A stretch of DNA of 64,000 bases from the NCBI GenBank assembly GCA_963726255.1, contig CAVSBL010000002.1, positions 512,001 through 576,000 of the forward strand. Direction: 5' to 3'. The notes under the pieces are model-generated. The model worked only from the letters and a program-made list of their open reading frames with translations. It did not search any database and was not told the DNA's origin. The translations under genes were made by a program, and so were the position numbers. Shown here piece by piece: positions 1-64,000 of the stretch. How positions within the stretch are numbered: the stretch's first letter is position 1; the number at the start of each line of letters is the position of its first letter. The stretch comes from Candidatus Bathyarchaeota archaeon. Lineage in GTDB: Archaea > Thermoproteota > Bathyarchaeia > 40CM-2-53-6.

Positions 1-22
1 CCCTGATGCGGTTCTGCACTCT

Positions 23-697
23 TCAGGCGAGCTTTGCCTGCTTCGCAGAACTCTGGCCATATGCCGCATCTAACAATTCATGGATTTTTGCAGCTCTCGC
101 GTATCCAATACCACCCTTAACAGCTAACTCGGAACGCGAGGCACGAAAGACACTGCGAACTGAGCCGAAGGATTCGAGCAGCTGTTCGGCCATCTTTGGG
201 CCAATTGTTGGAAGGGTTCCTAAGATCGATAATTGCCAGTCTCTGGTTGTCTCCATCCGGGGTTTCTTAACGAGTAAAGGTACGCCCCCCGCCTTTCCGC
301 GGAATTTTGTGACTAATACTTCTAGGACGTCGGCGGTTTGCTCTTGATCCAATGTGAAGAACACTTTGAAATCAAATGTCATGGCTAAGGCTAGCAGCGT
401 TCCCCAGTAGACTCTGGGATTCCGAAGGTCTGCCAAAACCTCCTGGCTATCCCCCTCCACGATGAGCAAGTAATTCTCGTATGAGTGGGAGATGCGTTGC
501 GCCTGTTCAAACAGCCTCCCCCTATACAGGGAAGTTATGAAGTCGTGCACTGTCTTCCTCTCAACTGCAAACGACGATACTATGTAATCTCCAACGTCAA
601 GCGTCTTCAGCTGAACGTACAATCCCCGCCTACGCAAGATTTCCGGAATTCCAGAAGCGGCTTCCCGACTGTCCACTACGATTCTAGCGAATGGCAT
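23..697 (-). CDS. xpf: XPF/ERCC4-domain structure-specific endonuclease (short type, nuclease + HhH2)
   Basis: VDSRE, GDY and ERK nuclease motifs; C-terminal HhH motifs (LPTIGPK, GGIG); no helicase domain. Confidence 0.9.
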   Translation of the reverse strand: MPFARIVVDSREAASGIPEILRRRGLYVQLKTLDVGDYIVSSFAVERKTVHDFITSLYRGRLFEQAQRISHSYENYLLIVEGDSQEVLADLRNPRVYWGTLLALAMTFDFKVFFTLDQEQTADVLEVLVTKFRGKAGGVPLLVKKPRMETTRDWQLSILGTLPTIGPKMAEQLLESFGSVRSVFRASRSELAVKGGIGYARAAKIHELLDAAYGQSSAKQAKLA

Positions 698-730
698 TTT
701 TGACCCAACCCGTAAAGATTGAGTTGCGGC

Positions 731-1507
731 TTAGAAAAGTCGTGGTATTTGAATGGGAATCACTAGATTCGGCAGGGGGACTTTGAAGTACACGTACAGC
801 GCGAGCCCCACCCCAACGAACGTTGCGAGGATGACGAGATAATCGGCAACCCGCATCCTGAGAGTCACTATTGCGGTTCTTTTCTCAGTCGCACCGAAGG
901 CTCGAGACTCCAAGGCTTCCGCAAGTTCTACGCTCCTTCTTATGGCTGAGATTATCAGAGGAATGAGGATTGGGACGTAGTTTCGAATGCGTTTCATGAA
1001 GTTTCCCTTGTCAAGCTCCAACCCTCTGGAACGTTGAGCGTCAACAACAGTTTGGGCGTCCACCGCCATCGTGGGCACCAATCGCACGGCGGTTGTGAAA
1101 GTGAACGAGATTGAATAGGGTACGTGTATCTGTTCGAGGGCGAGGCCAAGGTCGTCTGCCGATGTCGTCATGAAGAAGAATGAGAAGGCAGACATTATCG
1201 CGAGGAACCGTATAGCGAAAGCCAACGAAGTAACTAAAGGCGTACCAAAGATCACGTTCATCACGAATATGAAGACGAACAGAAACAGCCCACCCCTCAG
1301 CGAGCGAAGCCACCGGCCTGGGCTCTTGGCCAAAATGATTCCGGGAACCTGCGCCAAGAAAATCACTAAAAGCACGATGATGTTCGTGAACATCAGGGAC
1401 GTAACAAAGAAACCGAGTGTTAGAATGAACTTCGACCTCGGGTCAAGCCTATGAATCGGGCTGTCCATTCTGGTGAATTTGAAACCCTCAACAAACCTTA
1501 GGGACAA
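731..1507 (-). CDS. ecfT: ECF transporter transmembrane component EcfT
   Basis: HRLDPR, AQRSRG and ALESRAF motifs; start moved to the TTG at 1507 behind a GGTGA SD-like sequence. Confidence 0.9.
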   Translation of the reverse strand: MSLRFVEGFKFTRMDSPIHRLDPRSKFILTLGFFVTSLMFTNIIVLLVIFLAQVPGIILAKSPGRWLRSLRGGLFLFVFIFVMNVIFGTPLVTSLAFAIRFLAIMSAFSFFFMTTSADDLGLALEQIHVPYSISFTFTTAVRLVPTMAVDAQTVVDAQRSRGLELDKGNFMKRIRNYVPILIPLIISAIRRSVELAEALESRAFGATEKRTAIVTLRMRVADYLVILATFVGVGLALYVYFKVPLPNLVIPIQIPRLF

Positions 1508-1514
1508 CTTGCCT

Positions 1515-2363
1515 TCACCGCCTTTGGGTTGGCGCTCGCGCCTCCACCTTTGCCTTGAGTTTCCCCGAGAAAAATCCCTTGGCAGCATACGCGTCGATGA
1601 TGTTAGGTGGAGGGTTGAGGTCCTTTAGGTCGTTCATCAAGGATGCAATTTGTGGCATAACAAGAGACGCTTGCTTGACCGCCTGAGGGTTCGTCAGAAT
1701 CTCGGCTGCCGGTCCGTCTGCAATGATCTTTCCCCGGGAAAGCAGAACCACTCGAGGTCTGCATTCCGCCACAAACTCCACGTCATGAGTTACAATGATT
1801 ACGGCCTTTCCTTGGGATGTGATCTGGACTATGAAGTTTCGTAGATGGTCCTTCTGCAAGTAATCTTGGCCGATAGTCGGTTCGTCCATCACCACGTGTT
1901 TTGGATCCCAGGCAAGAACCGCGGCGAGCGCAACGCGTTTCCTTTCTCCGCCGCTGAGAACAAACGGTGAGGACTTTTCGTACCGGTTCAAATCCAAAGT
2001 GGTAAGCAAACTGGTGACCCTTCTTTGGATAGTGTCCTCCTTGAACCCGAAATTTCTGAGCGAGAAGGCCAACTCCTCTGCCACGGTCTCAGCGAATAAC
2101 TGGTGGTCGGGGTTTTGAAATATGAGGCCTACATCCCTTGAAAGCTGCGCAACCGATTTTTCCCGTGTGTTAACGCCATCAACGAGAACAGCACCTTCTG
2201 TGGGCTTTAGGAGGCCGTTGAACATCTTCACCAGCGTGGTCTTTCCCGCGCCGTTCTCTCCCATTATTGCAACGAACTCTCCATCTTTGATTTCCAGGTT
2301 AACGTTCTTCAGAACGTCTGGTCCGCCCGTGTAGTGGAAGCTGACGTTCTCGATTGAGATCAC
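1515..2363 (-). CDS. ecfA2: ECF transporter ATPase (EcfA2)
   Basis: GENGAGKT, FQNPDHQLF, LSGGE, DEPT. Confidence 0.9.
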   Translation of the reverse strand: MISIENVSFHYTGGPDVLKNVNLEIKDGEFVAIMGENGAGKTTLVKMFNGLLKPTEGAVLVDGVNTREKSVAQLSRDVGLIFQNPDHQLFAETVAEELAFSLRNFGFKEDTIQRRVTSLLTTLDLNRYEKSSPFVLSGGERKRVALAAVLAWDPKHVVMDEPTIGQDYLQKDHLRNFIVQITSQGKAVIIVTHDVEFVAECRPRVVLLSRGKIIADGPAAEILTNPQAVKQASLVMPQIASLMNDLKDLNPPPNIIDAYAAKGFFSGKLKAKVEARAPTQRR

Positions 2364-3199
2364 TGGGCCAATAGCCTCCTAAGATCGGCGGCTGCTTCTT
2401 CGACTGTGATTGGATTTGTCACTCCGAATCCGTCTATTCGGAGAAGGTGGAAGAGCATCGTGACTTTGGGGAGGCCAATGCCAATTAGTCGTGCTTCGTC
2501 ATTGTAGACTTCCCGAGGGGGTCCGTCCAACGCTATTTTTCCGTTATCCATGACGATAACTCTGTTTGCATACCTCGAGACCACGTCAAGCCTGTGTTCC
2601 ACGAGTAGGGTGGTCAATTGGAGTTCGTGGTTCAGTTTAGCTATGATTTCGACGATTTCCTCCGCCGATTTGGGATCAAGAAAGGAAGTGGGCTCGTCGA
2701 GAACAAGAACGCTGGGGCGCATGGCTAGGACGCCTGCGATGGCCGCGCGTTGTTGTTGGCCCCCTGAAAGCTCGTATGGGGCCTTGTTGCGCAGGTCAAG
2801 GATACCTGTTGCCTCCATCGCCCAACGGACTCTTTCAATGGCCTCTTCCTTAGGTACGCCAAGGTTCTCCAAGCCGAATGCGACATCTCTCTCTACGGAA
2901 AGCGAGAAAAGCTGGTTCTCAGGGTTTTGGAAGACGAACCCAACATGCGTTGCTAACTCCGCCGTAGACCGTCCTTCAACATTTATTCCGTCGACTATCA
3001 GCTCGCCTGTCAATTCGCCTGAGTAAAAATTCGGGATTAATGCGTTCAGGCATCTGCAGAGAGTTGTCTTACCACAGCCGCTTGGGCCGGTCAGAATTAC
3101 GAATTCGCCTTTCTCAACTGAGAAGTTGATATCTTCCATTGACGGCTTCTCGGCGCCCGCGTAAGTGAACGAGAGCTTCTTGGCTTCAATTGCCGGCAA
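2360..3199 (-). CDS. ecfA1: ECF transporter ATPase (EcfA1)
   Basis: GPSGCGKT, FQNPENQLF, LSGGQ, DEPT. Confidence 0.9.
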   Translation of the reverse strand: MPAIEAKKLSFTYAGAEKPSMEDINFSVEKGEFVILTGPSGCGKTTLCRCLNALIPNFYSGELTGELIVDGINVEGRSTAELATHVGFVFQNPENQLFSLSVERDVAFGLENLGVPKEEAIERVRWAMEATGILDLRNKAPYELSGGQQQRAAIAGVLAMRPSVLVLDEPTSFLDPKSAEEIVEIIAKLNHELQLTTLLVEHRLDVVSRYANRVIVMDNGKIALDGPPREVYNDEARLIGIGLPKVTMLFHLLRIDGFGVTNPITVEEAAADLRRLLAQ

Positions 3200-3223
3200 C
3201 GGATTAGGCCCCTACGCTTCATC

Positions 3224-4282
3224 TCATTTTTGCGTAATTACGCTAGTTTGAGGTGAAGCCTGCGCATTACCGGTTGTCGTCGTATTAGCTTTTGGGGGAC
3301 GCGAGAAAAATTCCCGAATCAATCCTAGCGATATTCTAAGCGCATCATTTACGTTTCCCGCTACGTTTGCGCCTGCCGCGGTCGCATGCCCCCCACCCAT
3401 ACCATTCATTCTCGCGCCCAGCGGGTTTGCGAGGTTCGTTCCGAGATGCATGCCCGTTTCAGATACGAATTCTCGAGTTGCGCGGAAACTAACGGTCAAC
3501 TCATCGTTTCTCTTTCCCGCAACAATGGCCAAATGCGCCCCAAGCGCAACCAGGGCTCTAGCGGCTGAGGCATGATACGACCCCACTTCCGATAACGCAA
3601 CCACCCATTTTCCGGCGCGTTCTATTCTGACTCTCTGGGCTGATTTGAACCGTGCAATCCTTTCGGAATCATCCATCGTGGCACGTGTAATCTCTCTTGC
3701 TTCCTCAGGGTCGGCACCTGACCGAACCAAGGCATATGCGGATTCGAAAGTTCGGCGCGTGGCAATCGACAAATACCCTGTCTCCACAAGCAACCCGACC
3801 AGGAGCGCCTGGCAAACAGCTCGGCTCGGGACGAGATGTGACTGCTTGTACATCTCGAGAATCATTTCGCAAGTTGAAGTTGCGTGTTCGTCGCAAATGA
3901 CGAAAGTTGCCGTTTTTTGGTTTTCAGGATGGGGTGCGTGGTGGTCTATCATCACCAAAGGTTTGGCGGATTGGAGAACCGGCTCACGAAGTTCGCCCAA
4001 CTGCTGAAGCGTATTCGTGTCAATCGTAACGAGCAGGTCCATCCCCGACATTTCGGGGCGTTCCGTTACCTCTAGGGGGATGGTCTGCAGAATTTGTTTC
4101 GACAGTTTGCTTACGCCCGCGGGAGAAGCGAAGGTGACCTTAACCTTTCTGTTAACGCGCTTAACAAGGGCGACGAATGCGTACGCGGCGCAAACAGCGT
4201 CGGGGTCGGAGTTTTGATGCCCTATAACCAGAACCGTTTTTGCCTTTCGGAGCAGTTTGATTAGGCGGGGGTATCCTCGCAA
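3224..4282 (-). CDS. DHH/DHHA1 family phosphoesterase
   Basis: HQNSDPD, IDHH and GGGH motifs. Confidence 0.9.
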   Translation of the reverse strand: MRGYPRLIKLLRKAKTVLVIGHQNSDPDAVCAAYAFVALVKRVNRKVKVTFASPAGVSKLSKQILQTIPLEVTERPEMSGMDLLVTIDTNTLQQLGELREPVLQSAKPLVMIDHHAPHPENQKTATFVICDEHATSTCEMILEMYKQSHLVPSRAVCQALLVGLLVETGYLSIATRRTFESAYALVRSGADPEEAREITRATMDDSERIARFKSAQRVRIERAGKWVVALSEVGSYHASAARALVALGAHLAIVAGKRNDELTVSFRATREFVSETGMHLGTNLANPLGARMNGMGGGHATAAGANVAGNVNDALRISLGLIREFFSRPPKANTTTTGNAQASPQTSVITQK

Positions 4283-4563
4283 AGGTTAAGCTCCCTAGCT
4301 TTCGCTTCGGCCGCGGAGAACGCCGCTTCAGTGGCCTGGTCAACGAGAGGCTCCAAATCCTGGTCGCCACCTTCTAGTTCAATCGCCACATCAACAGACA
4401 CGAGAAGCGGCTTATCGCCCACAGCCTCAATCGTGACGTCCAGGTCGCTTACTTGCTTCAACGGGATCTTAGACAACAAATGCTTTCGCGCAGCGTCCTG
4501 AGCTGCCTCGCACATCGCTTCAACCTCCTCAGACGTAGGTATTCTCTTGAACTCAATACTCAT
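4261..4563 (-). CDS. DUF3194-like archaeal conserved protein
   Basis: About 100 aa, acidic, in the usual position between prefoldin beta and a DHH gene; start taken at MSIEFK. Confidence 0.7.
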   Translation of the reverse strand: MSIEFKRIPTSEEVEAMCEAAQDAARKHLLSKIPLKQVSDLDVTIEAVGDKPLLVSVDVAIELEGGDQDLEPLVDQATEAAFSAAEAKARELNLCEDTPA

Positions 4564-4605
4564 TGTGATTACACTCTGCACGGGCGTGCGACTTGCGTAG
4601 CGGCT

Positions 4606-4977
4606 CTACTGCTGAGGGGACGGCTTTGGTCCCTGAAGTCGTTCTTGAAGCTTTTCTTGGGCTTCCTTTAACCGCTCCCTAGTCCGATCCTCTTGTTTTC
4701 CGAGGACCGTGACCCGCGTCGTCAGAAGCTCCTTCCGTTCCTTAAGTTCAGTTAGCAGGTTCTGCCTGTTCGACTTGACAAGTATGCTGCCCACGCTTTT
4801 GTAGACAGGTGTTTCGTCAGTGGACTTTTCAAGTTCAGCTATGGCTTTGTCAGTTTCGTTCAATTCCATCTCCAGCTGCTGTTTTTGCGCTGCAACGGAC
4901 TGGAGTGTTTGTTGAAGTTGTTGGAGACGAACCAATTGCTCTTGGACTTGCGGTGGTAGCTCTACTTCTTCGCCCAA
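4606..4977 (-). CDS. pfdB: Prefoldin beta subunit
   Basis: LPPQVQ start, coiled coils flanking the VYKSVGSILVK hairpin. Confidence 0.95.
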   Translation of the reverse strand: MGEEVELPPQVQEQLVRLQQLQQTLQSVAAQKQQLEMELNETDKAIAELEKSTDETPVYKSVGSILVKSNRQNLLTELKERKELLTTRVTVLGKQEDRTRERLKEAQEKLQERLQGPKPSPQQ

Positions 4978-5114
4978 AACTTTTGCCTTCAGAACTCGCG
5001 CGAATTCGCGTAGCCATTAGACGGCAGCTAATTAAGCATTTCAGACTTTGTAACACTTTTCCTCAACTCTCCAAGCTAAATCCAAAGGCCACCCACCTAC
5101 CTTTTGATTTTGAG

Positions 5115-5435
5115 ATGATAACGAGCAGCGGCAGGCACATCCAGATAGTGGAGAGGCGCTTTTGTTCGAAGTGCAACGTGTTCACTGACCAAGTTTGCCA
5201 CAAGGTCAGGTACCAGGAGAACGAGGAGCAGTCCGGGACGTTGATCAAGAGGAGTAACTGGGTCTGTCCCACATGCCTCACTGATACCGAGGATGTCAAG
5301 ATTCAGCCGCTGCCATGCGACAAAGTGAGAATCATAAATAGAATACTCAAGATGCAAAACGATTACTCAATCCAATCCATGAGCATCTCATCACACCCGG
5401 AAAAACTAATCGTCGAAATAACCATCAAAGAATAG
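5115..5435 (+). CDS. Small zinc-ribbon hypothetical protein
   Basis: 106 aa from ATG 5115 with two CxxC pairs (CSKC, CPTC); 3' part of the 4809..5435 ORF. Confidence 0.65.
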   Translation: MITSSGRHIQIVERRFCSKCNVFTDQVCHKVRYQENEEQSGTLIKRSNWVCPTCLTDTEDVKIQPLPCDKVRIINRILKMQNDYSIQSMSISSHPEKLIVEITIKE

Positions 5436-5516
5436 CCGGAGTCGATGCAAATCCTTCTCCTTTAATCTCAGCAGCAAAGAATACCGGGCGGTGCCCTTCG
5501 CCTAGGAGATCGTCGA

Positions 5517-6626
5517 ATGCCTGACTTAGTCAAGAAGAATATTGAGATAGACGATGAGACAGGAGCCATTAGTGGATCTCTGACCTACGCGAACGCAAAG
5601 GTTCCTGTCCCAAACAAATTTGCAACCACAACAGAACTGAATGCAACCAAGTTGGTCGGGTTGAAGCAAGACTTCCCGACCGAAATCGTGATCGCGGGAA
5701 AACTGATTTACCCCGAGACTCTGAAGCGTATACTGAAAGAGGAGGAGTTCCTCAAAGAGTTCGCAAGGCGGCTTGCACGAGAAACGTCAAGTCACGAAGA
5801 CTCGTTGAGTATGCTCTTTCTCGTACTGAAGGGCGAAGCCGCCATCGTAGAATCAAGTGACTTACGAACGGTTCTCGACCTCCAATATTTCGCTGATATG
5901 GACGTAGTTACCGTTCAGCAGAGCCCAGGTGTTTCTCCGAAGGATTTCTTCACCCTGTACCGGTTCGCTGAACGGTGGCTGGATAACAGGGGCTTGGACA
6001 AGCCACTCATGCCAGTCTTGACGCCTACTGAAACGAAACAGGACTTCGATAAGATTCTAGGGCAGGTTTTGAAGAGGGGTACAAAGCTGGTCGGGTTCGA
6101 CATGAGAGGGGGCTTCTACTACCAAGCCCTCCGCTCTTTAGAGGAGGCGAAGAAGAAGGATCCGAGCCTCTGGGTTCATGTGTTCCAGGTTCCGCCGAAA
6201 ATTCGCTTCGCTCGAAGCATGCTTCGCTGCTCGGAGGGTATGATGCTTCCACTCTTCGGCGTAGACAGTTTCAACAGGTGGGTTGTGCCACCCCCGCCCG
6301 TTCCACTCACGAAGGACAAGATCAACAGGTTCGATTCCACGAACTGGGGAGTCTTCAAACGAAAAGAGTGGACCGAACAGTACGGCCCAACTCTGCACTG
6401 CACGTGCCCTATGTGCAGCAAACAGCGGCTGCCCACCTTCTACTTAGGGCAGGTGCTTACAGTTTTGGGGAGGAGTAAGGTCCACGACCATTACGCACAA
6501 CGCGAGCAGCTCTTACAATTGTCCTCCCACGTTAAGAGTGGAAACGTGAAGAGCTTCGTCTCTAGGAAGAAGTATCCAAAGGATTTTCTCGCGCAGGTAA
6601 CCAAGTCGGAATCAGAAGCGAGTTAG
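5517..6626 (+). CDS. tRNA-guanine transglycosylase (TGT)-fold protein, divergent
   Basis: TGT-like N-terminus (TGAISGSL..VP..F), LQ...DVV, VHVF, GVDSF and Zn site CTCPMC...H; lacks DSGG; AGGAGA SD-like sequence upstream. Confidence 0.65.
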   Translation: MPDLVKKNIEIDDETGAISGSLTYANAKVPVPNKFATTTELNATKLVGLKQDFPTEIVIAGKLIYPETLKRILKEEEFLKEFARRLARETSSHEDSLSMLFLVLKGEAAIVESSDLRTVLDLQYFADMDVVTVQQSPGVSPKDFFTLYRFAERWLDNRGLDKPLMPVLTPTETKQDFDKILGQVLKRGTKLVGFDMRGGFYYQALRSLEEAKKKDPSLWVHVFQVPPKIRFARSMLRCSEGMMLPLFGVDSFNRWVVPPPPVPLTKDKINRFDSTNWGVFKRKEWTEQYGPTLHCTCPMCSKQRLPTFYLGQVLTVLGRSKVHDHYAQREQLLQLSSHVKSGNVKSFVSRKKYPKDFLAQVTKSESEAS

Positions 6627-7252
6627 AGCTTCGCCTCAGCCATCTTAGTCATCAGGGCTCGGAGGTCAACTTCCGAATTCGTTCTCCAACCTAGCCCCAT
6701 CACACCCGCATCATCTTCGTCAAGGTATCCTGTTCGGAGAAATATGTCGACAAGCGTTGCGGCCTTCCAGCGGCCGAACTTATGGGCGAGCAGTTTCTCG
6801 AGGTCTTCGCGTGGGGCCTTGCCTTGCTTGGAGACCAAATATGCAATGGATGCGCTCAGGGCTGCTAAGTTGTCGACTCGCCAACCGATCATCTTTGCTT
6901 CCTTAAGGCCCAGGGTCCCTTTCAGAATGACCTGGTACCTAGCCTCTTCGAGTGGGGCGCCTTCAGGTGTAATCTCACCTGTCGGAGTCTCTTTCACTTT
7001 CTTAATTTCCAAATCCAGTTCGGATAATAGTTGGTTCAACTGTCCGAGGACCTGTTCGTAATTCTTCCCCAACTTCTCCTTCAGTTCCCAGTCCTTAGCC
7101 CCGGGCATTTTGCCGCGTCGGAATAGAAGTAGGTGAACTGCACGCTTCAGCTTGTCTGAGTAGAAACTCTTAGGTTCTGTCTGCGTCTGTGTCGTTCCAG
7201 TGGTTTCAGCAGATTTTGCTTCAGTGGCTTCCGTGGTTGCCAACTTTCTCAA
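6623..7252 (-). CDS. KITE (tandem winged-helix) subunit, MAGE/Nse3/ScpB-like
   Basis: Third gene of the SMC operon; two WH-like halves; FLRTGYL...LGWRTNSE resembles the MAGE/Nse1/Nse3 WH-B end. Confidence 0.6.
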   Translation of the reverse strand: MRKLATTEATEAKSAETTGTTQTQTEPKSFYSDKLKRAVHLLLFRRGKMPGAKDWELKEKLGKNYEQVLGQLNQLLSELDLEIKKVKETPTGEITPEGAPLEEARYQVILKGTLGLKEAKMIGWRVDNLAALSASIAYLVSKQGKAPREDLEKLLAHKFGRWKAATLVDIFLRTGYLDEDDAGVMGLGWRTNSEVDLRALMTKMAEAKL

Positions 7253-8037
7253 GCTCCTTGTGGAATCGGTATCGGAAAACTCACACCGCCTTCAATTGCC
7301 TTCTTCGAAGGCTCATCCATCGGGACTAGCATGAGCTGTTCGCCTTCAGTTTGGAGTTTGGCGTAGCCGTAGGTTACGAGGAAGCTTACGAAGTAAGCCC
7401 TCTGGACCGTTTCGTGGTATGACTGTGCATGAACGAATTTCCAATAGTCAATTGGCTTCTGATCAGTGTACTGGGCTCGGAGTTCTTCCCATAATGATGT
7501 GAGCAGTTTTCCGAACTCTTCGCCATGGATCCCCAAACCGGACAGTGTTGAAGAGTCGGCGGTTTCAGGTTTCTTGCCGCCCGAGTAGTCCCTCCGTTTC
7601 CACCTCTCCGAGATAGGCAAGAGCAGGTTCCAGTAGTCGAGGGATAGGGTGACGGCTTCGTTGGTTAGCTGTTCTAATTCTGCGAGGGGGTGCCAACTTT
7701 GGAGAAACACTTCGGCGAGCCGTTTCTCGCTCATTCGTTCAACTTTCCGCGTGATGAATTCGGGGTCGGCGTAGAGTGCGCTGGATTGGAATTTGAGCTG
7801 GGTATTCTGGAGGCGGACTACCTCTGAGAGTCTGTTGAGGGTGTGTGCGTCGAGGCAGTGGTCGTCGAAACTCTCCCAATGTGGGAAATACTCTCGAAGA
7901 GTTTCCACTCCCAGTTTAACATCCATGAAGAAGGGGTTGAACCTCCTCTCTGAAATCGCTTCGCAGGTCTCAATGATCTCCTCAAGCTCCTTTCTGCCAG
8001 ATGCGAGCATGCGCTTTCCTTTGGGTTTCTCAGTCAT
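7249..8037 (-). CDS. Kleisin (ScpA/Nse4-like)
   Basis: NPFFMDV resembles ScpA NPWDID; C-terminal winged helix with FVSFLVTYGYAKLQ; directly follows the SMC gene. Confidence 0.65.
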   Translation of the reverse strand: MTEKPKGKRMLASGRKELEEIIETCEAISERRFNPFFMDVKLGVETLREYFPHWESFDDHCLDAHTLNRLSEVVRLQNTQLKFQSSALYADPEFITRKVERMSEKRLAEVFLQSWHPLAELEQLTNEAVTLSLDYWNLLLPISERWKRRDYSGGKKPETADSSTLSGLGIHGEEFGKLLTSLWEELRAQYTDQKPIDYWKFVHAQSYHETVQRAYFVSFLVTYGYAKLQTEGEQLMLVPMDEPSKKAIEGGVSFPIPIPQGA

Positions 8038-8039
8038 GG

Positions 8040-9992
8040 TTACTTCAGCTCGCTAACTACCGATGTGCCGGCTATGTTCTGGACTACGATCACGTGGCTG
8101 TTCTCGGTGACGTTGACCTGTCCTGGCGTTATGGCCACATACTGCCCTCCAGTCATGGCCCCGGAGCTTGACATGATCAACTGCGTGACGAGTTCACGGT
8201 TCTTAGGGTCCATGTGAACGTCAAACTCGTCGATCGCCCTGAATGGGGAGGTGATGTGTTGTTGGAGCCCTAGCAGGAAGGCCATCATTGCTATGCTGCG
8301 CTCTCCGCCACTCTGCGTGAAGGCGTCGAGGGCGGTGGGTTTGTTTCCCTTGAACCCAACCATTATTTCCACACCACATTTCTCAATATCTCTGGAGGAT
8401 ACGAGCCGAATAGAACCGGTAGCGCCAACGGTTCCTAGGATTTCGTTATAGCGGCCGGTCAATTGTTCTAGGAAGGATGAGAGCACGTCCCGCCATCGGG
8501 AGAGGCGCTTATCAAGCTCCGTTAGAACCTCCTGGCGGTTCTGCGCAACTTGGTCGGCCTTCTGCTTCAGCTCTTCGTAGACCTTCGCGTAGGACGAGTA
8601 CATCTTTTCGACATCTGCCGAGAGCGTTGACAATGGCCTCATCTGCTCTTCGACGGCACCGATTTCCAGCATTATCTCAAGGTTCTTTCTCGGCGATTCC
8701 ACGGCGGCGCCAGTCTTCTCCGCTGCGGCAACCATCGGGTCCAACTCTTCTTTGGCGAGACGAACTTGGGCTTGGAGGTCTGCTACTTCCTCTGTGAGGA
8801 GTTTCCTCTTGAACCCTGAAACCTCATACTCCACGTTCGTGTCGATGAGCCTTGTGAGCGCATCTTCGAGGCGGCCGCTGGTGTCAGCTAGTTTTTCGTT
8901 GAGCGAGGACATTTTCTCCTTCACTCTCGCCAGCTTGCCCTGCGACTCCTCAGCCGTCTCCCGCCAAGAGTTCTTCATCTTGTCGAGTGATTGTAAGGGA
9001 GGTTTAGGCGGCTGTGCCTCTTGCTCGGCCTCAACGGATTGGAAGTTCTGAAGGAGGTTTGTAGTCCATTCGATGTTCAGCTCATGTGTTGTGAGTTGCT
9101 TCACGAGGTCAACCCGTGAATCTTCGAGTTCCATTCGTCCAAGGTTTAATTCGTCAAACTTTGCCTGGCGTTTCTTCTTCGACTCCGCGAGCTCTTGGAT
9201 TTTGTTCTCAATCGATTGTAAAGCTCGCGTCTTCGATTCAATTCTGGCTTCGATGTGAGTTAATGCTTCCTTCTTCCTCTGGATCCGGCTCCACAAGAGT
9301 TCCCTCTTGAGGTTTTCCAGTTTCGTTTCCAGCTGCTGTTTCTGCAAGTAGCGCTCGTACTCACGCTTCCAATAATCATGAGTCTCCTTAGTGGATTCAA
9401 GAACCTGGGCGAGGGATTGCTCTTCGCTTGCGACACTTTCTAGGCGCTGTCTGGCGTCAATGACTTCTTCTCTATATGATTCGAAACCAACGGCTTCCTC
9501 AAGCATCTTCAACTTGTCTTGGGCGGTTACGGCGGCGAAGCGGCCGACCATGAACTGGTGCATGATGACTAGTATGTTGTCGGGGTTCAAGCCGAGGGAA
9601 AGAAAGGCGTCGGTGATTGCTGATTTAGGCGCTGGCTTGTTCTGGAGGAGATAGTAGTACGTGCCTGTGCTCTTGATTACTCGCGTGATGGTGACGAGGT
9701 CGGTGTGGAAGCGGGGGAATGGGCGTCTCTCGCCTGTATTATCGAGGATTAGTGTGACTCGGGCTTCGTCGTGTCCCCACTTTACAAGATCGCTCAACCG
9801 CTTGGACCGTTCAGTGTAAGCTTGGCCCAGAACTACGGAAACCGCAAGGAGGATGGAGGATTTTCCGGCTCCGTTCGGGCCACAAATGAGGTTCAGCCCG
9901 GGCTCTAACGGGACGTATGAGTTTTCGTAGGACATGAAATTTGTGAGCACTACGCCTTTTATCATCTGAGCCGAGCTACCGTTTGAAACCAT
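8040..9992 (-). CDS. Short SMC-family ATPase with Smc5/6-like head
   Basis: LTNFMSY, GPNGAGKS, QSGGERS, PFRAIDEFDVHMD; coiled coils between the head halves; only 650 aa. Confidence 0.85.
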   Translation of the reverse strand: MVSNGSSAQMIKGVVLTNFMSYENSYVPLEPGLNLICGPNGAGKSSILLAVSVVLGQAYTERSKRLSDLVKWGHDEARVTLILDNTGERRPFPRFHTDLVTITRVIKSTGTYYYLLQNKPAPKSAITDAFLSLGLNPDNILVIMHQFMVGRFAAVTAQDKLKMLEEAVGFESYREEVIDARQRLESVASEEQSLAQVLESTKETHDYWKREYERYLQKQQLETKLENLKRELLWSRIQRKKEALTHIEARIESKTRALQSIENKIQELAESKKKRQAKFDELNLGRMELEDSRVDLVKQLTTHELNIEWTTNLLQNFQSVEAEQEAQPPKPPLQSLDKMKNSWRETAEESQGKLARVKEKMSSLNEKLADTSGRLEDALTRLIDTNVEYEVSGFKRKLLTEEVADLQAQVRLAKEELDPMVAAAEKTGAAVESPRKNLEIMLEIGAVEEQMRPLSTLSADVEKMYSSYAKVYEELKQKADQVAQNRQEVLTELDKRLSRWRDVLSSFLEQLTGRYNEILGTVGATGSIRLVSSRDIEKCGVEIMVGFKGNKPTALDAFTQSGGERSIAMMAFLLGLQQHITSPFRAIDEFDVHMDPKNRELVTQLIMSSSGAMTGGQYVAITPGQVNVTENSHVIVVQNIAGTSVVSELK

Positions 9993-10167
9993 GGTTGCCT
10001 TCTGCTGCGTAAAAAACGTTCAGGGATTTTGGGACCCTTCTCCATGGACGCTTCTTATTCTCCATGAGTTCATGCGATTTTGAAATTCCGAAAAATACAT
10101 TCCGCGCTGCATTTGTTCACAATAGAGTAAAGACAAATTATATTGAACGAAAAAACTGCGGCGTACG

Positions 10168-10175
10168 TTTAAATA
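10168..10175 (+). promoter_or_regulatory. TATA box candidate for gar1-tfb
   Basis: TTTAAATA in an AT-rich divergent intergenic region about 50 nt upstream of gar1. Confidence 0.5.
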
Positions 10176-10222
10176 TGATAGTAACCTCACAAATCAACGA
10201 CGGCGGGAGTGACGTAGAAAGT

Positions 10223-10453
10223 TTGCGCAGGCTCGGCAAAATTCTTCATCTTTCGAGCAGCCGTAGCCTCATAGTGAAATGCGACGAAGCCCGCTTCGTC
10301 AAATTGGGCACCCGAGCTTGTGATAGCAAACTCAAGGAGATAGGAAAAGTCCAAGACCTATTCGGACCCATATCCTCCCCTTACATCTCGATCAGACCCT
10401 TGGGTCCTTCGCCTGCCAAGTATGTAGGGCGGATTGCTTACTCCTTGGATTAG
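10223..10453 (+). CDS. gar1: H/ACA RNP protein Gar1/Naf1
   Basis: RLGKILH and IGKVQDLFGPISSPY; conserved position upstream of tfb; TTG start. Confidence 0.85.
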   Translation: MRRLGKILHLSSSRSLIVKCDEARFVKLGTRACDSKLKEIGKVQDLFGPISSPYISIRPLGPSPAKYVGRIAYSLD

Positions 10454-10466
10454 GGTAGATGAGAAA

Positions 10467-11423
10467 GTGTCTGAAGAAACTGATGGTGGAGTAGGCGAAA
10501 CGCTACATCCCACTCAAAAGGTGCGTGTATGCCCTGAGTGTGGCGGCCCTAAACTGATGCGTGACTACGAAGCCGCTGAAATTGTTTGTATGGCTTGCGG
10601 GTTCGTGATCGACGAAAAGATTGCTGACACGAGGCCTGAATGGCGCGCGTTTGACGACGACCAAAAGGCCAAACGTAGCCGTGTTGGTTCTCCTCTAACG
10701 TATACCATTCATGACAAAGGGCTCTCAACTGTAATCGATTGGCGTGATAGGCGTGTTCTTGGGAAACGGGCAACCGCCGCCCAAAGGCTGGATCTTTACA
10801 AGCTTCGCAAATGGCAGAGCAGGGTGCGGGTGTCGGATGCTACTGAGAGAAACCTTGCAGTTGCTTTGGCTGAACTGACCAAGCTCTCTTCTGCGTTGAA
10901 TCTTCCGAAGAATATTCTGGAAACGGCTTCAGTCATCTACCGTCGGGCAATTAAGAAACGTCTCATTCGGGGAAGGTCAATCCATAATGTAACCGCTGCT
11001 GCCATTTACATGAGTTGCCGGCAATGCGGAGTTCCGCGAACACTTGACGAGATAGCATCATGCTCGAGTCTCAACAAGAAAGACGTCGGTAGGAGCTACA
11101 GGTTCATGGTGCGAGAACTTGAAGCGTTCGTGCCCCCGTCTACGAGCAGGAATTACGCTGCAAGGTTCAGTAACAAACTGGTTATTTCTGGAAAGGCGGA
11201 GGCGATTGCTATTCGCATCCTGGAGATTGCGAAGGAGATGAAGTTGACGAGCGGCAGGGGGCCGACGGGTATCGCTGCCGCAGCCACATACATCGCTACG
11301 GTCCTCACAAACGAACGGAAGACTCAACGTGAGATAGCTGAGATAGCGAATGTGACTGAGGTTACGATTAGAAACAGGTACAAAGAACTGCTTGAGCGTC
11401 TGTTTATCGAAGTTCCGTTGTAA
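10467..11423 (+). CDS. tfb: Transcription initiation factor B
   Basis: Zn ribbon CPECG/CMACG, PEWRAF, cyclin repeats, VTEVTIRNRYKEL. Confidence 0.97.
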   Translation: MSEETDGGVGETLHPTQKVRVCPECGGPKLMRDYEAAEIVCMACGFVIDEKIADTRPEWRAFDDDQKAKRSRVGSPLTYTIHDKGLSTVIDWRDRRVLGKRATAAQRLDLYKLRKWQSRVRVSDATERNLAVALAELTKLSSALNLPKNILETASVIYRRAIKKRLIRGRSIHNVTAAAIYMSCRQCGVPRTLDEIASCSSLNKKDVGRSYRFMVRELEAFVPPSTSRNYAARFSNKLVISGKAEAIAIRILEIAKEMKLTSGRGPTGIAAAATYIATVLTNERKTQREIAEIANVTEVTIRNRYKELLERLFIEVPL

Positions 11424-11435
11424 GATACCCGTAGT

Positions 11436-14400
11436 CTATTGCTTCGCCGTGCTTTTTCCGCCTAATCTTGCTTTCTCGAATAGGCCGAACTCATACGTTT
11501 CTGACCCAATCTGCCACGCCTTAGTGTAGTAGGGAATCTTTGTTTGTTCTCTTTTCGTAGTAATTGTCAGTTGTTTTGCCCGAACTTCCCCGGCGATGTA
11601 ACTTCGCTTACCTTTGAGTAGATTCGCGGCGTTTGCTGACGGTGCGAGGATGTAGGCGTTCACGTACGAGTCCACCTTGAGGTCCATTTCCTTTCGCATT
11701 TGCTGCATGCGCCTTACAGCGTCTCGAGCTAAGCCTTCGGCCAGTTCACTCTTCGTAAGTTTCAGGTCAACGTATACTGAGCCGTCAGCGAATTCGGCTT
11801 TAGCGAAACGTGCGGGTTCTTCGTATTTCGAACTTGCAGCCCTGTCGGTTGAAGTCAGGGTTCTTGTGTTTGCTTGATCAAGAACGAGGGTTGAGTAGGT
11901 CTTCAGGGCCTTTCGCACACGTTTGGAGTCGGTTGCCACCACTATGCGTGGGACAGGTTGCCTTTGTTTCATCGCCTTTTGCATACGGGCTACGGCGACC
12001 GTAGAAATCACATCTTTGGCTGCATTCATCTCTTCCTCAAGGGAGTCGCTGATCCACTTCTCGTCGAATTGTGGCCAGTCAAGCAGGTGTACGGTCTGGG
12101 GGAGTTTCGGTTCAGCGTTCCTGAACATGTGTTGGTAGATTGATTCAGTTAGGAAAGGCGTTATTGGGGTTAGCATTATGAGAGCAGCTTTAAGGGCCGT
12201 ATAGAGGGTTGTGTATGCTGCCAGCTTGTCTCGTGTTTGTTTCTCAACCCATGTTCGGCGCCTGATGAACCTGACGTATGTGTGGCTTAGGTCCTCCACT
12301 AGGAAGGTTTTGAGTTTTCGAACCGCTTCATGGATCTTGTATTCTTCCATTAACGTGGTTGCTTCTTTGATTGTCCGGTGCATTCGGCTTAGGAGCCATC
12401 GGTCCTCAGGGCGCAGGCTGCGCGTGAGTTGCTTCAAAGACATTTTTGGTGAGAACTTGTCTAGGCACATGTATGTGCTCGCGAAGACATAGGTGTTCCA
12501 GAATGTGCTCAAGTCACCGCTGTATTGTTTGACAGCGTCCCATGAGAATCGGAGGTCTTCCCACAACGTGGTCTGGAGAACATAGTAGCGGAATGAGTCT
12601 CGGCCGAATTTCTCTGTAACCTCATTGGCCGTAACGTAGTTGCCTCCTGACTTATGCATTTCACGCCCTTCGGAATCAAGTGCGAAGCCGTGCATCAGGA
12701 CAGTCTTGTATGGTACCTTGCCCATCGTCACCATTCCGCTTTTCAGAAGGGCAAAGAACCACAGCGTTACCTGGTCGCGTCCCTCTACGATGAAATCGGC
12801 AGGCCACCAGTATTTGGTCTCAGAACTATTCTTCGGGTATCCCAAGCATGCCAGTGATGCGCCACCCGAGTCGAACCAAACGTCCATAACGTCCGGCACG
12901 CGGGTCATGTCGGCTCCGCAGTCGCATCTGAACTTTACTTTGTCGATCCAAGGCATGTGCAGGGTTGGCAGGTCCACCGGTGAGGTCGCATTCTCAAGGA
13001 GTTCTTGCTTTGACCCGATGATCTTCCGTTTTCCACAGGACCCACATGTCCACACTGGAAGCGGGGTGCCCCAGAACCTCTGGCGTGAGATCACCCAGTC
13101 TCTCAATGCCCCAAGCCAATTCTTGAACTGGACGGCTCCAGCCCACTCAGGGATCCATAGTGTAGAGTCGACTTCTTTGATGAAGGCATCTTTCTTCTGT
13201 GCGATTCGGATGAGCCATTGGTCGGTCGCGCGGATTATGAGTGGCGTTTTGCAGCGCCAACAAGCGGGGCTTCGGTGTTCTATTTCTTCCCGTGAAGAAG
13301 CATTCCAAGCGATTTCAGATCATCAATTACCTCAGGGTTTGCATCTCTAACGGGTTTCCCTGAGTACTTCCCAGCTTCAGGAGTTAACTTTCCTTGGTCG
13401 TCGACCAGCATTAGGACGGGTAAGCCGTAGCGTACGCCCACTTCGTAATCTTGCTCTCCATGACCTGGTGCGGAGTGAACGCATCCAGTCCCTTCCCCAA
13501 GGACCACGTACTCCTTGCTTAGAACAACTCGGTGAGCATTTTTCAAGTTGCGTTGAGCGGGAACCAAGCTTTCCAGAGGGGAGCGGTAAACCAAACCGTC
13601 AAGTTTCGTTCCAGGGAAACTTTCTAGAAGCTGCATGGTTTGGCCTGAGGCCTTTGCGACCTCTTCTATTCGTTCCTTTGCGAGTATGAACGTCTCCTGT
13701 CCCGATCTAACTCTTGCGTACTCAAAATCTGGGTTCACCATGACGGCCACGTTTGATGGTAGCGTCCAAGGCGTTGTCGTCCAGATCAGTACGAACTCGT
13801 CTTGCTTGCTTTCCACGGGGAACTTCACGTAGATCGATGGGTCTCGAACCATCTTGTACTCTAGGGCAACCTCGTAATCCGAGAGGACCGTTTCATCCTG
13901 AGGGCACCAATGTACGACTCTCTGGCCGTGCTCAAGGAGTCCCTTCGACGCCGCTTGCTTGAAACCCCACCAGCCGCTCTCAACATAGGAATCCAGATGC
14001 GTCATGTAGGGCCGGTCCCAGTCCATCCAGATGCCCAGATCCTGGAAAGCCCTTGTCAGTGAAGCCGAGTTCGTTTCTGAGAATCGTTTGCATTCCGTGA
14101 TGAACCGTTCGAGTCCGAAGCTTTCTATTTCCTTCTTAGTTTTGACGCCAAACTTCTGCTCTATCGCGAGCTCAACGGGCAGGCCATGGCAGTCATAGCC
14201 CGGTTGATCCCTGACATTGAACCCGCACGAACGTTTGTAGCGAATTACAGTGTCCTTCAGAACCTTGCCCCAAGAGGTTCCTATGTGGGGTTGGTCCGCA
14301 CTAGGGAAAGGAGGGCCATCTAGGAAGTAGAATTTTGGATTTTTGGATTTTGCCTTCTTTACTGCTTCGTATGTTTGGTTTTCTTCCCAGAGAGTCTTTA

Positions 14401-14461
14401 CTTCGCTTTCAACTACTTTGGGGTCGTATTGTTTCGGCAGTTCGCCAACGTGCTTGCTCAT
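11436..14461 (-). CDS. ileS: Isoleucyl-tRNA synthetase (1-nt frameshift at about 13290, likely assembly error)
   Basis: DGPP, HIGT, DCHGLP, WTTTPWT, DWVISRQR, EMHKS; one extra G joins the two ORFs as LLHGEEIEHRSPACWRCKTP. Confidence 0.95.
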
Positions 14462-14477
14462 TACCGTAACCTCTGCT

Positions 14478-14592
14478 TGTCGGGTCCTACGAGAATTCCT
14501 GGATGATTTCGCCGCATTGATTGATAACAATGCCAGTAAGTATGCTTCAGAAGCTTACTGTTCGATTTCTCGGTCACCTTTCACCGGCGACA
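14478..14592. promoter_or_regulatory. Nested stem-loop structure in the ileS/kae1 divergent intergenic region
   Basis: Four nested or adjacent helices: TGTCG/CGACA, CGAGAA/TTCTCG, GCATTG/CAATGC, CAGTAAG/CTTACTG. Confidence 0.4.
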
Positions 14593-14690
14593 CCATCAAC
14601 GCGACTCACGATGCTATAGCTTATTTTAAGTTAACTAACCATTTCGAGACCCTTTTCTGGCTGTGTTCACAATCCTTGGCTGCGATTGCT

Positions 14691-15689
14691 TTGTACTGCC
14701 TGGGAATAGAGTCCACCGCGCATACTTTTGGTGCAAGCGTTGTAACTGACAGTGGGCGGATACTATCTGATTCACGAGACGTTTACGCCTCTGCTCCCGG
14801 GAAGGGGATACATCCGCGTGAGGCGGCTGAGCATCACAGTGAAGTTGCCGCTGGCGTCATCTCGGATTCGTTGAAAAAAGCGGGCAGCGTCAAACCTTCG
14901 GAATTGGACGGCGTCGGCGTCTCTCTAGGGCCCGGGCTCGGCCCATGCCTCAGGGTTGGGGCGACGGTTGCCCGGTCCATATCGGCTTTCTTTGATATTC
15001 CGTTGGTACCCGTGAACCACGCCATTGGCCACATCGAAATTGGGATTCTCACAACAGGCGCCAAAGACCCATTGGTGGTACTCGTTTCTGGAGGTCACAC
15101 AGCAATCGCGGCTTTTTCCGGAGGGAGGTGGAGAATATTCGGGGAGACTGAGGACATTACCATTGGAAACTTATTCGACATGTTCGCGAGAGAGATTGAC
15201 CTGCCATCGCCGGCGGGTCCGCAGATTGAGAAACTAGCAGGAAAGTCATCACATTTCCTAATGCTCCCGTATGTAGTCAAGGGCAATGACGTCTCATACT
15301 CCGGGCTGCTGACGGCTTCCCTTGCGAAGTTTAGGTCCGGCGCAGGCTTGGAGGATGTCTGCTACTCGATGCAAGAGGTCTCCTGCTCGATGCTGGCAGA
15401 AGCCGTTGAACGTAGCTTGGCCTACACGGGCAAGAAGGAAATCCTCCTAACGGGAGGTGTGGCAGCCAATAAAACCTTGAAAGAGAAACTTGAGGCCGTC
15501 GCCGGGCTTCATGACGCCGTCTGCTACGTGGTCGATTCCGCCTATACGGGCGATTGTGGCGCGCAAATCGCGTGGACCGCAATGCTGGCGCTTCAGGCTG
15601 GTTTGGCCACTTCCGCACACGCGGCGCTCGTTAGGCCGAAATGGAGGTTGGAAGATGTCGATATCCCCTGGAGAAATGGCGCAAGCTAG
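14691..15689 (+). CDS. kae1: KEOPS tRNA t6A synthase Kae1
   Basis: LGIESTAHT, GIHPREAAEHH, GPGLGP, VNHAIGHIE, VSGGHT. Confidence 0.97.
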   Translation: MYCLGIESTAHTFGASVVTDSGRILSDSRDVYASAPGKGIHPREAAEHHSEVAAGVISDSLKKAGSVKPSELDGVGVSLGPGLGPCLRVGATVARSISAFFDIPLVPVNHAIGHIEIGILTTGAKDPLVVLVSGGHTAIAAFSGGRWRIFGETEDITIGNLFDMFAREIDLPSPAGPQIEKLAGKSSHFLMLPYVVKGNDVSYSGLLTASLAKFRSGAGLEDVCYSMQEVSCSMLAEAVERSLAYTGKKEILLTGGVAANKTLKEKLEAVAGLHDAVCYVVDSAYTGDCGAQIAWTAMLALQAGLATSAHAALVRPKWRLEDVDIPWRNGAS

Positions 15690-16317
15690 ACTCATTTACA
15701 AGGGCGCCGAAGCCGAAATCTACCTCCAAGACTGGCAAGGGGAACTAGCGATCAGAAAGAGCCGTATCCCGAAACCGTACAGGGTATCCGAACTCGATGA
15801 ATCAATACGCCGGATGAGGACAGCCCACGAAGCGAATATGATGCACGAAGTAAGGAAGCTGGGAGTTCCAGTTCCCACAATTCGGCATATTGACCCCGAA
15901 TCGACGACGTTGATTATGGACTATGTAAGGGGGCCCACATTGAAAGAGGAGTTGTACGAGCTCTCGATGTCAAAACGCCGTGAACGCTGTAACTCACTAG
16001 GCAACATAGTCGCAGTAATGCATGAGGGAGGGTTTGTTCATGGGGACATGACAATTTCGAACGTACTATCCGAGGACGGCAAACTGTTCATGATCGATTT
16101 CGGGTTGGGTGATTTCTCGAACGAGATAGAAGATATGGGTGTAGACCTGCTCCTTCTGAACCGGGCGATGAAGAGTACTCACTACTCGTTCCACGCCACC
16201 CTGTTCAATTCCTTCCTGAAAGGCTACGCAAAGACTATCGGCAAAAGGCGAGCGAGGGAGACTTTCCAGAAGATGCGCGAGATTGAGAAGCGGGGCAGAT
16301 ACTTTGAGAGGGGCTAG
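15676..16317 (+). CDS. bud32: KEOPS kinase/ATPase Bud32
   Basis: KGAEA, HGDMTISN, IDFGL, RGRY. Confidence 0.95.
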   Translation: MAQARLIYKGAEAEIYLQDWQGELAIRKSRIPKPYRVSELDESIRRMRTAHEANMMHEVRKLGVPVPTIRHIDPESTTLIMDYVRGPTLKEELYELSMSKRRERCNSLGNIVAVMHEGGFVHGDMTISNVLSEDGKLFMIDFGLGDFSNEIEDMGVDLLLLNRAMKSTHYSFHATLFNSFLKGYAKTIGKRRARETFQKMREIEKRGRYFERG

Positions 16318-16894
16318 CAAGACAGTCTATTTCGCAACAACCAACCGGGGAAAGTTCATTGAAGCCGCCCAGGTCGCTTCACGTTTTGGAATTAGGCTGA
16401 AGCAGTTGCGTGTAGAGAAGCTGGAGATTCAGTCAAACGATTTAGAACTCATTGCCTCCTTCGCAGCTATGTGGGCAGCGCGGTCAAACAAGTGCCCAGT
16501 GGTGGCAGAGGATGCGGGCTTCTTCCTGAAAGCGTTAGGCGGCTTTCCCGGCCCATACTCATCATACGTCTTCAAAACTCTGGGGACGAGTGGAATTCTG
16601 AGACTCATGGAGAACGCAAGGAACAGAAGGGCATCCTTCCGAGCGGCAGTGGCTTTTTGCACCCCTAAGACGCGCCCTTGGTGTTTTACAGGCGTCGTGG
16701 AGGGTCGCGTAAGCAGAAAGGCTAGGGGAACTCACGGCTTCGGTTTCGACCCGATCTTCATCCCCCGGAAGGGAGACGGGCGCACATTCGCTGAGATGGC
16801 CACTGAAGAGAAGAACGCCCTCTCGCACCGTGCCATGGCTTTTGCAGGTTTCTTGAGATGGTTCAAGGCCGAAGAGAAAAGGTTCTCGGGCTAG
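16304..16894 (+). CDS. rdgB: Non-canonical purine NTP pyrophosphatase (RdgB/HAM1)
   Basis: ATTNRGK, EDAG, GFPGPYS, GFGFDPIF, SHR. Confidence 0.95.
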   Translation: MRGASKTVYFATTNRGKFIEAAQVASRFGIRLKQLRVEKLEIQSNDLELIASFAAMWAARSNKCPVVAEDAGFFLKALGGFPGPYSSYVFKTLGTSGILRLMENARNRRASFRAAVAFCTPKTRPWCFTGVVEGRVSRKARGTHGFGFDPIFIPRKGDGRTFAEMATEEKNALSHRAMAFAGFLRWFKAEEKRFSG

Positions 16895-16928
16895 AGCGGT
16901 CACACTAACCTGGGATTGCCGAGTTCGT

Positions 16929-17549
16929 TCAGGTTTGCTTTGACCCACACTCGCCGCAGAACCGTGAACCCGGACGTAGCTCTGCACCGCAGTTTACGCA
17001 GAAACTTGCCTTTCCGGACTTGGCTTTTGGCTTCGTAGCGCTCCGTCCCTTGATGGCCGTTGTCAATACAAAGAGGACTACAACGATCATGACGATTGCA
17101 GCAAGGCCCAGGAACAGCGAATCACTCAACCCGTAAGCTGCGTACGCTGGAGTCATTGCGAAGTTCGTGTACGTTACCTGGACCTGTTGGGTTGTGGCCG
17201 ACTGAGTTGTGAGGGTGACTTGGGAAATCTGCGTGTGTGCCTCGTAAGTCGAGAGTGTTTGGGTGATGGAATAGGTTTGGGTTGGGTAACAGGCCATTGA
17301 GGCTGGGTCACAGAAATAATTGTAGACCATGGACAATCCTGTGGATGTCGAGTATGGAACCCAGCCAGCGCTTGTTGATGAAACCGTACTCCAGTAAACG
17401 TAGTTGCTCGCTGTTGTGCTGGCGAGGGTATCAGTTCTTAGAATAGGCACGGTTACGAGTGGATAGGCTAGCGATCCCAGGCTGAGAACCGCTACCGCTA
17501 GAAGTACGAGAGCGAAGAGCAGGGAGGGTGCAATGCGAGGCATGAGCAA
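16929..17549 (-). CDS. Ser/Thr-rich membrane protein with C-terminal zinc ribbon
   Basis: N-terminal hydrophobic helix, T/S-rich region, TM helix, CVNCG...CGECG. Confidence 0.75.
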   Translation of the reverse strand: MLMPRIAPSLLFALVLLAVAVLSLGSLAYPLVTVPILRTDTLASTTASNYVYWSTVSSTSAGWVPYSTSTGLSMVYNYFCDPASMACYPTQTYSITQTLSTYEAHTQISQVTLTTQSATTQQVQVTYTNFAMTPAYAAYGLSDSLFLGLAAIVMIVVVLFVLTTAIKGRSATKPKAKSGKASFCVNCGAELRPGSRFCGECGSKQT

Positions 17550-17730
17550 GTCACCTGCCGGACCGGGTAATTACTCTACCTCAACCCCGGAGTACGTTGA
17601 ACGCTCGAATGGAAGTGTAATTTAACCTCCAGGGAAAATGCGAAGTCTCACGCCGTGACGGTCGCGACAAGTTAAATAATCGAGGGGCCGAGGAGGAGGT
17701 AACAATTTCAAGTTTGGAGCACGTAATTCG

Positions 17731-18180
17731 TTGGCAAGGCTTTACACTAGTAAGCGGGGAAGGTCAGGGTCAACCCGCCCCATAAGCAAGAAAGCACCAA
17801 CATGGTGCAAGTATACGCCCGAAGAGGTGGAAGCACTAGTTCTCAAACTATCCCGGGAAGGTAATTCCCCCAGCACCATAGGAATGCTCATGCGTGATCG
17901 CTACGCCGTCCCATTAGTCAAATCACTTACGGGGAAGAATGTGCAGGAGCTGCTGCAAGCAACAAAGCAAGCCGGGGCGCTGCCCGAAGATTTGAGCGCG
18001 CTTCTAAAGAAAGCAGACCACCTTAGGCGCCACCTAGAGAAGAACCGGAAGGATTACGTTAACAAACGTTCCCTAGCTATGGTTGAATCGAAGATTCACC
18101 GCTTAGTTAAGTACTACCGGGCCAAGGGGCAACTTCGACCTGAGTGGCAATACAAACACGTTGTAGCGTCAGTGGCCTAA
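17731..18180 (+). CDS. rps15: 30S ribosomal protein S15 (uS15)
   Basis: GRSGSTRP, ESKIHRLVKYY. Confidence 0.97.
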   Translation: MARLYTSKRGRSGSTRPISKKAPTWCKYTPEEVEALVLKLSREGNSPSTIGMLMRDRYAVPLVKSLTGKNVQELLQATKQAGALPEDLSALLKKADHLRRHLEKNRKDYVNKRSLAMVESKIHRLVKYYRAKGQLRPEWQYKHVVASVA

Positions 18181-19627
18181 TGCCTTCGGAAGGTAACCGT
18201 GAGGCTTTCATCGAACGCGCAAAAGCAGTTTCAAACGTAATCAAAGAGCACCTCCAATCAAACTCATTTTTCATGGTCGTATCCCACCACGACGCGGACG
18301 GCTTGTCATGCGCAGGAATAATGGGCGCCGCCCTAGCACGTGCCAATGCCAGATTCACAATTCGAATAGTCGAGGAATTACGCGAGGAATATGTGGACGA
18401 CATCTCAAAAACAAAACCTGACATCGCAATCTTCACGGACATTGGAAGCGGCTACTTGGACGTCTTGAGTTCCCACCTCGAAGCAAAGGCAACTCTCATA
18501 CTTGATCACCACCCACCAAGCGGCGAGGCGCCCAGCAGAATCACCCAACTAAACCCACATGAGTTCGGAATAGACGGGGCTACCAGGGTGAGCGCAGCAG
18601 GTGTCACTTACCTTGTGACTCGCGCGCTCTCTGAGGCCAACAAGGACTTGAGCGCGCTGGCAATCGTTGGGGCACTCGGCGACATGCAAGATAAGAACGA
18701 AAAAAGGTCGCTATTGGGGTTGAACGAGATACTGGTTGAGGACGGCATTTCATCTGGAAGCGTGAAGGTAGACACGGACCTTGTGGTTTACGGAAGAGAA
18801 ACACGGCCGATTCATAGGTCATTGGCATTCACCACAACTCCCTACATGCCGAACCTGAGCGGCCGCGAAGACAACTGCCTAACACTCCTCTCGAACGCCG
18901 GAATCAAGCTGAAGGAGGGCGACAGATTCCGGACTATAGCTGACCTTAGACAGGATGAAAAACAGACGCTAGTCAACGCCATAATGGGTTACTTATCCTC
19001 CATAGGTTTTCAATCAAGCGTCGTTCTCGACATGGTCGGGTCCGTTTACACATTGGTAAATGAGCCCCCCGGTGGCCCGACGAGGACGCGAGAGAGTTCT
19101 CAGCCTTATTGAACGCCTGCGGCCGCACAGGCAACCCATCCATAGGAGTCAGCGTGGGCATGGGTGATAGGAAAACTGCCCTGGAAGAGGCAAATGAAGT
19201 CGTGGCAGTCTACAGAAAGACGCTTGCAAGTTACATGGAATGGCTAACAAAATCACCTGACGCAATTCAGAAATTCAAAGCAATATGGGTCATTCGCGGG
19301 GAGAACCATATTCAAGAGAGCATGACCGGAGCGTTCTCTTCAATTCTCTCCTCAGCTGGTAACCTCTCATCCGATAACGCAATAATCGTCTTAACGAAAG
19401 CCAAGGACGGCGGGATCAAGCTCTCGGCCAGGGCGCCACCCAAACTGCTGAAGATGGGTGTAAACTTGGGTTCCGCACTCACCATAACGGCGAAGAAGTA
19501 CTCTGGTTTTGGGGGAGGACACAACGTCGCAGCGGGGGCCCACATAAAAGTCGACGACCCCACCCAATTCCTCCAGGATCTTGACCACGCCCTTCTTGAC
19601 CAGATGAAAGAGAATGTTGGAAGCTGA
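18180..19627 (+). CDS. RecJ/GAN-like DHH phosphoesterase (1-nt frameshift at about 19085)
   Basis: HHDADG, DHH, GGGH; one extra G restores TRDAREFSALLNACGR; sits in the rps15-DHH-pcc-rps3ae block. Confidence 0.88.
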
Positions 19628-19874
19628 AATCTCCCTCCGCTACCCTTCCGCACTTTTCGCGAAGAGCGTCATGAAAGGAATCTTGCCTGACAACAAATTA
19701 ACTGGTCGCCGAATGCAGATTTACGCCAGCGTGAGCGGAAAGACGTTGAGAGTGCGCGTAAGGCAATGCGAGCGAGTTGAGACGCTGCAGACAACCGTGC
19801 AAGACATTTTCCGGTGCATCCGTGCCGCTGAATCTTCTCTGATGAAACTCTCGGCTTCACGACAGCCTCTATGA
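19614..19874 (+). CDS. KEOPS Pcc1-family subunit
   Basis: ILPDN motif, 86 aa, conserved position before rps3ae. Confidence 0.8.
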   Translation: MLEAEISLRYPSALFAKSVMKGILPDNKLTGRRMQIYASVSGKTLRVRVRQCERVETLQTTVQDIFRCIRAAESSLMKLSASRQPL

Positions 19875-19901
19875 AGCCTGCTGGAATTTTGCTCTGAACC
19901 A

Positions 19902-19909
19902 TTTAAATA
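19902..19909 (+). promoter_or_regulatory. TATA box candidate for rps3ae
   Basis: TTTAAATA about 50 nt upstream of the start. Confidence 0.5.
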
Positions 19910-19957
19910 CCGCCCAACCGGTACGTTGCTGAATTCCGAAGTTAAGGTGGGATACCG

Positions 19958-20608
19958 TTGTCCAAAGCCACGAGAAAAGTCAGGGACAAGTGGAGGCTGA
20001 AGGAATGGTACGACATATACAGCCCGCCATATTTCGGCGAAAATATCGTGGCGAGCATACCATGCGAAGTTCCCTCCGCCATAATTGGACGGGTTGTGGA
20101 AACTACACTTTATGACATAACGAATGACTTCGCCCACCAATCAATCAAACTATACTTCTTGGTCGTTAACGCGCAAGAACACAGGGCAAGTACGATTCTC
20201 AAGTCACACGAATACGCGAGCGATTATTTGCGCAGCCTCGTCAGGCGGGGCAGCACCAGAATGGACGGCATCTTCACCGCAACAACAAGGGATCAGTACT
20301 CTTCCAGGCTTTCGATCGTGGCGTTCACCCGCGACAGGATCAAGGCGTCTCAGGAGCACGGGGTTCGCCAGGTAATGCGGCAGATTGTTGAAGATAAAGC
20401 AGCCAACCTGAACTACGACCAGCTATCACAAGAGTTCGTGCTAGGTAAGTTGGGGTCCGACATTTACAATCTCGCTAAGAAAATCGCACCCTTGAGGCAT
20501 GTGGGCGTCAGGAAATCTAGGCTTGTCTCGATTCCAGCAGGAGTGATTGCAACTCCAGCCCAGATCATGGAGCAGGCCAAAGCAGCACAGACCGCTGTCG
20601 CAGCCTAG
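19958..20608 (+). CDS. rps3ae: 30S ribosomal protein S3Ae (eS1)
   Basis: RDKWRLKEWY, GRVVETTLYDIT, DYLRSLVRR. Confidence 0.97.
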   Translation: MSKATRKVRDKWRLKEWYDIYSPPYFGENIVASIPCEVPSAIIGRVVETTLYDITNDFAHQSIKLYFLVVNAQEHRASTILKSHEYASDYLRSLVRRGSTRMDGIFTATTRDQYSSRLSIVAFTRDRIKASQEHGVRQVMRQIVEDKAANLNYDQLSQEFVLGKLGSDIYNLAKKIAPLRHVGVRKSRLVSIPAGVIATPAQIMEQAKAAQTAVAA

Positions 20609-20883
20609 CGCGTCGTTCTCTTATACATGCGTTTAATCTCTTCATGTATCTCGTCGAGCTCGCGTTGCAGCTCATCCACTTTGACGCTATCGCTGGAATC
20701 GCCCGCGCCAGATGTGGAAAACATACTCTTCAGCTGGTCAGCTTTTTCCGTTGCAAGGCGTAACCGCTCCTGAACGTCGGCCATCCTCTCGAGCCCATGC
20801 AGGAAACCGGCCAACCCAGCCGTCAACGCGCCTGCAGCTACTCCCGCAAGGAAGGAAACAACATCAAAAACCATAATCTGCAC
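20605..20883 (-). CDS. Hypothetical protein (N-terminal TM helix + coiled coil)
   Basis: Fills the gap between genes; hydrophobic GxxxG helix followed by heptad-like region. Confidence 0.65.
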   Translation of the reverse strand: MQIMVFDVVSFLAGVAAGALTAGLAGFLHGLERMADVQERLRLATEKADQLKSMFSTSGAGDSSDSVKVDELQRELDEIHEEIKRMYKRTTR

Positions 20884-20963
20884 ACGGCATTTACCCTATC
20901 TTTGCCATATATCTAATTTAAAGCGCTAAGGGCCAACGTTAACGAGTGGTTGGGTAGCGGAAC

Positions 20964-22244
20964 GTGAAGGCAGTTGTACTAGCTGCGGGAGAAGGAACTC
21001 GCATGTGGCCACTCGCGGCCACCAAGCCGAAACACCTACTTCCGGTTGCCGGAAAGCCGATCATCTCGTACCTTCTTCAAGCACTCGCTGATAATTCCGT
21101 GAGGGAAGTCATTGTTGTCGTCGGTTACATGGGGGAGCAGGTCGCATCTGCACTGGGCGACGGGGCCAGCTTCGGCCTCAACATCGAGTACATAAGCCAG
21201 CCACGTTGGACGGGAACAGCTTCCGCGATTAAGATCACCCATGCTGCTGTGGGAGATGACCCCTTCCTCGCAATATACGGGGACCTTTGGGTAAGCCCAT
21301 CAGCCATCCAAGCAGTCGTCGAGAAATCGCAAGAATCTTCCAAGGTCATGGGGGTCGTGCGCGTAGAGAACCCCGCCGAATTTGGGGTTGTTACGATTCA
21401 TGGGGAAAGGGTTGCTGCAATACGCGAGAAGCCTTCGAATTCACGCAGATCAGAGGGCTGGGTAAACTCAGGCATCTACCTCCTAGACCGGGAGGTTTTC
21501 GAAGCGATAGAGAAAACTACGAAGTCAAAGCGAGCAGAGTACGAACTGACCAGTTCCCTTCAACACTTGATCGACCAACGAAAAGAGGTGAGGAGCGCGG
21601 TCATCGCGCGGGAAGACTGGATGGATATCGGCAGGCCTTGGGATCTCCTCGAAGCCAACGAGAGAGCCCTCACAAACTTACCCCACCGTGTGAATGGAAT
21701 CGTTGAACAAGGGGCGGTGTTGAAAGGCCCTGTATGGCTCGAGGAAAGCGCCTCAATCAAATCCGGCAGCTACGTTGAGGGGCCGGTATACATAGGCAAA
21801 GAGAGCAGAGTCGGGCCCAACGCGAGAATCCGTCCCTCCACGAGCATTGGAGACAACGTTTTCGTGGGGGCATCCTGCGAAGTCAAGAACAGCATAATCA
21901 TGAACGGAACAAGGGTCCCACACCTCTCCTACTTAGGCGACAGCATAATCGGTGAAAACTGCAACATCGCTGCCGGAACAATAACGGCAAACATACGCTT
22001 GGACGAAAGAGTGATCAGCGTGGAGGTAAAGGGCCGAATGCAGAGCACGGGCAGGAAGAAGCTCGGCGTCATAATGGGTGATGCAGTTCAGACGGGAATA
22101 AACGCAAACATCATGCCGGGAATCAGAATCGGTTCAGGCGCGCACATCGGCCCTGGTACCGTCATCTTGGAAGATGTCAAGTCGGGGCAGGTCGTATTCG
22201 CGAGGCAATCACTCGTGAAAAAGCCTGCGGCGAAGCGAAGGTAA
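20964..22244 (+). CDS. glmU: Bifunctional sugar-1-phosphate nucleotidyltransferase/acetyltransferase (GlmU-like)
   Basis: LAAGEGTR, PKHL, hexapeptide repeats, HLSYLGDS. Confidence 0.9.
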   Translation: MKAVVLAAGEGTRMWPLAATKPKHLLPVAGKPIISYLLQALADNSVREVIVVVGYMGEQVASALGDGASFGLNIEYISQPRWTGTASAIKITHAAVGDDPFLAIYGDLWVSPSAIQAVVEKSQESSKVMGVVRVENPAEFGVVTIHGERVAAIREKPSNSRRSEGWVNSGIYLLDREVFEAIEKTTKSKRAEYELTSSLQHLIDQRKEVRSAVIAREDWMDIGRPWDLLEANERALTNLPHRVNGIVEQGAVLKGPVWLEESASIKSGSYVEGPVYIGKESRVGPNARIRPSTSIGDNVFVGASCEVKNSIIMNGTRVPHLSYLGDSIIGENCNIAAGTITANIRLDERVISVEVKGRMQSTGRKKLGVIMGDAVQTGINANIMPGIRIGSGAHIGPGTVILEDVKSGQVVFARQSLVKKPAAKRR

Positions 22245-22254
22245 TTCTAGTGGG

Positions 22255-23466
22255 CTAGGCGTGTCTCTTCGTGCTTGTAATCGAGATGACGTCTCTATCT
22301 TTCAAAACATAGTCATCCGCCACTCGCATCTTCGACCTGATTTCAGTTGCGTAAAGGAATCCTTCCGCCAAGTCGGAATGAATCACCCCGGCGAATTGTT
22401 TCGCTGTCGTTCCGTATGGGACGAGGTATGCGTCGGGGAGAACCCTGCCCTTATGGTCAGTGAGTTTCTCGGGGTCTTCGACGGGATACACGGTCACCAT
22501 CTGGAGAAGTTTGAAGAAAGCTAAGTTCAACGCTTCCTGAACTCCCGTCGACCCCAACGGTATGAGGACCTGTTCCTTTATTCTCGTAAGGGCGTCAACC
22601 TGTTCGGTTGAGAGCTTACTCTTGTCGCTTATTCCGAAATTCCCGTCACCTGGAACATAGGAGACAATTCCCTTCTCAGCAGCTCTTCTCAGGGCGAGTT
22701 CAGCTTCGGCACAGCAGGGAACCACCATGTAGCCCATTGCTCTCAACGCTTCCAAGTTCTTCTCAGCGGGTGGGACATCCATTTTGTTGGCGGCGATCAG
22801 CAGGGGTTTCGAAGCCTTACGAAGTTCCGTAATTAGGCCAAGTAGGTTCTCGTCGGACCAGGCGCTGGGTTTCTCAAAATTAAGTTTGGTCTTAGCCTTG
22901 GCTGAGAACAGGTGCTCCTTGCGGATCCCGAGCCCACTCAGCTTGTCTTCTAATATTGGAAGAAGGTCACCTTTGGCCCCTTCGACTTGCCTCACGGCTC
23001 GGTCCCATTCTTTCTTGACAATCTGGAGAAGCCACATGTCCAGTTCATGTTCTAGAAAACGCACATCTTCCTTCGGGTCGTGGGTCCCCGGGTCGCACGG
23101 TTTTCCTTCAGAATCGGTTCCGCCAGAAGCGTCCACAATATGGATGAGTGCATCCGCCTGACGAATTTCGTCGAGAAACTGGTTTCCTAGGCCTCGGCCT
23201 TGCCAGGCACCTGGAACTAGTCCGGCGCAGTCAACGAGTTCAACTGGCACTAGGCGTATCGAGTTGACACACGTGGAGTTGCCGGGCGAGTCGGTAACAT
23301 TGAACTCAGGGTGCACACAGGGCGTCCTGACGTATCCCATCCCAATGTTGGGCTTTATCGTTGTGAAAGGATAGTTAGCGATCGGGACATGTGCTAGCGT
23401 AGCCGCATTGAAGAATGTGCTTTTTCCAACGTTCGGTTTTCCAACGACACCGACGATGCGAGGCAA
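22255..23466 (-). CDS. ychF: Obg-family ATPase YchF
   Basis: GKPNVGKST, NYPFTTI, GRGLGNQFL, ANKMD, TGS domain. Confidence 0.95.
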   Translation of the reverse strand: MPRIVGVVGKPNVGKSTFFNAATLAHVPIANYPFTTIKPNIGMGYVRTPCVHPEFNVTDSPGNSTCVNSIRLVPVELVDCAGLVPGAWQGRGLGNQFLDEIRQADALIHIVDASGGTDSEGKPCDPGTHDPKEDVRFLEHELDMWLLQIVKKEWDRAVRQVEGAKGDLLPILEDKLSGLGIRKEHLFSAKAKTKLNFEKPSAWSDENLLGLITELRKASKPLLIAANKMDVPPAEKNLEALRAMGYMVVPCCAEAELALRRAAEKGIVSYVPGDGNFGISDKSKLSTEQVDALTRIKEQVLIPLGSTGVQEALNLAFFKLLQMVTVYPVEDPEKLTDHKGRVLPDAYLVPYGTTAKQFAGVIHSDLAEGFLYATEIRSKMRVADDYVLKDRDVISITSTKRHA

Positions 23467-23490
23467 ATGCGAATTTCCTACGGCGGGGTC

Positions 23491-24177
23491 CTAGCTATCC
23501 GAGGGGAGGCCTGTAATCCGGATCCCTGCGCCTTTAACTTTATAACGCATATTTATGCCGATGAGAAGTGCTGTGATCTGTTCCACTATTCTCGAATTCT
23601 CCAAGCGACCCCCATCAATTGCCTTAACGCCGGGTATCTTTCTAGCAAGATCCATGACGGCATTTCTAACCTCGAGGGAATCGCCGCAGACTATCACATC
23701 CGAATCAATATCCCTGCTAATGTCTTGAAGTGACTCCGCGACCACGTTGTGGAATGCGGACGCGACCTTAGTGTGCGGCGGAAGAAGCCTAACCGCCTGT
23801 TGCGCGGCTGAACCTTCCCACACTCCGAGCGCTGTAGACGCGCCCCCTCCTACGGCTGTGGAGAGGGGAACCACGACGTCCACGAATACGTCGTCTGGTT
23901 TGATGCTATCATGAACCGACTTAATCATATCCACATGGGCTGCGAAGGGGACCGACATGACGATTATGTCCGCTGCGGCTGCAGCCTTCGGATTTTCCAT
24001 GCCTGAAACTGGGGGGTTGCCTCCGAGGATATCTCGAGCCTTCTTGGCGGCGTCCTCGGCTTTTTGCTGCTGCCTGGACCCTATGATGATTGTCTCCCCT
24101 GCCTTAGCCCAACGGAGAACCAATCCAAAACCTTGATCGCCTGTTCCACCGATCACCGCTATGGTTCGATTAGGCAT
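23491..24177 (-). CDS. npdG: NADPH-dependent F420 reductase
   Basis: GGTGDQGFGL, IGSR, GSAAQ, SAFHNV. Confidence 0.9.
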   Translation of the reverse strand: MPNRTIAVIGGTGDQGFGLVLRWAKAGETIIIGSRQQQKAEDAAKKARDILGGNPPVSGMENPKAAAAADIIVMSVPFAAHVDMIKSVHDSIKPDDVFVDVVVPLSTAVGGGASTALGVWEGSAAQQAVRLLPPHTKVASAFHNVVAESLQDISRDIDSDVIVCGDSLEVRNAVMDLARKIPGVKAIDGGRLENSRIVEQITALLIGINMRYKVKGAGIRITGLPSDS

Positions 24178-24265
24178 AGTCTAAGACACCGTGAAATTCT
24201 TGCCAGTAGAATACGGGATTAAAGGCTAGCCCTCCAAGTCCAGAACTGGAACGTTCTACCGCCAC

Positions 24266-25599
24266 TCAGGTTGGAAACTCTTGGATGAACCCGCCCCTCA
24301 TCATATACCGCGTCTGCTCGCGCGCACGCTTAATGATCGACCTAGCGCTCGTATACAATTCGTCATGCGTCCGCTTCAATCTCGCAACACCTTGCTCAAT
24401 CGCCTTCTCAGCAACTGCTGTGGCTTCACGGGAAAGACTTCCCAATCATCCATCGTAGGAATAATGTTCTTCGCCGATAGGCCACGCTCTTCCGCGACTT
24501 TTGCCAGTTCGAACGCCGCTGCCAGGCACATTTCATCGCTGATCGTCTTTGCCCGAATGTCGATGGTCCCTCGGAATATTCCGGGGAAGCCAAGTGAATT
24601 GTTGAGTTGGTTGGGAAAATCGGAACGCCCAGTTGCGATAACTGCTGCACCTCCTTCTTCCGCTTCCCAAGGCCAAATTTCCGGAATCGGGTTGGCGCAA
24701 GCGAAGACGATGGCATCGTCACTCATTTTGGAAACCTGCTCCTTTGTCAAAACTCCTGGACCTGGGGTGGAGAGCGCGATACAGGCATCCGTTCCAGCCA
24801 TGGCGACCTCGATGCCTCCCTCCCTTTCCTCCGCGTTAGTGGTTTGGGCGAGTTTCCATTTCTTTGGCGAGGCGTGTTCGAGGTCTTTTCTGCTGTGGTG
24901 AAGTATGCCTTTACTATCGACGAGTATGAGGTTGCCTGGTTTCGCTCCAGCCGAGACCAAAAGACGAGCGAGCGTGACGTTTGCGGCACCTGCCCCTATC
25001 ATTGACACTTTGACTTCGGGCAGTTTCTTTCCAACAACTTTGATGGCGTTGACGAAGCCCGCGAGAACGACGGTGGCGGTTCCCTGTTGGTCGTCATGCC
25101 ACACGGGGATGTCGAGCTGTCCTTGAAGAGCTTCGAGCACTTCGAAACATTTGGGTTGAGCGATGTCTTCCAAGTTAATCCCTCCAAACGAGGGTTGAAT
25201 CCATTTCACAGCCGCAACTATTTCTTCAGCCTTCTTGGTTCCGAGACAGATAGGGAAAGCATCAATGCCGCCAAGATACTTGTACAGCAAGGCTTTCCCC
25301 TCCATGACGGGGAGCCCCGCTTCTGGCCCGATGTCACCGAGGCCGAGGATCCTAGACCCATCGGTCACTATGGCTATGGTATTCCACTTGTTTGTGTTCT
25401 CGTAGACTGCCTCAGGCCTAGCCTTTATTGTCTCACAAGCTTCGGCAACGCCGGGCGTGTACCAAATCGCGAAGTCGTCAAATGAGCGAATGGGGCACTT
25501 TGGAACAATCTCAATTTTCCCGCGGTAAAACGGATGGTACTTCAGTGCGAGTTGTGCGGGTAGGTATGCTTTCCTCAATGATTCGTCGGTTGATTTCAT
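24266..25599 (-). CDS. NAD(P)-dependent malic enzyme (1-nt frameshift at about 24431)
   Basis: YTPGVA, GLGDIG, PVMEGK, HDDQQGT, GAGAA; one extra C restores VFPREATAVA and a stop at 24266. Confidence 0.92.
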
Positions 25600-25727
25600 T
25601 CCTCAACTTTCCTTCCTAGGTTGCAAGTCACTTAAATAGCAGCGCGGCTCTCAAACTGCCGGAAGCTCAGAGAAAAACGCCATTTGTCTTAAAGTTTCAC
25701 AATAATTGGTTGCGGTCGAGATATCCC

Positions 25728-26159
25728 ATGGGCACGTACAAGTATTTGATTCAGACGTGGAATCAGCGAGAGAAAACGGACCTCCAACAGTATCTCCGGC
25801 AAGTCGCCATAAAATGGAGAAGGGAACCAACTGTTCACAGGGTTCAGCATCCTACAAGGCCAGACCGGGCAAGGGCTCTTGGCTACAAGGCTAAGCAGGG
25901 GTACGTGGTCGTTCGCGTTCGCATAAGGAAAGGGGGAGCCCGCAAACCGCGCCCTAGGGCAGGTCGGAGGCAGAAGGCCCTCGGCGTGACGAGGTACACA
26001 CGAGCTATGAGCTTGAAGAATATTGCAGAGCAGAAAGCAAAGAAGAAGTTCCCAAACCTTCGAGTCCTAAACTCGTACTACGTTTGGGAAGACGGGATGC
26101 ACCACTGGTTTGAAACGATATTGCGTGACCCAGACAACCCCTCCTCCGCAATTGCGTAG
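25728..26159 (+). CDS. rpl15e: 50S ribosomal protein L15e (short form, 143 aa)
   Basis: PTRPDRARALGYKAKQG, LNSYYV; ends shortly after the DP..P motif. Confidence 0.93.
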   Translation: MGTYKYLIQTWNQREKTDLQQYLRQVAIKWRREPTVHRVQHPTRPDRARALGYKAKQGYVVVRVRIRKGGARKPRPRAGRRQKALGVTRYTRAMSLKNIAEQKAKKKFPNLRVLNSYYVWEDGMHHWFETILRDPDNPSSAIA

Positions 26160-26200
26160 GATCAGCGTCGAAACGCTAATGGTCTCTACGTTCGAGACTA

Positions 26201-27037
26201 ATGCTCACTCTTCCGCCTTTGTCTGAGGCGGTTACATTGGATAAGCCTTTAGTTGTCATAAAGCTAGGGGGCTCCGCCCTCACCGATAAGAGAAGAATCT
26301 ACACCCCGCGAATCCCCGCAATCCATAGGGCCGCCAAACAAATTGCAGGAATTCGAGAACATTGCTCAGTTGTCTTAGTACACGGGGCGGGAAGCTACGG
26401 CCACATTCCAGTTAGAAAATACGGACTCCAAAGCGGCCTGAGAAGTCCCAAGCAACTCAAAGGACTGAGTTTGACAAAGTTCAACCTGTTGGAGTGGGAA
26501 CGCCTACTCAACGAAATTTTCCTAGAGCATAAAGTTCCCGTCATCCCGTTTCTTACGTCCGATTTCGTCATCATGAAGAAAGGAAGAATCGTTTCAGCGG
26601 AACTAAAGCCGTTAACGAACTGGTTACGTTTAGGCTGCGTTCCAATTACAGGCGGCGACATAGTGCCGGACCTTAGCGATGGCTTCTCAGTACTCTCTGG
26701 TGACCAGATCGCTGCATTCATCGCAGTAAGGCTCAAGGCGAAGAGGTTAGTGTACGCCGTTGACGTTGACGGAGTATTCAACTTCGACCCGAACCGTAAC
26801 TCAAAGGCTCAGCTTATCAACTCCCTTACTCCGACTTCGGCCGCTCGCCTAGTTTCAAAAGTGACTTCGGGAACCACGCCGGACGTGACTGGGGGAATGG
26901 CGGGAAAAATAAGAGAATCTCTGGCAGCAGTACGGCATCGCATACCTGTTTACTTTGTGAACTTGACCAAGGATGATAGGCTTCGCAAGGCTGCGTTAGG
27001 ACAAAATGTAGTGGGTTCTAGGCTCATAACGGGCTGA
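26201..27037 (+). CDS. Isopentenyl phosphate kinase
   Basis: IKLGGSALTDK, VHGAGSYGH, SGD, DVTGGMAGK. Confidence 0.88.
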   Translation: MLTLPPLSEAVTLDKPLVVIKLGGSALTDKRRIYTPRIPAIHRAAKQIAGIREHCSVVLVHGAGSYGHIPVRKYGLQSGLRSPKQLKGLSLTKFNLLEWERLLNEIFLEHKVPVIPFLTSDFVIMKKGRIVSAELKPLTNWLRLGCVPITGGDIVPDLSDGFSVLSGDQIAAFIAVRLKAKRLVYAVDVDGVFNFDPNRNSKAQLINSLTPTSAARLVSKVTSGTTPDVTGGMAGKIRESLAAVRHRIPVYFVNLTKDDRLRKAALGQNVVGSRLITG

Positions 27038-27040
27038 CGA

Positions 27041-27403
27041 CTAGAGCAATGGAAGTTCGCCCGTTATCTTATCAACACGCTCTGCGGGTGCCGGACCGAT
27101 ACCTACGCACGTGGGAGTGCCTGGCTCTACTTGAGTGAGGCCGCTATCGTGGATTATCGCAGAAGCCAAACCTAATTCCTCTGCACTCCTCTTAAGTTCG
27201 AGCAGGTCGCTTTCAGAATTCACCTTGACTACAACCTTCGCCTGCCCCTCGTGGAACCATTCCCTCCACCAGTCCGGATGTTGCCTGCGCGTCTCCTCAG
27301 CAACCGTGATGGCCGCGTGGCCAACCTGTACAGCAATCTTACCCTTCCCCATATCCAAGTCGCGTCTGACCGCAACCACCAGTTTATACTTGAAATCTGA
27401 CGT
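27041..27403 (-). CDS. pth2: Peptidyl-tRNA hydrolase Pth2
   Basis: DLDMGKGKIAVQVGHA, DSGLTQ, GIGP; the conserved N-terminus extends to an ACG codon at 27403. Confidence 0.93.
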   Translation of the reverse strand, partial: TSDFKYKLVVAVRRDLDMGKGKIAVQVGHAAITVAEETRRQHPDWWREWFHEGQAKVVVKVNSESDLLELKRSAEELGLASAIIHDSGLTQVEPGTPTCVGIGPAPAERVDKITGELPLL

Positions 27404-27430
27404 AGCCGGAGCCCCGCCTTTTATTCAACC

Positions 27431-27913
27431 ATGTGGCAAATAAGTGCGAACAAGAGTCCGGTGTTCAAGTTGAATACACATGCCGTCCAGTCCGTTGAGA
27501 TCAGCGCAATCGCCCACGCGACGGACGATCTCGAGAAGGTTCAGGCCGCGCTTACAAAAATTCTGCCTGAATCCTTGAAGGGGCGGCAACTCTTCACGAG
27601 AAGGTACCTGGAAGGGCACTACAGGAACCCTATCACCACTTTTGAGGCAAGGCTTACAAAGCCTGCAGAGGTTGAAGAATTCACAACCAGCTTCTTTCGT
27701 CATCTGACAAAGAGCGAGAAACTGCGGATCGAGAGAGACCTCGCTCTCCACTCGGACATGGAAGGCAACCTTTACGTCAGAATTGATAAGCAAAAGGCGT
27801 TCGGTGGAGTCGTCGAGCTCGGGGAAGAGGATCCAATTCGTGTCCGGTTCAAGTTCAATCGCCTAAGCGGCGAAGCCACGGAACTCATGAAGACAATCTT
27901 GGGAGCTGAGTAG
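27431..27913 (+). CDS. DUF54 family RNA-binding protein
   Basis: HATDD, GHYRNPI, LYVRIDKQ; precedes rpp30; the true start may lie slightly downstream. Confidence 0.85.
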   Translation: MWQISANKSPVFKLNTHAVQSVEISAIAHATDDLEKVQAALTKILPESLKGRQLFTRRYLEGHYRNPITTFEARLTKPAEVEEFTTSFFRHLTKSEKLRIERDLALHSDMEGNLYVRIDKQKAFGGVVELGEEDPIRVRFKFNRLSGEATELMKTILGAE

Positions 27914-27914
27914 T

Positions 27915-28625
27915 CTGGCGAAGTACGCAGACCTGCACGTAATTCCACGAGTTGAGGACGAAAGGTCATGTAGGCGAATGGCTGAGCTGATAAGAATCGC
28001 TGGTTACTCTGCTGTAGGATTAACGGTTCCGACCGGCTTGCTGCGTGAGAGGATTACCCTACTAAGGAATGTCTTCAGTGAGACTGGACTTGAGACTGCG
28101 CTCCGAATAGACTTGACTTCAACTTCGAGAATGGAACTGCTTCGGTTGCTGCGACGGTTCAGGAATTCATACGATGTCGTCGCGGTGAAGTGCGTTAACT
28201 CTCGCGTTGCAACCGTCGCTTGCAGGGATAGACGAGTCGACGTCATTTACTTTGACCATACGAACAGAGCTGTCAGATTCACCCATCCACTCGCCAACCT
28301 TCTTCGAGGGGCCATCGAATTCAACCTAGTCTCCACGCTCCTCAAGGAATCGAGAGGTGAAGTGCTCTCTGCAATCATGAAACAGTGTGCAATTGCTCGA
28401 GAGCACAAGGTCAGCGTAGCCCTATCGAGTGGATGTAACCATCCAGAGCTAGTTAGGAGCCCGCTTCAAATCTGTGCCCTCGCCTCCGCGATGGGTCTAT
28501 CCGAAATGCAGGCCCTTGCTGGCGTATCCTCAACACCCCTCTCGATCATCAAACGCAACTTAGCCCATCGTTCACCGCAATTCGTAGAAGAAGGAGTGCG
28601 TGTCGTCTTACCCAAGGTGCATTAA
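27915..28625 (+). CDS. rnp3: RNase P protein Rpp30
   Basis: YADLH N-terminus in frame upstream of the first ATG, RVDVI, SSG...VRSP; followed by pop5. Confidence 0.85.
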   Translation: MAKYADLHVIPRVEDERSCRRMAELIRIAGYSAVGLTVPTGLLRERITLLRNVFSETGLETALRIDLTSTSRMELLRLLRRFRNSYDVVAVKCVNSRVATVACRDRRVDVIYFDHTNRAVRFTHPLANLLRGAIEFNLVSTLLKESRGEVLSAIMKQCAIAREHKVSVALSSGCNHPELVRSPLQICALASAMGLSEMQALAGVSSTPLSIIKRNLAHRSPQFVEEGVRVVLPKVH

Positions 28626-28630
28626 CGATA

Positions 28631-28939
28631 ATGGCAAAGCGTTACATCCTAGTCAAAGTTGTTTCGGACCAACCTGTATCACGGGACCAGTTTGGAAGTG
28701 CTGTTATCGATTCAGTTCGGAGGAACTTCGGCGAGATTGGCCTGTGCAGAATTGACCCTAAGGTTGTACGTTTTGACGGAGTAGGATCACGCGCTATTGT
28801 GGCCTGCAGAGCCGGCGCGGCAGGCGAGCTTCAAGCCGCGGTTACCCTGATTTCCGAAGCCGCTGGAACCCGTATCACGCCCTTGGTTGTTGGCGTTTCT
28901 GGAACGATAAAGGCTCTTGGAAAAAGAAGGCCAAGGTAA
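28631..28939 (+). CDS. rnp2: RNase P protein Pop5/Rpp14
   Basis: KRYI, FGEIG, GVSGTIK. Confidence 0.9.
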   Translation: MAKRYILVKVVSDQPVSRDQFGSAVIDSVRRNFGEIGLCRIDPKVVRFDGVGSRAIVACRAGAAGELQAAVTLISEAAGTRITPLVVGVSGTIKALGKRRPR

Positions 28940-28970
28940 CTTTTTCTTTCGGGCAACATGCTTTGAGTCC

Positions 28971-29042
28971 GGGGATGAAGAAGCCAGTCCCAGTCAGATC
29001 TTTTTGCTGAAGATATGACGACCTCAGCGACGGGCGGACCCC
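28971..29042 (+). ncRNA. Candidate C/D-box guide sRNA
   Basis: GGGG-ATGAAGA...CTGA..ATGACGA...CGGA-CCCC; contains AGCGACGGGCGG, antisense to conserved 16S CCGCCCGUCGCU. Confidence 0.6.
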
Positions 29043-29205
29043 ACATGAAACGATGCGCGCAAACGATTGCAGCCTATGCGTTTGCCGTTCCGTGACTTAG
29101 TGATTGGTCATCCAGTCACAGATTTAGTAGTCAGTGTGCTGTACCTCAAGGGTTTTATTGCAGAAACTTACTGAAAGGGCCAAATTTCGCTTTAGGTGAA
29201 TTGAT

Positions 29206-29952
29206 TTGTCAATGTTTGCTGTTCCAGGCGCTTACGACCGCGCAATCACTGTATTCTCGCCTGACGGGCGACTGTTTCAAGTCGAGTATGCATCTGAAAC
29301 CGTCAAGCGGGGCGCGACGGTTCTTGGCGTCGTCTGCCCTGAAGGGATCGTCCTAGCCGCAGAGGAAAGGCCCACCTCCAAGCTACAGGATCCGAACTTC
29401 ATGTGGAAGATCTTCCAAATCGACGAGCATGTGGGCGCTGCGGTTGCGGGTTTGAATTGCGACGCACATATCCTAGTCGATCAAGCAAGAGTTTACGCCC
29501 AATCGAACCGTTTACTGTACGACGAACCAATCGATATCGAAGTCCTGACGAGGCGAATTGGCGAGATAAAGCAACTCTACACACAACATGCCGGTGTCCG
29601 CCCATTCGGTCTTTCAATGCTTTTCGGAGGGTTGGACCGCAAGGGAAGCCGACTTTTCTGGACCGACCCCAGTGGGGCATTCTTTGCTTTCAAAGCTCTG
29701 GCGATCGGCGCCGGGGGAGATGCCGCAAACGAAATCCTCGAAGCGGAATACAAGGATACAATGAGCCTTGATGATGCAATCCTCCTTGCTATCAAGTGCA
29801 TGAGCAAAGTCCTGGAAGACAAGTTGGACGCGCAGAAACTTCGCATCGCCACTGTACCTGCAGCGACCAAGAAGTTTGCTAAAATGCCGCCGGAAGAAGT
29901 AGAGAAACATATCAAACGGCTGGATTCCTCGAAAAAGGCCGTTAGCCGATGA
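29206..29952 (+). CDS. psmA: Proteasome alpha subunit
   Basis: YDRAITVFSPDGRLFQVEYA, RPFG. Confidence 0.98.
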   Translation: MSMFAVPGAYDRAITVFSPDGRLFQVEYASETVKRGATVLGVVCPEGIVLAAEERPTSKLQDPNFMWKIFQIDEHVGAAVAGLNCDAHILVDQARVYAQSNRLLYDEPIDIEVLTRRIGEIKQLYTQHAGVRPFGLSMLFGGLDRKGSRLFWTDPSGAFFAFKALAIGAGGDAANEILEAEYKDTMSLDDAILLAIKCMSKVLEDKLDAQKLRIATVPAATKKFAKMPPEEVEKHIKRLDSSKKAVSR

Positions 29953-30638
29953 GTGAAACATTCACTACGGCTCGAATTTCAAAAAGCGGGGAAAAGTTCG
30001 AAATCCTAGTAAAGCCTGAACCAGCTTTAGACTACAAAATGGGCAAGCCCGTCGGCCTATCGCAATTTCTCGTCATAGAAGAAATCTACAGCGACGCCGG
30101 AAAAGGAACGCGGGCATCCGCCGAGAAACTTGAGAAAGCCTTCGGCACAGTAGATCCGGTAAAGATCGCCGAAGAGATAATGAAACATGGTGAGCTCCAA
30201 CTCACAACGGACCAAAGGCGACAATTGGTTGAAGATAAGCGCAAACAGATAGTTGCTTTCATCAGTAGGAATTGCATAGACCCACGAACAGGAACGCCGC
30301 ACCCGCCAATAAGAATCGAACAAGCATTGGCTCAGGTCAAGTATTCAGTCGACCCTTTCAAGAGTGCGGATGAGCAGGCTAAGGATATCATTGAGGAACT
30401 TCGCACCCTCTTACCTATCAAAATGGAACAGATGCGGGTTGCGGTCAAGATACTCGCCGAATTTGCGCCTAAAGGTTACGGGGCTCTCAAGGGCTACGGA
30501 ACGATCTCCAAAGAACAATGGCAAGCCGACGGCGCACTAGTCGCCGTTGTCGAAATGCCTGCCGGAGTATACGGCCCGTTTATCGAGCGGCTCGGCAAGA
30601 TTACGCAGGGCACCATCCAATCGAAGGTGCTAAAGTAG
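29949..30638 (+). CDS. Ribosome assembly factor SBDS/Sdo1
   Basis: GEKFEILV, GELQLT, PHPPIRIE. Confidence 0.96.
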   Translation: MSETFTTARISKSGEKFEILVKPEPALDYKMGKPVGLSQFLVIEEIYSDAGKGTRASAEKLEKAFGTVDPVKIAEEIMKHGELQLTTDQRRQLVEDKRKQIVAFISRNCIDPRTGTPHPPIRIEQALAQVKYSVDPFKSADEQAKDIIEELRTLLPIKMEQMRVAVKILAEFAPKGYGALKGYGTISKEQWQADGALVAVVEMPAGVYGPFIERLGKITQGTIQSKVLK

Positions 30639-30732
30639 AAGCCTAGACCTCGAAACGAAAGCTACGTAGCACAAGAAACAATTGTGCGAAAAAGCACCGG
30701 CAATCGTAACTTTCAGCGAACGGTTCACGCGG

Positions 30733-31536
30733 TCAGACAGGTTTGACCCTCCCGCTCCTTCGCCGGAACATAATGGCTACGAGGCCGAGAATCAACACTG
30801 CCGCCACTGCTGCCACGGTGAGGACAAGGCCATCGGATGATGGCGCAGAGCTAACACTACTGCTTTGAGCCAGCATGGTCGTCTCAATGTTCTGAATAGC
30901 GAATGTAGTGGTCGTTGCATAGGTCTGGGTTGTGCTTTGAATCGCCGTATTCAAAGTGTAAGCGGTGAAGCGGACAGGGTAGACTTCTCTACCCGCAAAA
31001 ACGAAAGCATACTGCCCACTCTGCGGCGCGGTCCAGTTCAAGTCTGATGAAGATGCGACTGTGCGAACCGGAGCAGGCCAGGACCCATTATTGCAGGCAT
31101 AGCTGTCGACATAGTCCAGCTGCCGGGGGCTCATTATGTAAAAGGAGATTATCTTCGGAGCGTCAAAGTGAAGGAACACTTGTTGTGACGCCACAGCGTC
31201 ATATACGAAGTACTCATAGTGGAGGCAAGTGTATACGTCAATTTCTAGACGCGGACTGTTCTTAGCTAAGTTGAGGACGTGACCGTGAACTTTCACCTTC
31301 GCCTGGTTAAGCAAGAATGAATTCGCCTGATAATTGTAGGTGGCTGGCGCTCCAACAAAACGTAGGGGCTGAGTCATCGTGGAGGTCACGACAGCCTGCG
31401 AAAATTCGCTGCCCGTTGACGTGACAAATATTGTGTTGGTCTCCGTTGAAGCGGTTTGATAAGGCACCAGTTGAGACACCAACAGGGGGCTAAGTGACGA
31501 AACAAGAAGCAGCACTATTACCAGGAGTTTTGCCAT
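30733..31536 (-). CDS. Ser/Thr-rich membrane-anchored surface protein
   Basis: Signal-like N-terminus MAKLLVI, beta-rich core, T-rich linker, TM helix plus RRR. Confidence 0.7.
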   Translation of the reverse strand: MAKLLVIVLLLVSSLSPLLVSQLVPYQTASTETNTIFVTSTGSEFSQAVVTSTMTQPLRFVGAPATYNYQANSFLLNQAKVKVHGHVLNLAKNSPRLEIDVYTCLHYEYFVYDAVASQQVFLHFDAPKIISFYIMSPRQLDYVDSYACNNGSWPAPVRTVASSSDLNWTAPQSGQYAFVFAGREVYPVRFTAYTLNTAIQSTTQTYATTTTFAIQNIETTMLAQSSSVSSAPSSDGLVLTVAAVAAVLILGLVAIMFRRRSGRVKPV

Positions 31537-31699
31537 AAGCGTCCGGCCTGTTACGGACACCTGTCCGACCTTGCCTACATTAGTATATGCTTGAAGACCT
31601 AAGTGAAGGTGGGTTTTGTCAGCGGTTGAAATCTCCCTGAATCGTATAGCTGTCAAAATATTGGAGAATGCATATAGCTAGAAACTCTCGTAAGGCTCG

Positions 31700-32299
31700 A
31701 TGAAGGCAGCTCTCTTGAATTCAAGCAGCAAAGCTTGTTCAGGCCTCATGCTTATGTTGGCATTGTTATTTCTACTGATGACCGTCTCGGGAGTAGCAGC
31801 CGCACGCTGCCATGTTACGAATGTATCGTACGCCTACCCGCACCAAGCTGACCCCAACCAGCCAATCACGGTCGGTACAACCGTGAGTGGCTCGTGTACT
31901 TCGACTGGGATCGACTATTATTCACTGAGGGTTGACCTAGTAGACCAGGCGTCTAACTCCATCGCACGCAACAGCACGCCCATCGGTTACAACGCAAACA
32001 ACTTCACAGTAACCGCAGAGGATTCCGCAATAACCCCATCAGTTAACGGAACATGGCCTCTGCAGGTCTACGTGTATGTAATACGCGCTGGCGGAACGAG
32101 CGGGGCGTTTTTGCTCGATTATCAAACCGTCAGCAACGTGACAATTGTAGTAGGAGCAGTAGGTCCTACACCCGTGCCAGAATTCAATATTGGCTTAGGT
32201 TTCACCATTTTCGTATCCTTGGCCATAGGGACCCTGATCTCAAGGACGAGCCGTCGCAGAGGAACTTGGTCTAGAGTTCGTCATCCAGGCGTAGGCTAA
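31700..32299 (+). CDS. Secreted protein with PEF-CTERM sorting signal
   Basis: Signal peptide, Ig-like beta content, PVPEF followed by a TM helix and a basic cluster. Confidence 0.75.
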   Translation: MKAALLNSSSKACSGLMLMLALLFLLMTVSGVAAARCHVTNVSYAYPHQADPNQPITVGTTVSGSCTSTGIDYYSLRVDLVDQASNSIARNSTPIGYNANNFTVTAEDSAITPSVNGTWPLQVYVYVIRAGGTSGAFLLDYQTVSNVTIVVGAVGPTPVPEFNIGLGFTIFVSLAIGTLISRTSRRRGTWSRVRHPGVG

Positions 32300-32301
32300 G
32301 G

Positions 32302-32430
32302 AGGTTGTTGATTCCTGGTATGAAGGCAACGCCGAATTACTCCCAAAACTCAATCCAACTCTCAACATGCGCTATTCGTGCGCAGCGCTTAGGCCTGTGG
32401 TTTAGGTTCGTACCGGGAAATCAACAACCT
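32302..32430 (+). ncRNA. Candidate structured RNA with a 23-bp closing stem
   Basis: AGGTTGTTGATTCCTGGTATGAA pairs with TTCGTACCGGG(A)AATCAACAACCT, with two G-U pairs on the + strand. Confidence 0.5.
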
Positions 32431-32488
32431 ATATGTAGCAGTCTCCTTGTTTCTGCTCGAATTCGCTTACAAGTTTGAGTTGGAACGG

Positions 32489-33193
32489 TTGACGATACAC
32501 GCAGAAAATAAGCAATTAGTAGGCCCGGGCGAACTGCTGGCCGAAGGCCCCTTTTTTGCTGGGGAGAACACATACCGTGAGGGTTCGAAGGTCTTCTCTG
32601 CACGGGTAGGGTTGGCAGAGGTCATTGGAAACAAGCTTGTCGTAGTCCCAATCAAGGGAGCGTACATTCCACGCCTCGACGATATTGTGCTCGGGCGTGT
32701 AACTGATATCGGAATGTCCGGTTGGCAGGTTGACATCGGTGCGCCTTACCCGGCGATGTTGCCCGCCTCGGAGACTCCGCTACAGCACGACCGGGATTCT
32801 GTGCGCCGTGATTTAGGGCACATCTACGGAGTCGGCGACCTCATGATCGCACAGGTCATAGCCTTCGACCGAACGCGAGATCCACTCCTGACCACGAGAG
32901 GAAGAGGGCTCGGCAAGATGACCTCGGGACACGTGGCTCGAATAACGCCCGCAAAGATACCGCGAATCATCGGAAAGAAGGGTTCAATGATAACAATGTT
33001 GAAGAATGAGACTCAGACCGATATCATTCCAGGCCAAAACGGCGTTATCTTGGTAACTGGAAGAAACCCAGATAACGAAAGAACCGCAGTAGAAGCAATT
33101 TACATGATTGAACGCGAGGCACATACGACTGGCCTTACCGATCGCGTAAAAGCAATGATTGTGGAAAGAATGAAGGGAAAAACAGTTGGGTAG
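32489..33193 (+). CDS. rrp4: Exosome RNA-binding protein Rrp4
   Basis: [35 protein letters not shown]. Confidence 0.96.
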
Positions 33194-33950
33194 ACACGAA
33201 CAAGTTCGCCTAATCGATAAGAACGGCCTTCGTGTGGACGGCCGACGCCTTGATGAACTCCGCCCACTAAAGTTGGAGGTTGGAATTCTAGACAAAGCAG
33301 ATGGATCCGCATATATCGAGCACGGGAAAAACAAAATACTCGCAGCAGTGTACGGTCCGAGAGAAGCCCACCCGAAACACATAGCCCTTGCAGACCGGGC
33401 TGTGGTCAGATGCCGATACCACATGGCCCCATTTTCAACTGACGAGCGGAAATCACCAGCCCCCTCTAGGCGAGAGTTGGAGCTTTCGAAAATGATCAGG
33501 GAATCGCTTGAGCCCGCAATAATGTCAGAGTATTTCCCGAGGGCAACGATAGACCTATTCATCGAAGTGTTGCAAGCTGACGCCGGAACAAGGTGCGCTG
33601 GAATAACCGCGGCCTCGCTCGCTTTGGCAGATGCAGGAATTCCGATGCGCGAGCTGGTTGCAGCTTGTGCCGCTGGGAAGATAGATGGCAAAGTGGTTTT
33701 GGACCTCTCGGACATTGAAGATAAGCAAGGAGACGCAGACCTGCCTGTAGCATACATGCCAAAATCAAACGTTATCGGTCTCCTGCAAATGGACGGTTCT
33801 TTGACCGAGGAAGAATTCAAACAAGCTCTAGATTTGAGCACCAATGCGTGCCGACAAATCTACGACATGCAAAGGGAAGCACTGCGACAGAAATACCATG
33901 TCGTGAGAGACGAAACAGAGGCGGAGGAAGTAGCGGAGGTCCACGCTTAA
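33186..33950 (+). CDS. rrp41: Exosome exonuclease Rrp41
   Basis: RVDGR, YGPRE, MAPFST, ADAGTR. Confidence 0.97.
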
Positions 33951-34765
33951 TGTCAGCAACGCATCAACTTTCCCCTGTAGCCAAACTGGAGCAGAAGACT
34001 GTCCATGACCTAATAACAAAGGGAAAGCGGCTCGACGAACGAGGCCCGCTGGATTACAGGCCACTAACGATAATGATGGGCACGGTTGAGAAAGCAAACG
34101 GATCGGCGTACGTTTACCTCGGGAAAACCAAAGTCCTAGCAGGGGTGAAGATACAACCAGGGACCCCGTTCGAAGACACGCCTAACGAAGGAATTTTGAC
34201 CGTCAACTCGGAATTCGTACCCATGGCCTCGCCAACCTTTGAGGCCGGGCCGCCTGACGAAGACTCAATCGAACTGGCCAGAGTAGTTGACCGGGGCATA
34301 AGAGAGTCCAAAGCCATAGACTTGAAGAAGCTCTGCGTCGTGCCCGGCAAGAAAGTATTCGTGGTCTTCGTGGACATTTACACCCTCGACCACGACGGCA
34401 ACCTAATCGACGCAGCGGGGATGGCGGCCCTAGGAGCCCTGATTAACGCCAAGATGCGTGAATTCGAAGTCAAAGACGGCGAACTTGAGTTCAAGGACAA
34501 GATGATACCACTACCCATGCTCGACTATCCAGTTCCAATCACCTCAGCAAAAATCGATGGCTCAATCGTCCTCGACCCCTGCCTCGAGGAAGAGCAGGTG
34601 ACAAGCAGCAGGTTAACCGTCACAACCGGCAAAGACGATCGAATCTGCGCCATGCAAAAAGGAGGCCTCGGAGTCTTCACTCCCGAAGAGGTCAAGCAAA
34701 TTGTTTCAACCGCCATAAACAAATCCCGGGACCTCCGCCAAAGGATTCTATCAAAAGTGAACTAA
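33950..34765 (+). CDS. rrp42: Exosome subunit Rrp42
   Basis: ANGSA, GPPDE..IELARVVDR, DHDGN, AMQKGG. Confidence 0.97.
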   Translation: MSATHQLSPVAKLEQKTVHDLITKGKRLDERGPLDYRPLTIMMGTVEKANGSAYVYLGKTKVLAGVKIQPGTPFEDTPNEGILTVNSEFVPMASPTFEAGPPDEDSIELARVVDRGIRESKAIDLKKLCVVPGKKVFVVFVDIYTLDHDGNLIDAAGMAALGALINAKMREFEVKDGELEFKDKMIPLPMLDYPVPITSAKIDGSIVLDPCLEEEQVTSSRLTVTTGKDDRICAMQKGGLGVFTPEEVKQIVSTAINKSRDLRQRILSKVN

Positions 34766-34766
34766 T

Positions 34767-35189
34767 GTGGGAAGAACGTACAAGGTCGGTCCCTCGGGTA
34801 GCTTCGGAGCCCGCTACGGGACCGTGGCTAGGAAAAGATACTCAACCGTCGTAACCACATTAAGAGCCGCGCACGAATGCCCCCAATGCCATTTAACGGC
34901 CGTAAAACGCATGTCCATCGGAATTTGGCTTTGCGGCCGCTGCGGTTTCGAATTTGCTGGTGGCGCATATACCCCAATCACAAAACTAGGACAAGTTGCC
35001 GAAAGAGCGGCACGCGCGGGAGTCGCGTCCAGCCTTGACGCCGAACTCAAGGCCGAGAAAGCAAAGGTAAGGGAAGCCGAGGCCAAAGCTAAGACAGCTA
35101 AGAGAAGGCGAAGAAAGGCTGAGACAAAGAAACGCGAAGAGGCGGCGAAGGCAAACGAGGCGGGTCCCGCCGAGGACAAAGCCGCTTAA
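34767..35189 (+). CDS. rpl37ae: 50S ribosomal protein L37Ae (eL43) with charged C-terminal extension
   Basis: FGARYG, CPQC, GIWLCGRC, AGGAY. Confidence 0.95.
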   Translation: MGRTYKVGPSGSFGARYGTVARKRYSTVVTTLRAAHECPQCHLTAVKRMSIGIWLCGRCGFEFAGGAYTPITKLGQVAERAARAGVASSLDAELKAEKAKVREAEAKAKTAKRRRRKAETKKREEAAKANEAGPAEDKAA

Positions 35190-35202
35190 TCAACACCGCA
35201 AC

Positions 35203-35514
35203 TTGAGTAGATATCGGCTGACTAAGGCCCGCGCTACTGTCGGCGTGGTTTTTCGAACAAGGCAACAGATGGACGCCATTGCCCAAGGCCTGGCCCCTGA
35301 GCTAAGGCATCCCGCCGGTAAGAGAGCCACCGCAAAAATCGTAACCCGCGGGAGGAAATTGAGCTTTCGATTCGAGGCGAACGATTCGGCGGCACTTCGA
35401 GCCATTATGAGTTCCTACCTCAGACTGCTGGCTGCTTCACTGAACGTCTCTGACTCTCTAATGCAACTTGAACGCTCACATGCACCGAGAAAAATCGATA
35501 ATAGCACTGATTAA
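35203..35514 (+). CDS. KEOPS Pcc1-family subunit (second paralog)
   Basis: LAPE and ANDSAALRAIMSSYLR motifs. Confidence 0.85.
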   Translation: MSRYRLTKARATVGVVFRTRQQMDAIAQGLAPELRHPAGKRATAKIVTRGRKLSFRFEANDSAALRAIMSSYLRLLAASLNVSDSLMQLERSHAPRKIDNSTD

Positions 35515-35544
35515 CAGCGAACCAACTAAACCAGGCGGTCGCCT

Positions 35545-36765
35545 ATGATTCAGGATTTGGACGCGGAGATGCGGAAGCGGGATGTTAACGCAATCGTAGT
35601 TATTGGGGACACAACCCTCGCCAACCCTGATTTGATCTATGCCGTGGGCGGGAACCTCGCTCGGGGCGGAATCTACTTCAAACGAGAAGGAAACAAGCCC
35701 CTGTTACTCGTGGGCAACATCGACCTTGGCAGTGCTAGGAAGCTTGGACGCGTTCACAGAATTCAGACTTACACCGACTGGGGTTTCGAGAAACTTGTAA
35801 AGAAATATCGCCGAAGAGACGAAGCAATGCCTCGCCTAATTTCCACCGTCCTCAGGCGAGAAGGTGCATCCGGGAAGGTCGGACTGTTCGGCAGAAGCGA
35901 CCTCGCTTCTGGAATTTATTTGACGAACCGGTTGAGGGCGCTCGGCGTAAAGGTTGTTGGTGGTCAGTCGCCGACTATTCTCGAAGCCGCGCGGGAGACC
36001 AAGGACAAGAGGGAGTTGGATGAAATACGAAGTGTTGGAAGAAAAACCGCGGAAGTCGTCGGTGAAGTCGTTGATGTTTTAAGGAACATGAAGAGGACAC
36101 GCGGACATTTCCAGATCAGTAAGAAACGAGCTATAATCGGATTAGTCAAATCAATAATCGCAACCAAGATCGCGAAGAAGGGTTTGACTGCGCCAGAGGG
36201 TACGATTTTCGCGATAGGGCCATCTGGCGCTGATCCCCACAACAGTGGGGTTGATTCAGACGAGATAAGGAAAGGCCGGTTGATTGTTTTCGACATATTT
36301 CCGCAAGCGGAGACCGGATACTGGTTCGACCTCACACGAACCTATGTCGTCGGCAGGGCGGATGCGAAAGCTAAGCGTCTCTATGAGACTGTGCACGAAG
36401 CGCAGGCTACCTCACTCGACTTTGTGAGGGCTGGGTTGAAGGGAGAGGAGGCGATGGTGGCGGCTTGTGATGTAATAGAACGGGCCGGATACAGAACCGT
36501 GCGGGAGGTCTACGAGGGTAAAGCCAAGGCCCTGTTCTCAGGGTTCAATCACTCTCTCGGGCACGGAGTTGGCCTGACAATAGGTGAGCGGCCAGGCCTC
36601 GGTCTATTGAGTAAAGACCCGTTGAAGGCAAATGGGGTTGTGACTGTTGAACCGGGTGTCTACCTGCCCAAGTATGGGGGCGTCAGGATTGAAGACACCG
36701 TGAAGATAACACAGAAAGGATACGAGAACTTGGTGCAGGTTGAGAAAGAACTGGAGATCCTGTAG
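35545..36765 (+). CDS. M24 family Xaa-Pro aminopeptidase
   Basis: DLTRT, HSLGHGVG, TVEPG, GVRIED. Confidence 0.92.
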   Translation: MIQDLDAEMRKRDVNAIVVIGDTTLANPDLIYAVGGNLARGGIYFKREGNKPLLLVGNIDLGSARKLGRVHRIQTYTDWGFEKLVKKYRRRDEAMPRLISTVLRREGASGKVGLFGRSDLASGIYLTNRLRALGVKVVGGQSPTILEAARETKDKRELDEIRSVGRKTAEVVGEVVDVLRNMKRTRGHFQISKKRAIIGLVKSIIATKIAKKGLTAPEGTIFAIGPSGADPHNSGVDSDEIRKGRLIVFDIFPQAETGYWFDLTRTYVVGRADAKAKRLYETVHEAQATSLDFVRAGLKGEEAMVAACDVIERAGYRTVREVYEGKAKALFSGFNHSLGHGVGLTIGERPGLGLLSKDPLKANGVVTVEPGVYLPKYGGVRIEDTVKITQKGYENLVQVEKELEIL

Positions 36766-36779
36766 GGAATGGCTGAAGA

Positions 36780-37268
36780 TTGAACACCAAAATTGTCGAC
36801 GTAAAGGTCCCCGATGGATGCAACGTAATATTGGGGCAGAGCCACTTCATCAAAACCGTTGAAGACCTGTACGAGGCCCTCATCAACGCAGTTCCAACCA
36901 TAAAGTTCGGCCTGGCGTTTTGCGAATCGAGTGGGCCGTGCTTAGTTCGAGTTGACGGTAACGATTCTGAACTGAAGGATTTGGCGTCGAAAAGTGCCTT
37001 CGCCTTATCTGCAGGTCACAGTTTCATAATCTTCATGAGAAATGCGTACCCGTTAAACGTCCTTGATAAGGTGAAGGCGGTTCCGGAAGTGTGTAACATT
37101 TTCATGGCCACAGCTAACCCATTTCAGGTAATCCTTGCCGAAACAGAACAGGGACGAGGTATCCTAGGGGTCGTGGATGGTTACGCGTCTAAAGGAATTG
37201 AGACAGAAAGGGACGTGCACGAGCGGAAGGAATTCCTAAGGAAAATAGGCTACAAACTCTCAACTTGA
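36780..37268 (+). CDS. Adenosine-specific kinase family protein (DUF355)
   Basis: [33 protein letters not shown]. Confidence 0.9.
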
Positions 37269-38708
37269 CTTTGCCGTCGGTCTCGTTGACGCACGATACC
37301 AACGCATCCCGGCTGGCGTATCTTCGAGGCCGATCCCTAAGTTCGCGAGGCTCGCCCGAATAGAATCGGCGCTTGCCCAGTCGCCTTTCTTTCTTGCGTC
37401 CTCCCGCATTTTAAGGAACAGCTTCAGGAGACCGTCAAACTGCTTGTCTTGCGAGGCATTCGTTGGGCGCAGTATGCCGAATACACTGCCAAAGTAGTCG
37501 AAGGTCTTGATTACTAATTCGATAGAGTCGCGACCGATTGGCCGTGAAGCGTATGGCTCGACGTCTTTGGCATAGGCTATAACTGCTGCCAAGGCGCGCG
37601 GTGTATTGAAATCCTCATCCATTGCCTCCATAAAGCGCTGTGTTGCTTCAGACGACAACCTCTCTACTTCTGCGTCCCGTTCGCCGCCCGGTTTCATGGC
37701 CTCTGCTATTGCCTTGAATTGATTGTATACCGCGCGCAATTTGTCGAGAACTTGTTCTGCTTGAGTGATATCAGATTCGTCGAACTCCAATTGGCTGCGG
37801 TAGTGCCTCATACCATAGTAGAGCCGAAGGGCTTCAGCGTCATACTTGCGAAGGGTTTCCTCTATGGTTATGAAATTGCCCATTGAATGCCCCATACGTT
37901 CGCCGCGCGTCATGAGTAACCCTCCATGCACCCAGAATCGCACGAGCGGTTGGACACCCGTCGCCGCCTCAGCCTGAGCAATCTCCGCCTCATGGTGTGG
38001 GAAGACCAAATCGAGTCCGCCTCCGTGCAGGTCGTAGGTGGGGCCAAAATAGGTGGTTGTTATTGCCGTATCTTCAATATGCCAACCAGGCCTTCCCTTG
38101 CCCCAGGGGCTTTCCCATGAAGGCTCTCCAGGTTTCTGGCTCTTCCATAGGGCGAAGTCCACTACGTTCCTCTTTCTGGCGTCGGGGTCGATCCTGTGCA
38201 TCACTAGCTGCTCAATCTTTTGCCCGGAAAGCTCTCCGTAACGAGGGAACTTCGTGACATCATAGTAAACATCCCCTTCCACTTGGTATGCAAATCCCTT
38301 TTCGATAAGCGTCGCAATCTGCGCGATTATTTCAGGGACGTGCTCGGATGCCTTGGCGTATAGGTTAACGCTGGTTATTCCAAGCGCTTCCATGTCGCGC
38401 ATGAACTCTTTCGTAAACCGATCTGCTAAACGCAGGGGGTCTTCGCCGGATTCGTTGGCTCGGGCTATGATCTTATCATCGATGTCTGTTACGTTCATCA
38501 GGTAGAAGAGGCTGAAGCCTCTGGCCCTTAGATACCTTGCAATAATATCGTAGGCCAAGTAGGTTCTTGCATGGCCGATGTGGCTGTGGTCGTATACGGT
38601 AGGCCCGCATACGAACATGTAAACTCGGTTGCCTCGCGCTGGCTTGAATTCCTCGACCGACCGCGTTCTAGTATTATAAATCCTCAAACCCAAAGCGACC
38701 TCCCCCAA
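37260..38708 (-). CDS. cysS: Cysteinyl-tRNA synthetase
   Basis: [37 protein letters not shown]. Confidence 0.96.
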
Positions 38709-38844
38709 TGATAGCGGATAAGTTCTAACGGCTGTAATAGTTCGTGATCAGTTAAGCGCAAGAGCCCGGGTTCCTTCGCAAACGCGTTCACCCATATTCC
38801 TCGCCGTCTTGGCAGACGAAGCTTCTTGACATCTAATTAATCTT

Positions 38845-38896
38845 ATGATGAGGCGCGTCCTCGCAACTTGAACTCTGCGGGGCTGCGGTGCGCTGA
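38845..38896 (+). ncRNA. Weak C/D-box sRNA candidate
   Basis: Perfect ATGATGA and CTGA spanning 52 nt with an internal TTGA; no clear C' box or target. Confidence 0.3.
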
Positions 38897-39031
38897 GCAG
38901 TTGAGTGAGCAGTTCTTCGAAGTTGGTCGTGGTATGAGTGTGCCAGAGTTTCTTCGAGGGTTGGATTTGATTTTACCCTCACACATATATTGAACGGACT
39001 GTTCCAATCTGCAAAATGGATGATTCTCGGC

Positions 39032-40303
39032 ATGGCACAAGCGATTCTCAAGTCGGAGAAGAAGGGCGATGAACTCGTGGTTCAGCCCGAGGTCAACATC
39101 GGGACTCTCGGGCATGTTGACAATGGCAAGAGTACGCTTGTGCAAGCCCTGACCGGTGTGTGGACCGCCCGGCATTCGGAAGAACTCCGCAGAGGAATTA
39201 CAATTAAAATAGGGTACGCTGACGCCTTCATCTACAAATGCCCGAAATGTCGCGCCCCAAGCAATTACACGACGCGGACCAAGTGCCCGAACTGCGGCAG
39301 CGAAACCAAGTTCGTTCGGGCCGTGAGCTTCGTTGATTGTCCCGGTCACCACAGCCTAATGGTCACAATGCTTTCGGGCTCATCGTTGATGGATGGGGCA
39401 CTGTTCGTGTTAGCTAGCAATGCAAAGTGCCCCCAAGCACAGGATAGGGAGCACCTCCTGGCAGCCGAGAGTGTGGGGATCAGGAACCTGGTAATCGTCC
39501 AGAACAAGATCGACGTTGTGACAAAAGAAAGGGCAATAGAGAACCACAAAGAAATTAGAGCATTCGTGAAAGGAACGATGGCTGAAGAAGCACCAATCAT
39601 ACCAATCTCAGCCCAACATGGAACGAACATCGATGTTATGTTGAAAGAGATTGAGGACCGGATACCGACACCTAAGCGCAACCTCACCGCGCCAGCGCGC
39701 GCATACGTGCTGAGGTCTTTTGAGGTGAACAAACCGGGGACTGAAACAGATGACTTGGTTGGGGGGGTGATCGGAGGCTCAATAATCCAAGGCGCCTTCA
39801 GGGTCGGAGATCAGGTCGAAATTAGACCTGGAATCCTTGTGCAGGAAGGCGGAAAGAGTAGGTACGAACGCTTAGTGACTACAGTTAGGAGCCTCAACGT
39901 TAGCAGAGGCCCGGTACAGGAGGCAAAGAGCGGCGGCTTGGTTGGAATAGGTACCGACCTAGACCCATCTCTTACGAAATCAGACGGCCTCGTCGGAAGC
40001 GTGACTGGAAAAATTGACACACTACCACCCACATTGGGAAGTATTACGCTAGACGTCAAGCTCTTCGAGAAAGTCGTTGGAACGGAACAGGCTGTGCCAG
40101 TGGACAAGATACGAACAAATGAAGCGTTGGTGTTGAACGTAGGAACCACTGTGACATCGGGCCTCGTCACTTCTGCCCGCGAAAACGTAGCGGATGTTAC
40201 TCTCAAGAAACCCGTCTGCGCCGAGGGCGGGGCGAAAGTCGCCATAAGCCGCAGAATAGCTGATAGCTGGCGACTCATTGGTTTTGGAACGCTGAGGGCG
40301 TAG
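39032..40303 (+). CDS. eif2g: Translation initiation factor 2 gamma
   Basis: QPEVNIG, GHVDNGKS, RGITIKIGY, DCPGH, NKID, WRLIG. Confidence 0.97.
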   Translation: MAQAILKSEKKGDELVVQPEVNIGTLGHVDNGKSTLVQALTGVWTARHSEELRRGITIKIGYADAFIYKCPKCRAPSNYTTRTKCPNCGSETKFVRAVSFVDCPGHHSLMVTMLSGSSLMDGALFVLASNAKCPQAQDREHLLAAESVGIRNLVIVQNKIDVVTKERAIENHKEIRAFVKGTMAEEAPIIPISAQHGTNIDVMLKEIEDRIPTPKRNLTAPARAYVLRSFEVNKPGTETDDLVGGVIGGSIIQGAFRVGDQVEIRPGILVQEGGKSRYERLVTTVRSLNVSRGPVQEAKSGGLVGIGTDLDPSLTKSDGLVGSVTGKIDTLPPTLGSITLDVKLFEKVVGTEQAVPVDKIRTNEALVLNVGTTVTSGLVTSARENVADVTLKKPVCAEGGAKVAISRRIADSWRLIGFGTLRA

Positions 40304-40305
40304 AA

Positions 40306-40713
40306 ATGCCCGTAAAGGTTATTCTAGATTCGAATTTCCTTATGATACCGTTCCAATTCAATCTCGATGTCTTCCAGGAAATCGAATTTCTTCTTCAGAA
40401 GAAAGTAGATTTCATTGTCCCTTCAGCTGTTAAGAGTGAGCTGACGGGTATCTCTTCAAGAGGGGGTGAGGGCGCCGCTGAAGCTTCCTTAGCGCTTCAG
40501 CTTGCGTCACGGTGCCGTGTTGTAGAGGTCACTCTTGATCCGGGTGAGACGGTTGATGATGCAATAGTTAAGGCATCGCAAAAACTAGGAGCGGTCGTTG
40601 CGACAACCGACATCGCCCTCAAGAAGAGGCTAAGAGATATTAACATCCCGGTCGTGTACCTGAGAGACAAATCAAAACTAGAAGTCGACGGAATAGAACC
40701 TGCCTACCTGTAA
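40306..40713 (+). CDS. PIN-domain protein (Utp24/Fcf1-like)
   Basis: ILDSNFL, VDD, VATTD; conserved position after eIF2g. Confidence 0.9.
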   Translation: MPVKVILDSNFLMIPFQFNLDVFQEIEFLLQKKVDFIVPSAVKSELTGISSRGGEGAAEASLALQLASRCRVVEVTLDPGETVDDAIVKASQKLGAVVATTDIALKKRLRDINIPVVYLRDKSKLEVDGIEPAYL

Positions 40714-40745
40714 AGGAAATTTGTGGTCGTGTTGAGGTAAGTCAA

Positions 40746-41320
40746 ATGTTTCGATTAGTCACCGTTGAAGATATAGTCAGAATTCCCCCAAAGAGCTTTG
40801 GCCACCCCATCGATAAAGCGGCTAAGGAACAGATCAAGCTGAAGTACGAGAACAGCGTGGATGAAGAACTCGGCTACGTAATCCTCGTCGTTGATGTAGA
40901 TGTTGACCCGGTTGGAAAAATACTTCCGGGTGATGGTTCTACCTACCATAAGGTCAACTTCAAACTCCTTTCCTTCTACCCAGAGATGCATGAGGTTGTG
41001 GAAGGCGAAGTCGTAGAGGTGACCGATTTCGGCGCATTCGTCAGAATCGGCCCCGAGGATGCGTTGCTGCATGTTTCGCAAATTATGGACGATTACATTT
41101 CCTTCGATGAGAAGCACGGCGTGCTCGTCGGTAAAGAGTCTCAAAGAAAACTGGGCAAGGGTGACATGGTTCGCGGTCGGATTATTGCCGTTAGCTTCCC
41201 CGCGGAGGCGCGGGAGGCAAGATAGGTATCACGATGCGTCAACCCTTCCTCGGGAAACTGGATTGGATAGAGGCTGACATCAAGCGAACGAAGGTTGTAC
41301 ATGAGGAGAAGGCCGCTTGA
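40746..41320 (+). CDS. rpoE1: RNA polymerase subunit Rpo7/E' (1-nt frameshift at about 41200)
   Basis: VRIPP, GDG, FGAFV, LLHVSQI; one extra C restores KIGITMRQPFLGKLDWI. Confidence 0.95.
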
Positions 41321-41502
41321 GTGATAAGGCCTGCAAGAACTGCAGGTTCATCAGTAATGGACCAGTATGCCCCAACTGCAAGTCGACCAACCTCAGTGAC
41401 GACTGGACCGGTCTAGTTGTCATCATAGATCCTTCCACCTCTGAGGTCGCGAAGAGGATGGAGATCAAAGGGCCCGGCCGGTATGCCATAAGGGTCCGCT
41501 GA
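41317..41502 (+). CDS. spt4: Transcription elongation factor Spt4 (RpoE'')
   Basis: ACKNC, CPNC, WTG, PGRYAI. Confidence 0.95.
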   Translation: MSDKACKNCRFISNGPVCPNCKSTNLSDDWTGLVVIIDPSTSEVAKRMEIKGPGRYAIRVR

Positions 41503-41538
41503 TATCTTGCGCAGTAGAAGCTGACAAGTGTTTCCTAC

Positions 41539-42057
41539 GTGGCAACACTACTCTTGACCGAAACCCAGAGGGGGTTACTCAAACGACCACTTGGAGAGTT
41601 AATCTCTGGGACACCCACCGAGTGCAACTCCAAACTCATGGAGATTATGGCAAAAGAGAAACCAGTGCGACTGATTCTGGTCGGTGACACCATATCTCGA
41701 AATGCCATCCAAACAGGAATGAAAGCAGACGTAATCATTATCGATCGTATGGAGAAGCGCCAGCAGGCTGTTGAATTCAACTACACAGCAGACAATATCT
41801 TCCGGACACAAAACTCGGCCGGAACAATCGAGTCGGGGGCGTGGAAAGTTATCGAGGAAGCTGTACGGAGAGGGAACAGTATTGTGTACGTGGATGGCGA
41901 AGAGGACTTACTGGCACTCCCCGCTGTCTTGTCTTCGCCGGAAAAGTCCATTGTGGTCTATGGACAGCCGGGCGAGGGAATCGTTCTCGTCAGGGTCTCC
42001 GCTCAAAGTAAGAAACAAGTCAGCAAATTCGTCGAGCAAATGCAGAAGAAAAACTGA
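41539..42057 (+). CDS. GTP-dependent dephospho-CoA kinase (DUF359)
   Basis: LKRPLG, VGD, DGEEDL, YGQPGEG. Confidence 0.92.
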   Translation: MATLLLTETQRGLLKRPLGELISGTPTECNSKLMEIMAKEKPVRLILVGDTISRNAIQTGMKADVIIIDRMEKRQQAVEFNYTADNIFRTQNSAGTIESGAWKVIEEAVRRGNSIVYVDGEEDLLALPAVLSSPEKSIVVYGQPGEGIVLVRVSAQSKKQVSKFVEQMQKKN

Positions 42058-42059
42058 TC

Positions 42060-42275
42060 TTACTTAGTGGCCTTCACAAAGTCGGTAAAGCTACATGAGC
42101 CACATGTCCAACGTTCGACGGGGCTCTTGTGAAACGCCATAATGTTGCCACACCGCGGGCACTTTCGATTCTTGAGTTTGATGGTTCCCTTCTCGGAGTC
42201 AACCTCGTAAAGGGTGTTGAGTCTGCTCTTCGGTTCCTTTTTCTCGCTCACTTTCTCGCTCGCTTTGTCGCTCAC
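42060..42275 (-). CDS. rps27ae: 30S ribosomal protein S27Ae (eS31)
   Basis: CPRCG...MAFH...CGSC. Confidence 0.93.
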   Translation of the reverse strand: MSDKASEKVSEKKEPKSRLNTLYEVDSEKGTIKLKNRKCPRCGNIMAFHKSPVERWTCGSCSFTDFVKATK

Positions 42276-42742
42276 TTCGCTTCGCTCCCTTTGGCCTTCT
42301 TAGGCGCTTCCGCTTTTGCTTCCGGTTTGGGCTTCTCTTCCTTGACCTCTTTGGGTTCTACCTTCGGCGTTTCCGGTTTTGCCTTTTCCGCCTTCGGTTT
42401 CTCAGCCTTGGGCTTTGCTTCTTCTTTCTTGGCTTCCTGTTCCCTTACTTTCTTTCGTTCCTCTGGCGGAAGGTTACGAACTTGAACGTACTTTGGGACC
42501 GTCCGTTGGGCGCTCTGCGGGTCATCGTAAACCTCTACCGCGCACAGGGCGCTCTGTGTGCCAGTTTTCGTTTCAATGTCAAGAACGTAGACGTTCTCCG
42601 GTTTAGTATTGAATTTAGTCGCGATGGCTTTCCTCAAGTCAATCCTTGAAGGGGTACCGGCCGCGTCATGGTCGACTTCTACGCGAACTTCCTTTCGCTT
42701 CAGGAGAGGGTTATACGTGTCTTGCCTAACCTTGAAATCCAA
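42272..42742 (-). CDS. rps24e: 30S ribosomal protein S24e with K/E/P/A-rich tail
   Basis: NPLLKRKE, TPSR. Confidence 0.93.
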   Translation of the reverse strand: MDFKVRQDTYNPLLKRKEVRVEVDHDAAGTPSRIDLRKAIATKFNTKPENVYVLDIETKTGTQSALCAVEVYDDPQSAQRTVPKYVQVRNLPPEERKKVREQEAKKEEAKPKAEKPKAEKAKPETPKVEPKEVKEEKPKPEAKAEAPKKAKGSEAK

Positions 42743-42755
42743 TCATCTACGCCTC

Positions 42756-43232
42756 TTACTTTTTCTTAACTGCCTTCTTTCCTGCCTTTTTTGCATGTGG
42801 TTTCTCTGCGGGCTTCGGGGCGGCTGGTTTGACTGTTTCGGCTGGGGGTTTGGTTTCGGCAGATCGCTTCGGTTCTTCTCCAGCCGCTTGTTTTCTTAGA
42901 GTGAAGTTGATCTGGTAGGTTTCCTCTGTTATTGTTCGCCCGCGCACGAGCTTTCTTCTTCTTTCGCCGTGCCGGGTTTGTCTGAATCCCGGCCCACCGG
43001 TGAGAACGATGTGCTTCTTTACCGCACCATGCACGTCGGGTCTCATTGGAATGCCATTCTTGTCGCATCCTCCGGAAATGAGCATTTTGCTCGAACCGAG
43101 CCCTAAGGCTGATCCATCTATTGTTTCGCCCAGGGAGCGACCGATGAGTGCTTGTGCCCTAGACCCTTCTATTTCGCTTGCGGCAGACTTGCCAGTAGTT
43201 GGGTCAGAGATAATCAGTTTGAACTTTGCCAT
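42756..43232 (-). CDS. rps6e: 30S ribosomal protein S6e with K/A/P-rich tail
   Basis: FKLIISDP, ISGG.DKNG.PMR, GERRRK.VRG. Confidence 0.95.
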   Translation of the reverse strand: MAKFKLIISDPTTGKSAASEIEGSRAQALIGRSLGETIDGSALGLGSSKMLISGGCDKNGIPMRPDVHGAVKKHIVLTGGPGFRQTRHGERRRKLVRGRTITEETYQINFTLRKQAAGEEPKRSAETKPPAETVKPAAPKPAEKPHAKKAGKKAVKKK

Positions 43233-43304
43233 GACGTTGACCTGTCTGAAAGCGCGGAGCGATACTACGCTTTAAGTGCCTTTTATTAACGTTGCCAGAA
43301 TTTC

Positions 43305-43673
43305 CTACTGGGGCATGTGTCCCCGTAAGAACGCTTTCAATTCCGAGATGCTCATGAACCCATGCTCACGCCGTTCTGCACCGCCCGCTTCAAGCCAAAT
43401 GTGCTTAGCCTTTTTGCCTTCGATCCCGCGCAGAAACTCCTCCAATGCCAGCGGCTTCACTGACTGGGGCATTGCGCCAGAGTAAATCATCTCCACCAGC
43501 TTGTCCCTCTCCCCCCGGCCGAGTTTTCCTTGAAACATGAAGTAAGTCATCCGGTCACCGGCGGAGTGCAATATTCCAAAAGTCGTCGCGTCCCTAAGCT
43601 CGACAAGAAGCATCGAGTACTGGTGAATCTCACTTATTATGTGGAGCAGATCGCTCGTGGAGATCATCGTCAA
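43305..43673 (-). CDS. Hypothetical protein
   Basis: 122-aa ORF filling the gap, protein-like composition, no motif recognised. Confidence 0.55.
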   Translation of the reverse strand: MTMISTSDLLHIISEIHQYSMLLVELRDATTFGILHSAGDRMTYFMFQGKLGRGERDKLVEMIYSGAMPQSVKPLALEEFLRGIEGKKAKHIWLEAGGAERREHGFMSISELKAFLRGHMPQ

Positions 43674-43887
43674 TCATTGTCCGGCAACACGACGAAGGTT
43701 CTCAGACTGTGAGCGCTAAAGTGCCTATTCAAGTTTGACAGCCGCGAGTAACGATATTGGACCGGGAACGCTGTTTGCGCTCTGGAGCCTTTCCGGGCCA
43801 ATATGGACTCTTGGCGCGTCACTTTGCGCAGAAACCTTCATAAAAGGCTCACAAGTGTTTACGCTTGGCAAATGTGCGGTGAAGCGA

Positions 43888-44280
43888 ATGCCAAAATCGT
43901 TCTACGTTAAGTTCGAAGTCCCAAAGGAATTGGCCGATAAAGCACTCCAAGTTGTGCAAGTGGCCAAGGATTCTGGAAAAGTCAGAAAAGGAACCAATGA
44001 AAGTACCAAGGCCATTGAACGCGCCGTTGCAAAGCTAGTCCTGATAGCGGAGGATGTTGACCCCCCTCAAGTCGTTGCGCACTTACCGATATTATGCGAT
44101 GAAAGGAAGATACCATTCCTCTTTGTGCCAAGTAAACTTGACTTAGGTCGAGCTGCTGGTATTGACGTTGGCTGTGCCGCGGTTTCAGTTCTCGATGGCG
44201 GTGAAGGTTCTAAGGCTCTGAAGGAAGTGGCAGACGCAACCCAGCAAATCAGAAAGGGCGGAGCCAAAGGTCAGGCATGA
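43888..44280 (+). CDS. rpl7ae: 50S ribosomal protein L7Ae
   Basis: [25 protein letters not shown]. Confidence 0.97.
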
Positions 44281-44501
44281 GTACAGCGAAGGAACGCGCT
44301 GAAGAAGCAATCACGCCAGCCGAAGTCACCCAAATCATCGGAAGAACCGGCGTTACTGGGGAAGTGATCCAGGTTCGCGTCCGAATCCTAGAAGGCCGAG
44401 ACAAAGGCCGAGTTATCACGCGGAATATCAAAGGGCCCATCAGAACAGGCGACGTCCTAATGCTCCGCGAAACTGAGAGAGAAGCTAAGAAGATCAGGTA
44501 G
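44277..44501 (+). CDS. rps28e: 30S ribosomal protein S28e
   Basis: [20 protein letters not shown]. Confidence 0.97.
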
Positions 44502-44518
44502 GGAGACGCGTCTGCGAC

Positions 44519-44713
44519 TTGCCCAGAACATTCACCTGTTCATTTTGCGGAAAAGACTTTCCGCAAGCCACTGGAATTATGTTCGTTCGGAATGACGGCT
44601 CGATTCTGTACTTCTGCTCCTCAAAGTGCAGGAAGAGCCTGATGGTCTACGGAAGAGATCCTAGGAAGCTAAAGTGGACCGTTTACCACGGTAAGAAGGA
44701 ACGAGGCAAGTAA
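44519..44713 (+). CDS. rpl24e: 50S ribosomal protein L24e
   Basis: CSFCG, FCSSKC, PRKLKWT. Confidence 0.97.
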
Positions 44714-44724
44714 GGTAAGGACCC

Positions 44725-45183
44725 TTGCAGACTGAGCAAACCTTCTCATTTCTTAAACCTGAGAGCGTTATGCGAGGCCTCATCGGCGAAATCGTTTCTC
44801 GTTTCGAAAAAAAGGGATTAGTTCTGCTCGGCGCCAAGCTCATTCAAATGTCTTCCGAACAAGCGCAGAAGCTATACGAAGTGCATAAGGGTAAACCGTT
44901 CTTCCAAGAACTTGTGTCCCACGTGACGTCAGGGCCAGTGTTCGCCATGGTTTGGGAAGGACCCAATGCGGTCAGCGTCGTCCGGGGTTTGGTGGGAGCT
45001 ACGAATCCCCTAAATGCTGCGCCCGGCACCGTCAGAGGTGACTTCGCCATTTCAATGACCCCAAATGCCATTCATGCCGCCGACTCGTTGGAGAACGCCA
45101 AACGTGAGATGGCCATTTTCTTCCAGACAAACGAAATCGCAAGATATTCGAAACCGACTGAGAGCCTATTCCTGCTAAAGTAG
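44725..45183 (+). CDS. ndk: Nucleoside diphosphate kinase
   Basis: KPFF, GATNP, PGTVRGDF, NAIH. Confidence 0.96.
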   Translation: MQTEQTFSFLKPESVMRGLIGEIVSRFEKKGLVLLGAKLIQMSSEQAQKLYEVHKGKPFFQELVSHVTSGPVFAMVWEGPNAVSVVRGLVGATNPLNAAPGTVRGDFAISMTPNAIHAADSLENAKREMAIFFQTNEIARYSKPTESLFLLK

Positions 45184-45184
45184 T

Positions 45185-46962
45185 TTAGAAGGCCCACACA
45201 GGATTTTCCTTTCTTTTGATCTGGATCAGTTCCTTAATGGTCTCTTGGTCGCTTTCCCCGAGTTCGGCGGGGAACTTGGTCATCAGGGTTTTCAAATGTC
45301 TCTCTGGAACATCAGCGTACAGTGTATCGCCTTCGGAAACATTACGTCCAACAACGCCATCCTCTATTGAGACAGCAACCTGCACGCCGGCTACGGCTTC
45401 CTGAATATCCTTTCCCTGATCTTGTATTCTCTGCAGTTCCCCCAGCTTCCTACCTGATGATGTAATCATGTGAATTTTCGGCTTCAGCCTGCCAGTTAGT
45501 ACCTCGACGCCCACTATCGCGGGTTTACTCCTTCTGAAAATCATTCCAGTCAAGACTTTCGCTTTACAGGGTCGCACAAGAAGGTCCAGCTCGGCCTTTA
45601 CTCCCGCCGTCCGTTGCTCCTCGCTCCATCTCAGGTAATCTTCAATCATATGATAAATTATGTCGGATTGAAAGATTGGTATCCCTGCGGCCTTGGCTTC
45701 TTGTTCCGCATCTGGTAATATCTTCACATTGAAGGCCAGCACCACTGCCACGAGCCTGTCCTCCTGACCGGCGGCTTCCGCCTCAACAACATCCCTTCTT
45801 GAAACGTCTCCTATGTCGGCTAGCCGGATTTGGACATCATGCCGCGAGAGAGATTCTGTAACGGCTTCAAGCGAACCTAGTGTGTCGGTCTTCAGTATGA
45901 TACCCGACCTTTCCGCCTTGATTCGAAGCTTTTCAACCTCATCTTCAACGATCCGAACATACTCCTTCGCATTTTTTCCCTTCACGACAGCATAAAGTGG
46001 AGAACCAGCAAGCGCGGTCTCTAAGTTAGGCGCCGCGACCTTTACACCCGACGCAGCCGTAACCCTCTTCACACTTGAGAACCGGTCTCGTGGATCCCTG
46101 ATTTCATCTAAGGGCTTGGGAACCAAAATCGCCCGAACTTCAGTGATGATCGGGTGCTCTCGGCCGCCTAACACTATCGTATCATCGACCTTCAAAGACC
46201 CGTCAAATATGATTGCGTTGATCGTTGTCCCGAGGCCGGGCTCATCTCTTACTTCGAGGACGGTGCCTCTTGCTGGTCCAGAAGTAACTTGGAGCTCACT
46301 CGATAAGTATGCCTGAGTCAAGCCTGTTAGTATTGCGAGTAGTTCGGGTATGCCTTCACCGGTCTTTGCGCTCACTGGGACAATCGCTACATTCTCGGTG
46401 AAATCCGAGATCCTGTCAAACCTTTCTGCGCAAAACCAAGCCTTGACAGTGTCCCCATAAGGGTGTATATTCGGTTGTCAATTTCGGTCTGAATTTCGGG
46501 GAACTGAGTCTTGAGGGAAGTTAGGAAAGATGATTCAGGAGCAGACTTCCAGCCTTTTATCGCATCGATTTTGTTCGCTGCCACTATGAACGGTGTCTTT
46601 CGGCTTTTCAGAATGTTTAACGATTCTACGGTTTGAGGTTCGACTCCCTTGGTTAAGTCCACTACAAGGATCGCAATGTCCGCAGCAGAACCGCCCCTTC
46701 TCCTGAGGTTCGAAAAAGTCTCATGTCCAGGGGTGTCGATGAAGAGCAGCCCGGGGACTTTGAGTTCGAAATGAAACTGCTGCAACAACGGGCCGCAGAT
46801 CTCTACGATTGTCTTGCTCGGCAGTAAGCTCGCGCCAATCATTTGCGTTATTTGGCCTGCTTCTCGCTTCGCAACCGTAGTGCCCCGCAGCTTGTCCAGC
46901 AGGGTAGTCTTGCCGTGGTCTACATGACCGAGTACTACGACGATTGGTTGCCGAAGCGTCAT
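45185..46962 (-). CDS. infB: Translation initiation factor IF2/aIF5B (1-nt frameshift at about 46433)
   Basis: LRQPIV, GHVDHGKT, DTPGH, NKID, SAKTGEG; one added base joins the ORFs as GFxAERFDRI. Confidence 0.95.
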
Positions 46963-47030
46963 CCTTCTCACGCTGGTTTCGAACTTTCACGTGTGCTAAA
47001 ACGGAAGTTTCACCCTTAAACTTTGAAAGA

Positions 47031-47057
47031 GGGTCCGTTTTGCCGGAAGGCGGACCC
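47031..47057. other. GC-rich hairpin in the infB/lhr divergent intergenic region
   Basis: GGGTCCGTTTT-GCCGG-AAGGCGGACCC followed by CTTTT. Confidence 0.45.
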
Positions 47058-47267
47058 CTTTTGCCCATAGCATGGGTTTAGGTGTTCCATCTTAGTTATG
47101 GCTGAGGGATTCGTGGGCCACTATTGTCGGACGTTTTGCCGTACGTTTTGCATGTGACAAGACCGGGCTGCAGCGACTTCTGGCGTTTGAGGTCTTGTTA
47201 GACCACAGAAAACATCGCTGTGCTTTTTACACCCGGCAGGTTAGGTTGCTCAGGCGTCGCGTTCGCA

Positions 47268-50135
47268 ATGGTCCTTCAACAGTCAAACGTCTTCGATGAA
47301 CTCGCAAAACCCATTCGCGATGCCATTGTAGATCGGGGCTTCACTTCTCCCACAGACCCTCAGCTAAGAGCGATTCCAGAGATCTTAGCCGGCAAGAATG
47401 TTCTGCTGATCTCGCCAACCGCTTCAGGAAAAACAGAGGCAGCGGTCCTACCTGTTCTGAGTAGGTACATTACAGATCGTGGGGAAGATCGAGGAATCAA
47501 GATACTCTACATTACCCCTCTACGGGCATTGAACCGTGACATGCTGGAACGATTCGAATGGTGGGGGAAGAAACTCGATCTGAGGATTGCGGTTCGGCAT
47601 GGGGATACGGAAGTCAAGGAAAGAACATTCCAAGCAAAGAACCCTCCAGACATGCTGATCATAACACCTGAAACGCTCCAAGCGATCTTGACCGGGCGTG
47701 TCATGAAACGCCATTTGCAAGCGGTGAACTTCGTAATAGTTGATGAGGTTCATGAGTTAGCTGAGGACAAGCGAGGAAGTCAACTCGCCCTAGCGTTAGA
47801 GCGGCTACGATGGGCAGCTATGCATGATTTTCAGGTAATCGGCCTTTCGGCCACTATAGGAACTCCTGAGAAAGTTGCTCGATTTCTGGTCGGAGTTGGC
47901 AGAGAAGTTACTATTGTCCATGTTCCAGTCGGGAGAGAGATTCACCTCGATATTACCTGTCCAAAACCTGAGGGAAGGGACATGGTGTTGGCTTCTCGAC
48001 TGTATACCCACCCTGATGTCGCGGCACGCTTGAGGCTCATGAGAGAACTGATAGAGTCTCATCGGTCCGTTATCCTCTTCACTAACACGAGGTCAATTGC
48101 GGAGATTCTTACTAGCCGAATGAAAGTCTGGGACGTTGACTTCCCCGTCTCAATTCACCACGGTTCACTTGCAAAACCGTCCCGAATTAGTGCTGAGAGG
48201 GGGCTGAAGGACGGCCAGCTCCGAGGGCTCGTCGCCACGTCATCTTTGGAGCTTGGGATTGATGTCGGTAGTGTCGACTTCGTTATTCAATACATGAGCC
48301 CGCGCCAAGTCACTAGGCTGATCCAGCGTGTGGGTAGGAGCGGTCATAGGATTGGGAGGATCGCGGACGGAATAATTGTTGCCTCAGACTCAGATGACAC
48401 GTTGGAAGCGATGGTGATCGCTCGCCGTGCTCTGGAGGAACGCCTTGAACCAGTTACAATTCCATACAAACCATTGGATGTCCTAGCCCATCAGTTAGTA
48501 GGCCTGCTGATACAGAAAGGAAGATGGTATGTCAACGAGGTTATGGACATTTTCACAAAGGCCTCCCCTTACGAACACTTAACGGAGGAAGACCTGATTG
48601 GCGTAATCAATTACATGCACTCCCGATTTCCAAGGCTGGCCTGGTATTCGGCGCAGGACAATGTAATACTAAGGCCGCGAAGGCTGAACGCGCTTTTCAC
48701 ATACTATTTTGGCAAGCTTTCCATGATACCCGACGAAAAACAGTACCTGATTATCGACCAGGGAAACGATGAAGCTGTCGGGGTTCTCGACGAAGCATTC
48801 GTGGCCGAGTACGGCGAGCCGGGACGGAAATTCATCGTCCGCGGTTCGCCTTGGAGAATGATGAGCATACGTGGAGACAAAATTTACGTCAAAGCCATTC
48901 GAGACCCGACCGGCTCAATTCCAAGTTGGGTGGGTGAAGAGATCCCTGTCCCATTTGAGATAGGCCAAGAAGTCGGCGCGACAAGACGGCGAGTAGAAGA
49001 AGGCGTTCAGGCGGGCAGGAGCGGTTCCGAGCTAGTTCAGGAGCTTTGTAGGGATTATCCGGCAGATTCTGAAACGGTAGAACGTTCATTGAGCGAAACG
49101 TTCGAACAAATCTCGCTAGGCTTGAAGGTCCCCACGGATATGCGGGTGGTTCTGGAGGACTGGGAAGACTTTGTCATAATCAACGCTCATTTCGGACTGT
49201 TGGTTAACAGGACCCTCGCTCGCTTGGTCGGGCATGTCCTGTCAGAGGAAATTGGCACCACGATAGGTGTCCAGCAGGACGCATACCGAATCGTTGTTCA
49301 AACCTCTGGGTCGGCTAACGCGTTGAAAGTTGCTGAGACGCTTCGCCGACTTGCAAGGATGGACGTTCAGACACTTGTCGTTGACGCCTCGAAGAAGACT
49401 GGCTTGTTCAAGCGCAGGCTAGTGCACGTAGCAAAGAGGTTTGGTGCCATTACCAAATGGGTAGAGTTTGGTAGCGTCAATCTCCGCCAAGTCATGAAGA
49501 GCTTCGAGGGGACGGTAATCATGGAGGAGGCTTTCAAGGAGACTATGGAGAAGGATTTGGATGTCCCGAACACTCTCCGGGTGCTGCAGAAATTCGGCAA
49601 TGAAATCGAGCTTTCAGTGGCCTCTCGAACACGAGAGGCAAGTCCAATTGCCAGGATAGGAATTGAGCGCATAAGCCGAAAAACGGACCTGATTCCACCT
49701 GAGAAAATGAAGCGAATTCTCGTTGAGTCGGCAAGGGTAAGGATACTCAATGAATCGAGAACTCTGGCATGTCCAGCCTGTCTGAGTTACGCCAAAATTC
49801 TAATGGTCAAAGATATGCCCACCGACTTCTCTTGCCCGAAATGTGGGACGGGTAAACTTGGAATCACCAGCGAACTCCCCGAACTTGTCGAGAAGATTGG
49901 ACGAAAGAGAGGACGCAACATGTCGGAACGGGAGGAAAGAGTTCGCGAGGATCTCAAAGCCAGCGCAGCACTACTCCAGAAATATGGCAAGGTGGCGGCA
50001 TATGTGCTCGCTGGAAGGAGGATAGGGCCTGGAGAAGCGAAGGTTGTCCTTAGGCGGACACATCGTGTGTCGGAGCGTCTCTATGAATCTATCATGGATG
50101 CTGAAAGGCGGGTTCTTCGCCGCAGATTTTGGTGA
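47268..50135 (+). CDS. lhr: Lhr-family SF2 helicase with C-terminal Zn finger
   Basis: PTASGKT, PLRALNRD, RHGDT, DEVHE, SAT, QRVGRSGH, IPSWVGE, CPAC/CPKC. Confidence 0.93.
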   Translation: MVLQQSNVFDELAKPIRDAIVDRGFTSPTDPQLRAIPEILAGKNVLLISPTASGKTEAAVLPVLSRYITDRGEDRGIKILYITPLRALNRDMLERFEWWGKKLDLRIAVRHGDTEVKERTFQAKNPPDMLIITPETLQAILTGRVMKRHLQAVNFVIVDEVHELAEDKRGSQLALALERLRWAAMHDFQVIGLSATIGTPEKVARFLVGVGREVTIVHVPVGREIHLDITCPKPEGRDMVLASRLYTHPDVAARLRLMRELIESHRSVILFTNTRSIAEILTSRMKVWDVDFPVSIHHGSLAKPSRISAERGLKDGQLRGLVATSSLELGIDVGSVDFVIQYMSPRQVTRLIQRVGRSGHRIGRIADGIIVASDSDDTLEAMVIARRALEERLEPVTIPYKPLDVLAHQLVGLLIQKGRWYVNEVMDIFTKASPYEHLTEEDLIGVINYMHSRFPRLAWYSAQDNVILRPRRLNALFTYYFGKLSMIPDEKQYLIIDQGNDEAVGVLDEAFVAEYGEPGRKFIVRGSPWRMMSIRGDKIYVKAIRDPTGSIPSWVGEEIPVPFEIGQEVGATRRRVEEGVQAGRSGSELVQELCRDYPADSETVERSLSETFEQISLGLKVPTDMRVVLEDWEDFVIINAHFGLLVNRTLARLVGHVLSEEIGTTIGVQQDAYRIVVQTSGSANALKVAETLRRLARMDVQTLVVDASKKTGLFKRRLVHVAKRFGAITKWVEFGSVNLRQVMKSFEGTVIMEEAFKETMEKDLDVPNTLRVLQKFGNEIELSVASRTREASPIARIGIERISRKTDLIPPEKMKRILVESARVRILNESRTLACPACLSYAKILMVKDMPTDFSCPKCGTGKLGITSELPELVEKIGRKRGRNMSEREERVREDLKASAALLQKYGKVAAYVLAGRRIGPGEAKVVLRRTHRVSERLYESIMDAERRVLRRRFW

Positions 50136-50140
50136 CTGAA

Positions 50141-50290
50141 AGTGGTGCGTTGGTGTACCTCCGCAAGGACGATAAGCCGGAGCGGTCAAAGGTGTTTGGG
50201 CAATGACGAAAGCTGGTATTGGAGTAACCTGTGATCGAAGAAACCAGACCGGAGCCCGCAACCCTTAGCTAGAGAGAGAACGGCACCGCT
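50141..50290 (+). ncRNA. Candidate composite K-turn/C/D guide RNA
   Basis: Closing stem AGTGGTGCGTT/AAC(G)GCACCGCT; inner GGGC-ATGACGA...CGGA-GCCC module with two elements antisense to 16S helix 18. Confidence 0.6.
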
Positions 50291-50350
50291 ACCTGCCGCG
50301 AACAATTTTCAAGTCTAAGAACATTTCTTCCGCGCACGGCGTGTGGGAGC

Positions 50351-50361
50351 TTTTATATAAA
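50351..50361 (+). promoter_or_regulatory. TATA box candidate for the peptide ABC operon
   Basis: TTTTATATAAA about 50 nt upstream of ATG 50411. Confidence 0.6.
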
Positions 50362-50410
50362 CAAACGACGCCTGTCTGTTCCACGGAAATTTTGGAGGAA
50401 AATAACGTAA

Positions 50411-52063
50411 ATGTCAGCTACATCGAAACGAAACACAACATACATCGCGGCAGCAGTTCTAATCGTAATCATACTTGCCGGAGTAGGCTACTACTTCTAC
50501 TCATCACCGAGCGCTCCCACCATGACTACTCAATCGATGCCCACTTACAAGGACACTATCGTGATAGGCACAACCGACACAGTCCAGACCACACTTGACC
50601 CGGCGGACGCATACGACTACTTCGCACAAAGCGTAATCATGACCAACATAGCCAACGGGCTCGTCGAATATAGACCGGGAACAACAGAATTTGTGCCAGC
50701 GTTGGCGACAGATTGGAGCGTAAGCCCAGATGGCCTCACGTGGACATTCAACCTGCGGCAGGGCGTAAAATTTGCGGACGGAACACCATTCGATGCAAAC
50801 GTCATGAAGTATACCATGGATAGAGAGTTTGCAATAGACGAACCATCAGGTCCATTCGCGGGAGTCGGTCTTGACACACTAATCAACAAAACTATTGTGA
50901 CAAGCCAATACCAAGTTCAATTCGTTCTTAACGAGCCCTTCTCAGCGTTCTTGGCGATGGTCGCCTTCCAAGCCATGTGGCCAGTCAACCCGAATGTGGC
51001 TCCTATGCATTCTATTGTGAACTACACTGGAGATGTGAAAACAGAAGTCAACACAAACATCGGAGCGTACATGGTGACCGCTTGGCAAAGAACAGGCGGC
51101 AAGGATGTTGAGATCGATCTACAGGCAAATCCAAACTATTGGAACGCGTCAGGTGGTAATCCCAAGACAAAGAACATAATTTTCAAGATCTACTCCGACT
51201 CAACATCACTCAACCTGGCTATGCAGAGTGGTGCGATCGATATCGCGTACAGACAGCTCTCCCCAACTGACAATCAGGCGTACCAGACAAACGCGAACTT
51301 CAAGTTCTGGGAAGGTCCAGGCACATTCATACAATATCTTTGTTTCAACTTGAAATCACCGCCGTTCGACAACGTTGCGGTGAGGCAAGCAGTCGCGGCG
51401 GGTATTGACAGGTCCCTCATAACTAACACGGTCTTTCTAGGACAGATGGTCCCGTTGTACAGCATGATACCTGCTGGAATGTCCTATCATGAGGATGCGT
51501 TCAAGACTTACGGCGACGCGAACGTAGCCCAAGCTACGTCGTTGCTGCAAAGCGCAGGTTACAGTGCCTCAAACCCATTGAAGTTCACTTTGACATACCC
51601 CACTGGGCACTACTCGTCGACAGACGGGATTTCTTCTGCAATTAAGCAGGCGCTCGAAAAGACTGGGATGGTACAGGTTACACTCGCCAGTGAACCCTGG
51701 GCAAACTACAAGGCAAGTACGCAGTCGGATCAACTTCAGGCGTATATTTACGGTTGGTACCCTGACTTTTTGGATCCGTTCGATTACACGCAACCATTTC
51801 TGCCAGCAGACGGCCGCGGTTTCCTGAACACGCACTACGTCAGCCCCGACATGACAGCACTGATTAAGACAGTGGGTTCATCCACTGACACGAGTGTGCT
51901 GGCTACGACGTACACGAGCATCCAGGAGTTGACCGCCAAAGACGCGCCAGTAGTGCCTCTCTTTCAAGGCAAAAGCACTGCTGTAAGCAATCTCAAGGTT
52001 GGCGGAATCGTACTGGACGCCACAATCTGGTTCAGAGCCTACTTGTTGTGGGAAACGACATAG
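50411..52063 (+). CDS. Peptide/nickel ABC transporter substrate-binding protein (family 5)
   Basis: N-terminal TM helix, LDPA, PALATDW, LRQGVKFADGTPF, NPNYW. Confidence 0.93.
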   Translation: MSATSKRNTTYIAAAVLIVIILAGVGYYFYSSPSAPTMTTQSMPTYKDTIVIGTTDTVQTTLDPADAYDYFAQSVIMTNIANGLVEYRPGTTEFVPALATDWSVSPDGLTWTFNLRQGVKFADGTPFDANVMKYTMDREFAIDEPSGPFAGVGLDTLINKTIVTSQYQVQFVLNEPFSAFLAMVAFQAMWPVNPNVAPMHSIVNYTGDVKTEVNTNIGAYMVTAWQRTGGKDVEIDLQANPNYWNASGGNPKTKNIIFKIYSDSTSLNLAMQSGAIDIAYRQLSPTDNQAYQTNANFKFWEGPGTFIQYLCFNLKSPPFDNVAVRQAVAAGIDRSLITNTVFLGQMVPLYSMIPAGMSYHEDAFKTYGDANVAQATSLLQSAGYSASNPLKFTLTYPTGHYSSTDGISSAIKQALEKTGMVQVTLASEPWANYKASTQSDQLQAYIYGWYPDFLDPFDYTQPFLPADGRGFLNTHYVSPDMTALIKTVGSSTDTSVLATTYTSIQELTAKDAPVVPLFQGKSTAVSNLKVGGIVLDATIWFRAYLLWETT

Positions 52064-52091
52064 AAATCCTCTGGGTAAGTTTAAAACCCAG

Positions 52092-52112
52092 CCTCCACTC
52101 CCTCCCTTTTTT
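52092..52112 (+). terminator. C-rich/oligo-T intra-operon terminator candidate
   Basis: CCTCCACTCCCTCCCTTTTTT between the SBP and permease genes. Confidence 0.5.
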
Positions 52113-53144
52113 GTGGGCTTAAGAGATTACGTAATCACTAGGATACTACTAACAATCCCAATGATTATGATTTTGCTTTCGATCGTATTCATAATCATGA
52201 GGGTTTTACCAGGCAACCCTGTGTTGCTTAGGTTTGAGAAGAACGCCGACCCGGCATTGATAGCATCGTATACCCATCAGCTCGGGTTGGACAGGCCACT
52301 GTATCTCCAGTATGTTGATTACCTTTGGGGTCTTTTGCACGGCAACTTTGGAGTCTCGATGGCAGGGGATTTCGCACCAGTTGGCCCCCAAATACTCTCC
52401 AGATTTCCTGCTACCCTTGAATTGACGTTTTACGCGTTCATCGTAGCAGTACTAGTAGGAGTCTTCTTGGGCGCGTTTGGTGCTCGTAGGGGGGGTGCTC
52501 CTGACGAGTCCGTCAAGGTGTTCGGTATCCTCATCTACGCTTTTCCTGTTTTCTTTCTTGGCATGATACTTCAACTAGTGTTTGGAATTTGGGTTCATCT
52601 CTTGCCAGTAACAGGAAGACTTAGTGCGGGGATTCAGCCCACGGGGCTGTCGATTAACGGAGTTCAATATCAAACTGGCATATACACGCTCGATAGCCTC
52701 CTGGCGGGCAATGTCATCGAACTCATAGATGCGGTTAGGCATTTGATCCTTCCCTGTCTCGCTCTTGGCTTGGTTATCTCCGGAGTATTTGTGAGGATGA
52801 CCCGGGCAAATATGATGGAAACAATGAGGTCAGATTTTGTCACGGCTGCCCGTGCAAGGGGATTGAAAGAGAGAACTGTCGTGTATGCTTACGCACTTAG
52901 GAATGCGATGCTTCCGATCGTTACAATCATGGGGTTGCAGTTTGCCGTTTTGCTTAGTGGCGCGATACTTACTGAGACTGAGTTTAGTATTCTTGGGCTT
53001 GGGACCTACCTGATTGACAGGATAAATTTCAGGGATTACACAGCCGTCCAAGGCACCGTCGTTTTTCTCGCTCTTCTGATATCCTCTGTGAGCCTCATCG
53101 TTGACATCCTGTACGCCTATCTCGATCCCAGGGTTAGACTATGA
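52113..53144 (+). CDS. Peptide ABC permease (DppB-like)
   Basis: LPGNP, FPATLEL, TAARARGL, LDPRVR. Confidence 0.93.
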   Translation: MGLRDYVITRILLTIPMIMILLSIVFIIMRVLPGNPVLLRFEKNADPALIASYTHQLGLDRPLYLQYVDYLWGLLHGNFGVSMAGDFAPVGPQILSRFPATLELTFYAFIVAVLVGVFLGAFGARRGGAPDESVKVFGILIYAFPVFFLGMILQLVFGIWVHLLPVTGRLSAGIQPTGLSINGVQYQTGIYTLDSLLAGNVIELIDAVRHLILPCLALGLVISGVFVRMTRANMMETMRSDFVTAARARGLKERTVVYAYALRNAMLPIVTIMGLQFAVLLSGAILTETEFSILGLGTYLIDRINFRDYTAVQGTVVFLALLISSVSLIVDILYAYLDPRVRL

Positions 53145-54022
53145 AGCAGAATAATTCCCGCCAACACCCAGCCTCTCTGATGGGGAACCTGCTCTCACCG
53201 CTCATAGGAAAGGGGCGCGGCAGGGCTTTGATGTTCGTTGGCATTGGAATAGCCTTGGTCATAACTCTCATGAGCGTGACTGCCCCGTTCATCTCACCCC
53301 ACGACCCAACGGTCATCGGCTTGGGGCCTGTAAACTCCCCCCCGAGTGCTAAATTTCCTCTTGGAACGGATCAATATGGCCGAGACCTTCTCAGCCGGAC
53401 AATTTGGGGTGGGCGGTTCATACTGCTCGTCGCAGTCGCGGCAGTTTTGATCTGTATGGCTGTAGGGTTGCCGATCGGGCTCGTATCGGCTTACAATGGT
53501 GGTAATCTGGACAGGACCGTGGCGCTTGTAATGGATAGCATCTATGCCTTTCCGAGTCTGGTGCTCGCCATAATGATCATCAGCGTGTTCGGCGTTTCAA
53601 TAATCAACGAAGCGTTGGCAATCGCTGTGGTTTACATACCAACTTACTTCAGAGTAGTAAGAAGTCAGGTACTCGCGATTAAGGAGATGCCGTACGTAGA
53701 CGCCGCAAAGTCCGTTGGCGCAAACGGCCCTTCAATTTTGCTAAAATACATCTTGCCAAACGTGATTTCATCGACCGTTGTGGTTGCCACGGTTAACTTT
53801 GCTGACTCAATTCTTACGACAGCAGGGCTTGATTTCATAGGCTTAGGCTTGCCAGTTACCCTTCCGGACTGGGGAATAGACCTCACATATGGCAGGATGT
53901 CTCTGCCCACTGGAAGTTGGTGGACCATATTCTTTTCAGGTCTCATGATTCTCCTGGCTGCACTGGGCTTCTCTCTGATCAGCGAGGGTTACGCTGAGAG
54001 GACAAATCCCAAACTCCGGTGA
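53141..54022 (+). CDS. Peptide ABC permease (DppC-like)
   Basis: LGTDQYGRD, YVDAAKSVGA, PDWG. Confidence 0.93.
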   Translation: MKQNNSRQHPASLMGNLLSPLIGKGRGRALMFVGIGIALVITLMSVTAPFISPHDPTVIGLGPVNSPPSAKFPLGTDQYGRDLLSRTIWGGRFILLVAVAAVLICMAVGLPIGLVSAYNGGNLDRTVALVMDSIYAFPSLVLAIMIISVFGVSIINEALAIAVVYIPTYFRVVRSQVLAIKEMPYVDAAKSVGANGPSILLKYILPNVISSTVVVATVNFADSILTTAGLDFIGLGLPVTLPDWGIDLTYGRMSLPTGSWWTIFFSGLMILLAALGFSLISEGYAERTNPKLR

Positions 54023-54026
54023 AATC

Positions 54027-55010
54027 TTGGACGCACTTGTAGACATTGAAGCTCTCTCGGTCGAGTACAGGACTGATGTTATTGCACAGGCGGTACAAGA
54101 TGTCTCGCTAGAAATCAGAAAAGGAGAAACACTTGGACTAGTTGGCGAATCCGGGTCGGGAAAATCTACCCTAGGAATGGCGCTGATGGGGCTCATCCAG
54201 CCTCCAGGGTACATTACTTCTGGAGAAGTAACCTTTGACGGAATGGACCTCAGGCACCTAAGCAAGGATGCCCTAAGAAACATTCGGGGAAAAAGGATCG
54301 CGATGATCTTCCAAGACCCCATGACTTCCCTAAATCCTGTCAAGAAGATTGGCAATCATTTTATAGAGTATATCCAGGCGCATGAGCCGAACACTTCTGA
54401 GGGAAAAGCGAGGTCAATTGCGGAAACGGCCTTAGCCGACCTTGGAATTCCTGCTTCAAGGATCGACGACTACCCGCACCAGTTCAGCGGTGGAATGAGG
54501 CAAAGAGTCATGATCGGCCTAGCGCTCGCGTTAAGTCCGTCCCTCATAATAGCGGATGAACCAACCACAGCGCTAGACGTTATCGTGGAAGCCCAAATTC
54601 TGAAACTTCTAAGGGACCTGAAAGCGAAGTATTCGCTTTCCCTCATGCTCATCACACACAATATGGGCATCGTTGCAGAAATGGCGGATAGAGTTGCCGT
54701 AATGTACGCCGGGAGAATTGCCGAAGTCGCTCCAACAACCAAGATATTCGAGGACCCGAAACACCCCTACACCAAGGCGCTCTTGGACACAATTCCTAAC
54801 ATCCAAGTTGAAGACAAGGTCCTCAACACTATCCCAGGTTCGCCACCGAGTCTAACCGATCCGCCACCAGGTTGTCCCTTTCATCCCCGATGCCCTTACG
54901 CGTTCGAGAGGTGTCGAGCTGAAGTGCCCGAACCCATCGTGACCGGAACTGAGTCTGAAGCGGCTTGTTTTCTGCTGGAGGGTGTAGTAGCTCGCCATTC
55001 ATTGAAGTAA
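54027..55010 (+). CDS. Peptide ABC ATPase (DppD-like)
   Basis: GESGSGKS, YPHQFSGG, HPYT, GCPFHPRC. Confidence 0.95.
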   Translation: MDALVDIEALSVEYRTDVIAQAVQDVSLEIRKGETLGLVGESGSGKSTLGMALMGLIQPPGYITSGEVTFDGMDLRHLSKDALRNIRGKRIAMIFQDPMTSLNPVKKIGNHFIEYIQAHEPNTSEGKARSIAETALADLGIPASRIDDYPHQFSGGMRQRVMIGLALALSPSLIIADEPTTALDVIVEAQILKLLRDLKAKYSLSLMLITHNMGIVAEMADRVAVMYAGRIAEVAPTTKIFEDPKHPYTKALLDTIPNIQVEDKVLNTIPGSPPSLTDPPPGCPFHPRCPYAFERCRAEVPEPIVTGTESEAACFLLEGVVARHSLK

Positions 55011-55978
55011 AGAATCTGAAGAAGTACTTCCCGGTTTCGAAGGGACTTGTGGCTCAACTGATGTCCCGCACAGGCGAGTCTGTCAAAGCAGTAGATAACG
55101 TCACATTCAATGTGGAAAAGGGCGATGTGTTTGGCCTTGTTGGGGAATCAGGCAGCGGAAAGACCACGACTGGCAAGATCACAGCGGGCCTTCTCAGACC
55201 TACCAGCGGTAAGGTCATGATTGACGGCGTCGATCTCTACACCCTCGAACGGAAGAAGCTCCGTGCGTTCAGACGCAAAATGCAGTTCGTTTTCCAAGAC
55301 CCATTATCCTCCTTAAATCCGAAGATGACAATTGGTAACGCGATTGCAGAACCGCTGCGCTATCTGAGCGACGTACCCGCATCAAAAAGACGAAACCAAG
55401 TTCTTGCGATTCTAGAAAGAGTTGGGTTATCGCCCGCCGACTCGTTCTATTCAAGATACCCCCACCACCTTAGTGGTGGGCAGAGACAGAGGGTGGTTAT
55501 CGCGAGAGCGATTTCGATAGATCCTGAATACTTGATCGCAGACGAACCCGTGGCAATGGTTGATGTTTCCGTTAGGGCCCAAATAATCGAGCTGCTTCTG
55601 AAAATGCAGCGGGAACTGAACCTAACGATATTACTCATAACCCATGACTTGGCAGTCGCCAAATACATGTGCAACAAGATTTCTGTCATGTATCTTGGTA
55701 AGATTATGGAATCGGGACGAAGGAAAGATATCTTCGCAAATCCACTGCATCCTTACACGCAAGCCTTGCTCCAAGCTGTTCCTATTCCGAATCCAAGGCA
55801 ACGCTCGGACAAGCAAATACCGCTAGGGGAAATACCAAGCGCGTTGAACCCGCCAGCCGGATGCGTATTTCATCCACGCTGCCCATTCGTTTTCGGCAGG
55901 TGCTCTGTTGAAGTGCCAGAACTTCTCGAACGGGATGCGGGACACTTCGTCGCCTGCCACCTCTATTCAGGGAAATAG
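54965..55978 (+). CDS. Peptide ABC ATPase (DppF-like)
   Basis: GESGSGKT, LSGGQRQR, HPYT, GCVFHPRC; start uncertain. Confidence 0.93.
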   Translation: MFSAGGCSSSPFIEVKNLKKYFPVSKGLVAQLMSRTGESVKAVDNVTFNVEKGDVFGLVGESGSGKTTTGKITAGLLRPTSGKVMIDGVDLYTLERKKLRAFRRKMQFVFQDPLSSLNPKMTIGNAIAEPLRYLSDVPASKRRNQVLAILERVGLSPADSFYSRYPHHLSGGQRQRVVIARAISIDPEYLIADEPVAMVDVSVRAQIIELLLKMQRELNLTILLITHDLAVAKYMCNKISVMYLGKIMESGRRKDIFANPLHPYTQALLQAVPIPNPRQRSDKQIPLGEIPSALNPPAGCVFHPRCPFVFGRCSVEVPELLERDAGHFVACHLYSGK

Positions 55979-56001
55979 AATAGAGTTCGGTGGGCGTCAG
56001 C

Positions 56002-56403
56002 TCATTCAGCGGGTGACCGCGTCGCTCTTCTGCGCATTTCCCATTTAGTTGCTGATTCGAATCCGAGGCGTTGGTAGAATTCCTCAGTTCCGTCGAAGGG
56101 TATGACTGAAAATGCGCTCTCCGGATAATGGTCTAGGGCAGCCTGAATCAAGCCAGTGCCGACGCCGCGGCCTTTGTGCAAGGCGGACACTTGAAGGTAC
56201 ATGACCTTGAATTCATTCGGGCCTGCTCTCCCGAGCACAGTCAACCCTACGATACTATCTCCCTCGACCGCAATCCAGAACTCGTGTCCTATGCCTAAGA
56301 CGTTGAATTCGATGCTCTCCGCCGTCGCGGATAACCCCTCAGAAATCTGCAGCTTTGATAAGTCCTCGAGGTTCCCCTTACGATAAACAATCGGAGAGGT
56401 CAT
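56002..56403 (-). CDS. GNAT family acetyltransferase
   Basis: V...HKGRGVG motif A and FYQRLGF. Confidence 0.88.
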   Translation of the reverse strand: MTSPIVYRKGNLEDLSKLQISEGLSATAESIEFNVLGIGHEFWIAVEGDSIVGLTVLGRAGPNEFKVMYLQVSALHKGRGVGTGLIQAALDHYPESAFSVIPFDGTEEFYQRLGFESATKWEMRRRATRSPAE

Positions 56404-56516
56404 TCACAACACCGAATTCCTCATTGATTTAACCACAAGGTTTATGTTTAGTCATCCCGAACCGGTCGCCGAACGAAACTCACAATTCTATCGAACAGTC
56501 TAGGATATGATGATTC

Positions 56517-57251
56517 TTGGGTAAACAGATTCGCGTCCAACGAAGAGGAAAGGGCGGGTCGGTTTTCAGAGCCCGAACTTTTCGGCGAATCGCACCCGCA
56601 CGATTTCCCCCCGCCGCAGCGGACTACCCGTCACTGAAAGGCGTTGTCAAGGAGATTATGCACGAGTCCGCTAGAGGAGCACCGCTTGCGTTTGTGGAGT
56701 TCGCCAATGGTACTGCTTGCTGTCTTCCTGCGCCCGAGGGCCTCGCATTAAACCAAGGCATAACCGTTGGAACCGACGCCTCGCCCGACATTGGAAACGT
56801 CTTGCCACTTGGCCGCGTTCCGGAAGGGACGATGGTATCGAGCGTAGAATTACGGCCTGGCGATGGAGGCCGTTTGGCCAAATCTTCAGGGACATATTGT
56901 ATGATCGTCTCGCACACACCACAGGGAACAGAGGTTCGCATGCCCTCAGGGAAATCAGTCTACATGAACGACCAATGTCGAGCAATGGTGGGCGTTGTGG
57001 CTGGCGCGGGAAGAATCGAGAAACCCTTCCTGAAGGCTGGAAACGTCATGAAATTAATGAGGGCACGCGGCCGGGTCTGGCCAACTACCTCGGGACAGAA
57101 GATGATATCGGCCTCTCACCCTCATGGTGGTGGAAGGCACAAACATGCTGGAAAACCAACCACAGTCGGCCGAAACACACCGCCGGGAAGAAAAGTTGGA
57201 ATGATCGCCGCCCGACAGACTGGCCGAGCGAAGAGAGCGATTAGAACTTGA
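56517..57251 (+). CDS. rpl2: 50S ribosomal protein L2
   Basis: QRRGKG, ELRPGDGG, KPFLKAG, HPHGGG, PPGRKVG. Confidence 0.97.
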   Translation: MGKQIRVQRRGKGGSVFRARTFRRIAPARFPPAAADYPSLKGVVKEIMHESARGAPLAFVEFANGTACCLPAPEGLALNQGITVGTDASPDIGNVLPLGRVPEGTMVSSVELRPGDGGRLAKSSGTYCMIVSHTPQGTEVRMPSGKSVYMNDQCRAMVGVVAGAGRIEKPFLKAGNVMKLMRARGRVWPTTSGQKMISASHPHGGGRHKHAGKPTTVGRNTPPGRKVGMIAARQTGRAKRAIRT

Positions 57252-57268
57252 CGACGCTGGTGATTTAG

Positions 57269-57661
57269 ATGACCCTAGTAGACCCATTATCAAATGCTCT
57301 GAACACTATTTACAATAATGAAAGACGACACAAGCGCGACTGTATCGTCTGGCCAGCCTCGAAGTTAATGGGGCAGGTTCTGCGAGTCATGCAAAAGAAC
57401 GGTTACATTGGAGAATTCGAGTTCATCGACGACGGTCGTGCAGGCAAATACCGAGTCCAGCTCTTGGGCCGAGTCAACAAGTGCGGCGTCATCAAGCCGA
57501 GATATGCCGTCAGGACTCCAGAAATCGAAGCCTGGGAGGAACGGTATCTCCCCTCACGTGAGGTCGGCGTTCTCATCGTGAGCACGCCGAAAGGTGTAGT
57601 GTCCCACATGGACGCCAGAACTGCCAAGACAGGCGGACGTCTCCTCGCGTACGTCTTCTAA
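57269..57661 (+). CDS. rps8: 30S ribosomal protein S8
   Basis: DPLSNAL, GYIGEFEFIDDGR, GGRLLAYV. Confidence 0.97.
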   Translation: MTLVDPLSNALNTIYNNERRHKRDCIVWPASKLMGQVLRVMQKNGYIGEFEFIDDGRAGKYRVQLLGRVNKCGVIKPRYAVRTPEIEAWEERYLPSREVGVLIVSTPKGVVSHMDARTAKTGGRLLAYVF

Positions 57662-57731
57662 CTACATCCAGCTGGAAACGCTTTAATTGTGCACTGAGGA
57701 GTCGAGGTTACTTCAAAGAGCGAACTAGAAA

Positions 57732-58331
57732 TTGGCAAAAGGACCGCAATACAACCTCCCCTTTCGACGAAGGCGCGAAGGAAGGACCCACTACGGAAAA
57801 AGGGAAAAACTTGTAACTTCAGGAATTGCGCGGTTCGTTATACGTCCGACGAACAAGCACTTGGGCGCTCAAGTTATTCAGGCGAAACCTGAAGGCGATT
57901 TCGTACTTGCCAGTGCTCATTCATCTGAGTTGAAAGAGTTCGGATGGAAAGCGCCTTGCGGGAACATGCCCGCAGCTTATCTTACAGGGCTGCTTGCTGG
58001 CCGGAGGGCCAAGGCCAACGGCGTGTCTGAAGCAATCTTGGACATTGGTTTATACTCGAGGGGTCCAGGGTCGCGCATATTTGCTGCGACAAAAGGAGCT
58101 CTAGACGCGGGACTTACCATACCACATGACGAAAGGGTGCTCCCGAAGGCCGAGCGCATCAGAGGTCAGCACGTTGGAAATTACTCCAAAGAACTAGCCT
58201 CAGACGCAGAGGCCCACAAGAAAAGATTCTCATCCTATCTAAAGCACAGACTGAAGCCGGAGGATCTACCGGACCATGTCGCACAGGTGGAGGTAAAGAT
58301 TAGCGCTTCGCAGAAGGAAGCTGCCAAATGA
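57732..58331 (+). CDS. rpl18: 50S ribosomal protein L18
   Basis: FRRRREGRT, AAYLTGLL, LDIG, GALDAGL. Confidence 0.97.
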   Translation: MAKGPQYNLPFRRRREGRTHYGKREKLVTSGIARFVIRPTNKHLGAQVIQAKPEGDFVLASAHSSELKEFGWKAPCGNMPAAYLTGLLAGRRAKANGVSEAILDIGLYSRGPGSRIFAATKGALDAGLTIPHDERVLPKAERIRGQHVGNYSKELASDAEAHKKRFSSYLKHRLKPEDLPDHVAQVEVKISASQKEAAK

Positions 58332-58951
58332 GTACACCTCAGAAACGTAAAGCAAAGCCCAAAGCACCGCGCAAAGCGAAAGCTAAGGTCCCCCGCAAGC
58401 GTGCAGTTCCCGCCAAGAAACCTGTAGAAAAGGCAGTTGTACTACCACCTCAGAAGAAAGTAGTTGCGCCGGAGAAGGTGTTCGTCTTTGCAATTCGCCT
58501 GAAGGGGTCTTTCGGCACGCCGGTGGATGCCGAAAGAACATTGGCAAGCCTGAGACTTGACAGGAAATTCAACGCAGTACTCCTAGAGAATAACGCGAAC
58601 GTAATGGCGACGTTGCGGAAGGCAAAGGATTACGTGACGTGGGGTGAAGCCAAACCCCGAGATATTGCAATGTTGCTAAGGGAACGTGGAGAACTTCTCG
58701 GCGGGTTACCGCTTACCGACAAGTCGGCCCACGACAAGTTCGGAGCGCAGTCTGTAGACGGACTGGCGTCCGCACTTGCAGACGGGAGCATCACACTGAA
58801 AATGCTTTTGGAGAAAGGACTAAAACCCGTGTTCAGGCTTCGGCCACCATCCGGGGGCTTTGACGCGAGCACCAAGCGGCCGCACGGAAGCAGAGGCGAG
58901 CTAGGGTACAGAGGACCAGACATAGCAAATCTGGTAGCAAGGATGAGCTAA
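58328..58951 (+). CDS. rpl30: 50S ribosomal protein L30 with Lys-rich N-terminal extension
   Basis: KDYVTWGE, FRLRPPSGG, GELGYRG. Confidence 0.93.
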   Translation: MSTPQKRKAKPKAPRKAKAKVPRKRAVPAKKPVEKAVVLPPQKKVVAPEKVFVFAIRLKGSFGTPVDAERTLASLRLDRKFNAVLLENNANVMATLRKAKDYVTWGEAKPRDIAMLLRERGELLGGLPLTDKSAHDKFGAQSVDGLASALADGSITLKMLLEKGLKPVFRLRPPSGGFDASTKRPHGSRGELGYRGPDIANLVARMS

Positions 58952-59000
58952 CCTACGAGACGAGTTTTCCTTAGGAACCGATCCTCCATATTGATAACCA

Positions 59001-59780
59001 ATGGCGCAACGTACTCCTATTACCCTAATCCCGGTAAAATTTCCGCTGGCCGAACAGGGCCAAGATCTCGGTGAACTTGTCGAGCGCGCCCTTGATAATC
59101 AAAACACGCGGCTGAGGAATGGTGACGTGCTCGCCGTGGCGAGCAAGGTTGCATCTCTGTGCGAGAACCGAATCTTGAGACTTGACCGCGTTCAAGTATC
59201 GACCAGAGCGAAACGACTCGCCGAGCGATGGCAAATTGATCCCCGCCTGGTATCCATCGTCGTTCAAGAAGCGGATTTGATTCTTGGTGGAACACGCGGT
59301 TTTCTGCTTACTGTCAAAGACGGCATCCTGACGGCAAATGCGGGGGTGGACATGAAGAACTCACCCCGAGGGTCAGTGAGCTTGTGGCCCGACAACCCGG
59401 ATCATTCTGCGGCGCGGCTCCGACGGCATCTACAGAATAAAAAGGCTATTCGGCTTGGAGTTGAAATAGTGGATAGCCGGGTGACAGCCTTGCGATTAGG
59501 AACCGTAGGACTCGCCATTGGCGTATCTGGCTTCAAACCTATTCTGGACTACAGGGCGAAACTTGATCTCTACGGACGCAAAGTGAAGGTTACTCAATCA
59601 AATATCGCTGACGACTTGGCAGCCGCGGCTCACATGCTAATGGGTGAAACTAGGGAACAGGTTGGAGCTGTCTTAGCGAGAAACGCTCCCGTAACCTTCG
59701 ACGGCTCCGATACTTCAGCACAGGGAAAGTTGAATTCGCAACGCTGCCTGATTGCAAGTGGTTTACGCGGTTTCGGATAA
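59001..59780 (+). CDS. cofE: Coenzyme F420-0:L-glutamate ligase
   Basis: GDVLAVASK, ANAGVD..N, RLG.VGLAIG.SG, DLYG, ADDLA.AA..LMGE. Confidence 0.9.
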   Translation: MAQRTPITLIPVKFPLAEQGQDLGELVERALDNQNTRLRNGDVLAVASKVASLCENRILRLDRVQVSTRAKRLAERWQIDPRLVSIVVQEADLILGGTRGFLLTVKDGILTANAGVDMKNSPRGSVSLWPDNPDHSAARLRRHLQNKKAIRLGVEIVDSRVTALRLGTVGLAIGVSGFKPILDYRAKLDLYGRKVKVTQSNIADDLAAAAHMLMGETREQVGAVLARNAPVTFDGSDTSAQGKLNSQRCLIASGLRGFG

Positions 59781-61292
59781 TCATACACGCTTGAGCTGAT
59801 ATCGCAAAGCAAATGCGAGAATAATCACTGGAACCAATAGGACGAGGTTGCTGAGCCAGCCAAGGAAGGTATCGTATAATTGCATTTGCTTTGCCCTGTT
59901 GAACAAGTCAATCGCTGCTTGGGCAGCCTCTTTGGTGGTTGAAAAGTCCCTCAAATCGAACGCGTGCTTTGCGATGTCGAGTTGCTCGTTCGCTTGTTGG
60001 ACCAGCGCAACAGCTTGATGTGAGTTCGCATCGATGGTACTGTTCTTTAGAACTTCGGCGGACTCGAGCAACTGTGCGGCTTGAGAATAGTCCAAGGGGA
60101 CGGTCGCCGTGTTAGCGGTCGTCTCAGCCGAGATGGCCATTGCGTCGGCATCTGTGAACTTGCCGAGATCGAATAGTTCGTGCGCATTAGCCAGAAGAGT
60201 TTGTGCCAAGTCAAGGTTATTGAACCTGTTCTCTGTTTCCGCAACTTGTATCGCGCCTTGGGCACGGTACATTGCGTAGACGCTTGTTTGCGCATCCCTG
60301 CCGTCCTCCTCGTCTCCTAGCAACAAACTATACCTATCCTGGGTCGAGTTAAGAGCGATTATCGAAAGATCAGCGCCTGTGTCCAAGAAGACCGCCTTGC
60401 TAACGATGTCGGGTTGGAGCACCTTCTGGAATTGTATCGATGCATTGGTTGGCGGGACATAGCTCACCATAGCACCATACTCTTGGAGATTGTTTCTGTC
60501 ATATCCGATACTCTCGCGCACCTCCACCCAATATTCCCCGGCCCCTACGCCCAAATTGATTCGCAGCGCCAGAGGATCGGTGCTAGGGTCCTCCACCGGA
60601 TTGAGCGTCAGGATCCGACGGCCCGGACTCTCCACTGTCACCACTTGCGAACTATTGATCCAACCTAGGGCCATCTTCGACCAGGAGGACATGTCTCCCG
60701 TTCCACTTGCAGCCACGTCGGCTGGTCCGACCCCAGCTAGCTGAGCTTGCAAACGCCATAGACCAAGCTCAAGTGCGAAAGCATGAGCGTAGGCAGTCCA
60801 ATCACGGTCTTCTTCGACCACAGCGAATCCCGTCACGAGTCCTGTTTTTGTTGAGATAGACCCGTACGAGGCAGGTATGTAATCGCCTGTCAAGCTTGGA
60901 TAGACTGATAGAACCAAGAACACGTAATCAAAGGCGGTAAGGTTGAATGACTGAGACGCTGAATGGAAGGCGTCCTCAGCAACGTTCATTGCTGTCGTGT
61001 AAATGTTGGGAACCGCATATTGCGAGTATAACTTAGGTAATCTAATCCAATCCGTTGCGTTGCCGCTTATCATAACCCTGCTGTATGAAACGTCGTAGAA
61101 ATATCGTGCTACTTTGTTGAAGAAAAGGGTCGTAATCTCATCGCGGCTTGATATATGCAGATATTCCGGAAAGTCGGCAAGTACAAGCAGAGCTTTTCTC
61201 GTTCCGCATACACATTGAGTGTCTTGGTAAGCAGGAGTCAGAAATGAACTTAGCAAAACCGCTGAGAACAGGATGATGATTGGCAGTCGCAT
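59781..61292 (-). CDS. Membrane-anchored M6 (immune inhibitor A)-like protease homolog with degenerate active site
   Basis: LVLADFP, YFYDVSY, WIRLP, SWSK.ALGW, YWVEVR; HExxH position reads HAFAL; helical stalk and C-terminal TM helix. Confidence 0.6.
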   Translation of the reverse strand: MRLPIIILFSAVLLSSFLTPAYQDTQCVCGTRKALLVLADFPEYLHISSRDEITTLFFNKVARYFYDVSYSRVMISGNATDWIRLPKLYSQYAVPNIYTTAMNVAEDAFHSASQSFNLTAFDYVFLVLSVYPSLTGDYIPASYGSISTKTGLVTGFAVVEEDRDWTAYAHAFALELGLWRLQAQLAGVGPADVAASGTGDMSSWSKMALGWINSSQVVTVESPGRRILTLNPVEDPSTDPLALRINLGVGAGEYWVEVRESIGYDRNNLQEYGAMVSYVPPTNASIQFQKVLQPDIVSKAVFLDTGADLSIIALNSTQDRYSLLLGDEEDGRDAQTSVYAMYRAQGAIQVAETENRFNNLDLAQTLLANAHELFDLGKFTDADAMAISAETTANTATVPLDYSQAAQLLESAEVLKNSTIDANSHQAVALVQQANEQLDIAKHAFDLRDFSTTKEAAQAAIDLFNRAKQMQLYDTFLGWLSNLVLLVPVIILAFALRYQLKRV

Positions 61293-61386
61293 CGTTATTT
61301 TCGAGCTTACGATATCCATTCCCTGCTTCACGTCTCTCACGGGCAAATTTAAAGGTCTTTTATCAGGGAGTTCGCCGCTAACACAT

Positions 61387-61809
61387 GTGAGCGAATTGTT
61401 CGAAAAGGAACGGGCACTTGTAAGGGGTGTGCAGCTAAGAACTGCTTACCGAGTCTACATGTGCCTTTTGAGGTCCCGCGCAGCTTCCGCAAAAGACATT
61501 CAAGAGGCCATGGAGTTCTCTACGCCTGCCCAAGCAAAGTACCACCTGAAAAGACTTGTAGATTTGGGCCTCGCCAAAGAGGATGGAGACGCAACATATA
61601 GAGCCACCGAGCGCAAGTTTGGCATACTCAGATTCTTTTTCAGAATTCGAAATTCAGTTATGCCAATGAGCCTGTTTTACAGCGCGTTCTTCGGAATACT
61701 GACCGTATTCCTGTTTCTCAGATCGCCTACCATAGAAATCTTGCTTATGGGGGCTTTAATTACCGCAAAGGAAGTCGCTGACACCTACACGTTCTATGCG
61801 ATGTTGTGA
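61387..61809 (+). CDS. Winged-helix regulator with two C-terminal TM helices
   Basis: AYRVY, DIQEAM.FSTP..A.YHLKRL..LGL followed by hydrophobic helices. Confidence 0.8.
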   Translation: MSELFEKERALVRGVQLRTAYRVYMCLLRSRAASAKDIQEAMEFSTPAQAKYHLKRLVDLGLAKEDGDATYRATERKFGILRFFFRIRNSVMPMSLFYSAFFGILTVFLFLRSPTIEILLMGALITAKEVADTYTFYAML

Positions 61810-61887
61810 CCCTATCATTTGACGCTGTGTGCCCTACACGAAGTCTTAAAACCTGATCGCATGCATTCTTTCATGGGGAAAATTCCT

Positions 61888-63921
61888 ATGAATACGAAAG
61901 CGATTGCGAAATCCACAGCTGCATTAGCCGTTATTATAATCGTTCTCATCGCAGGGCTAGCTGGGACGCTTGTCTATTACAGCTCACGAGGCCCATCAAC
62001 TCCGTCTGGGCCAACGACCGTCTCCATTCCTACGCCAAGTTTTGTGACCTCATCAACGTACGTCGCTGAATCTCCAAATCAGTTTCAATGGCTTGATCCT
62101 CATGTATCTTACTACCAGTTCGACTACGAAATCCTGAATAATCAATATGAGAAGCTGCTTTGGTACAATGGCGCTAGTAGCACAGAGATCATTCCATGGC
62201 TCGCAGATAGCTATACGCAAGTATCCCCGACTCAGTACACTTTCAAGCTACACCAAGGAATCAACTTCCAAGACGGAACGCCATTCAATGCTCAGGCCGT
62301 CTGGTTCAGCCTGAACCGCCTGCTCATAATAGACGGAACGAGTGGAACAGGCGACCACGGAACACAGGCCGCTTGGATCATTGAACAGTTGCTTGACACA
62401 AGCCCAAATACGTTCACCTATTTCGGTGCAAGTCCGGCTTATGACCCAGCTTGGGTTCAGACGGTTCTTGGCTTCGATTTTGTGCAGATAGTTGACCCGT
62501 ACACGATCAACATCAACATTAAGAATCCAACTACGCAGTTCCCGTATTTGCTTTCGAACGAATGGGCGGACATAGTTTCGCCATCCTTCGTCGTGGCACA
62601 TGATTTCCCGTCAGCCTGTAAGACAACTGACTGTCCCGCTGACAGCATTGATTACACAGCTTACTTCAACCACATCGCGGGCGACGGATTGGTGAAAGAC
62701 AACTACCTGAACCTGCCCACGAATGGTGCGAAGGCCGGGACCGGGCCCTACTACACCGACAGCGTAAACCCGACCACATACGAGGTCGTCATGAAAGCAA
62801 ATCCGAACTATTGGGGTGGGCCAAAGAACTGGAGTGGACCACCAATTTCTGTTTCAATTAAGACCCTGGACCTCGTGTACATTCCGGATCTGGGCACTAG
62901 ATTACTCGACGCAAAGGCCGGGAAAGCGACGACTATCGGCGTAAGTTCCTCCGACATATACTCAGTTGCCGACAGAGATCAATGGTTGTCTAACGGCAAG
63001 CTCGTTTCTGTAGTGCCAGGTCTAACTCTCGATGGACCATACCCAACGTTCACGACAGATTGGTTCAATTTTATCACTAATGTCACCGACAATGCAGGCA
63101 ACGTGCGTAAGTTCCAGCCTTTTGCAGACCTACGATGGAGACTGGCCGTAGCAGATTCGATCAACCTCACCGACGCCAACATAAACATCAACAACAGACT
63201 AGGCCAGGTTGCAATCAACCTTATTCCGCCCGGTACGGCGCCTGAGGGTGCGTACAACCCTGATATTCAGCCAATCTACAGCTTCGACCTCGCTAAGATG
63301 AAAGCCCTGATAACTGACGCATGCCAAAATCCGCTGACCAATTTCGTTGATTTCAACGGACACCCGTACGCTTCGGGGACAATCGATGATTCATGCCACC
63401 CCGGTAACCCACAATTAGTCGAACTCTACGTTGGGGCAGGGGATCAGACTGACCAGCGGATGCTCTCTGTGATGGCCGCCAACCTAAACAAAGTCTCCAC
63501 AGCTCTTGGCGTTACATTCACGATTGTGCCCGTCCCCGGAGGGCAATATTATACGCTGGCCTCAAAACATCAGATATACTTCTACTGGGGGGGCTGGGTT
63601 GCAGACTACAACCATCTACTCGACTGGCTGGGGCCAATGCTTCTCGCCGCTGGAACGTACCCGGCTTGGAACAACATGAACTATACCGCTCTCAACAACC
63701 TATACTACGATGCCCTTGACGCTGACAAAAAGGGCGACGTTCAAAGGCTACTGAGCGACAATAACCAAATGGAAACCATAGCGAACAACGCCGTCATCTA
63801 CATGTACACAACTTATGACGTTTCGTACGGAGTACGGTCAACCTTTGTGCAGGGCGTCTTCTACAATGAAGCTACTGCAGTACCGTACTTCGCGACACGA
63901 TCATACGCAACGTCAACATGA
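61888..63921 (+). CDS. ABC transporter substrate-binding protein (family 5)
   Basis: N-terminal TM helix, LDPH, YEKL, FQDGTPFNA, GTGPY, NPNYW. Confidence 0.92.
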   Translation: MNTKAIAKSTAALAVIIIVLIAGLAGTLVYYSSRGPSTPSGPTTVSIPTPSFVTSSTYVAESPNQFQWLDPHVSYYQFDYEILNNQYEKLLWYNGASSTEIIPWLADSYTQVSPTQYTFKLHQGINFQDGTPFNAQAVWFSLNRLLIIDGTSGTGDHGTQAAWIIEQLLDTSPNTFTYFGASPAYDPAWVQTVLGFDFVQIVDPYTININIKNPTTQFPYLLSNEWADIVSPSFVVAHDFPSACKTTDCPADSIDYTAYFNHIAGDGLVKDNYLNLPTNGAKAGTGPYYTDSVNPTTYEVVMKANPNYWGGPKNWSGPPISVSIKTLDLVYIPDLGTRLLDAKAGKATTIGVSSSDIYSVADRDQWLSNGKLVSVVPGLTLDGPYPTFTTDWFNFITNVTDNAGNVRKFQPFADLRWRLAVADSINLTDANININNRLGQVAINLIPPGTAPEGAYNPDIQPIYSFDLAKMKALITDACQNPLTNFVDFNGHPYASGTIDDSCHPGNPQLVELYVGAGDQTDQRMLSVMAANLNKVSTALGVTFTIVPVPGGQYYTLASKHQIYFYWGGWVADYNHLLDWLGPMLLAAGTYPAWNNMNYTALNNLYYDALDADKKGDVQRLLSDNNQMETIANNAVIYMYTTYDVSYGVRSTFVQGVFYNEATAVPYFATRSYATST

Positions 63922-63932
63922 AGCTCAGACAT

Positions 63933-63951
63933 CCTCCCCACCCCTATTTTT
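63933..63951 (+). terminator. C-rich/oligo-T terminator candidate
   Basis: CCTCCCCACCCCTATTTTT after the SBP stop, similar to 52092-52112. Confidence 0.45.
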
Positions 63952-64000
63952 CTGCTACGTATCGAGGAAAACTGCATCAATACGGTAATGTTCCAGACTG

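Follow-up and report, generated by a model that had tools for sequence, protein, structure and literature searches.

Enzymes with the TGT fold were long held to act on tRNA only. In eukaryotic TGT, the non-catalytic subunit QTRT2 has altered active-site residues and acts as a heterodimer with its catalytic paralogue. The fold has also been re-used in conflict systems, for DNA in DpdA and for protein in Cap10. According to the published accounts, DpdA is a DNA preQ0 insertase that needs the ATPase DpdB (PMC10164549), and Cap10 of type IV CBASS uses D248/H226 as its catalytic pair, keeps D73, S74 and D122 and binds the modified N-terminus of a protein (10.1101/2025.04.06.647259). TGT and DpdA are described as depending on three invariant aspartates (PMC10164549), and the guanine/7-deazaguanine edge is read in TGT, DpdA and Cap10 by the DS of the DSGG motif together with an Asp of the D156/D130/D122 type (PMC10164549; 10.1101/2025.04.06.647259).

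The gene described here lies in a 64,000-nucleotide stretch of DNA from a Candidatus Bathyarchaeota archaeon, called the window below (Table 1). Its ATG start is preceded by GGAG, about 10 nt upstream, and the starts of its orthologues coincide with it (MPDL/MPEL). Comparison with a 95%-identical orthologue gave a dN/dS of 0.028, which, together with 168 relatives at E<=1e-3 and the presence of the gene in 66 of the 105 species genomes of the order, argues that the reading frame did not arise by chance. It is a real gene under strong purifying selection. The archaeal family to which the protein belongs is small and unnamed, with 70 clusters at 50% identity, and 50 of the 66 genomes of the order that carry the gene belong to one taxonomic family. 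A search of viral contigs, in which 73 pattern stretches were matched, returned no relative of the protein and, with that query, indicated no viral origin.

Table 1. Features of the TGT-fold gene and its neighbours (positions within the window)
Feature	Coordinates	Strand	Basis or remark
Cys-rich ORF (CxxC...CxxC, ~106 aa from ATG 5115)	5115..5435	+	81 nt upstream of the TGT-fold gene
Gene for the TGT-fold protein (P0001, 369 aa)	5517..6626	+	ORF and translation
E40, acid right after barrel strand 1	5634..5636	+	strand position from model secondary structure
K105-G106-E107, end of barrel strand 3, at the place of the DSGG general acid/base Asp of TGTs	5829..5837	+	strand order
Q134-Q135, end of strand 4, where TGT/DpdA have the base-recognising Asp	5916..5921	+	hhalign sets VTVQQS on arcTGT VILDVP
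H221, strand 7	6177..6179	+	the genome's arcTGT has LHLFGAG on the same strand
G248-V-D250-S-F-N253, strand 8	6258..6275	+	beta6-alpha6-beta7-alpha7-beta8 order as in arcTGT
Zn site C295-x-C297-x-x-C300...H323	6399..6485	+	aligned to the Zn motif of arcTGT and QTRT1
209-aa third gene of the SMC-like operon	6623..7252	-	convergent with the TGT-fold gene, whose TAG stop overlaps its stop; adjoins it in related loci
Nse4-type kleisin, 262 aa	7249..8037	-	Pfam Nse4_C, E 1.8e-5, 25.4 bits (cut-off 26)
Short SMC paralogue, 650 aa, heads and short coiled coil	8040..9992	-	Pfam SMC_N, E 4.3e-33

Searches with the single protein did not place it: Pfam, NCBIfam and PADLOC gave no match, and PF01702 was not matched even at E<=10. 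The TGT-like order of motifs that the preliminary description had read from the sequence, although unseen by Pfam and NCBIfam, was confirmed by comparisons at the level of the family and by the predicted fold. A family profile run against the PDB found arcTGT 1iq8 (E 1.4e-8), hhalign of the family against 17 arcTGTs gave a probability of 98.8% (E 4.5e-17), and PF01702 was weakly matched by 14 of 45 family members (best E 7.1e-6). With an HMM of the 17 arcTGTs, HMMER alignments to family members were confined to the N-terminal hairpin and the Zn region. The AlphaFold2 model, built from a 63-sequence alignment (pLDDT 94.3, pTM 0.93; 29 close sequences alone gave pLDDT 53, and that model was set aside), is a TGT-like TIM barrel, in agreement with the fold proposed earlier. 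It consists of an N-terminal beta-sheet, a (beta/alpha)8 barrel, a Zn subdomain and C-terminal helices, with the antiparallel N-terminal sheet closing the barrel and the Zn subdomain inserted towards the C-terminus, as in the superfamily. In VIA comparisons the model was closest to arcTGT (Z 25.2 over 309 residues, rmsd 3.4 A), followed by bacterial TGT (24.6) and QTRT2 (23.3), these three matching over 308-318 residues, while DpdA reached 16.3, Cap10 (9ntn_B) 13.7 and ordinary TIM barrels at most 14.4. The best 50 Foldseek matches were all Z. mobilis TGT (E ~3e-12, TM 0.61). That the protein has the TGT-superfamily fold is almost certain.

The lack of a PUA domain, also claimed earlier, is upheld. 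Pfam found no PUA in the protein, each of the genome's four PUA matches falls outside this gene, and residues 2-364 of the model are fully covered by the catalytic and Zn part of arcTGT (1iq8 residues 6-350), which leaves no extra C-terminal domain. As modelled, the 369 residues make up a complete TGT catalytic barrel with its Zn subdomain and nothing else. The best fold match, arcTGT (P. horikoshii 1IQ8; P0207 is the genome's own copy), shares with our protein an N-terminal beta-hairpin ending in 'TP', an xLQ helix, the strand-7 His, a GxD on strand 8 and a CxCxxC...H motif followed by a helix. Unlike arcTGT, however, the protein has neither the DSG(G/A) Asp nor the Asp after strand 4, where Q135 stands, and both PUA and the remaining C-terminal domains are missing; the arcTGT encoded in this genome is longer, at 528 aa, and also carries DUF5591. 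On the other hand, it has a hairpin at residues 228-239, a PPPP loop and an invariant E40 that arcTGT does not have. In size and layout it resembles bacterial TGT (Z. mobilis) and QTRT1, which have the same barrel and Zn subdomain in ~370-390 aa and no extra domains, but it is 10-13% identical to them, has other residues in place of the guanine/preQ1-reading aspartates, and has an SMC-like operon instead of queuosine genes as its genomic partner. The protein represents a branch of the TGT superfamily that is divergent and had not been named before.

To compare the active sites, column counts were taken over 63 aligned family members, 27 of the close clade and 36 distant ones, and residues were equated with those of TGT by strand order, not by superposition. 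The translation holds LHC295TC297PMC300...H323DH, and the Zn site, called intact in the preliminary description, is kept in 59-63 of the 63 members (H323 in all, C295 and C297 in 61, C300 in 59); Q123 is present in 62. The reported absence of DSGG also stands, since neither DSGG nor DSG occurs in the translation. At the mapped end of strand 3, which reads K105-G-E, the acid/base Asp of that motif (Zm D102, DpdA D95) is not present. Of the 27 close-clade members, 19 have K and 6 have R at position 105, and 24 have G at position 106; among the 36 distant members no acid is conserved at positions 105-107. The base-recognising Asp (Zm D156, DpdA D130, Cap10 D122) is replaced by Q135, a position at which 22/27 close-clade members have Q and 29/36 distant ones have an acid (D or E). 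From these alignments we infer that both aspartates that read guanine or 7-deazaguanine are gone. With Lys/Arg-Gly-Glu at the DSGG position and Gln at the D156-type position, the base pocket would shift from two hydrogen-bond acceptors to donors, and a guanine/7-deazaguanine pocket rebuilt in this way suggests that the family may handle a different base or lesion. The protein is very probably not a canonical guanine/preQ0 exchanger. The earlier suggestion that it might be a 7-deazaguanine reader is likewise unlikely, because the residues reading that edge in TGT, DpdA and Cap10 are the ones replaced.

The third aspartate is a different case. The preliminary description had noted GVDSFN where TGTs have G.D.FD and had taken both catalytic aspartates to be altered. 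The motif is present in altered form (G248VDSFN253); however, only its second Asp is changed, to N or S, and the first, D250, is kept in 59 of the 63 members. D250 is probably the equivalent of the TGT nucleophile (Zm D280, DpdA D256, Cap10 D248). A local hhalign of residues 186-262 sets GVDSF on GCDIF, weakly (E 0.004), whereas the full-length hhalign sets arcTGT GCDIFDS on KINRFDS (268-274) and brings N270, not D250, to the nucleophile position; if that register were correct, none of the three TGT aspartates would be present. We prefer the register with D250, which fits the order of strands predicted along the sequence. H221 (57/63) is likely to be the hydrogen-bond partner of D250, by analogy with H226 and D248 of Cap10. 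The acid at position 40, E or D in all 63 members, is specific to this family and may be a replacement acid/base or a substrate contact. The retention of D250, H221 and E/D40 in distant members that are only 15-25% identical argues for retained chemistry and against a dead paralogue.

This conservation has to be weighed against the possibility, already raised in the preliminary description, that the protein is non-catalytic, a QTRT2-like pseudoenzyme whose fold and Zn site serve solely for binding to nucleic acid or to a partner, possibly in the role of an adaptor for the neighbouring SMC-like complex. The loss of two 'invariant' aspartates would also be expected of a pseudoenzyme. Two of the three reported to be invariant in TGT and DpdA (PMC10164549) are missing here, as is the third under the full-length register. 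Moreover, the protein is basic (pI 9.2), and QTRT2 (6FV5), likewise a TGT fold with a Zn site, is as near to it in fold as the active enzymes are. Conversely, residues kept at such low identity form an active-site pattern, the D156-type acid persists in most distant members, and, unlike QTRT2, the family keeps the nucleophile-position Asp and its His and has no linked catalytic paralogue: the only canonical TGT in the genome (G000:C2:1280448-1281419) lies ~760 kb away. We regard an inactive protein as somewhat unlikely. An inactive protein would stand as the prokaryotic equivalent of a pseudoenzyme of the QTRT2 type, joined to a new partner.

The strongest clue, missed by the preliminary description, is the linkage of the gene to an SMC5/6-like trio. 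The kleisin matched EID3, a human NSE4 paralogue, in the PDB (E 1.4e-3), and the short SMC matched TIGR02169 at 202 bits, far below the cut-off of that model. For the 209-aa protein there was no match in Pfam, NCBIfam, PADLOC or the PDB; judged only by its position, it would be the kite. A canonical SMC-ScpAB set, comprising a 1196-aa SMC, ScpA and ScpB, is encoded elsewhere in the genome (G000:C2:1120272-1124974), and profile comparisons of the 209-aa protein with this ScpB and of the kleisin with this ScpA gave no significant similarity. The short SMC, the kleisin and the third gene fit the second, 'SMC5/6-related' operon described for TACK and Asgard archaea (van Hooff et al., 10.1101/2024.01.07.573240). 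The main text of that article contains no mention of a transglycosylase, and no report of a TGT-like protein beside SMC genes was found in the literature outside supplementary files.

SMC-like genes adjoin the TGT-fold gene in 33 of 37 related loci, and two of the four loci without them are contigs that end at the TGT-fold gene. Among the 105 species genomes of the order, 74 have the kleisin and 60 have both genes, which lie <=5 kb apart in 52 of these 60. The six genomes that have the TGT-fold gene and no kleisin match are 63-90% complete. Three arrangements were found. The genes are convergent in 49 genomes and divergent, 73 bp apart, in one genome of another class (L078, 32% identity), while in three (L034, L035, L080) they are co-directional and overlapping, in the order TGT-fold gene, unknown 533-aa gene, SMC, kleisin and third gene. 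The 533-aa gene (c19) had no match in Pfam, NCBIfam, PADLOC or the PDB and was not found in the genome of the window. The adjacency to be expected of an accessory subunit of the archaeal SMC5/6-related complex is thus seen across rearrangements.

Other observations loosen this association. The trio is present in 14 genomes that lack the TGT-fold gene, among them every kleisin-positive genome of three families (f63, three genomes; f2, two; f4, two), so the TGT-fold protein is not a core subunit. In one genus (L029, L030, G476, G481) gene and trio are both present and unlinked. Since the genes are convergent in most genomes, they are not co-transcribed there. The whole region from CbiQ through prefoldin to TFB is syntenic among related loci, and most genomes with the gene belong to one family; inherited synteny could account for much of the linkage. 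A complex prediction that combined the TGT-fold protein with the kleisin and the 209-aa protein, from 18-row alignments and without the SMC subunit, gave no answer either way (score 0.00, mark 0.32). Whether the TGT-fold protein is functionally tied to the SMC-like complex is, in our judgement, evenly balanced.

Taken together, the conserved linkage and the rebuilt pocket hint at an undescribed activity on nucleic acid. The reading that we favour, with a probability of roughly 40%, is that the protein is a base-flipping enzyme acting on nucleic acid, probably DNA, with a new base specificity and in concert with the SMC5/6-related complex. Such an enzyme would retain the catalytic Asp-His pair D250/H221, as strand order and conservation suggest, and would carry the invariant acid E40. 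A nucleotide would be flipped into the barrel, and glycosidic-bond chemistry, either base excision or base exchange, would proceed through a covalent Asp-C1' intermediate on a target base other than guanine or preQ0. The substrate would be DNA handled by the short SMC, the Nse4-type kleisin and the third subunit, by analogy with DpdA and DpdB. DNA as the substrate is, taken by itself, a tentative choice that falls somewhat short of an even chance. The analogy is one of organisation: the partner of DpdA is the ParB-like DpdB and that of our protein would be an SMC/kleisin complex, the fold match to DpdA (7UI4) is weaker than that to the tRNA enzymes, and DpdA keeps all three aspartates (PMC10164549). 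QueC-like, CD-NTase, ParB-like DpdB and other dpd genes were all absent from the neighbourhood of the TGT-fold gene, the other neighbours being prefoldin, DUF3194, DHH, Gar1, IleRS and TFB.

The distant members of the family have a genomic context that is DNA-conflict-like. They share an operon with a small protein (c2) of the PDC-M19A/DarG-C-like kind, and all eight homologues that were run through PADLOC had at least one match, PDC-M19A in seven (E 3.9e-5 to 3.1e-13) and DarG in six. A D12 DNA methyltransferase, a type IIG R-M enzyme and HD proteins are encoded near them, and SMC neighbours were not found beside them. A relationship of the small partner to the 209-aa protein or the kleisin was considered and rejected (hhalign probability <=1.2%).

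A competing view is that the protein modifies RNA, either tRNA or rRNA, with a new base or position specificity, and that the SMC-like neighbours are meaningless inherited synteny. Its nearest folds are indeed the tRNA enzymes arcTGT and TGT and not DpdA, translation genes occur in the region (Gar1 and IleRS, with SerRS upstream in L035), and the adjacency is mostly convergent and mostly within one family. However, it outlives three rearrangements, being operon-like where the genes are co-directional and persisting as a divergent pair in another class, while the other flanks change. The C-terminal tRNA-binding domains of arcTGT are absent. The gene is also patchy within the order, missing from 39 of the 105 genomes, which would be unusual for a core tRNA modification, and R-M, methyltransferase and HD genes lie beside the distant relatives. 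We consider an RNA-modifying role unlikely.

The substrate might also be a protein. In this case the TGT-fold enzyme would act as Cap10 does and hold or transfer a nucleobase attached to a protein partner, such as an SMC-like subunit or the upstream Cys-rich protein. Cap10 (9NTN), a remodelled TGT-family protein of a conflict system with an Asp/His pair, shows that remodelling can adapt the fold to a protein substrate (10.1101/2025.04.06.647259), and it is among the fold matches of our model. Its Z score is, however, no higher than those of generic TIM barrels, and the D73, S74 and D122 reported for Cap10 (10.1101/2025.04.06.647259) are lacking here. Moreover, the companions of Cap10, the QueC-like Cap9 and a CD-NTase, are missing from the surroundings of the TGT-fold gene; QueC is ~1.18 Mb away. 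A protein-directed enzyme is highly improbable.

Within the favoured reading of a base-flipping enzyme, the protein could more specifically be the effector of an SMC-based DNA-surveillance module, a proposal that we consider quite unlikely as it stands. The SMC5/6-related complex would load on or scan foreign, damaged or replicating DNA and present it to the TGT-fold enzyme, which would remove or swap a non-guanine base via the covalent Asp250-C1' intermediate and so mark or disable the DNA. The distant relatives, with their PDC-M19A/DarG-C-like protein near R-M genes, would then be stand-alone toxin or defence versions. To our knowledge, the known SMC-linked effectors are nucleases and similar proteins, not TGT-fold proteins. 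The role would be comparable to that of the nuclease JetD in Wadjet or of DpdA with DpdB, and the pairing of an SMC module with a separate effector is described for both Wadjet (JetABCD) and Lamassu (PMC10586767).

The TGT-fold family would represent a further branch of the superfamily, in which the catalytic pair is kept and the guanine/7-deazaguanine pocket rebuilt. Its placement beside the SMC5/6-related operon makes it a concrete candidate for an accessory activity of the archaeal complex, the eukaryotic descendant of which acts in repair and in the restriction of extrachromosomal DNA. If the effector proposal were true, it would link base-exchange enzymes to SMC complexes for the first time and hint at what Smc5/6 originally did.

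The Cys-rich ORF upstream of the TGT-fold gene may or may not be part of the unit. Family searches with it gave no match, and in 17 of 37 related loci tblastn matched it at the corresponding position, with 31-95% identity. A kinship of this ORF with c9 or c4, Zn-ribbon genes found in the distant loci, was rejected (hhalign probability <=1.2%). Finally, five short contigs from a wetland metatranscriptome run, 95-99% alike, cover parts of positions 4900-7104; contigs from an RNA library are no proof of transcription, and two of the five lie inside the TGT-fold gene.

The gene encoding the TGT-fold protein (Table) is a real gene. GGAG lies about 10 nt 5' of its ATG, the stop codons of the gene (TAG) and of the convergent ORF overlap, and comparison with a 95%-identical orthologue gives a dN/dS of 0.028 (dS 0.80). 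Within the order, 66 of 105 species genomes carry it. A word-index search returned 168 relatives at E≤1e-3, with 53–95% identity among the 120 listed, and the closest public relatives are Bathyarchaeia MAGs. The surrounding genes are archaeal (TFB, Gar1, prefoldin beta, DUF3194, DHH phosphoesterase, Hef-type ERCC4 nuclease), and the row directly upstream looks ordinary. The small Cys-rich ORF beside the gene is kept in place in 17 of the 37 related loci (31–95% identity) and gave no family match.

Features in and around the TGT-fold gene; residue rows give the arcTGT equivalents
Feature	Position	Strand	Remark
DHH/DHHA1 phosphoesterase, DUF3194, prefoldin beta	3224-4977	-	in a row upstream of TGT-fold gene
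Small Cys-rich ORF	5115-5435	+	two CxxC pairs; between prefoldin and TGT-fold gene
TGT-fold gene	5517-6626	+	ORF, ATG start, 369 codons, TAG stop
Third gene	6623-7252	-	209 aa; convergent with TGT-fold gene; no family match
Kleisin	7249-8037	-	262 aa; Pfam Nse4_C E 1.8e-5, 25.4 bits, just below cut-off 26
SMC paralogue	8040-9992	-	650 aa; SMC_N E 4.3e-33; TIGR02169 202 bits, far below its cut-off
IleRS-like ORF	11436-13106	-
IleRS-like ORF	13280-14530	-
Strand 3, end K105-G-E	residues 97-104		TDSGA (element order)
Helix, LLDLQ	residues 113-125		IVRFQ (element order)
Strand 4, end QQS	residues 130-134		LDVP (element order)
Strand 6, helix, then DPSLWVHVFQVP	residues 191-195, 202-214		PPDRPLHLFGAG (element order)
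Extra hairpin, helix, then G-V-D250-S-F	residues 228-239, 240-247		G-C-D-I-F (element order)

The translation carries the Zn motif (LHCTCPMC...VHDH) and the GVDSFN that the preliminary description had reported, and it lacks DSG(G), as claimed there. A PUA domain is likewise missing, as Pfam gives no PUA match and the protein leaves no room for one. Homology to TGT by sequence emerges solely at the profile level: nothing in Pfam or NCBIfam matched the protein in a single-sequence scan, and a PDB sequence search with the protein alone gave noise matches only. A 45-member family profile matched arcTGT 1iq8 (E 1.4e-8) and QTRT1 (E 2.8e-5) in the PDB, the matching parts being the N-terminal hairpin and Zn region, and 14 of the 45 members weakly matched PF01702. 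Aligned by hhalign against 17 arcTGTs drawn from Thermoproteota genomes, the diverse 63-member alignment (A3) scored a probability of 98.8% and an E of 4.5e-17 over 304–315 columns.

The structure prediction upholds the TGT-like fold that had been proposed. AlphaFold2 reached a pLDDT of 53 with close relatives only and of 94.3 (pTM 0.93) with A3. The top 50 Foldseek matches of this model in the PDB were Z. mobilis TGT throughout (E ~3e-12, TM ~0.61). In a second, independent structure search, the best match was arcTGT 1iq8_A (Z 25.2; 309 residues, 3.4 Å), followed by TGT 3unt (24.6), QTRT2 6fv5 (23.3) and DpdA 7ui4 (16.3), all above the generic TIM barrels (at most 14.4); Cap10 9ntn_B scored 13.7. 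As model residues 2–364 were covered, the protein consists solely of the TGT catalytic barrel and its Zn subdomain.

The family forms a small and new branch within the TGT superfamily; it is archaeal and keeps the Zn site intact. Only 70 clusters at E≤1e-3 came out of an exhaustive HMMER scan over 1.84 billion representatives, and an Atlas feature search flagged unnamed archaeal clusters, most commonly in Methanobacteriota (score 0.97). BLAST clustering at ≥33% identity defined a close clade of 27 of the 63 A3 sequences; the other 36, of about 350–470 aa, are 15–25% identical to the TGT-fold protein. E/D40 and H323 are present in all 63 members, Q123 in 62, C295 and C297 in 61 each, D250 and C300 in 59 each, and H221 in 57. 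At position 135, Q occurs in 22 of the 27 close-clade members, and D or E in 29 of the 36 distant ones; at positions 105–107, the close clade has K/R-G-E/D and the distant members have no conserved acid.

The putative active-site equivalences (Table) were drawn by matching the model's secondary-structure elements, in their order along the chain, to the sequence of the genome's own arcTGT. The available text of PMC10164549 describes three aspartates invariant across TGTs and DpdA, serving as general acid/base, base reader and nucleophile, and the loss of exchange upon mutation of either catalytic Asp. In the TGT-fold protein, the guanine-reading aspartates are lost. On the D250 reading of the model, both base-reading aspartates would be replaced by hydrogen-bond donors (Lys/Arg and Gln), while the nucleophile Asp (D250) and the His (H221) appear to be kept. 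The base specificity may have changed. That the protein is a non-catalytic binder would suit the loss of the base-reading acids, and sits less easily with the predicted retention of D250 and H221; we regard it as rather unlikely.

This mapping depends on the register. Against it, full-length hhalign sets the arcTGT 'GCDIFDS' on 'KINRFDS' (268–274), placing N270 at the nucleophile position, and the segment 240–300, which includes the Zn motif, gives the same register (E 8e-7), whereas residues 186–262 alone weakly align GVDSF on GCDIF (E 0.004). The D250 register is probably the correct one, because the N270 register pairs the predicted strand 219–225 with an arcTGT helix, leaves the best-conserved acid of the family in an 'insertion', and needs a His-to-nucleophile spacing of 49 residues. 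The spacing is 29 residues for D250 and 21 in the genome's arcTGT. In the model, a hairpin (271–273/278–280) and then a helix (282–289) run into the CxC; in TGTs the hairpin after strand 8 presumably leads to the CxC likewise, in parallel to 271–289. E40, where the helix that follows strand 1 begins, has no equivalent in the arcTGT sequence; the matching region of bacterial TGT borders the ribose pockets, and E40 may have an active-site role.

The accessible part of the Cap10 report (10.1101/2025.04.06.647259) gives a His-to-nucleophile spacing of 22 residues, 7-deazaguanine reading by D73, S74 and D122, and the use of a D248/H226 pair. A Cap10-like, protein-directed role could draw on a comparable Asp/His pair, yet it is highly improbable. 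The scanned neighbouring genes include no dpd-like or CBASS genes, and PADLOC left the TGT-fold protein unmatched. The sole canonical TGT of the genome (C2:1280448-1281419) lies far from the window (C2:512001-576000) on the same contig, as does QueC (C2:1695017). The 528-aa ORF of this TGT (G000:C2:1279872-1281419; loci L001, L098) contains TDSGA, LDVP, GCDIFDS and CNCPAC, and carries DUF5591 in the same frame in place of a PUA domain. Three of 14 control genomes, those of M. jannaschii, H. volcanii and M. acetivorans, also had a match to DUF5591, which we take to be an archaeosine-synthase-type domain.

The kleisin of the neighbouring operon matched EID3, a human NSE4 paralogue, in the PDB (E 1.4e-3), and a canonical 1196-aa SMC with ScpA and ScpB lies about 600 kb away in the same genome. 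These two sets fit the picture of TACK and Asgard archaea in the available text of van Hooff et al. (10.1101/2024.01.07.573240), where a condensin/cohesin-related operon and an SMC5/6-related one are both complete, the latter having a kleisin that resembles Nse4 and a kite that resembles Nse1/3 and is unlike ScpB in sequence. For the 209-aa protein, comparison with the genome's ScpB gave no similarity; judging by position only, it may be the kite. The window's SMC is unusually short and also scores on the defence-system models mad3 (E 2.1e-30) and LmuB (9e-15).

The adjacency of the TGT-fold gene to this SMC5/6-like operon is strong, though not universal. In 33 of the 37 related loci, all taken from species genomes, SMC-like genes adjoin it; in the other four, the contig ends at the gene (L028, L037) or other genes occupy over 7 kb on that side (L029, L030). 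Among the 105 genomes, the kleisin occurs in 74, and 60 carry it together with the TGT-fold gene; the two are less than 5 kb apart in 52, 63 kb apart in one and on separate contigs in seven. The arrangement is convergent in 49 genomes and co-directional in three (L034, L035, L080), where the TGT-fold gene, c19, SMC, kleisin and third gene overlap or nearly abut in their reading frames. The c19 gene (492–533 aa; L035:9073-10674, +) could not be traced in the window's genome and had no Pfam, NCBIfam, PADLOC or PDB match. At a locus from another class (L078, genome G004; 32% identity), the TGT-fold and SMC genes point away from each other across a 73-bp gap. A full-text literature search found no account of a TGT-like protein beside SMC genes, and 'transglycosylase' is absent from the main text of the preprint 10.1101/2024.01.07.573240, whose supplements may hold neighbourhood data.

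Several points speak against a close functional link: 14 genomes, including all kleisin-positive genomes of three families, hold the kleisin without the TGT-fold gene, and one family, in which the whole region is syntenic, supplies most of the data. No kleisin match was obtained in six genomes that carry the TGT-fold gene, and these are 63–90% complete. An RNA enzyme whose SMC linkage is inherited synteny would accommodate the concentration of the linkage in one family and leaves the changed gene orders less readily explained; we think it improbable. The reading that we prefer, at roughly 40%, is an enzyme acting with the SMC-like complex: the protein would cooperate with that complex, and its substrate may be DNA.

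The distant members have other surroundings. A profile search of 401 sampled Thermoproteota genomes gave 274 matches, mostly to just the Zn region of canonical arcTGT; among the matches listed, full-length close-clade ones occur in at least four genomes, and 12 more span at least 200 profile positions, many from single-contig genomes of one family (f16). No SMC neighbour was seen in nine distant loci (L069–L077), nor in the seven metagenome loci (of nine fetched) that were analysed. In 9 of these 16 distant loci, the TGT-fold gene is closely preceded, in the same orientation, by a gene for a 150–260-aa protein (group c2), with at most one small gene in between. All eight scanned c2 homologues had at least one PADLOC match: seven matched PDC-M19A (E 3.9e-5 to 3.1e-13) and six matched the C-terminal half of DarG; some also match an add-on at the C-terminus of a type I specificity model, and there are weak winged-helix or Panacea matches. 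Among the other neighbours are HD-domain proteins, a type IIG R-M enzyme (L070) and, immediately 3' of the TGT-fold gene, a D12 DNA methyltransferase (L089); the context looks like a defence island or toxin-antitoxin setting. The distant cassette (L069–L077, L089–L097), a TGT-fold relative with a PDC-M19A/DarG-C-like c2 and often a Zn-ribbon protein, may represent a defence or toxin-antitoxin module that is as yet undescribed.

Elsewhere in the window, an isoleucyl-tRNA synthetase-like gene is divided into two ORFs about 170 nt apart (a 416-aa N part and a 556-aa C part). The same pieces with a similar gap recur in related genomes (e.g. L004, L008, L010, L013); an assembly error therefore seems less likely than a conserved split, recoding or an intervening element.

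Follow-up and report, generated by a model that had tools for sequence, protein, structure and literature searches.

A short SMC with a predicted apex loop in place of a hinge, encoded beside an Nse4-like kleisin and a probable kite subunit in a Bathyarchaeota genome

The window (the whole stretch of DNA that was analysed, 64,000 nucleotides from a Candidatus Bathyarchaeota genome) carries on its minus strand an operon of three adjoining genes, for an SMC protein, a kleisin, and a third subunit. The genes, and the parts of the SMC protein, lie at the following positions.

6623..7252, minus strand: probable kite subunit (Nse1/Nse3-MAGE-like), 209 aa; 4-base overlap with the kleisin stop
7249..8037, minus strand: Nse4-like kleisin, 262 aa, from Pfam and an ortholog profile; 2-base gap downstream of the SMC gene
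8040..9992, minus strand: predicted hinge-less, SMC5/6-related SMC gene, 650 aa, from the ORF, Pfam, a Smc5 match, and a structure model
8043..8432, minus strand: C-terminal half of the ATPase head, residues 521-650, from invariant columns, with signature S561-E564, Walker B D588 E589, and H593
8433..8990, minus strand: C-terminal arm, residues 335-520, predicted by AlphaFold2, with breaks at 428-436 and 455-460
8991..9020, minus strand: predicted apex loop, residues 325-334, where the coiled coil turns; low pLDDT, highest arm entropy, no Cys
8991..9032, minus strand: motif EAEQEAQPPKPPLQ of the first-pass annotation, residues 321-334, mid-protein and within 8900-9100
9021..9482, minus strand: N-terminal arm helix, residues 171-324, about 23 nm, predicted by AlphaFold2
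9483..9992, minus strand: N-terminal half of the ATPase head, residues 1-170, from invariant columns and a high-pLDDT fold, with Walker A G38-S45 and Q-loop Q146

The product of 8040..9992 is a genuine SMC with an intact ABC-type head split between its N and C termini. Pfam SMC_N covers residues 10-630 of the 650-aa protein (E 4.3e-33), and the Walker A, Q-loop, signature, Walker B, and H-loop residues are invariant across 63 homologues (N34, G38, P39, N40, G41, G43, K44, and S45 through to Q146 in the N-terminal part of the alignment). The best match among the sequences of solved structures is yeast Smc5 (2.4e-34), with archaeal Smc behind it (2e-28). Among fold matches of the model, a structure of the Pyrococcus Smc head that includes coiled coil and joint comes first (5xei, E 1.3e-22), followed by yeast Smc5 and Smc6 chains (about 1e-21). 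Scores against the NCBIfam SMC equivalogs are well under the cut-offs (202.4 vs 729.4 bits for SMC_prok_A and 177.4 vs 567.35 bits for SMC_prok_B), and membership in RecN was rejected on the TIGR00634 score (39.9 vs 407.85 bits) and the presence of the kleisin operon. The length of 650 aa given in the first-pass annotation holds for the annotated frame; since homologues begin at query Met10 (MIKGV...) and not at residue 1, however, the true start is probably Met10 at 9965, which would make the real protein 641 aa.

In the AlphaFold2 model built with a 63-row alignment (mean pLDDT 85.8), helices at residues 171-324, 335-427, 437-454, and 461-520 form an antiparallel coiled coil of roughly 23 nm; its turn is a short loop that is unstructured and evolves fast, and a single-sequence model has an identical arm topology. 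No globular domain appears between the arms in this model; the apex is instead a 10-residue loop (325-334, block pLDDT 49-58). Pfam SMC_hinge (PF06470) has no match in the 650-aa protein at E <= 0.1, and the same search found the domain in the canonical SMC of this genome (1.3e-24). There is no cysteine between residues 234 and 465, and therefore no CxxC hook. The first-pass annotation, which had claimed that the hinge is missing, with no room left for one, and that there is no zinc hook, was thus right on these points. The interruptions in the C-terminal arm appear joint-like and may represent the SMC joint. The arm length is arithmetic, the 154 residues of the N-terminal helix multiplied by 0.15 nm per residue; since the figure given for a canonical SMC arm in the abstract of PMC5526789 is 49 nm, the earlier description of half-length arms is fair.

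The arms are unevenly conserved. The N-terminal arm is conserved to about residue 250 and variable beyond, both across the 63 homologues and among 120 close homologues among the matches listed. In the latter set, column entropy is 2.9 bits at residues 321-330 and 1.8 bits at 331-340, and residues 371-420 are the most conserved arm stretch (0.06 to 0.36 bits). Within the arm, variability peaks at the apex among the close homologues listed, and the apex cannot be aligned among distant ones. Across the 63 homologues, 137 to 270 residues separate the anchors W234 and Y465, and the distal arm (about 250-385) is conserved in neither sequence nor length, which makes a specific distal-arm interface doubtful. 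The Pro-rich turn proposed earlier is indeed a mid-protein loop between the arms, but its Pro-richness is restricted to this organism and its near kin.

The genes downstream point to a kleisin-associated SMC, as had been presumed. Pfam Nse4_C matches the 262-aa kleisin at 1.8e-5 (25.4 bits against a cut-off of 26), and a profile built from 21 orthologues finds EID3 (2.6e-5) and yeast Nse4 (1.4e-3) and does not match any ScpA chain; the kleisin's C-terminal winged helix shows weak similarity to the ScpA of this genome (hhalign E 7.7e-4, probability 25%). In 29 of 30 loci the kleisin gene lies directly after the SMC gene, and the order SMC, kleisin, third gene is kept in 28, the remaining two ending at contig ends; four of four loci in three further families repeat it. 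Judged from sequence and gene order, then, this SMC is probably associated with the Nse4-like kleisin encoded alongside it. The third gene encodes a conserved protein of 180 to 230 aa across loci (28/30) that is probably a kite subunit of the Nse1/Nse3-MAGE-like type: Atlas leads to MAGE clusters (0.90 and 0.81), and among 21 family members weak Pfam matches occur to SMC_Nse1 in two (best E 0.023) and to MAGE in one (0.058). Neither the single protein nor the 21-row profile has a significant match among PDB sequences, hhalign detects no similarity to the ScpB of this genome, and a profile search of a large protein collection returned, among the matches listed, only "hypothetical" archaeal proteins without Pfam domains.

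The surrounding genes are housekeeping genes, namely Gar1 (identified by Pfam) and TFB and IleRS (read by eye from ORF translations). PADLOC returned no match for the kleisin, the third subunit, or a neighbouring 369-aa protein, and only generic head matches for the SMC (mad3 104.5 bits, LmuB 52.9, and JetC 32, the last to the N terminus alone). Together with the neighbourhood, these results led us to reject a reading as a Wadjet (JetABCD) or Lamassu defence system.

Head phylogenies were obtained from quick IQ-TREE searches with 87 rows and with a 49-row subset. The 87-row tree excludes proteins that do not carry both Walker A and SGGE or are cut at an end (P0152, truncated at its N terminus, is left out), and it includes the canonical SMC of this genome, which is absent from the subset. 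In this tree, 48 short forms and two hook-bearing forms make up one group (SH-aLRT 85). A wider group, starred in the tree (SH-aLRT 98), unites the short forms with Smc5, Smc6, and the long relatives P0163 and P0204, and places the canonical SMC of this genome outside; the 49-row tree gives a matching picture (SH-aLRT 95). A weak full-length hinge match is present in P0163 and none was found in P0204. The heads of the short SMCs are thus placed with eukaryotic Smc5/Smc6 and with archaeal relatives that probably bear a hinge, and in the 87-row tree away from the canonical SMC of this genome. One hook-bearing lineage appears to have re-extended the arm and added a CxxC motif. A search with a hook insertion (P0144, residues 302-717) matched 12 proteins, all of its own family, and pointed to neither Rad50 nor ASRP as a donor. 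Rad50 and ClsN/Sph (ASRP) resemble the present family in that something else replaces the hinge at the apex, and in that hook-bearing relatives exist within the family; unlike them, the 650-aa SMC has no CxxC. Membership in Rad50, ASRP, or arcadin-4 was rejected for the same absence and for low scores (Rad50_Sulf 65.4 vs 1000, ASRP 56.3 vs 300, Rkd4 33.4 vs 860).

This placement and the operon identify the protein, at the level of sequence, as the SMC subunit of an archaeal SMC5/6-related complex that phylogenomics has already described, a precedent that the first-pass annotation overlooked. Operons for an SMC5/6-related SMC, an Nse4-like kleisin, and an Nse1/3-like kite are reported from TACK and Asgard archaea in the accessible portions of van Hooff et al. 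(bioRxiv 10.1101/2024.01.07.573240) and Yoshinaga & Inagaki 2021 (PMC8665677). As far as those portions describe the complex, ours agrees with it in operon type (an SMC, an Nse4-like kleisin, and a short third gene), in occurrence within TACK including Bathyarchaeota, in the placement with Smc5/Smc6, and in coexistence with a canonical SMC operon. The same portions portray the archaeal proteins as dimerising through hinges, and the searchable literature on these complexes makes no mention of hinge loss or short arms, although supplements may list lengths.

Eukaryotic Smc5 and Smc6 are heterodimeric, hinge-bearing proteins of about 1100 aa. In sequence and fold they are the nearest relatives with solved structures, the kleisin profile matches Nse4/EID3, and the lead for the third subunit is MAGE/Nse1-like; unlike eukaryotic Smc5/6, the archaeal operon has a single SMC gene of 650 aa with no detected hinge. 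"Hinge-less" SMC homologues of marine Actinobacteria, with heads on a hinge-free coiled coil, are also described and are abundant in metagenomes (PMC12153180, seen in part). According to the available text, these are bacterial and branch within Actinobacteria, unlike the SMC5/6-related archaeal clade; the word "kleisin" does not occur in that text, nor does a kite in its passages on the hinge-less proteins.

Of 301 genomes sampled from the phylum, 154 have the short form, which occurs in 66 of 123 genera. A search of genome contigs with the family alignment relied on generic Walker A and Walker B patterns, and the true relatives among the matches listed come from two MAGs, one of Thermofilales and one of Thaumarchaeota, the rest being canonical SMCs from bacteria and others. 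The present genome also encodes a canonical 1183-aa Smc in a Smc-ScpAB operon, and its Rad50 (677 aa, CPTC hook) sits elsewhere with Mre11 and HerA. In one family of the phylum (f19) we found the hinge-less complex only: 24 of 25 genomes have the short SMC, an SMC hinge was found in none of the 25, a canonical SMC query matched only the short protein in five of five genomes, and ScpA was found in none of those five. The suggestion that the gene offers a natural test of whether the hinge is dispensable therefore needs a qualifier. Here the short SMC is an extra paralogue beside a hinge-bearing Smc-ScpAB, and the test becomes strong only in families in which the hinge-less complex alone was found.

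Two copies of the arms (residues 171-520) were modelled together and scored 0.58, against 0.00 for the best control, the controls being unrelated proteins and not other coiled coils. In calibration, 20 of 30 proteins with solved pair structures reached the mark, as did 1 of 23 with single-chain structures. At least 91% of contacts are shared among the three runs, partner pLDDT is at least 80, and the contacts are in register (301:301, 309:309, 294:294, 386:386), that is, parallel. In this one model the arms lie side by side and not tip to tip. Structure predictors readily place helical hairpins side by side. Dimerisation through the coil tips, as first proposed, is not what the model predicts; the broader suggestion that heads, kleisin, and/or coiled coil hold the dimer together was right in spirit, but not if a conserved Pro-rich tip element is meant, the tip being the most variable part.

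We consider it probable, at about 60%, that this protein is the SMC subunit of an archaeal SMC5/6-related SMC-kleisin-kite complex that lost its hinge and the distal halves of its arms in a phylum-wide branch. Two SMC protomers would be joined by ATP-driven head engagement, and a single kleisin would connect one protomer's neck to its partner's cap, the arrangement established for SMC-kleisin complexes in general. By packing in parallel as a rod, the two short arms probably help to hold the protomers and probably substitute for the hinge in closing the SMC compartment. The complex may clamp DNA atop the engaged heads and beneath the kleisin-kite module, acting as a short-stroke DNA clamp or translocase for genome maintenance.

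In SMC models, the hinge is central to dimerisation, to closure of the DNA compartment, and in some complexes to DNA entry or head contact; the roughly 50-nm arm is treated as a tuned lever, and engineered hinge deletions are hard to interpret. In this clade, evolution would have run the hinge-loss experiment many times, keeping the kleisin and third subunit while arm length varied about two-fold. Since neither a hinge-bearing SMC nor ScpA was found in f19, any SMC-kleisin work in those cells would be done hinge-free. The grouping with Smc5/Smc6 could likewise make the clade a minimal, homodimeric, three-gene model of the least understood eukaryotic SMC complex. A bolder and more tentative proposal, to which we give rather less than even odds, is that an SMC-kleisin-kite assembly that lacks a hinge, has 23-nm arms, and is sister to eukaryotic Smc5/6 functions fully as a chromosomal SMC machine and is the sole one in at least one archaeal family. 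Its apex would be an exchangeable module: a hinged ancestor would have given rise to the bare variable loop of most TACK lineages, and one Bathyarchaeia lineage would then have gained about 416 coiled-coil residues with a conserved CxxC at that loop, losing the adjacent kleisin and kite genes. If this is true, neither hinge nor 50-nm arms are required for the core SMC reaction.

The conservation pattern of the arm is also what a clamp of heads and kleisin only might show, in which the arms never pair stably, no SMC compartment is closed, and heads, kleisin, and kite form an ATP-gated clamp. Constraint is weakest at the apex and in the distal arm (apex entropy 2.9 bits in the close homologues among the matches listed), the two anchors are 137 to 270 residues apart, an about two-fold variation in arm length, and head, neck, and joint are conserved, as expected if function resides near the heads. 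We nevertheless think this explanation unlikely, if a serious competitor. The arm-arm model beats its unrelated controls (0.58 vs 0.00), and the arm is never fully lost, the shortest representative keeping 429 residues from Walker A to the signature. That one lineage re-extended its arm and added a CxxC suggests that apex linkage matters.

RecN is a bacterial SMC-like repair ATPase of similar size, with a short antiparallel coiled coil and neither a globular hinge nor a zinc hook; it dimerises through its tips and provides a precedent for a working hinge-less SMC-family ATPase. This resemblance in size and architecture, together with the weak NCBIfam recN match (39.9 bits), raises the alternative of a RecN-like tether, in which antiparallel, overlapping coil tips would form a rod some 45 nm long, its two ends each carrying a head module, and bridge two DNA segments. 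We regard it as improbable. That match is far under the cut-off, and, unlike RecN, which is not known to have kleisin or kite partners, this SMC has a kleisin operon, and a kleisin bridge between two heads requires the heads of one dimer side by side. The tip is hypervariable in the close homologues among the matches listed, and all three runs predict a parallel, in-register dimer, unlike the tip-to-tip arrangement, with no antiparallel tip overlap.

The presence of both SMC genes in this genome would also permit a heterodimer, in which the short SMC pairs head-to-head with the 1183-aa Smc and so borrows a hinge-bearing partner. Each SMC has a separate operon with its own kleisin and third subunit, however, and the f19 genomes carry the short SMC (24/25) with no hinge (0/25) and no ScpA (0/5) found, which makes such pairing very improbable.

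That a full-length SMC gene was stripped of its middle by misassembly, or is a decaying pseudogene, has a negligible chance, although a frameshift does disrupt at least one essential gene of the assembly (IleRS near 13280): length and frame are kept in close and distant homologues, contigs from four independent studies have no indels here, and the ATPase motifs are invariant. Comparison of homologue lengths, which had been suggested together with a read-level check for an assembly deletion, revealed no longer gene. Homologues at 76% to 99% identity are 631 to 653 aa long in 120 of 120 cases among the matches listed, and 47 representatives, down to about 33% identity, have 429 to 563 residues from Walker A to the signature motif. 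Contigs from four runs in four other studies span 7900-10100 without inserted or deleted letters; an 11.8-kb contig differs over 7900-9987 by 26 substitutions and 0 gaps. The joints seen in the read-contig comparison are short, very-high-depth pieces that match conserved motifs of other organisms and carry no weight.

The short SMC is encoded with its two putative partners in a run of three ORFs on the same strand:

8040..9992, minus strand: ORF call of the short SMC, 650 aa
7249..8037, minus strand: kleisin ORF, 262 aa, starting 2 bases past the SMC stop
6623..7252, minus strand: third-subunit ORF, 209 aa, with a 4-base overlap with the 262-aa ORF

Residues 10-630 of the short SMC match Pfam SMC_N (E 4.3e-33), and the 262-aa protein matches Nse4_C (E 1.8e-5), its 25.4 bits falling just short of the cut-off of 26; no Pfam family matches the 209-aa protein. 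Among NCBIfam models the nearest to the short SMC is SMC_prok_A, whose 202 bits are far under the equivalog cut-off of 729, and the protein falls even further below the cut-offs of the Rad50, ASRP, RecN, and arcadin-4 models. Since homologues start at query Met10, its true length is probably 641 aa.

The first-pass annotation described a protein with half-length arms and neither hinge nor zinc hook, and this description holds. Pfam SMC_hinge is not matched at E <= 0.1, no cysteine occurs between residues 234 and 465, and the predicted structure lacks a globular domain at the apex. The AlphaFold2 model (63-row alignment, mean pLDDT 85.8, pTM 0.60) has a normal SMC head, a single unbroken helix (171-324) that ends in a loop (325-334; block pLDDT 49-58), and return helices at 335-427, 437-454, and 461-520; a single-sequence model gave the same arms. 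The mid-protein motif EAEQEAQPPKPPLQ covers residues 321-334 (window 8991..9032). Assuming a rise of 0.15 nm for each residue, the first arm helix (154 residues) would measure ~23 nm, compared to 49 nm for a canonical SMC arm (PMC5526789). Head, neck, and joint are apparently kept, to judge from the two breaks in the modelled return strand and from the best fold match, which is to the Pyrococcus "Smc head with coiled coil and joint" (5xei, E 1.3e-22).

The short length is shared by relatives from many assemblies. In a search for close homologues, the 120 matches listed, at 76-99% identity, are 631-653 aa long. Among 1.84 billion representatives searched exhaustively, 130 proteins matched at E <= 1e-30. 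In 47 full-length representatives of the main clade, 429-563 residues separate Walker A from the signature motif (523 in the query). Across positions 7900-10100, contigs from four runs of four studies show neither insertions nor deletions; one of them (11.8 kb) aligns to 7900-9987 without gaps, differing by 26 substitutions. An assembly deletion is thus ruled out as the cause of the shortness by the homologue lengths and the contigs of independent studies.

The gene order SMC, kleisin, third gene recurs in 28 of 30 loci from the phylum, the remaining two being truncated by contig ends, and in all four loci from three further families. A kleisin profile built from 21 orthologues matches yeast Nse4 (1.4e-3) and the human Nse4 paralogue EID3 (2.6e-5), whereas no ScpA chain was matched. 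The C-terminal winged helix of the kleisin aligns weakly with the ScpA of this genome. By sequence, the solved structures closest to the short SMC are yeast Smc5 (2.4e-34), Pyrococcus Smc (2e-28), and Smc6 (2.9e-20). In a quick IQ-TREE phylogeny of head domains (87 rows, 331 columns, rooted on the Rad50 of this genome), 48 short forms and two hook forms, long relatives with a CxxC motif, constitute one group (SH-aLRT 85). It is nested in a larger starred group (98), to which two long clades, identified as eukaryotic Smc5 and Smc6, and two long relatives, P0163 and P0204, also belong; the canonical SMC of this genome lies outside the starred group. A 49-row subset tree agrees, and there P0163 (982 aa), which has a weak full-length SMC_hinge match (E 0.045), adjoins the short forms. 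The system is the archaeal "SMC5/6-related" complex (PMC8665677; 10.1101/2024.01.07.573240), described by Yoshinaga & Inagaki (PMC8665677) and, as operons of an SMC, an Nse4-like kleisin, and an Nse1/3-like kite in TACK and Asgard archaea, by van Hooff et al. (10.1101/2024.01.07.573240). Gene position and tentative family leads (MAGE and Nse1) point to a putative kite as the third subunit, which matched none of the solved structures searched by sequence.

Because outgroups and the nearest long relatives (canonical SMC, Smc5, Smc6, P0210, and P0163) have a hinge or hinge-like middle, the simplest reading is that the short clade's ancestor lost the hinge, on a question of gain or loss that trees alone cannot settle. 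Two further short proteins, P0202 (633 aa) and P0209 (628 aa), have no hinge match and form a separate branch near P0210, an 835-aa hinge-bearing protein of the Asgard archaeon "Freyarchaeum" (SMC_hinge 4.6e-11); they may represent an independent hinge loss. The apex has also been extended. Nested inside the short clade are two proteins of 1028-1047 aa, encoded in Bathyarchaeota MAGs, that form a starred pair; the hook-form proteins placed there (P0144, P0146, P0152, and P0452-P0462) are 992-1060 aa long. Aligned with its short neighbor P0130, P0144 is 55% identical over residues 1-301 without gaps and 48% identical over 718-1033. As judged from this alignment, P0144 is a short form that has gained ~416 residues of extra coiled coil precisely at the apex, and the other hook forms are read likewise. 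A zinc-hook-like CxxC motif (C[DE][KR]CGS) is present in the insertion in 16 of 16 sequences, and the insertion of P0144 has no match beyond its own family. At the one hook-form locus tested (L122, 3968..7144, plus strand), none of six flanking ORFs is a kleisin or third-subunit gene. Arms have also shortened in proteins that keep the hinge: P0234, P0236, and P0262 (828-844 aa) combine short arms with a hinge (SMC_hinge 6.3e-23 in P0234) and group with the canonical SMC of this genome.

The genome (2.42 Mb, five contigs) has three SMC-superfamily systems. Besides the operon described here, they include the following:

Locus L010, 3267..8089, plus strand: canonical Smc, 1183 aa (Pfam hinge 1.3e-24), together with the two ORFs behind it
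Locus L011, 1603..7848, minus strand: Rad50-like protein, 677 aa, with a CPTC motif, adjoining ORFs read by eye as Mre11 and HerA

The two ORFs behind the canonical Smc have the sizes of ScpA (223 aa) and ScpB (213 aa) and are named by position. Given these two systems, the short SMC is a further paralogue that has partners of its own. The 677-aa Rad50-like protein is itself unusually short.

Across the phylum, the short SMC is present in 154 of 301 sampled genomes and 66 of 123 genera (E <= 1e-20); the longest open frame is at most 774 aa among the 150 matches listed, with 126 further matches. SMC_hinge was detected in 123 of the 301 genomes, and its distribution differs between families.

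Short SMC and Pfam SMC hinge in families of the phylum (genomes positive/genomes sampled; a missing Pfam hinge is not equivalent to a missing long SMC)
Bathyarchaeia-class families: short SMC mostly present; hinge mostly present
f13: short SMC 0/43; hinge 43/43
f22: short SMC 0/20; hinge 0/20
f19: short SMC 24/25; hinge 0/25
f20: short SMC 7/8; hinge 0/8
f21: short SMC 11/11; hinge 0/11

Both f21 genomes examined (G010 and G026) encode a 1128-aa protein with a strong SMC_N match (119 bits), possibly a long SMC whose hinge has diverged or been replaced. In f19, whose sample includes two single-contig genomes, the sole SMC_N matches that exceed the Pfam cut-off within a long open frame come from a 593-aa protein; a further match lies in a 250-aa frame and reaches the cut-off only together with its neighbors. 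A canonical Smc query retrieved a 593-602-aa protein in five of five f19 genomes, one of which also yielded 907-aa and 233-aa frames, and ScpA was found in none of the five searched. The hinge-less complex is thus, as far as searched, the only SMC-kleisin system of f19.

Head engagement and kleisin bridging are established for SMC-kleisin complexes, and by analogy would provide the primary link between two hinge-less protomers. The first-pass annotation offered this route or dimerization through the coil tips. A sequence-specific motif for tip dimerization is unlikely because no stretch varies more than the apex (2.9 bits at 321-330 and 1.8 bits at 331-340 in 120 close homologues). Across 63 homologues, conservation covers the heads, the N-terminal arm up to ~residue 250, and the C-terminal arm from ~residue 385; the stretch between is not alignable, and the spacing of the anchors W234 and Y465 varies between 137 and 270 residues (median 220). 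One part of the return helix, with variable arm next to it, is near-fixed in the 120 close homologues (0.06-0.36 bits):

8733..8882, minus strand: near-invariant mid-arm stretch, residues 371-420

This stretch may serve in binding a partner or in contact between the arms, and residues 379-395 lie within the predicted arm interface. Two copies of the arms (171-520), modelled with the family alignment, scored 0.58 (median of three runs), while the highest of three controls scored 0.00. In the calibration of the method, this mark is reached by 20 of 30 proteins with solved pair structures and by 1 of 23 whose solved structures are single chains. The runs agreed on at least 91% of contacts, with pLDDT of at least 80. 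The modelled contacts are in register (301:301, 309:309, 294:294, 386:386, and also 438-449), forming a parallel, side-by-side rod. As a prediction, the model supports binding, with the qualification that predictors tend to pair helical hairpins and that the controls were not coiled coils. Such packing would be a probable stand-in for the hinge.

The complex itself is of an already known kind. The lack of a hinge in its SMC was not found stated in the full texts searched; the supplements of the two phylogenomic papers may list protein lengths. The nearest report concerns "hinge-less" SMC homologues in marine Actinobacteria, in a text where the word kleisin does not occur (PMC12153180). The hinge-less, half-armed architecture, its spread, its status as sole SMC in one family, and the hook-bearing offshoot appear, in the literature searched, to be undescribed.

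The genes flanking the operon look like archaeal housekeeping genes: Gar1 was identified by a Pfam match, and TFB and isoleucyl-tRNA synthetase (IleRS) by reading translations. Hosts named on close homologues of the short SMC are Bathyarchaeia. A 369-aa ORF (5517..6626, plus strand), convergent with the end of the operon, matched nothing in Pfam, NCBIfam, or PADLOC. The IleRS gene (11436..14530, minus strand) is broken into ORFs of 416 and 556 aa by a frame shift near 13280-13290, immediately ahead of the ...CWRCKTPLI... segment, which could be either an assembly error or a real break.

Follow-up and report, generated by a model that had tools for sequence, protein, structure and literature searches.

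Positions 50198–50257 on the plus strand of the window, the whole 64,000-nucleotide stretch of a Bathyarchaeia genome analyzed here (G000:C2:512001–576000), very probably encode an archaeal box C/D small RNA (sRNA) of approximately 60 nt with dual guides to helix 18 of 16S rRNA. The initial annotation had proposed such a guide embedded in a larger structured RNA. Every string that it quoted is present where it placed it, and the guide RNA itself is supported by its anatomy, conservation and covariation. The locus lies inside a 275-nt gap between two plus-strand genes, an Lhr-type helicase gene upstream (47220–50135; Pfam domains DEAD, Helicase_C, WH_Lhr and DEAD_assoc) and a family-5 solute-binding protein gene downstream (50411–52063), and it is overlapped by a minus-strand open reading frame of 96 amino acids (49971–50261). 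ARAGORN found no tRNA in the whole window, and the sRNA thus belongs neither to a tRNA nor to a tRNA intron.

The whole layout can be read straight from the sequence of the window. A terminal stem, formed by a GGGC 5′ arm (50198–50201) and a GCCC 3′ arm (50254–50257) that is supported by covariation, closes the RNA and would define its mature ends. The C box, AUGACGA (50203–50209), lies near the 5′ end and the D box, CGGA (50250–50253), assigned from the box tallies in relatives, lies near the 3′ end, the arrangement that a terminal K-turn requires. The consensus boxes of archaeal C/D RNAs are RUGAUGA for C and CUGA for D. Between the C and D boxes, the D′ guide (spacer AAGCUGGUAUUG, 50210–50221, with its core AGCTGGTATT at 50211–50220) is followed by a variant D′ box, GAGU (50222–50225), placed by box tallies and by covariation with the C′ box. 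A loop of 5 nt leads to a variant C′ box, GUGAUCG (50231–50237), recognized from box tallies, and to the D guide (spacer AAGAAACCAGAC, 50238–50249), which contains ACCAGAC at 50243–50249. Both guide spacers measure 12 nt and were assigned by complementarity to the genome's own 16S rRNA. Measured from the first nucleotide of the C box to the last of the D box, members of the sRNA family most often span 49–51 nt. The GAGU D′ box of the window lacks the A of one sheared G·A pair, and this form is common to 10 distinct sequences.

We scanned both 12-nt spacers against the rRNA of the same genome, which carries a single 16S gene (C2:91340–92887) and a 23S gene (C2:93067–96821). The D′ guide pairs with 16S positions 496–506 through 10 Watson-Crick pairs and one G·U pair, 11 contiguous pairs in all. 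This is its top match in 16S and 23S, and the runner-up rRNA match of the D′ spacer comprises 8 + 2 pairs in a run broken by a gap. The D guide pairs with 16S positions 475–484, again its top match in 16S and 23S, through seven contiguous pairs, an A·G mismatch at guide position 8 and two further pairs, in agreement with the earlier estimate that the second guide pairs over only about 7 nt. The 16S reads AATACCAGCT at 497–506, exactly the 530-loop sequence that had been guessed for archaeal 16S rRNA, and GTCTGGT at 475–481. Positions 496–506 form the 3′ strand of helix 18 and positions 475–484 its 5′ strand. The proposal that the guides address both strands of this helix is thus borne out by pairing with the genome's own 16S rRNA, since both top rRNA complements lie there. 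Because they target both strands of one helix, the guides are partly complementary to each other, which accounts for the CUGGU/ACCAG stem that appears in single-sequence folds. Five nucleotides upstream of the D′ box, position 50217 faces 16S A500 as a Watson-Crick U–A pair, and position 50245, five upstream of the D box, faces G479 as a Watson-Crick C–G pair. A500 and G479 are therefore the predicted methylation sites of the D′ and D guides, respectively. The 23S match itself spans 3755 nt for 2987 model positions, so that this gene probably holds insertions or introns.

The sRNA is conserved well beyond its closest relatives. A BLAST search (query 50100–50340, E ≤ 0.001) matched it in 27 of 40 related genomes, or 28 of 41 with the genome of the window, spanning eight of the 13 genera, with the window's own genome counted, and seven of the 10 families of the order. 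Within the genus, 18 of 22 genomes had a match; the 13 of 40 relatives in which this search gave no match include some incomplete genomes. Outside the closest relatives, only query positions 97–162 match, the stretch that holds the C/D module. Both guide cores, AGCTGGTATT and AACCAG, are kept in all 27 of the sequences re-extracted from relatives, in which the loop and the flanks vary, and the C box conforms to ATGA-N-GA in 27 of 27 BLAST-derived sequences. One BLAST match (L026, from genome G025) was not found again by blastn-short and was left out of the alignments.

We extended this survey with a pattern scan that took one genome per species and held the boxes and guide cores fixed, so that only the unconstrained columns count as evidence. 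The scan returned 104 stretches, and among the 80 listed, 31 carry Bathyarchaeia or Bathyarchaeota titles, 44 other archaeal titles and five bacterial titles. Among the matches listed, the other archaeal titles mostly belong to Thermoprotei orders. They include Desulfurococcales, Acidilobaceae, Pyrodictiaceae, Sulfolobaceae/Saccharolobus, Caldisphaera, Thermogladius, Ignisphaera and Hestiella, as well as one Methanomethylicota and one Nitrososphaerota. Three stretches with bacterial titles (L098, L099 and L102) have no terminal stem; we judged them chance matches and dropped them before counting. The two remaining stretches with bacterial titles (L100 and L117, from Acidiferrales and Methylomirabilota metagenome-assembled genomes (MAGs)) hold a complete Bathyarchaeia-type sRNA, identical to that of the genus relatives L012 and L014, and their contigs or bins are probably archaeal and mislabelled.

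To the conservation in 27 of 40 relatives is added covariation, and together they place the C/D module far beyond chance. In an alignment of 88 distinct sequences (A1), we scored a structure made of the terminal stem and of two Watson-Crick pairs each of the C/D K-turn and the C′/D′ motif. In this alignment, 85.5% of the cells are paired, compared to 66.1% in shuffles that ignore relatedness, none of 500 of which reached as high a value, and sliding the partners along leaves only 25.9–47.0% paired. The terminal stem is 92.3% paired over the 88 sequences, and all four of its pairs have changed on both sides. The comparison with relatives that had been suggested as a check therefore shows both a conserved C/D module and compensatory changes within it.

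D′ position 1 and its partner, C′ position 6, read G–C in 41 sequences, C–G in 40, U–A in 5 and A–U in 2, and are unpaired in none of the 88. The window carries G–C and the Thermoprotei C–G, and the closing pair of the Bathyarchaeia C′/D′ motif is accordingly, as aligned, inverted relative to that of Thermoprotei. This covariation fixes the D′ box at its canonical place, 50222–50225, and marks the C′/D′ motif as a maintained variant rather than as a decayed one. The description of the C′/D′ boxes as degenerate consequently holds in that they are of a variant form, GAGU/GUGAUCG, and fails in that they covary, are never unpaired and are less degenerate than thought. In the box tallies, the D′ box is GAGA in most Bathyarchaeia and CUGA in Thermoprotei, with GA at D′ positions 3–4 kept in 28 of 45 distinct Bathyarchaeia-type sequences, and the C′ box is GTGATCG in 25 of these 45, compared to the canonical.TGA.GA in 25 of the 41 other sequences.

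The D box of relatives is CUGA, CAGA, CCGA or CGGA, and C box position 5 (window position 50207) and D box position 2 (50251), which correspond to A1 columns 12 and 70, form a standard pair in 50 of the 88 sequences. In the canonical K-turn, these two positions are U·U. In a somewhat different set of 86 distinct sequences, this combination occurs in only eight, and the AUGACGA and CGGA boxes of the window place a C–G pair there. Watson-Crick pairs were found in 39 of the 86 (G–C 13, A–U 12, U–A 10 and C–G 4) versus approximately 22 expected, a value that was reached by one of 2000 shuffles that leave relatedness uncontrolled.

The guides and their targets recall sRNAs that have already been described. 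Dennis et al. 2015 (BMC Genomics 16:632, PMC4644070) present a helix-18 dual-guide family comprising Sac sR115, Pca sR28, Tte sR114 and Iho sR21. In helix 18, the D′ guides of this family target 16S A512 (E. coli A535) for methylation and the D guides of three members address G491, the Iho D guide being weakened by G·U pairs. For double guides, the authors relax the requirement of nine pairs and put forward a role as chaperones. Compared with these standards, the D′ guide of the window reaches the threshold of about nine pairs and the D guide only the relaxed one for double guides. The likeness extends to the strands targeted, to the distance of 21 nt that separates A500 from G479 as it does A512 from G491, to the 12-nt spacers, to the double-guide logic and to the proposed chaperone role. 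From this distance and the E. coli positions given there, A500 would be equivalent to E. coli A535. In MAGs whose titles name Saccharolobus, Sulfolobaceae, Desulfurococcales and others, the scan found orthologs that carry the same guides and align over their full length. The identical target logic and the Sulfolobaceae/Saccharolobus orthologs argue that the window sRNA matches this helix-18 family. It differs in its GUGAUCG/GAGU C′/D′ motif with the inverted closing pair, in the fixed A·G mismatch of its D guide and in its host, a Bathyarchaeia archaeon of sediment, soil and wetland metagenomes, whereas the published members come from cultured hyperthermophiles.

Rfam 15 has no family for this sRNA. 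At gathering thresholds, it gave no match in the whole window, and the search of the locus that had been suggested yielded, at E ≤ 10, a single match, to sR44 (RF01129), which scored 11.7 bits where the gathering score is 45. With six orthologous loci, matches to sR1 (RF01152) stayed below threshold and aligned the boxes alone, and the Thermogladius ortholog reached 25.3 bits against a gathering score of 45 with its guides unaligned. The sRNA is like sR44 and sR1 in box layout and in length (55–57 positions), but only the boxes align.

Bathyarchaeia and Thermoprotei also differ in the D guide. The Thermoprotei layout consists of the C box, 12 nt, CUGA (24 of 41 distinct sequences),.UGA.GA (25 of 41), 12 nt and C-N-GA, and the twelve commonest forms of its D spacer, which account for 35 of 41 sequences, are all GACACCAG, GGCACCAG or GAUACCAG. 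We sought the 16S rRNA in ten genomes from the pattern scan and obtained a match in four of the five of a first set and in none of the five of a second, so that guide/16S covariation outside the order is read from four genomes. In these four, the Thermoprotei D guides pair through the stretch that is mismatched in Bathyarchaeia, which indicates that the 5′ strand of helix 18 is indeed what the D guide targets. By this comparison of aligned spacers, the Bathyarchaeia D guide is a derived form. Its spacer reads GAAACCAG in 40 of 45 distinct Bathyarchaeia-type sequences, and the mismatch to 16S G482 is therefore conserved and not drifting. A form with a one-base insertion accounts for four of the 45 sequences. 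A Bathyarchaeia subgroup (L028, L029, L097 and L106) carries a 13-nt D spacer, GACAACCAG, that has one base more than the Thermoprotei GACACCAG. This spacer could pair with G482 if one A bulges out, and it may be intermediate between the Thermoprotei form and the common Bathyarchaeia form.

Within the order, the evidence for the D arm is mixed, and the Thermoprotei orthologs are the stronger argument. Apart from position 476, helix 18 does not vary among the 18 genomes with a 16S sequence, that of the window counted. Position 476 is U in 14 genomes, A in two and C in two and faces D guide position 2. The guide carries a compensating G in one genome with C476 (G039) and keeps A, uncompensated, in the other (G036) and in the two with A476 (G030 and G038). 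The base at guide position 1, C or U, is paired to G475 in the nine genus genomes, own included, with both 16S and sRNA data, and is unpaired with 475 in the three more distant genomes checked (G031, G033 and G034).

These features bear on whether the sRNA guides methylation at all. The C/D ribonucleoprotein (RNP) of Bathyarchaeia might mainly or only chaperone helix 18, with the D arm, and perhaps the D′ arm, having no methylation role, a reading that draws on the conserved mismatch to G482 at a place where the Thermoprotei spacers differ, on the sheared-pair A missing from the D′ box of the window and on the chaperone roles argued for double guides by Dennis et al. 2015 (PMC4644070). We consider it unlikely. 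Both guides form a Watson-Crick pair at their methylation position, the D′ duplex runs for 11 contiguous pairs at the canonical 12-nt spacing, the C′/D′ pairing is upheld by covariation and the genome encodes fibrillarin. A related proposal, in which Bathyarchaeia have remodelled an ancient helix-18 guide, with an inverted C′/D′ closing pair and a fixed A·G mismatch to G482, so that its D arm acts as a methylation-independent clamp on the 5′ strand during 30S assembly, likewise seems doubtful to us; if true, it would provide a natural case of a C/D guide arm kept purely as an rRNA chaperone.

We prefer the reading of a dual methylation guide, for which the genome encodes the protein partners. 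An L7Ae-family gene lies on the plus strand at 43939–44205 of the window (G000:C2:555939–556205; PF01248, 95.1 bits; open frame of 186 amino acids), approximately 6 kb upstream of the sRNA, and the genes for fibrillarin (PF01269, 324.9 bits) and Nop5 (PF01798, 244.2 bits) are adjacent at C2:427908–429321. The Pfam scores of L7Ae, Nop5 and fibrillarin are all above the cut-offs. A second, shorter L7Ae-family member is found at C2:1409318–1409593. In the mechanism that we propose, the sRNA would most likely be transcribed from a BRE/TATA promoter of its own at 50161–50177. L7Ae would bind the terminal K-turn, made of the AUGACGA C box and the CGGA D box and closed by GGGC/GCCC, and would also bind the internal C′/D′ motif GUGAUCG/GAGU, and Nop5 and fibrillarin would complete the RNP. 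On the 3′ strand of helix 18 (16S 496–506), the D′ guide would then put A500 at the methylation position, as the D guide would G479 on the 5′ strand (475–484, with one A·G mismatch). With both guides bound, the two strands of helix 18 would be held apart, which makes a folding-chaperone role during 30S assembly plausible.

Several features point to a promoter immediately upstream. The conserved half of the sequence upstream of the sRNA is the 5′ half of a hairpin that had been drawn there, CCnCAAnnACGATAAG. In all 19 genus sequences, GATAA begins 27–28 nt before the 5′ end of the sRNA. Distant relatives have an A/T-rich TATAAGC, TTTAAGC or AATAAAA at a similar place, and the tRNA genes of this genome are preceded by motifs resembling GCAAAC-TTTAAGC at approximately −35 to −25. 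We interpret the conserved 5′ half, its fixed spacing of 27–28 nt and the likeness to the tRNA motifs as a probable BRE/TATA promoter of the sRNA, located on the plus strand at 50161–50177 and composed of CCGCAAGGAC and GATAAGC. According to Lui et al. 2018 (PMC6009581), most C/D sRNAs of archaea are transcribed independently. Nearly every tRNA gene of this genome (G000 C2) appears to bear an intron: run without its intron option, ARAGORN returned seven genes, five of which have odd anticodon loops, and run with the option it returned 35, among which only two clean genes are intronless.

The position of the sRNA behind the helicase gene also allows for its release from a longer transcript. The lhr stop codon lies approximately 60 nt upstream on the same strand, and this arrangement recurs, by eye from the alignment, in most genus sequences; co-transcription of C/D sRNAs with protein genes has been reported for Sulfolobus and Pyrococcus, as cited by Lui et al. 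2018 (PMC6009581). That the sRNA has no promoter and is cut from the 3′ untranslated tail of the lhr mRNA, with CCnCAAnnACGATAAG serving otherwise, for example in mRNA 3′-end formation, nevertheless strikes us as quite unlikely. Beyond the genus, where the sequence upstream of the sRNA is different, relatives still have an A/T-rich, TATA-like motif in a similar position; the motif resembles those upstream of the tRNA genes, and its distance from the sRNA is fixed in 19 of 19 sequences. A promoter of its own and processing from the lhr mRNA do not exclude each other.

Sequencing runs that contain the locus come from sediment, peat, wetland and soil metagenomes. The search returned 20 runs, four of them RNA libraries with small shares. 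The contigs of these four (X15, X16, X17 and X20) cover only the stretch from position 50383 onward, that is, the solute-binding protein gene, and are therefore uninformative either way on a 60-nt non-polyadenylated RNA. In two runs, the Nanopore metatranscriptome contigs start at 50383 and 50389, after loose letters that we take to resemble a strand-switching adaptor. These starts lie approximately 27 nt past the center of an A/T-rich, TATA-like run (50351–50360) and probably correspond to the transcription start of the solute-binding protein gene, which has its ATG at 50411 and GGAGGA at 50394–50399 and is well represented in wetland and soil RNA libraries.

The larger RNA proposed in the initial annotation is a single structured, L7Ae-binding RNA of approximately 150 nt (50141–50290) in which an outer stem encloses a K-turn hairpin (50161–50185) and the C/D guide, a reading that we find highly improbable. 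The hairpin of the window, CCGC-AAG-GACG-AUAAGC-CGGA-GCGG, can be drawn as a K-turn with tandem G·A pairs, the outer arms (50141–50151 and 50279–50290) can form ten pairs, including one G·U, with a 1-nt bulge, and the closest relative (L003, 92% identical) keeps these arms. Nonetheless, the 165-nt fold has a z-score of +1.04, with 172 of 200 shuffles folding at least as well, and the fold of the opposite strand over the same 165 nt is also no better than shuffles (z +1.27). The outer duplex, at −17.4 kcal/mol, is matched by 89 of 200 shuffles, and of the 18 other genus sequences, 17 have flanks whose pairing does not exceed that of shuffles, the exception being L012 (2 of 200). The outer stem is thus at chance level in 18 of 19 genus sequences, the window's included, and two relatives (L004 and L005) keep the 5′ arm and have no complementary 3′ arm.

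The idea that the inner hairpin is a second K-turn fares no better. All six of its Watson-Crick pairs are kept in one of 19 genus sequences, that of the window itself, and the tandem G·A pairs in five of 19, and both hairpin substitutions in L003 break pairs, none compensating. Conservation is confined to the 5′ half, where the ACGATAA positions are kept in 15–17 of 17 distinct sequences compared to 6–13 of 17 for positions in the 3′ half. With transcription starting at the predicted site, approximately 27 nt downstream of GATAAG, the hairpin would not be part of the RNA. L7Ae-bound K-turns are reported to occur in archaeal mRNAs (Daume et al. 2017, mBio, PMC5539422). The window hairpin resembles them in that it can be drawn as a K-turn, but its structure is not conserved and it sits where the promoter of the sRNA is expected. 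A promoter together with chance pairing best accounts for the 150-nt RNA and the second K-turn that had been proposed.

For Bathyarchaeia, the window adds an unannotated but ordinary guide RNA gene and no new kind of RNA, as the sRNA appears to belong to a family already in print. Our literature search returned no publication naming such sRNAs in this class. Reported from four hyperthermophilic members of the Crenarchaeota, the helix-18 dual-guide sRNA appears to reach through Bathyarchaeia and into many lineages of Thermoprotei, and so to rank among the more broadly conserved C/D sRNAs of archaea. When C/D sRNAs are annotated in uncultured Thermoproteota, the family may be a useful seed, and it may offer a natural series of K-turn variants.
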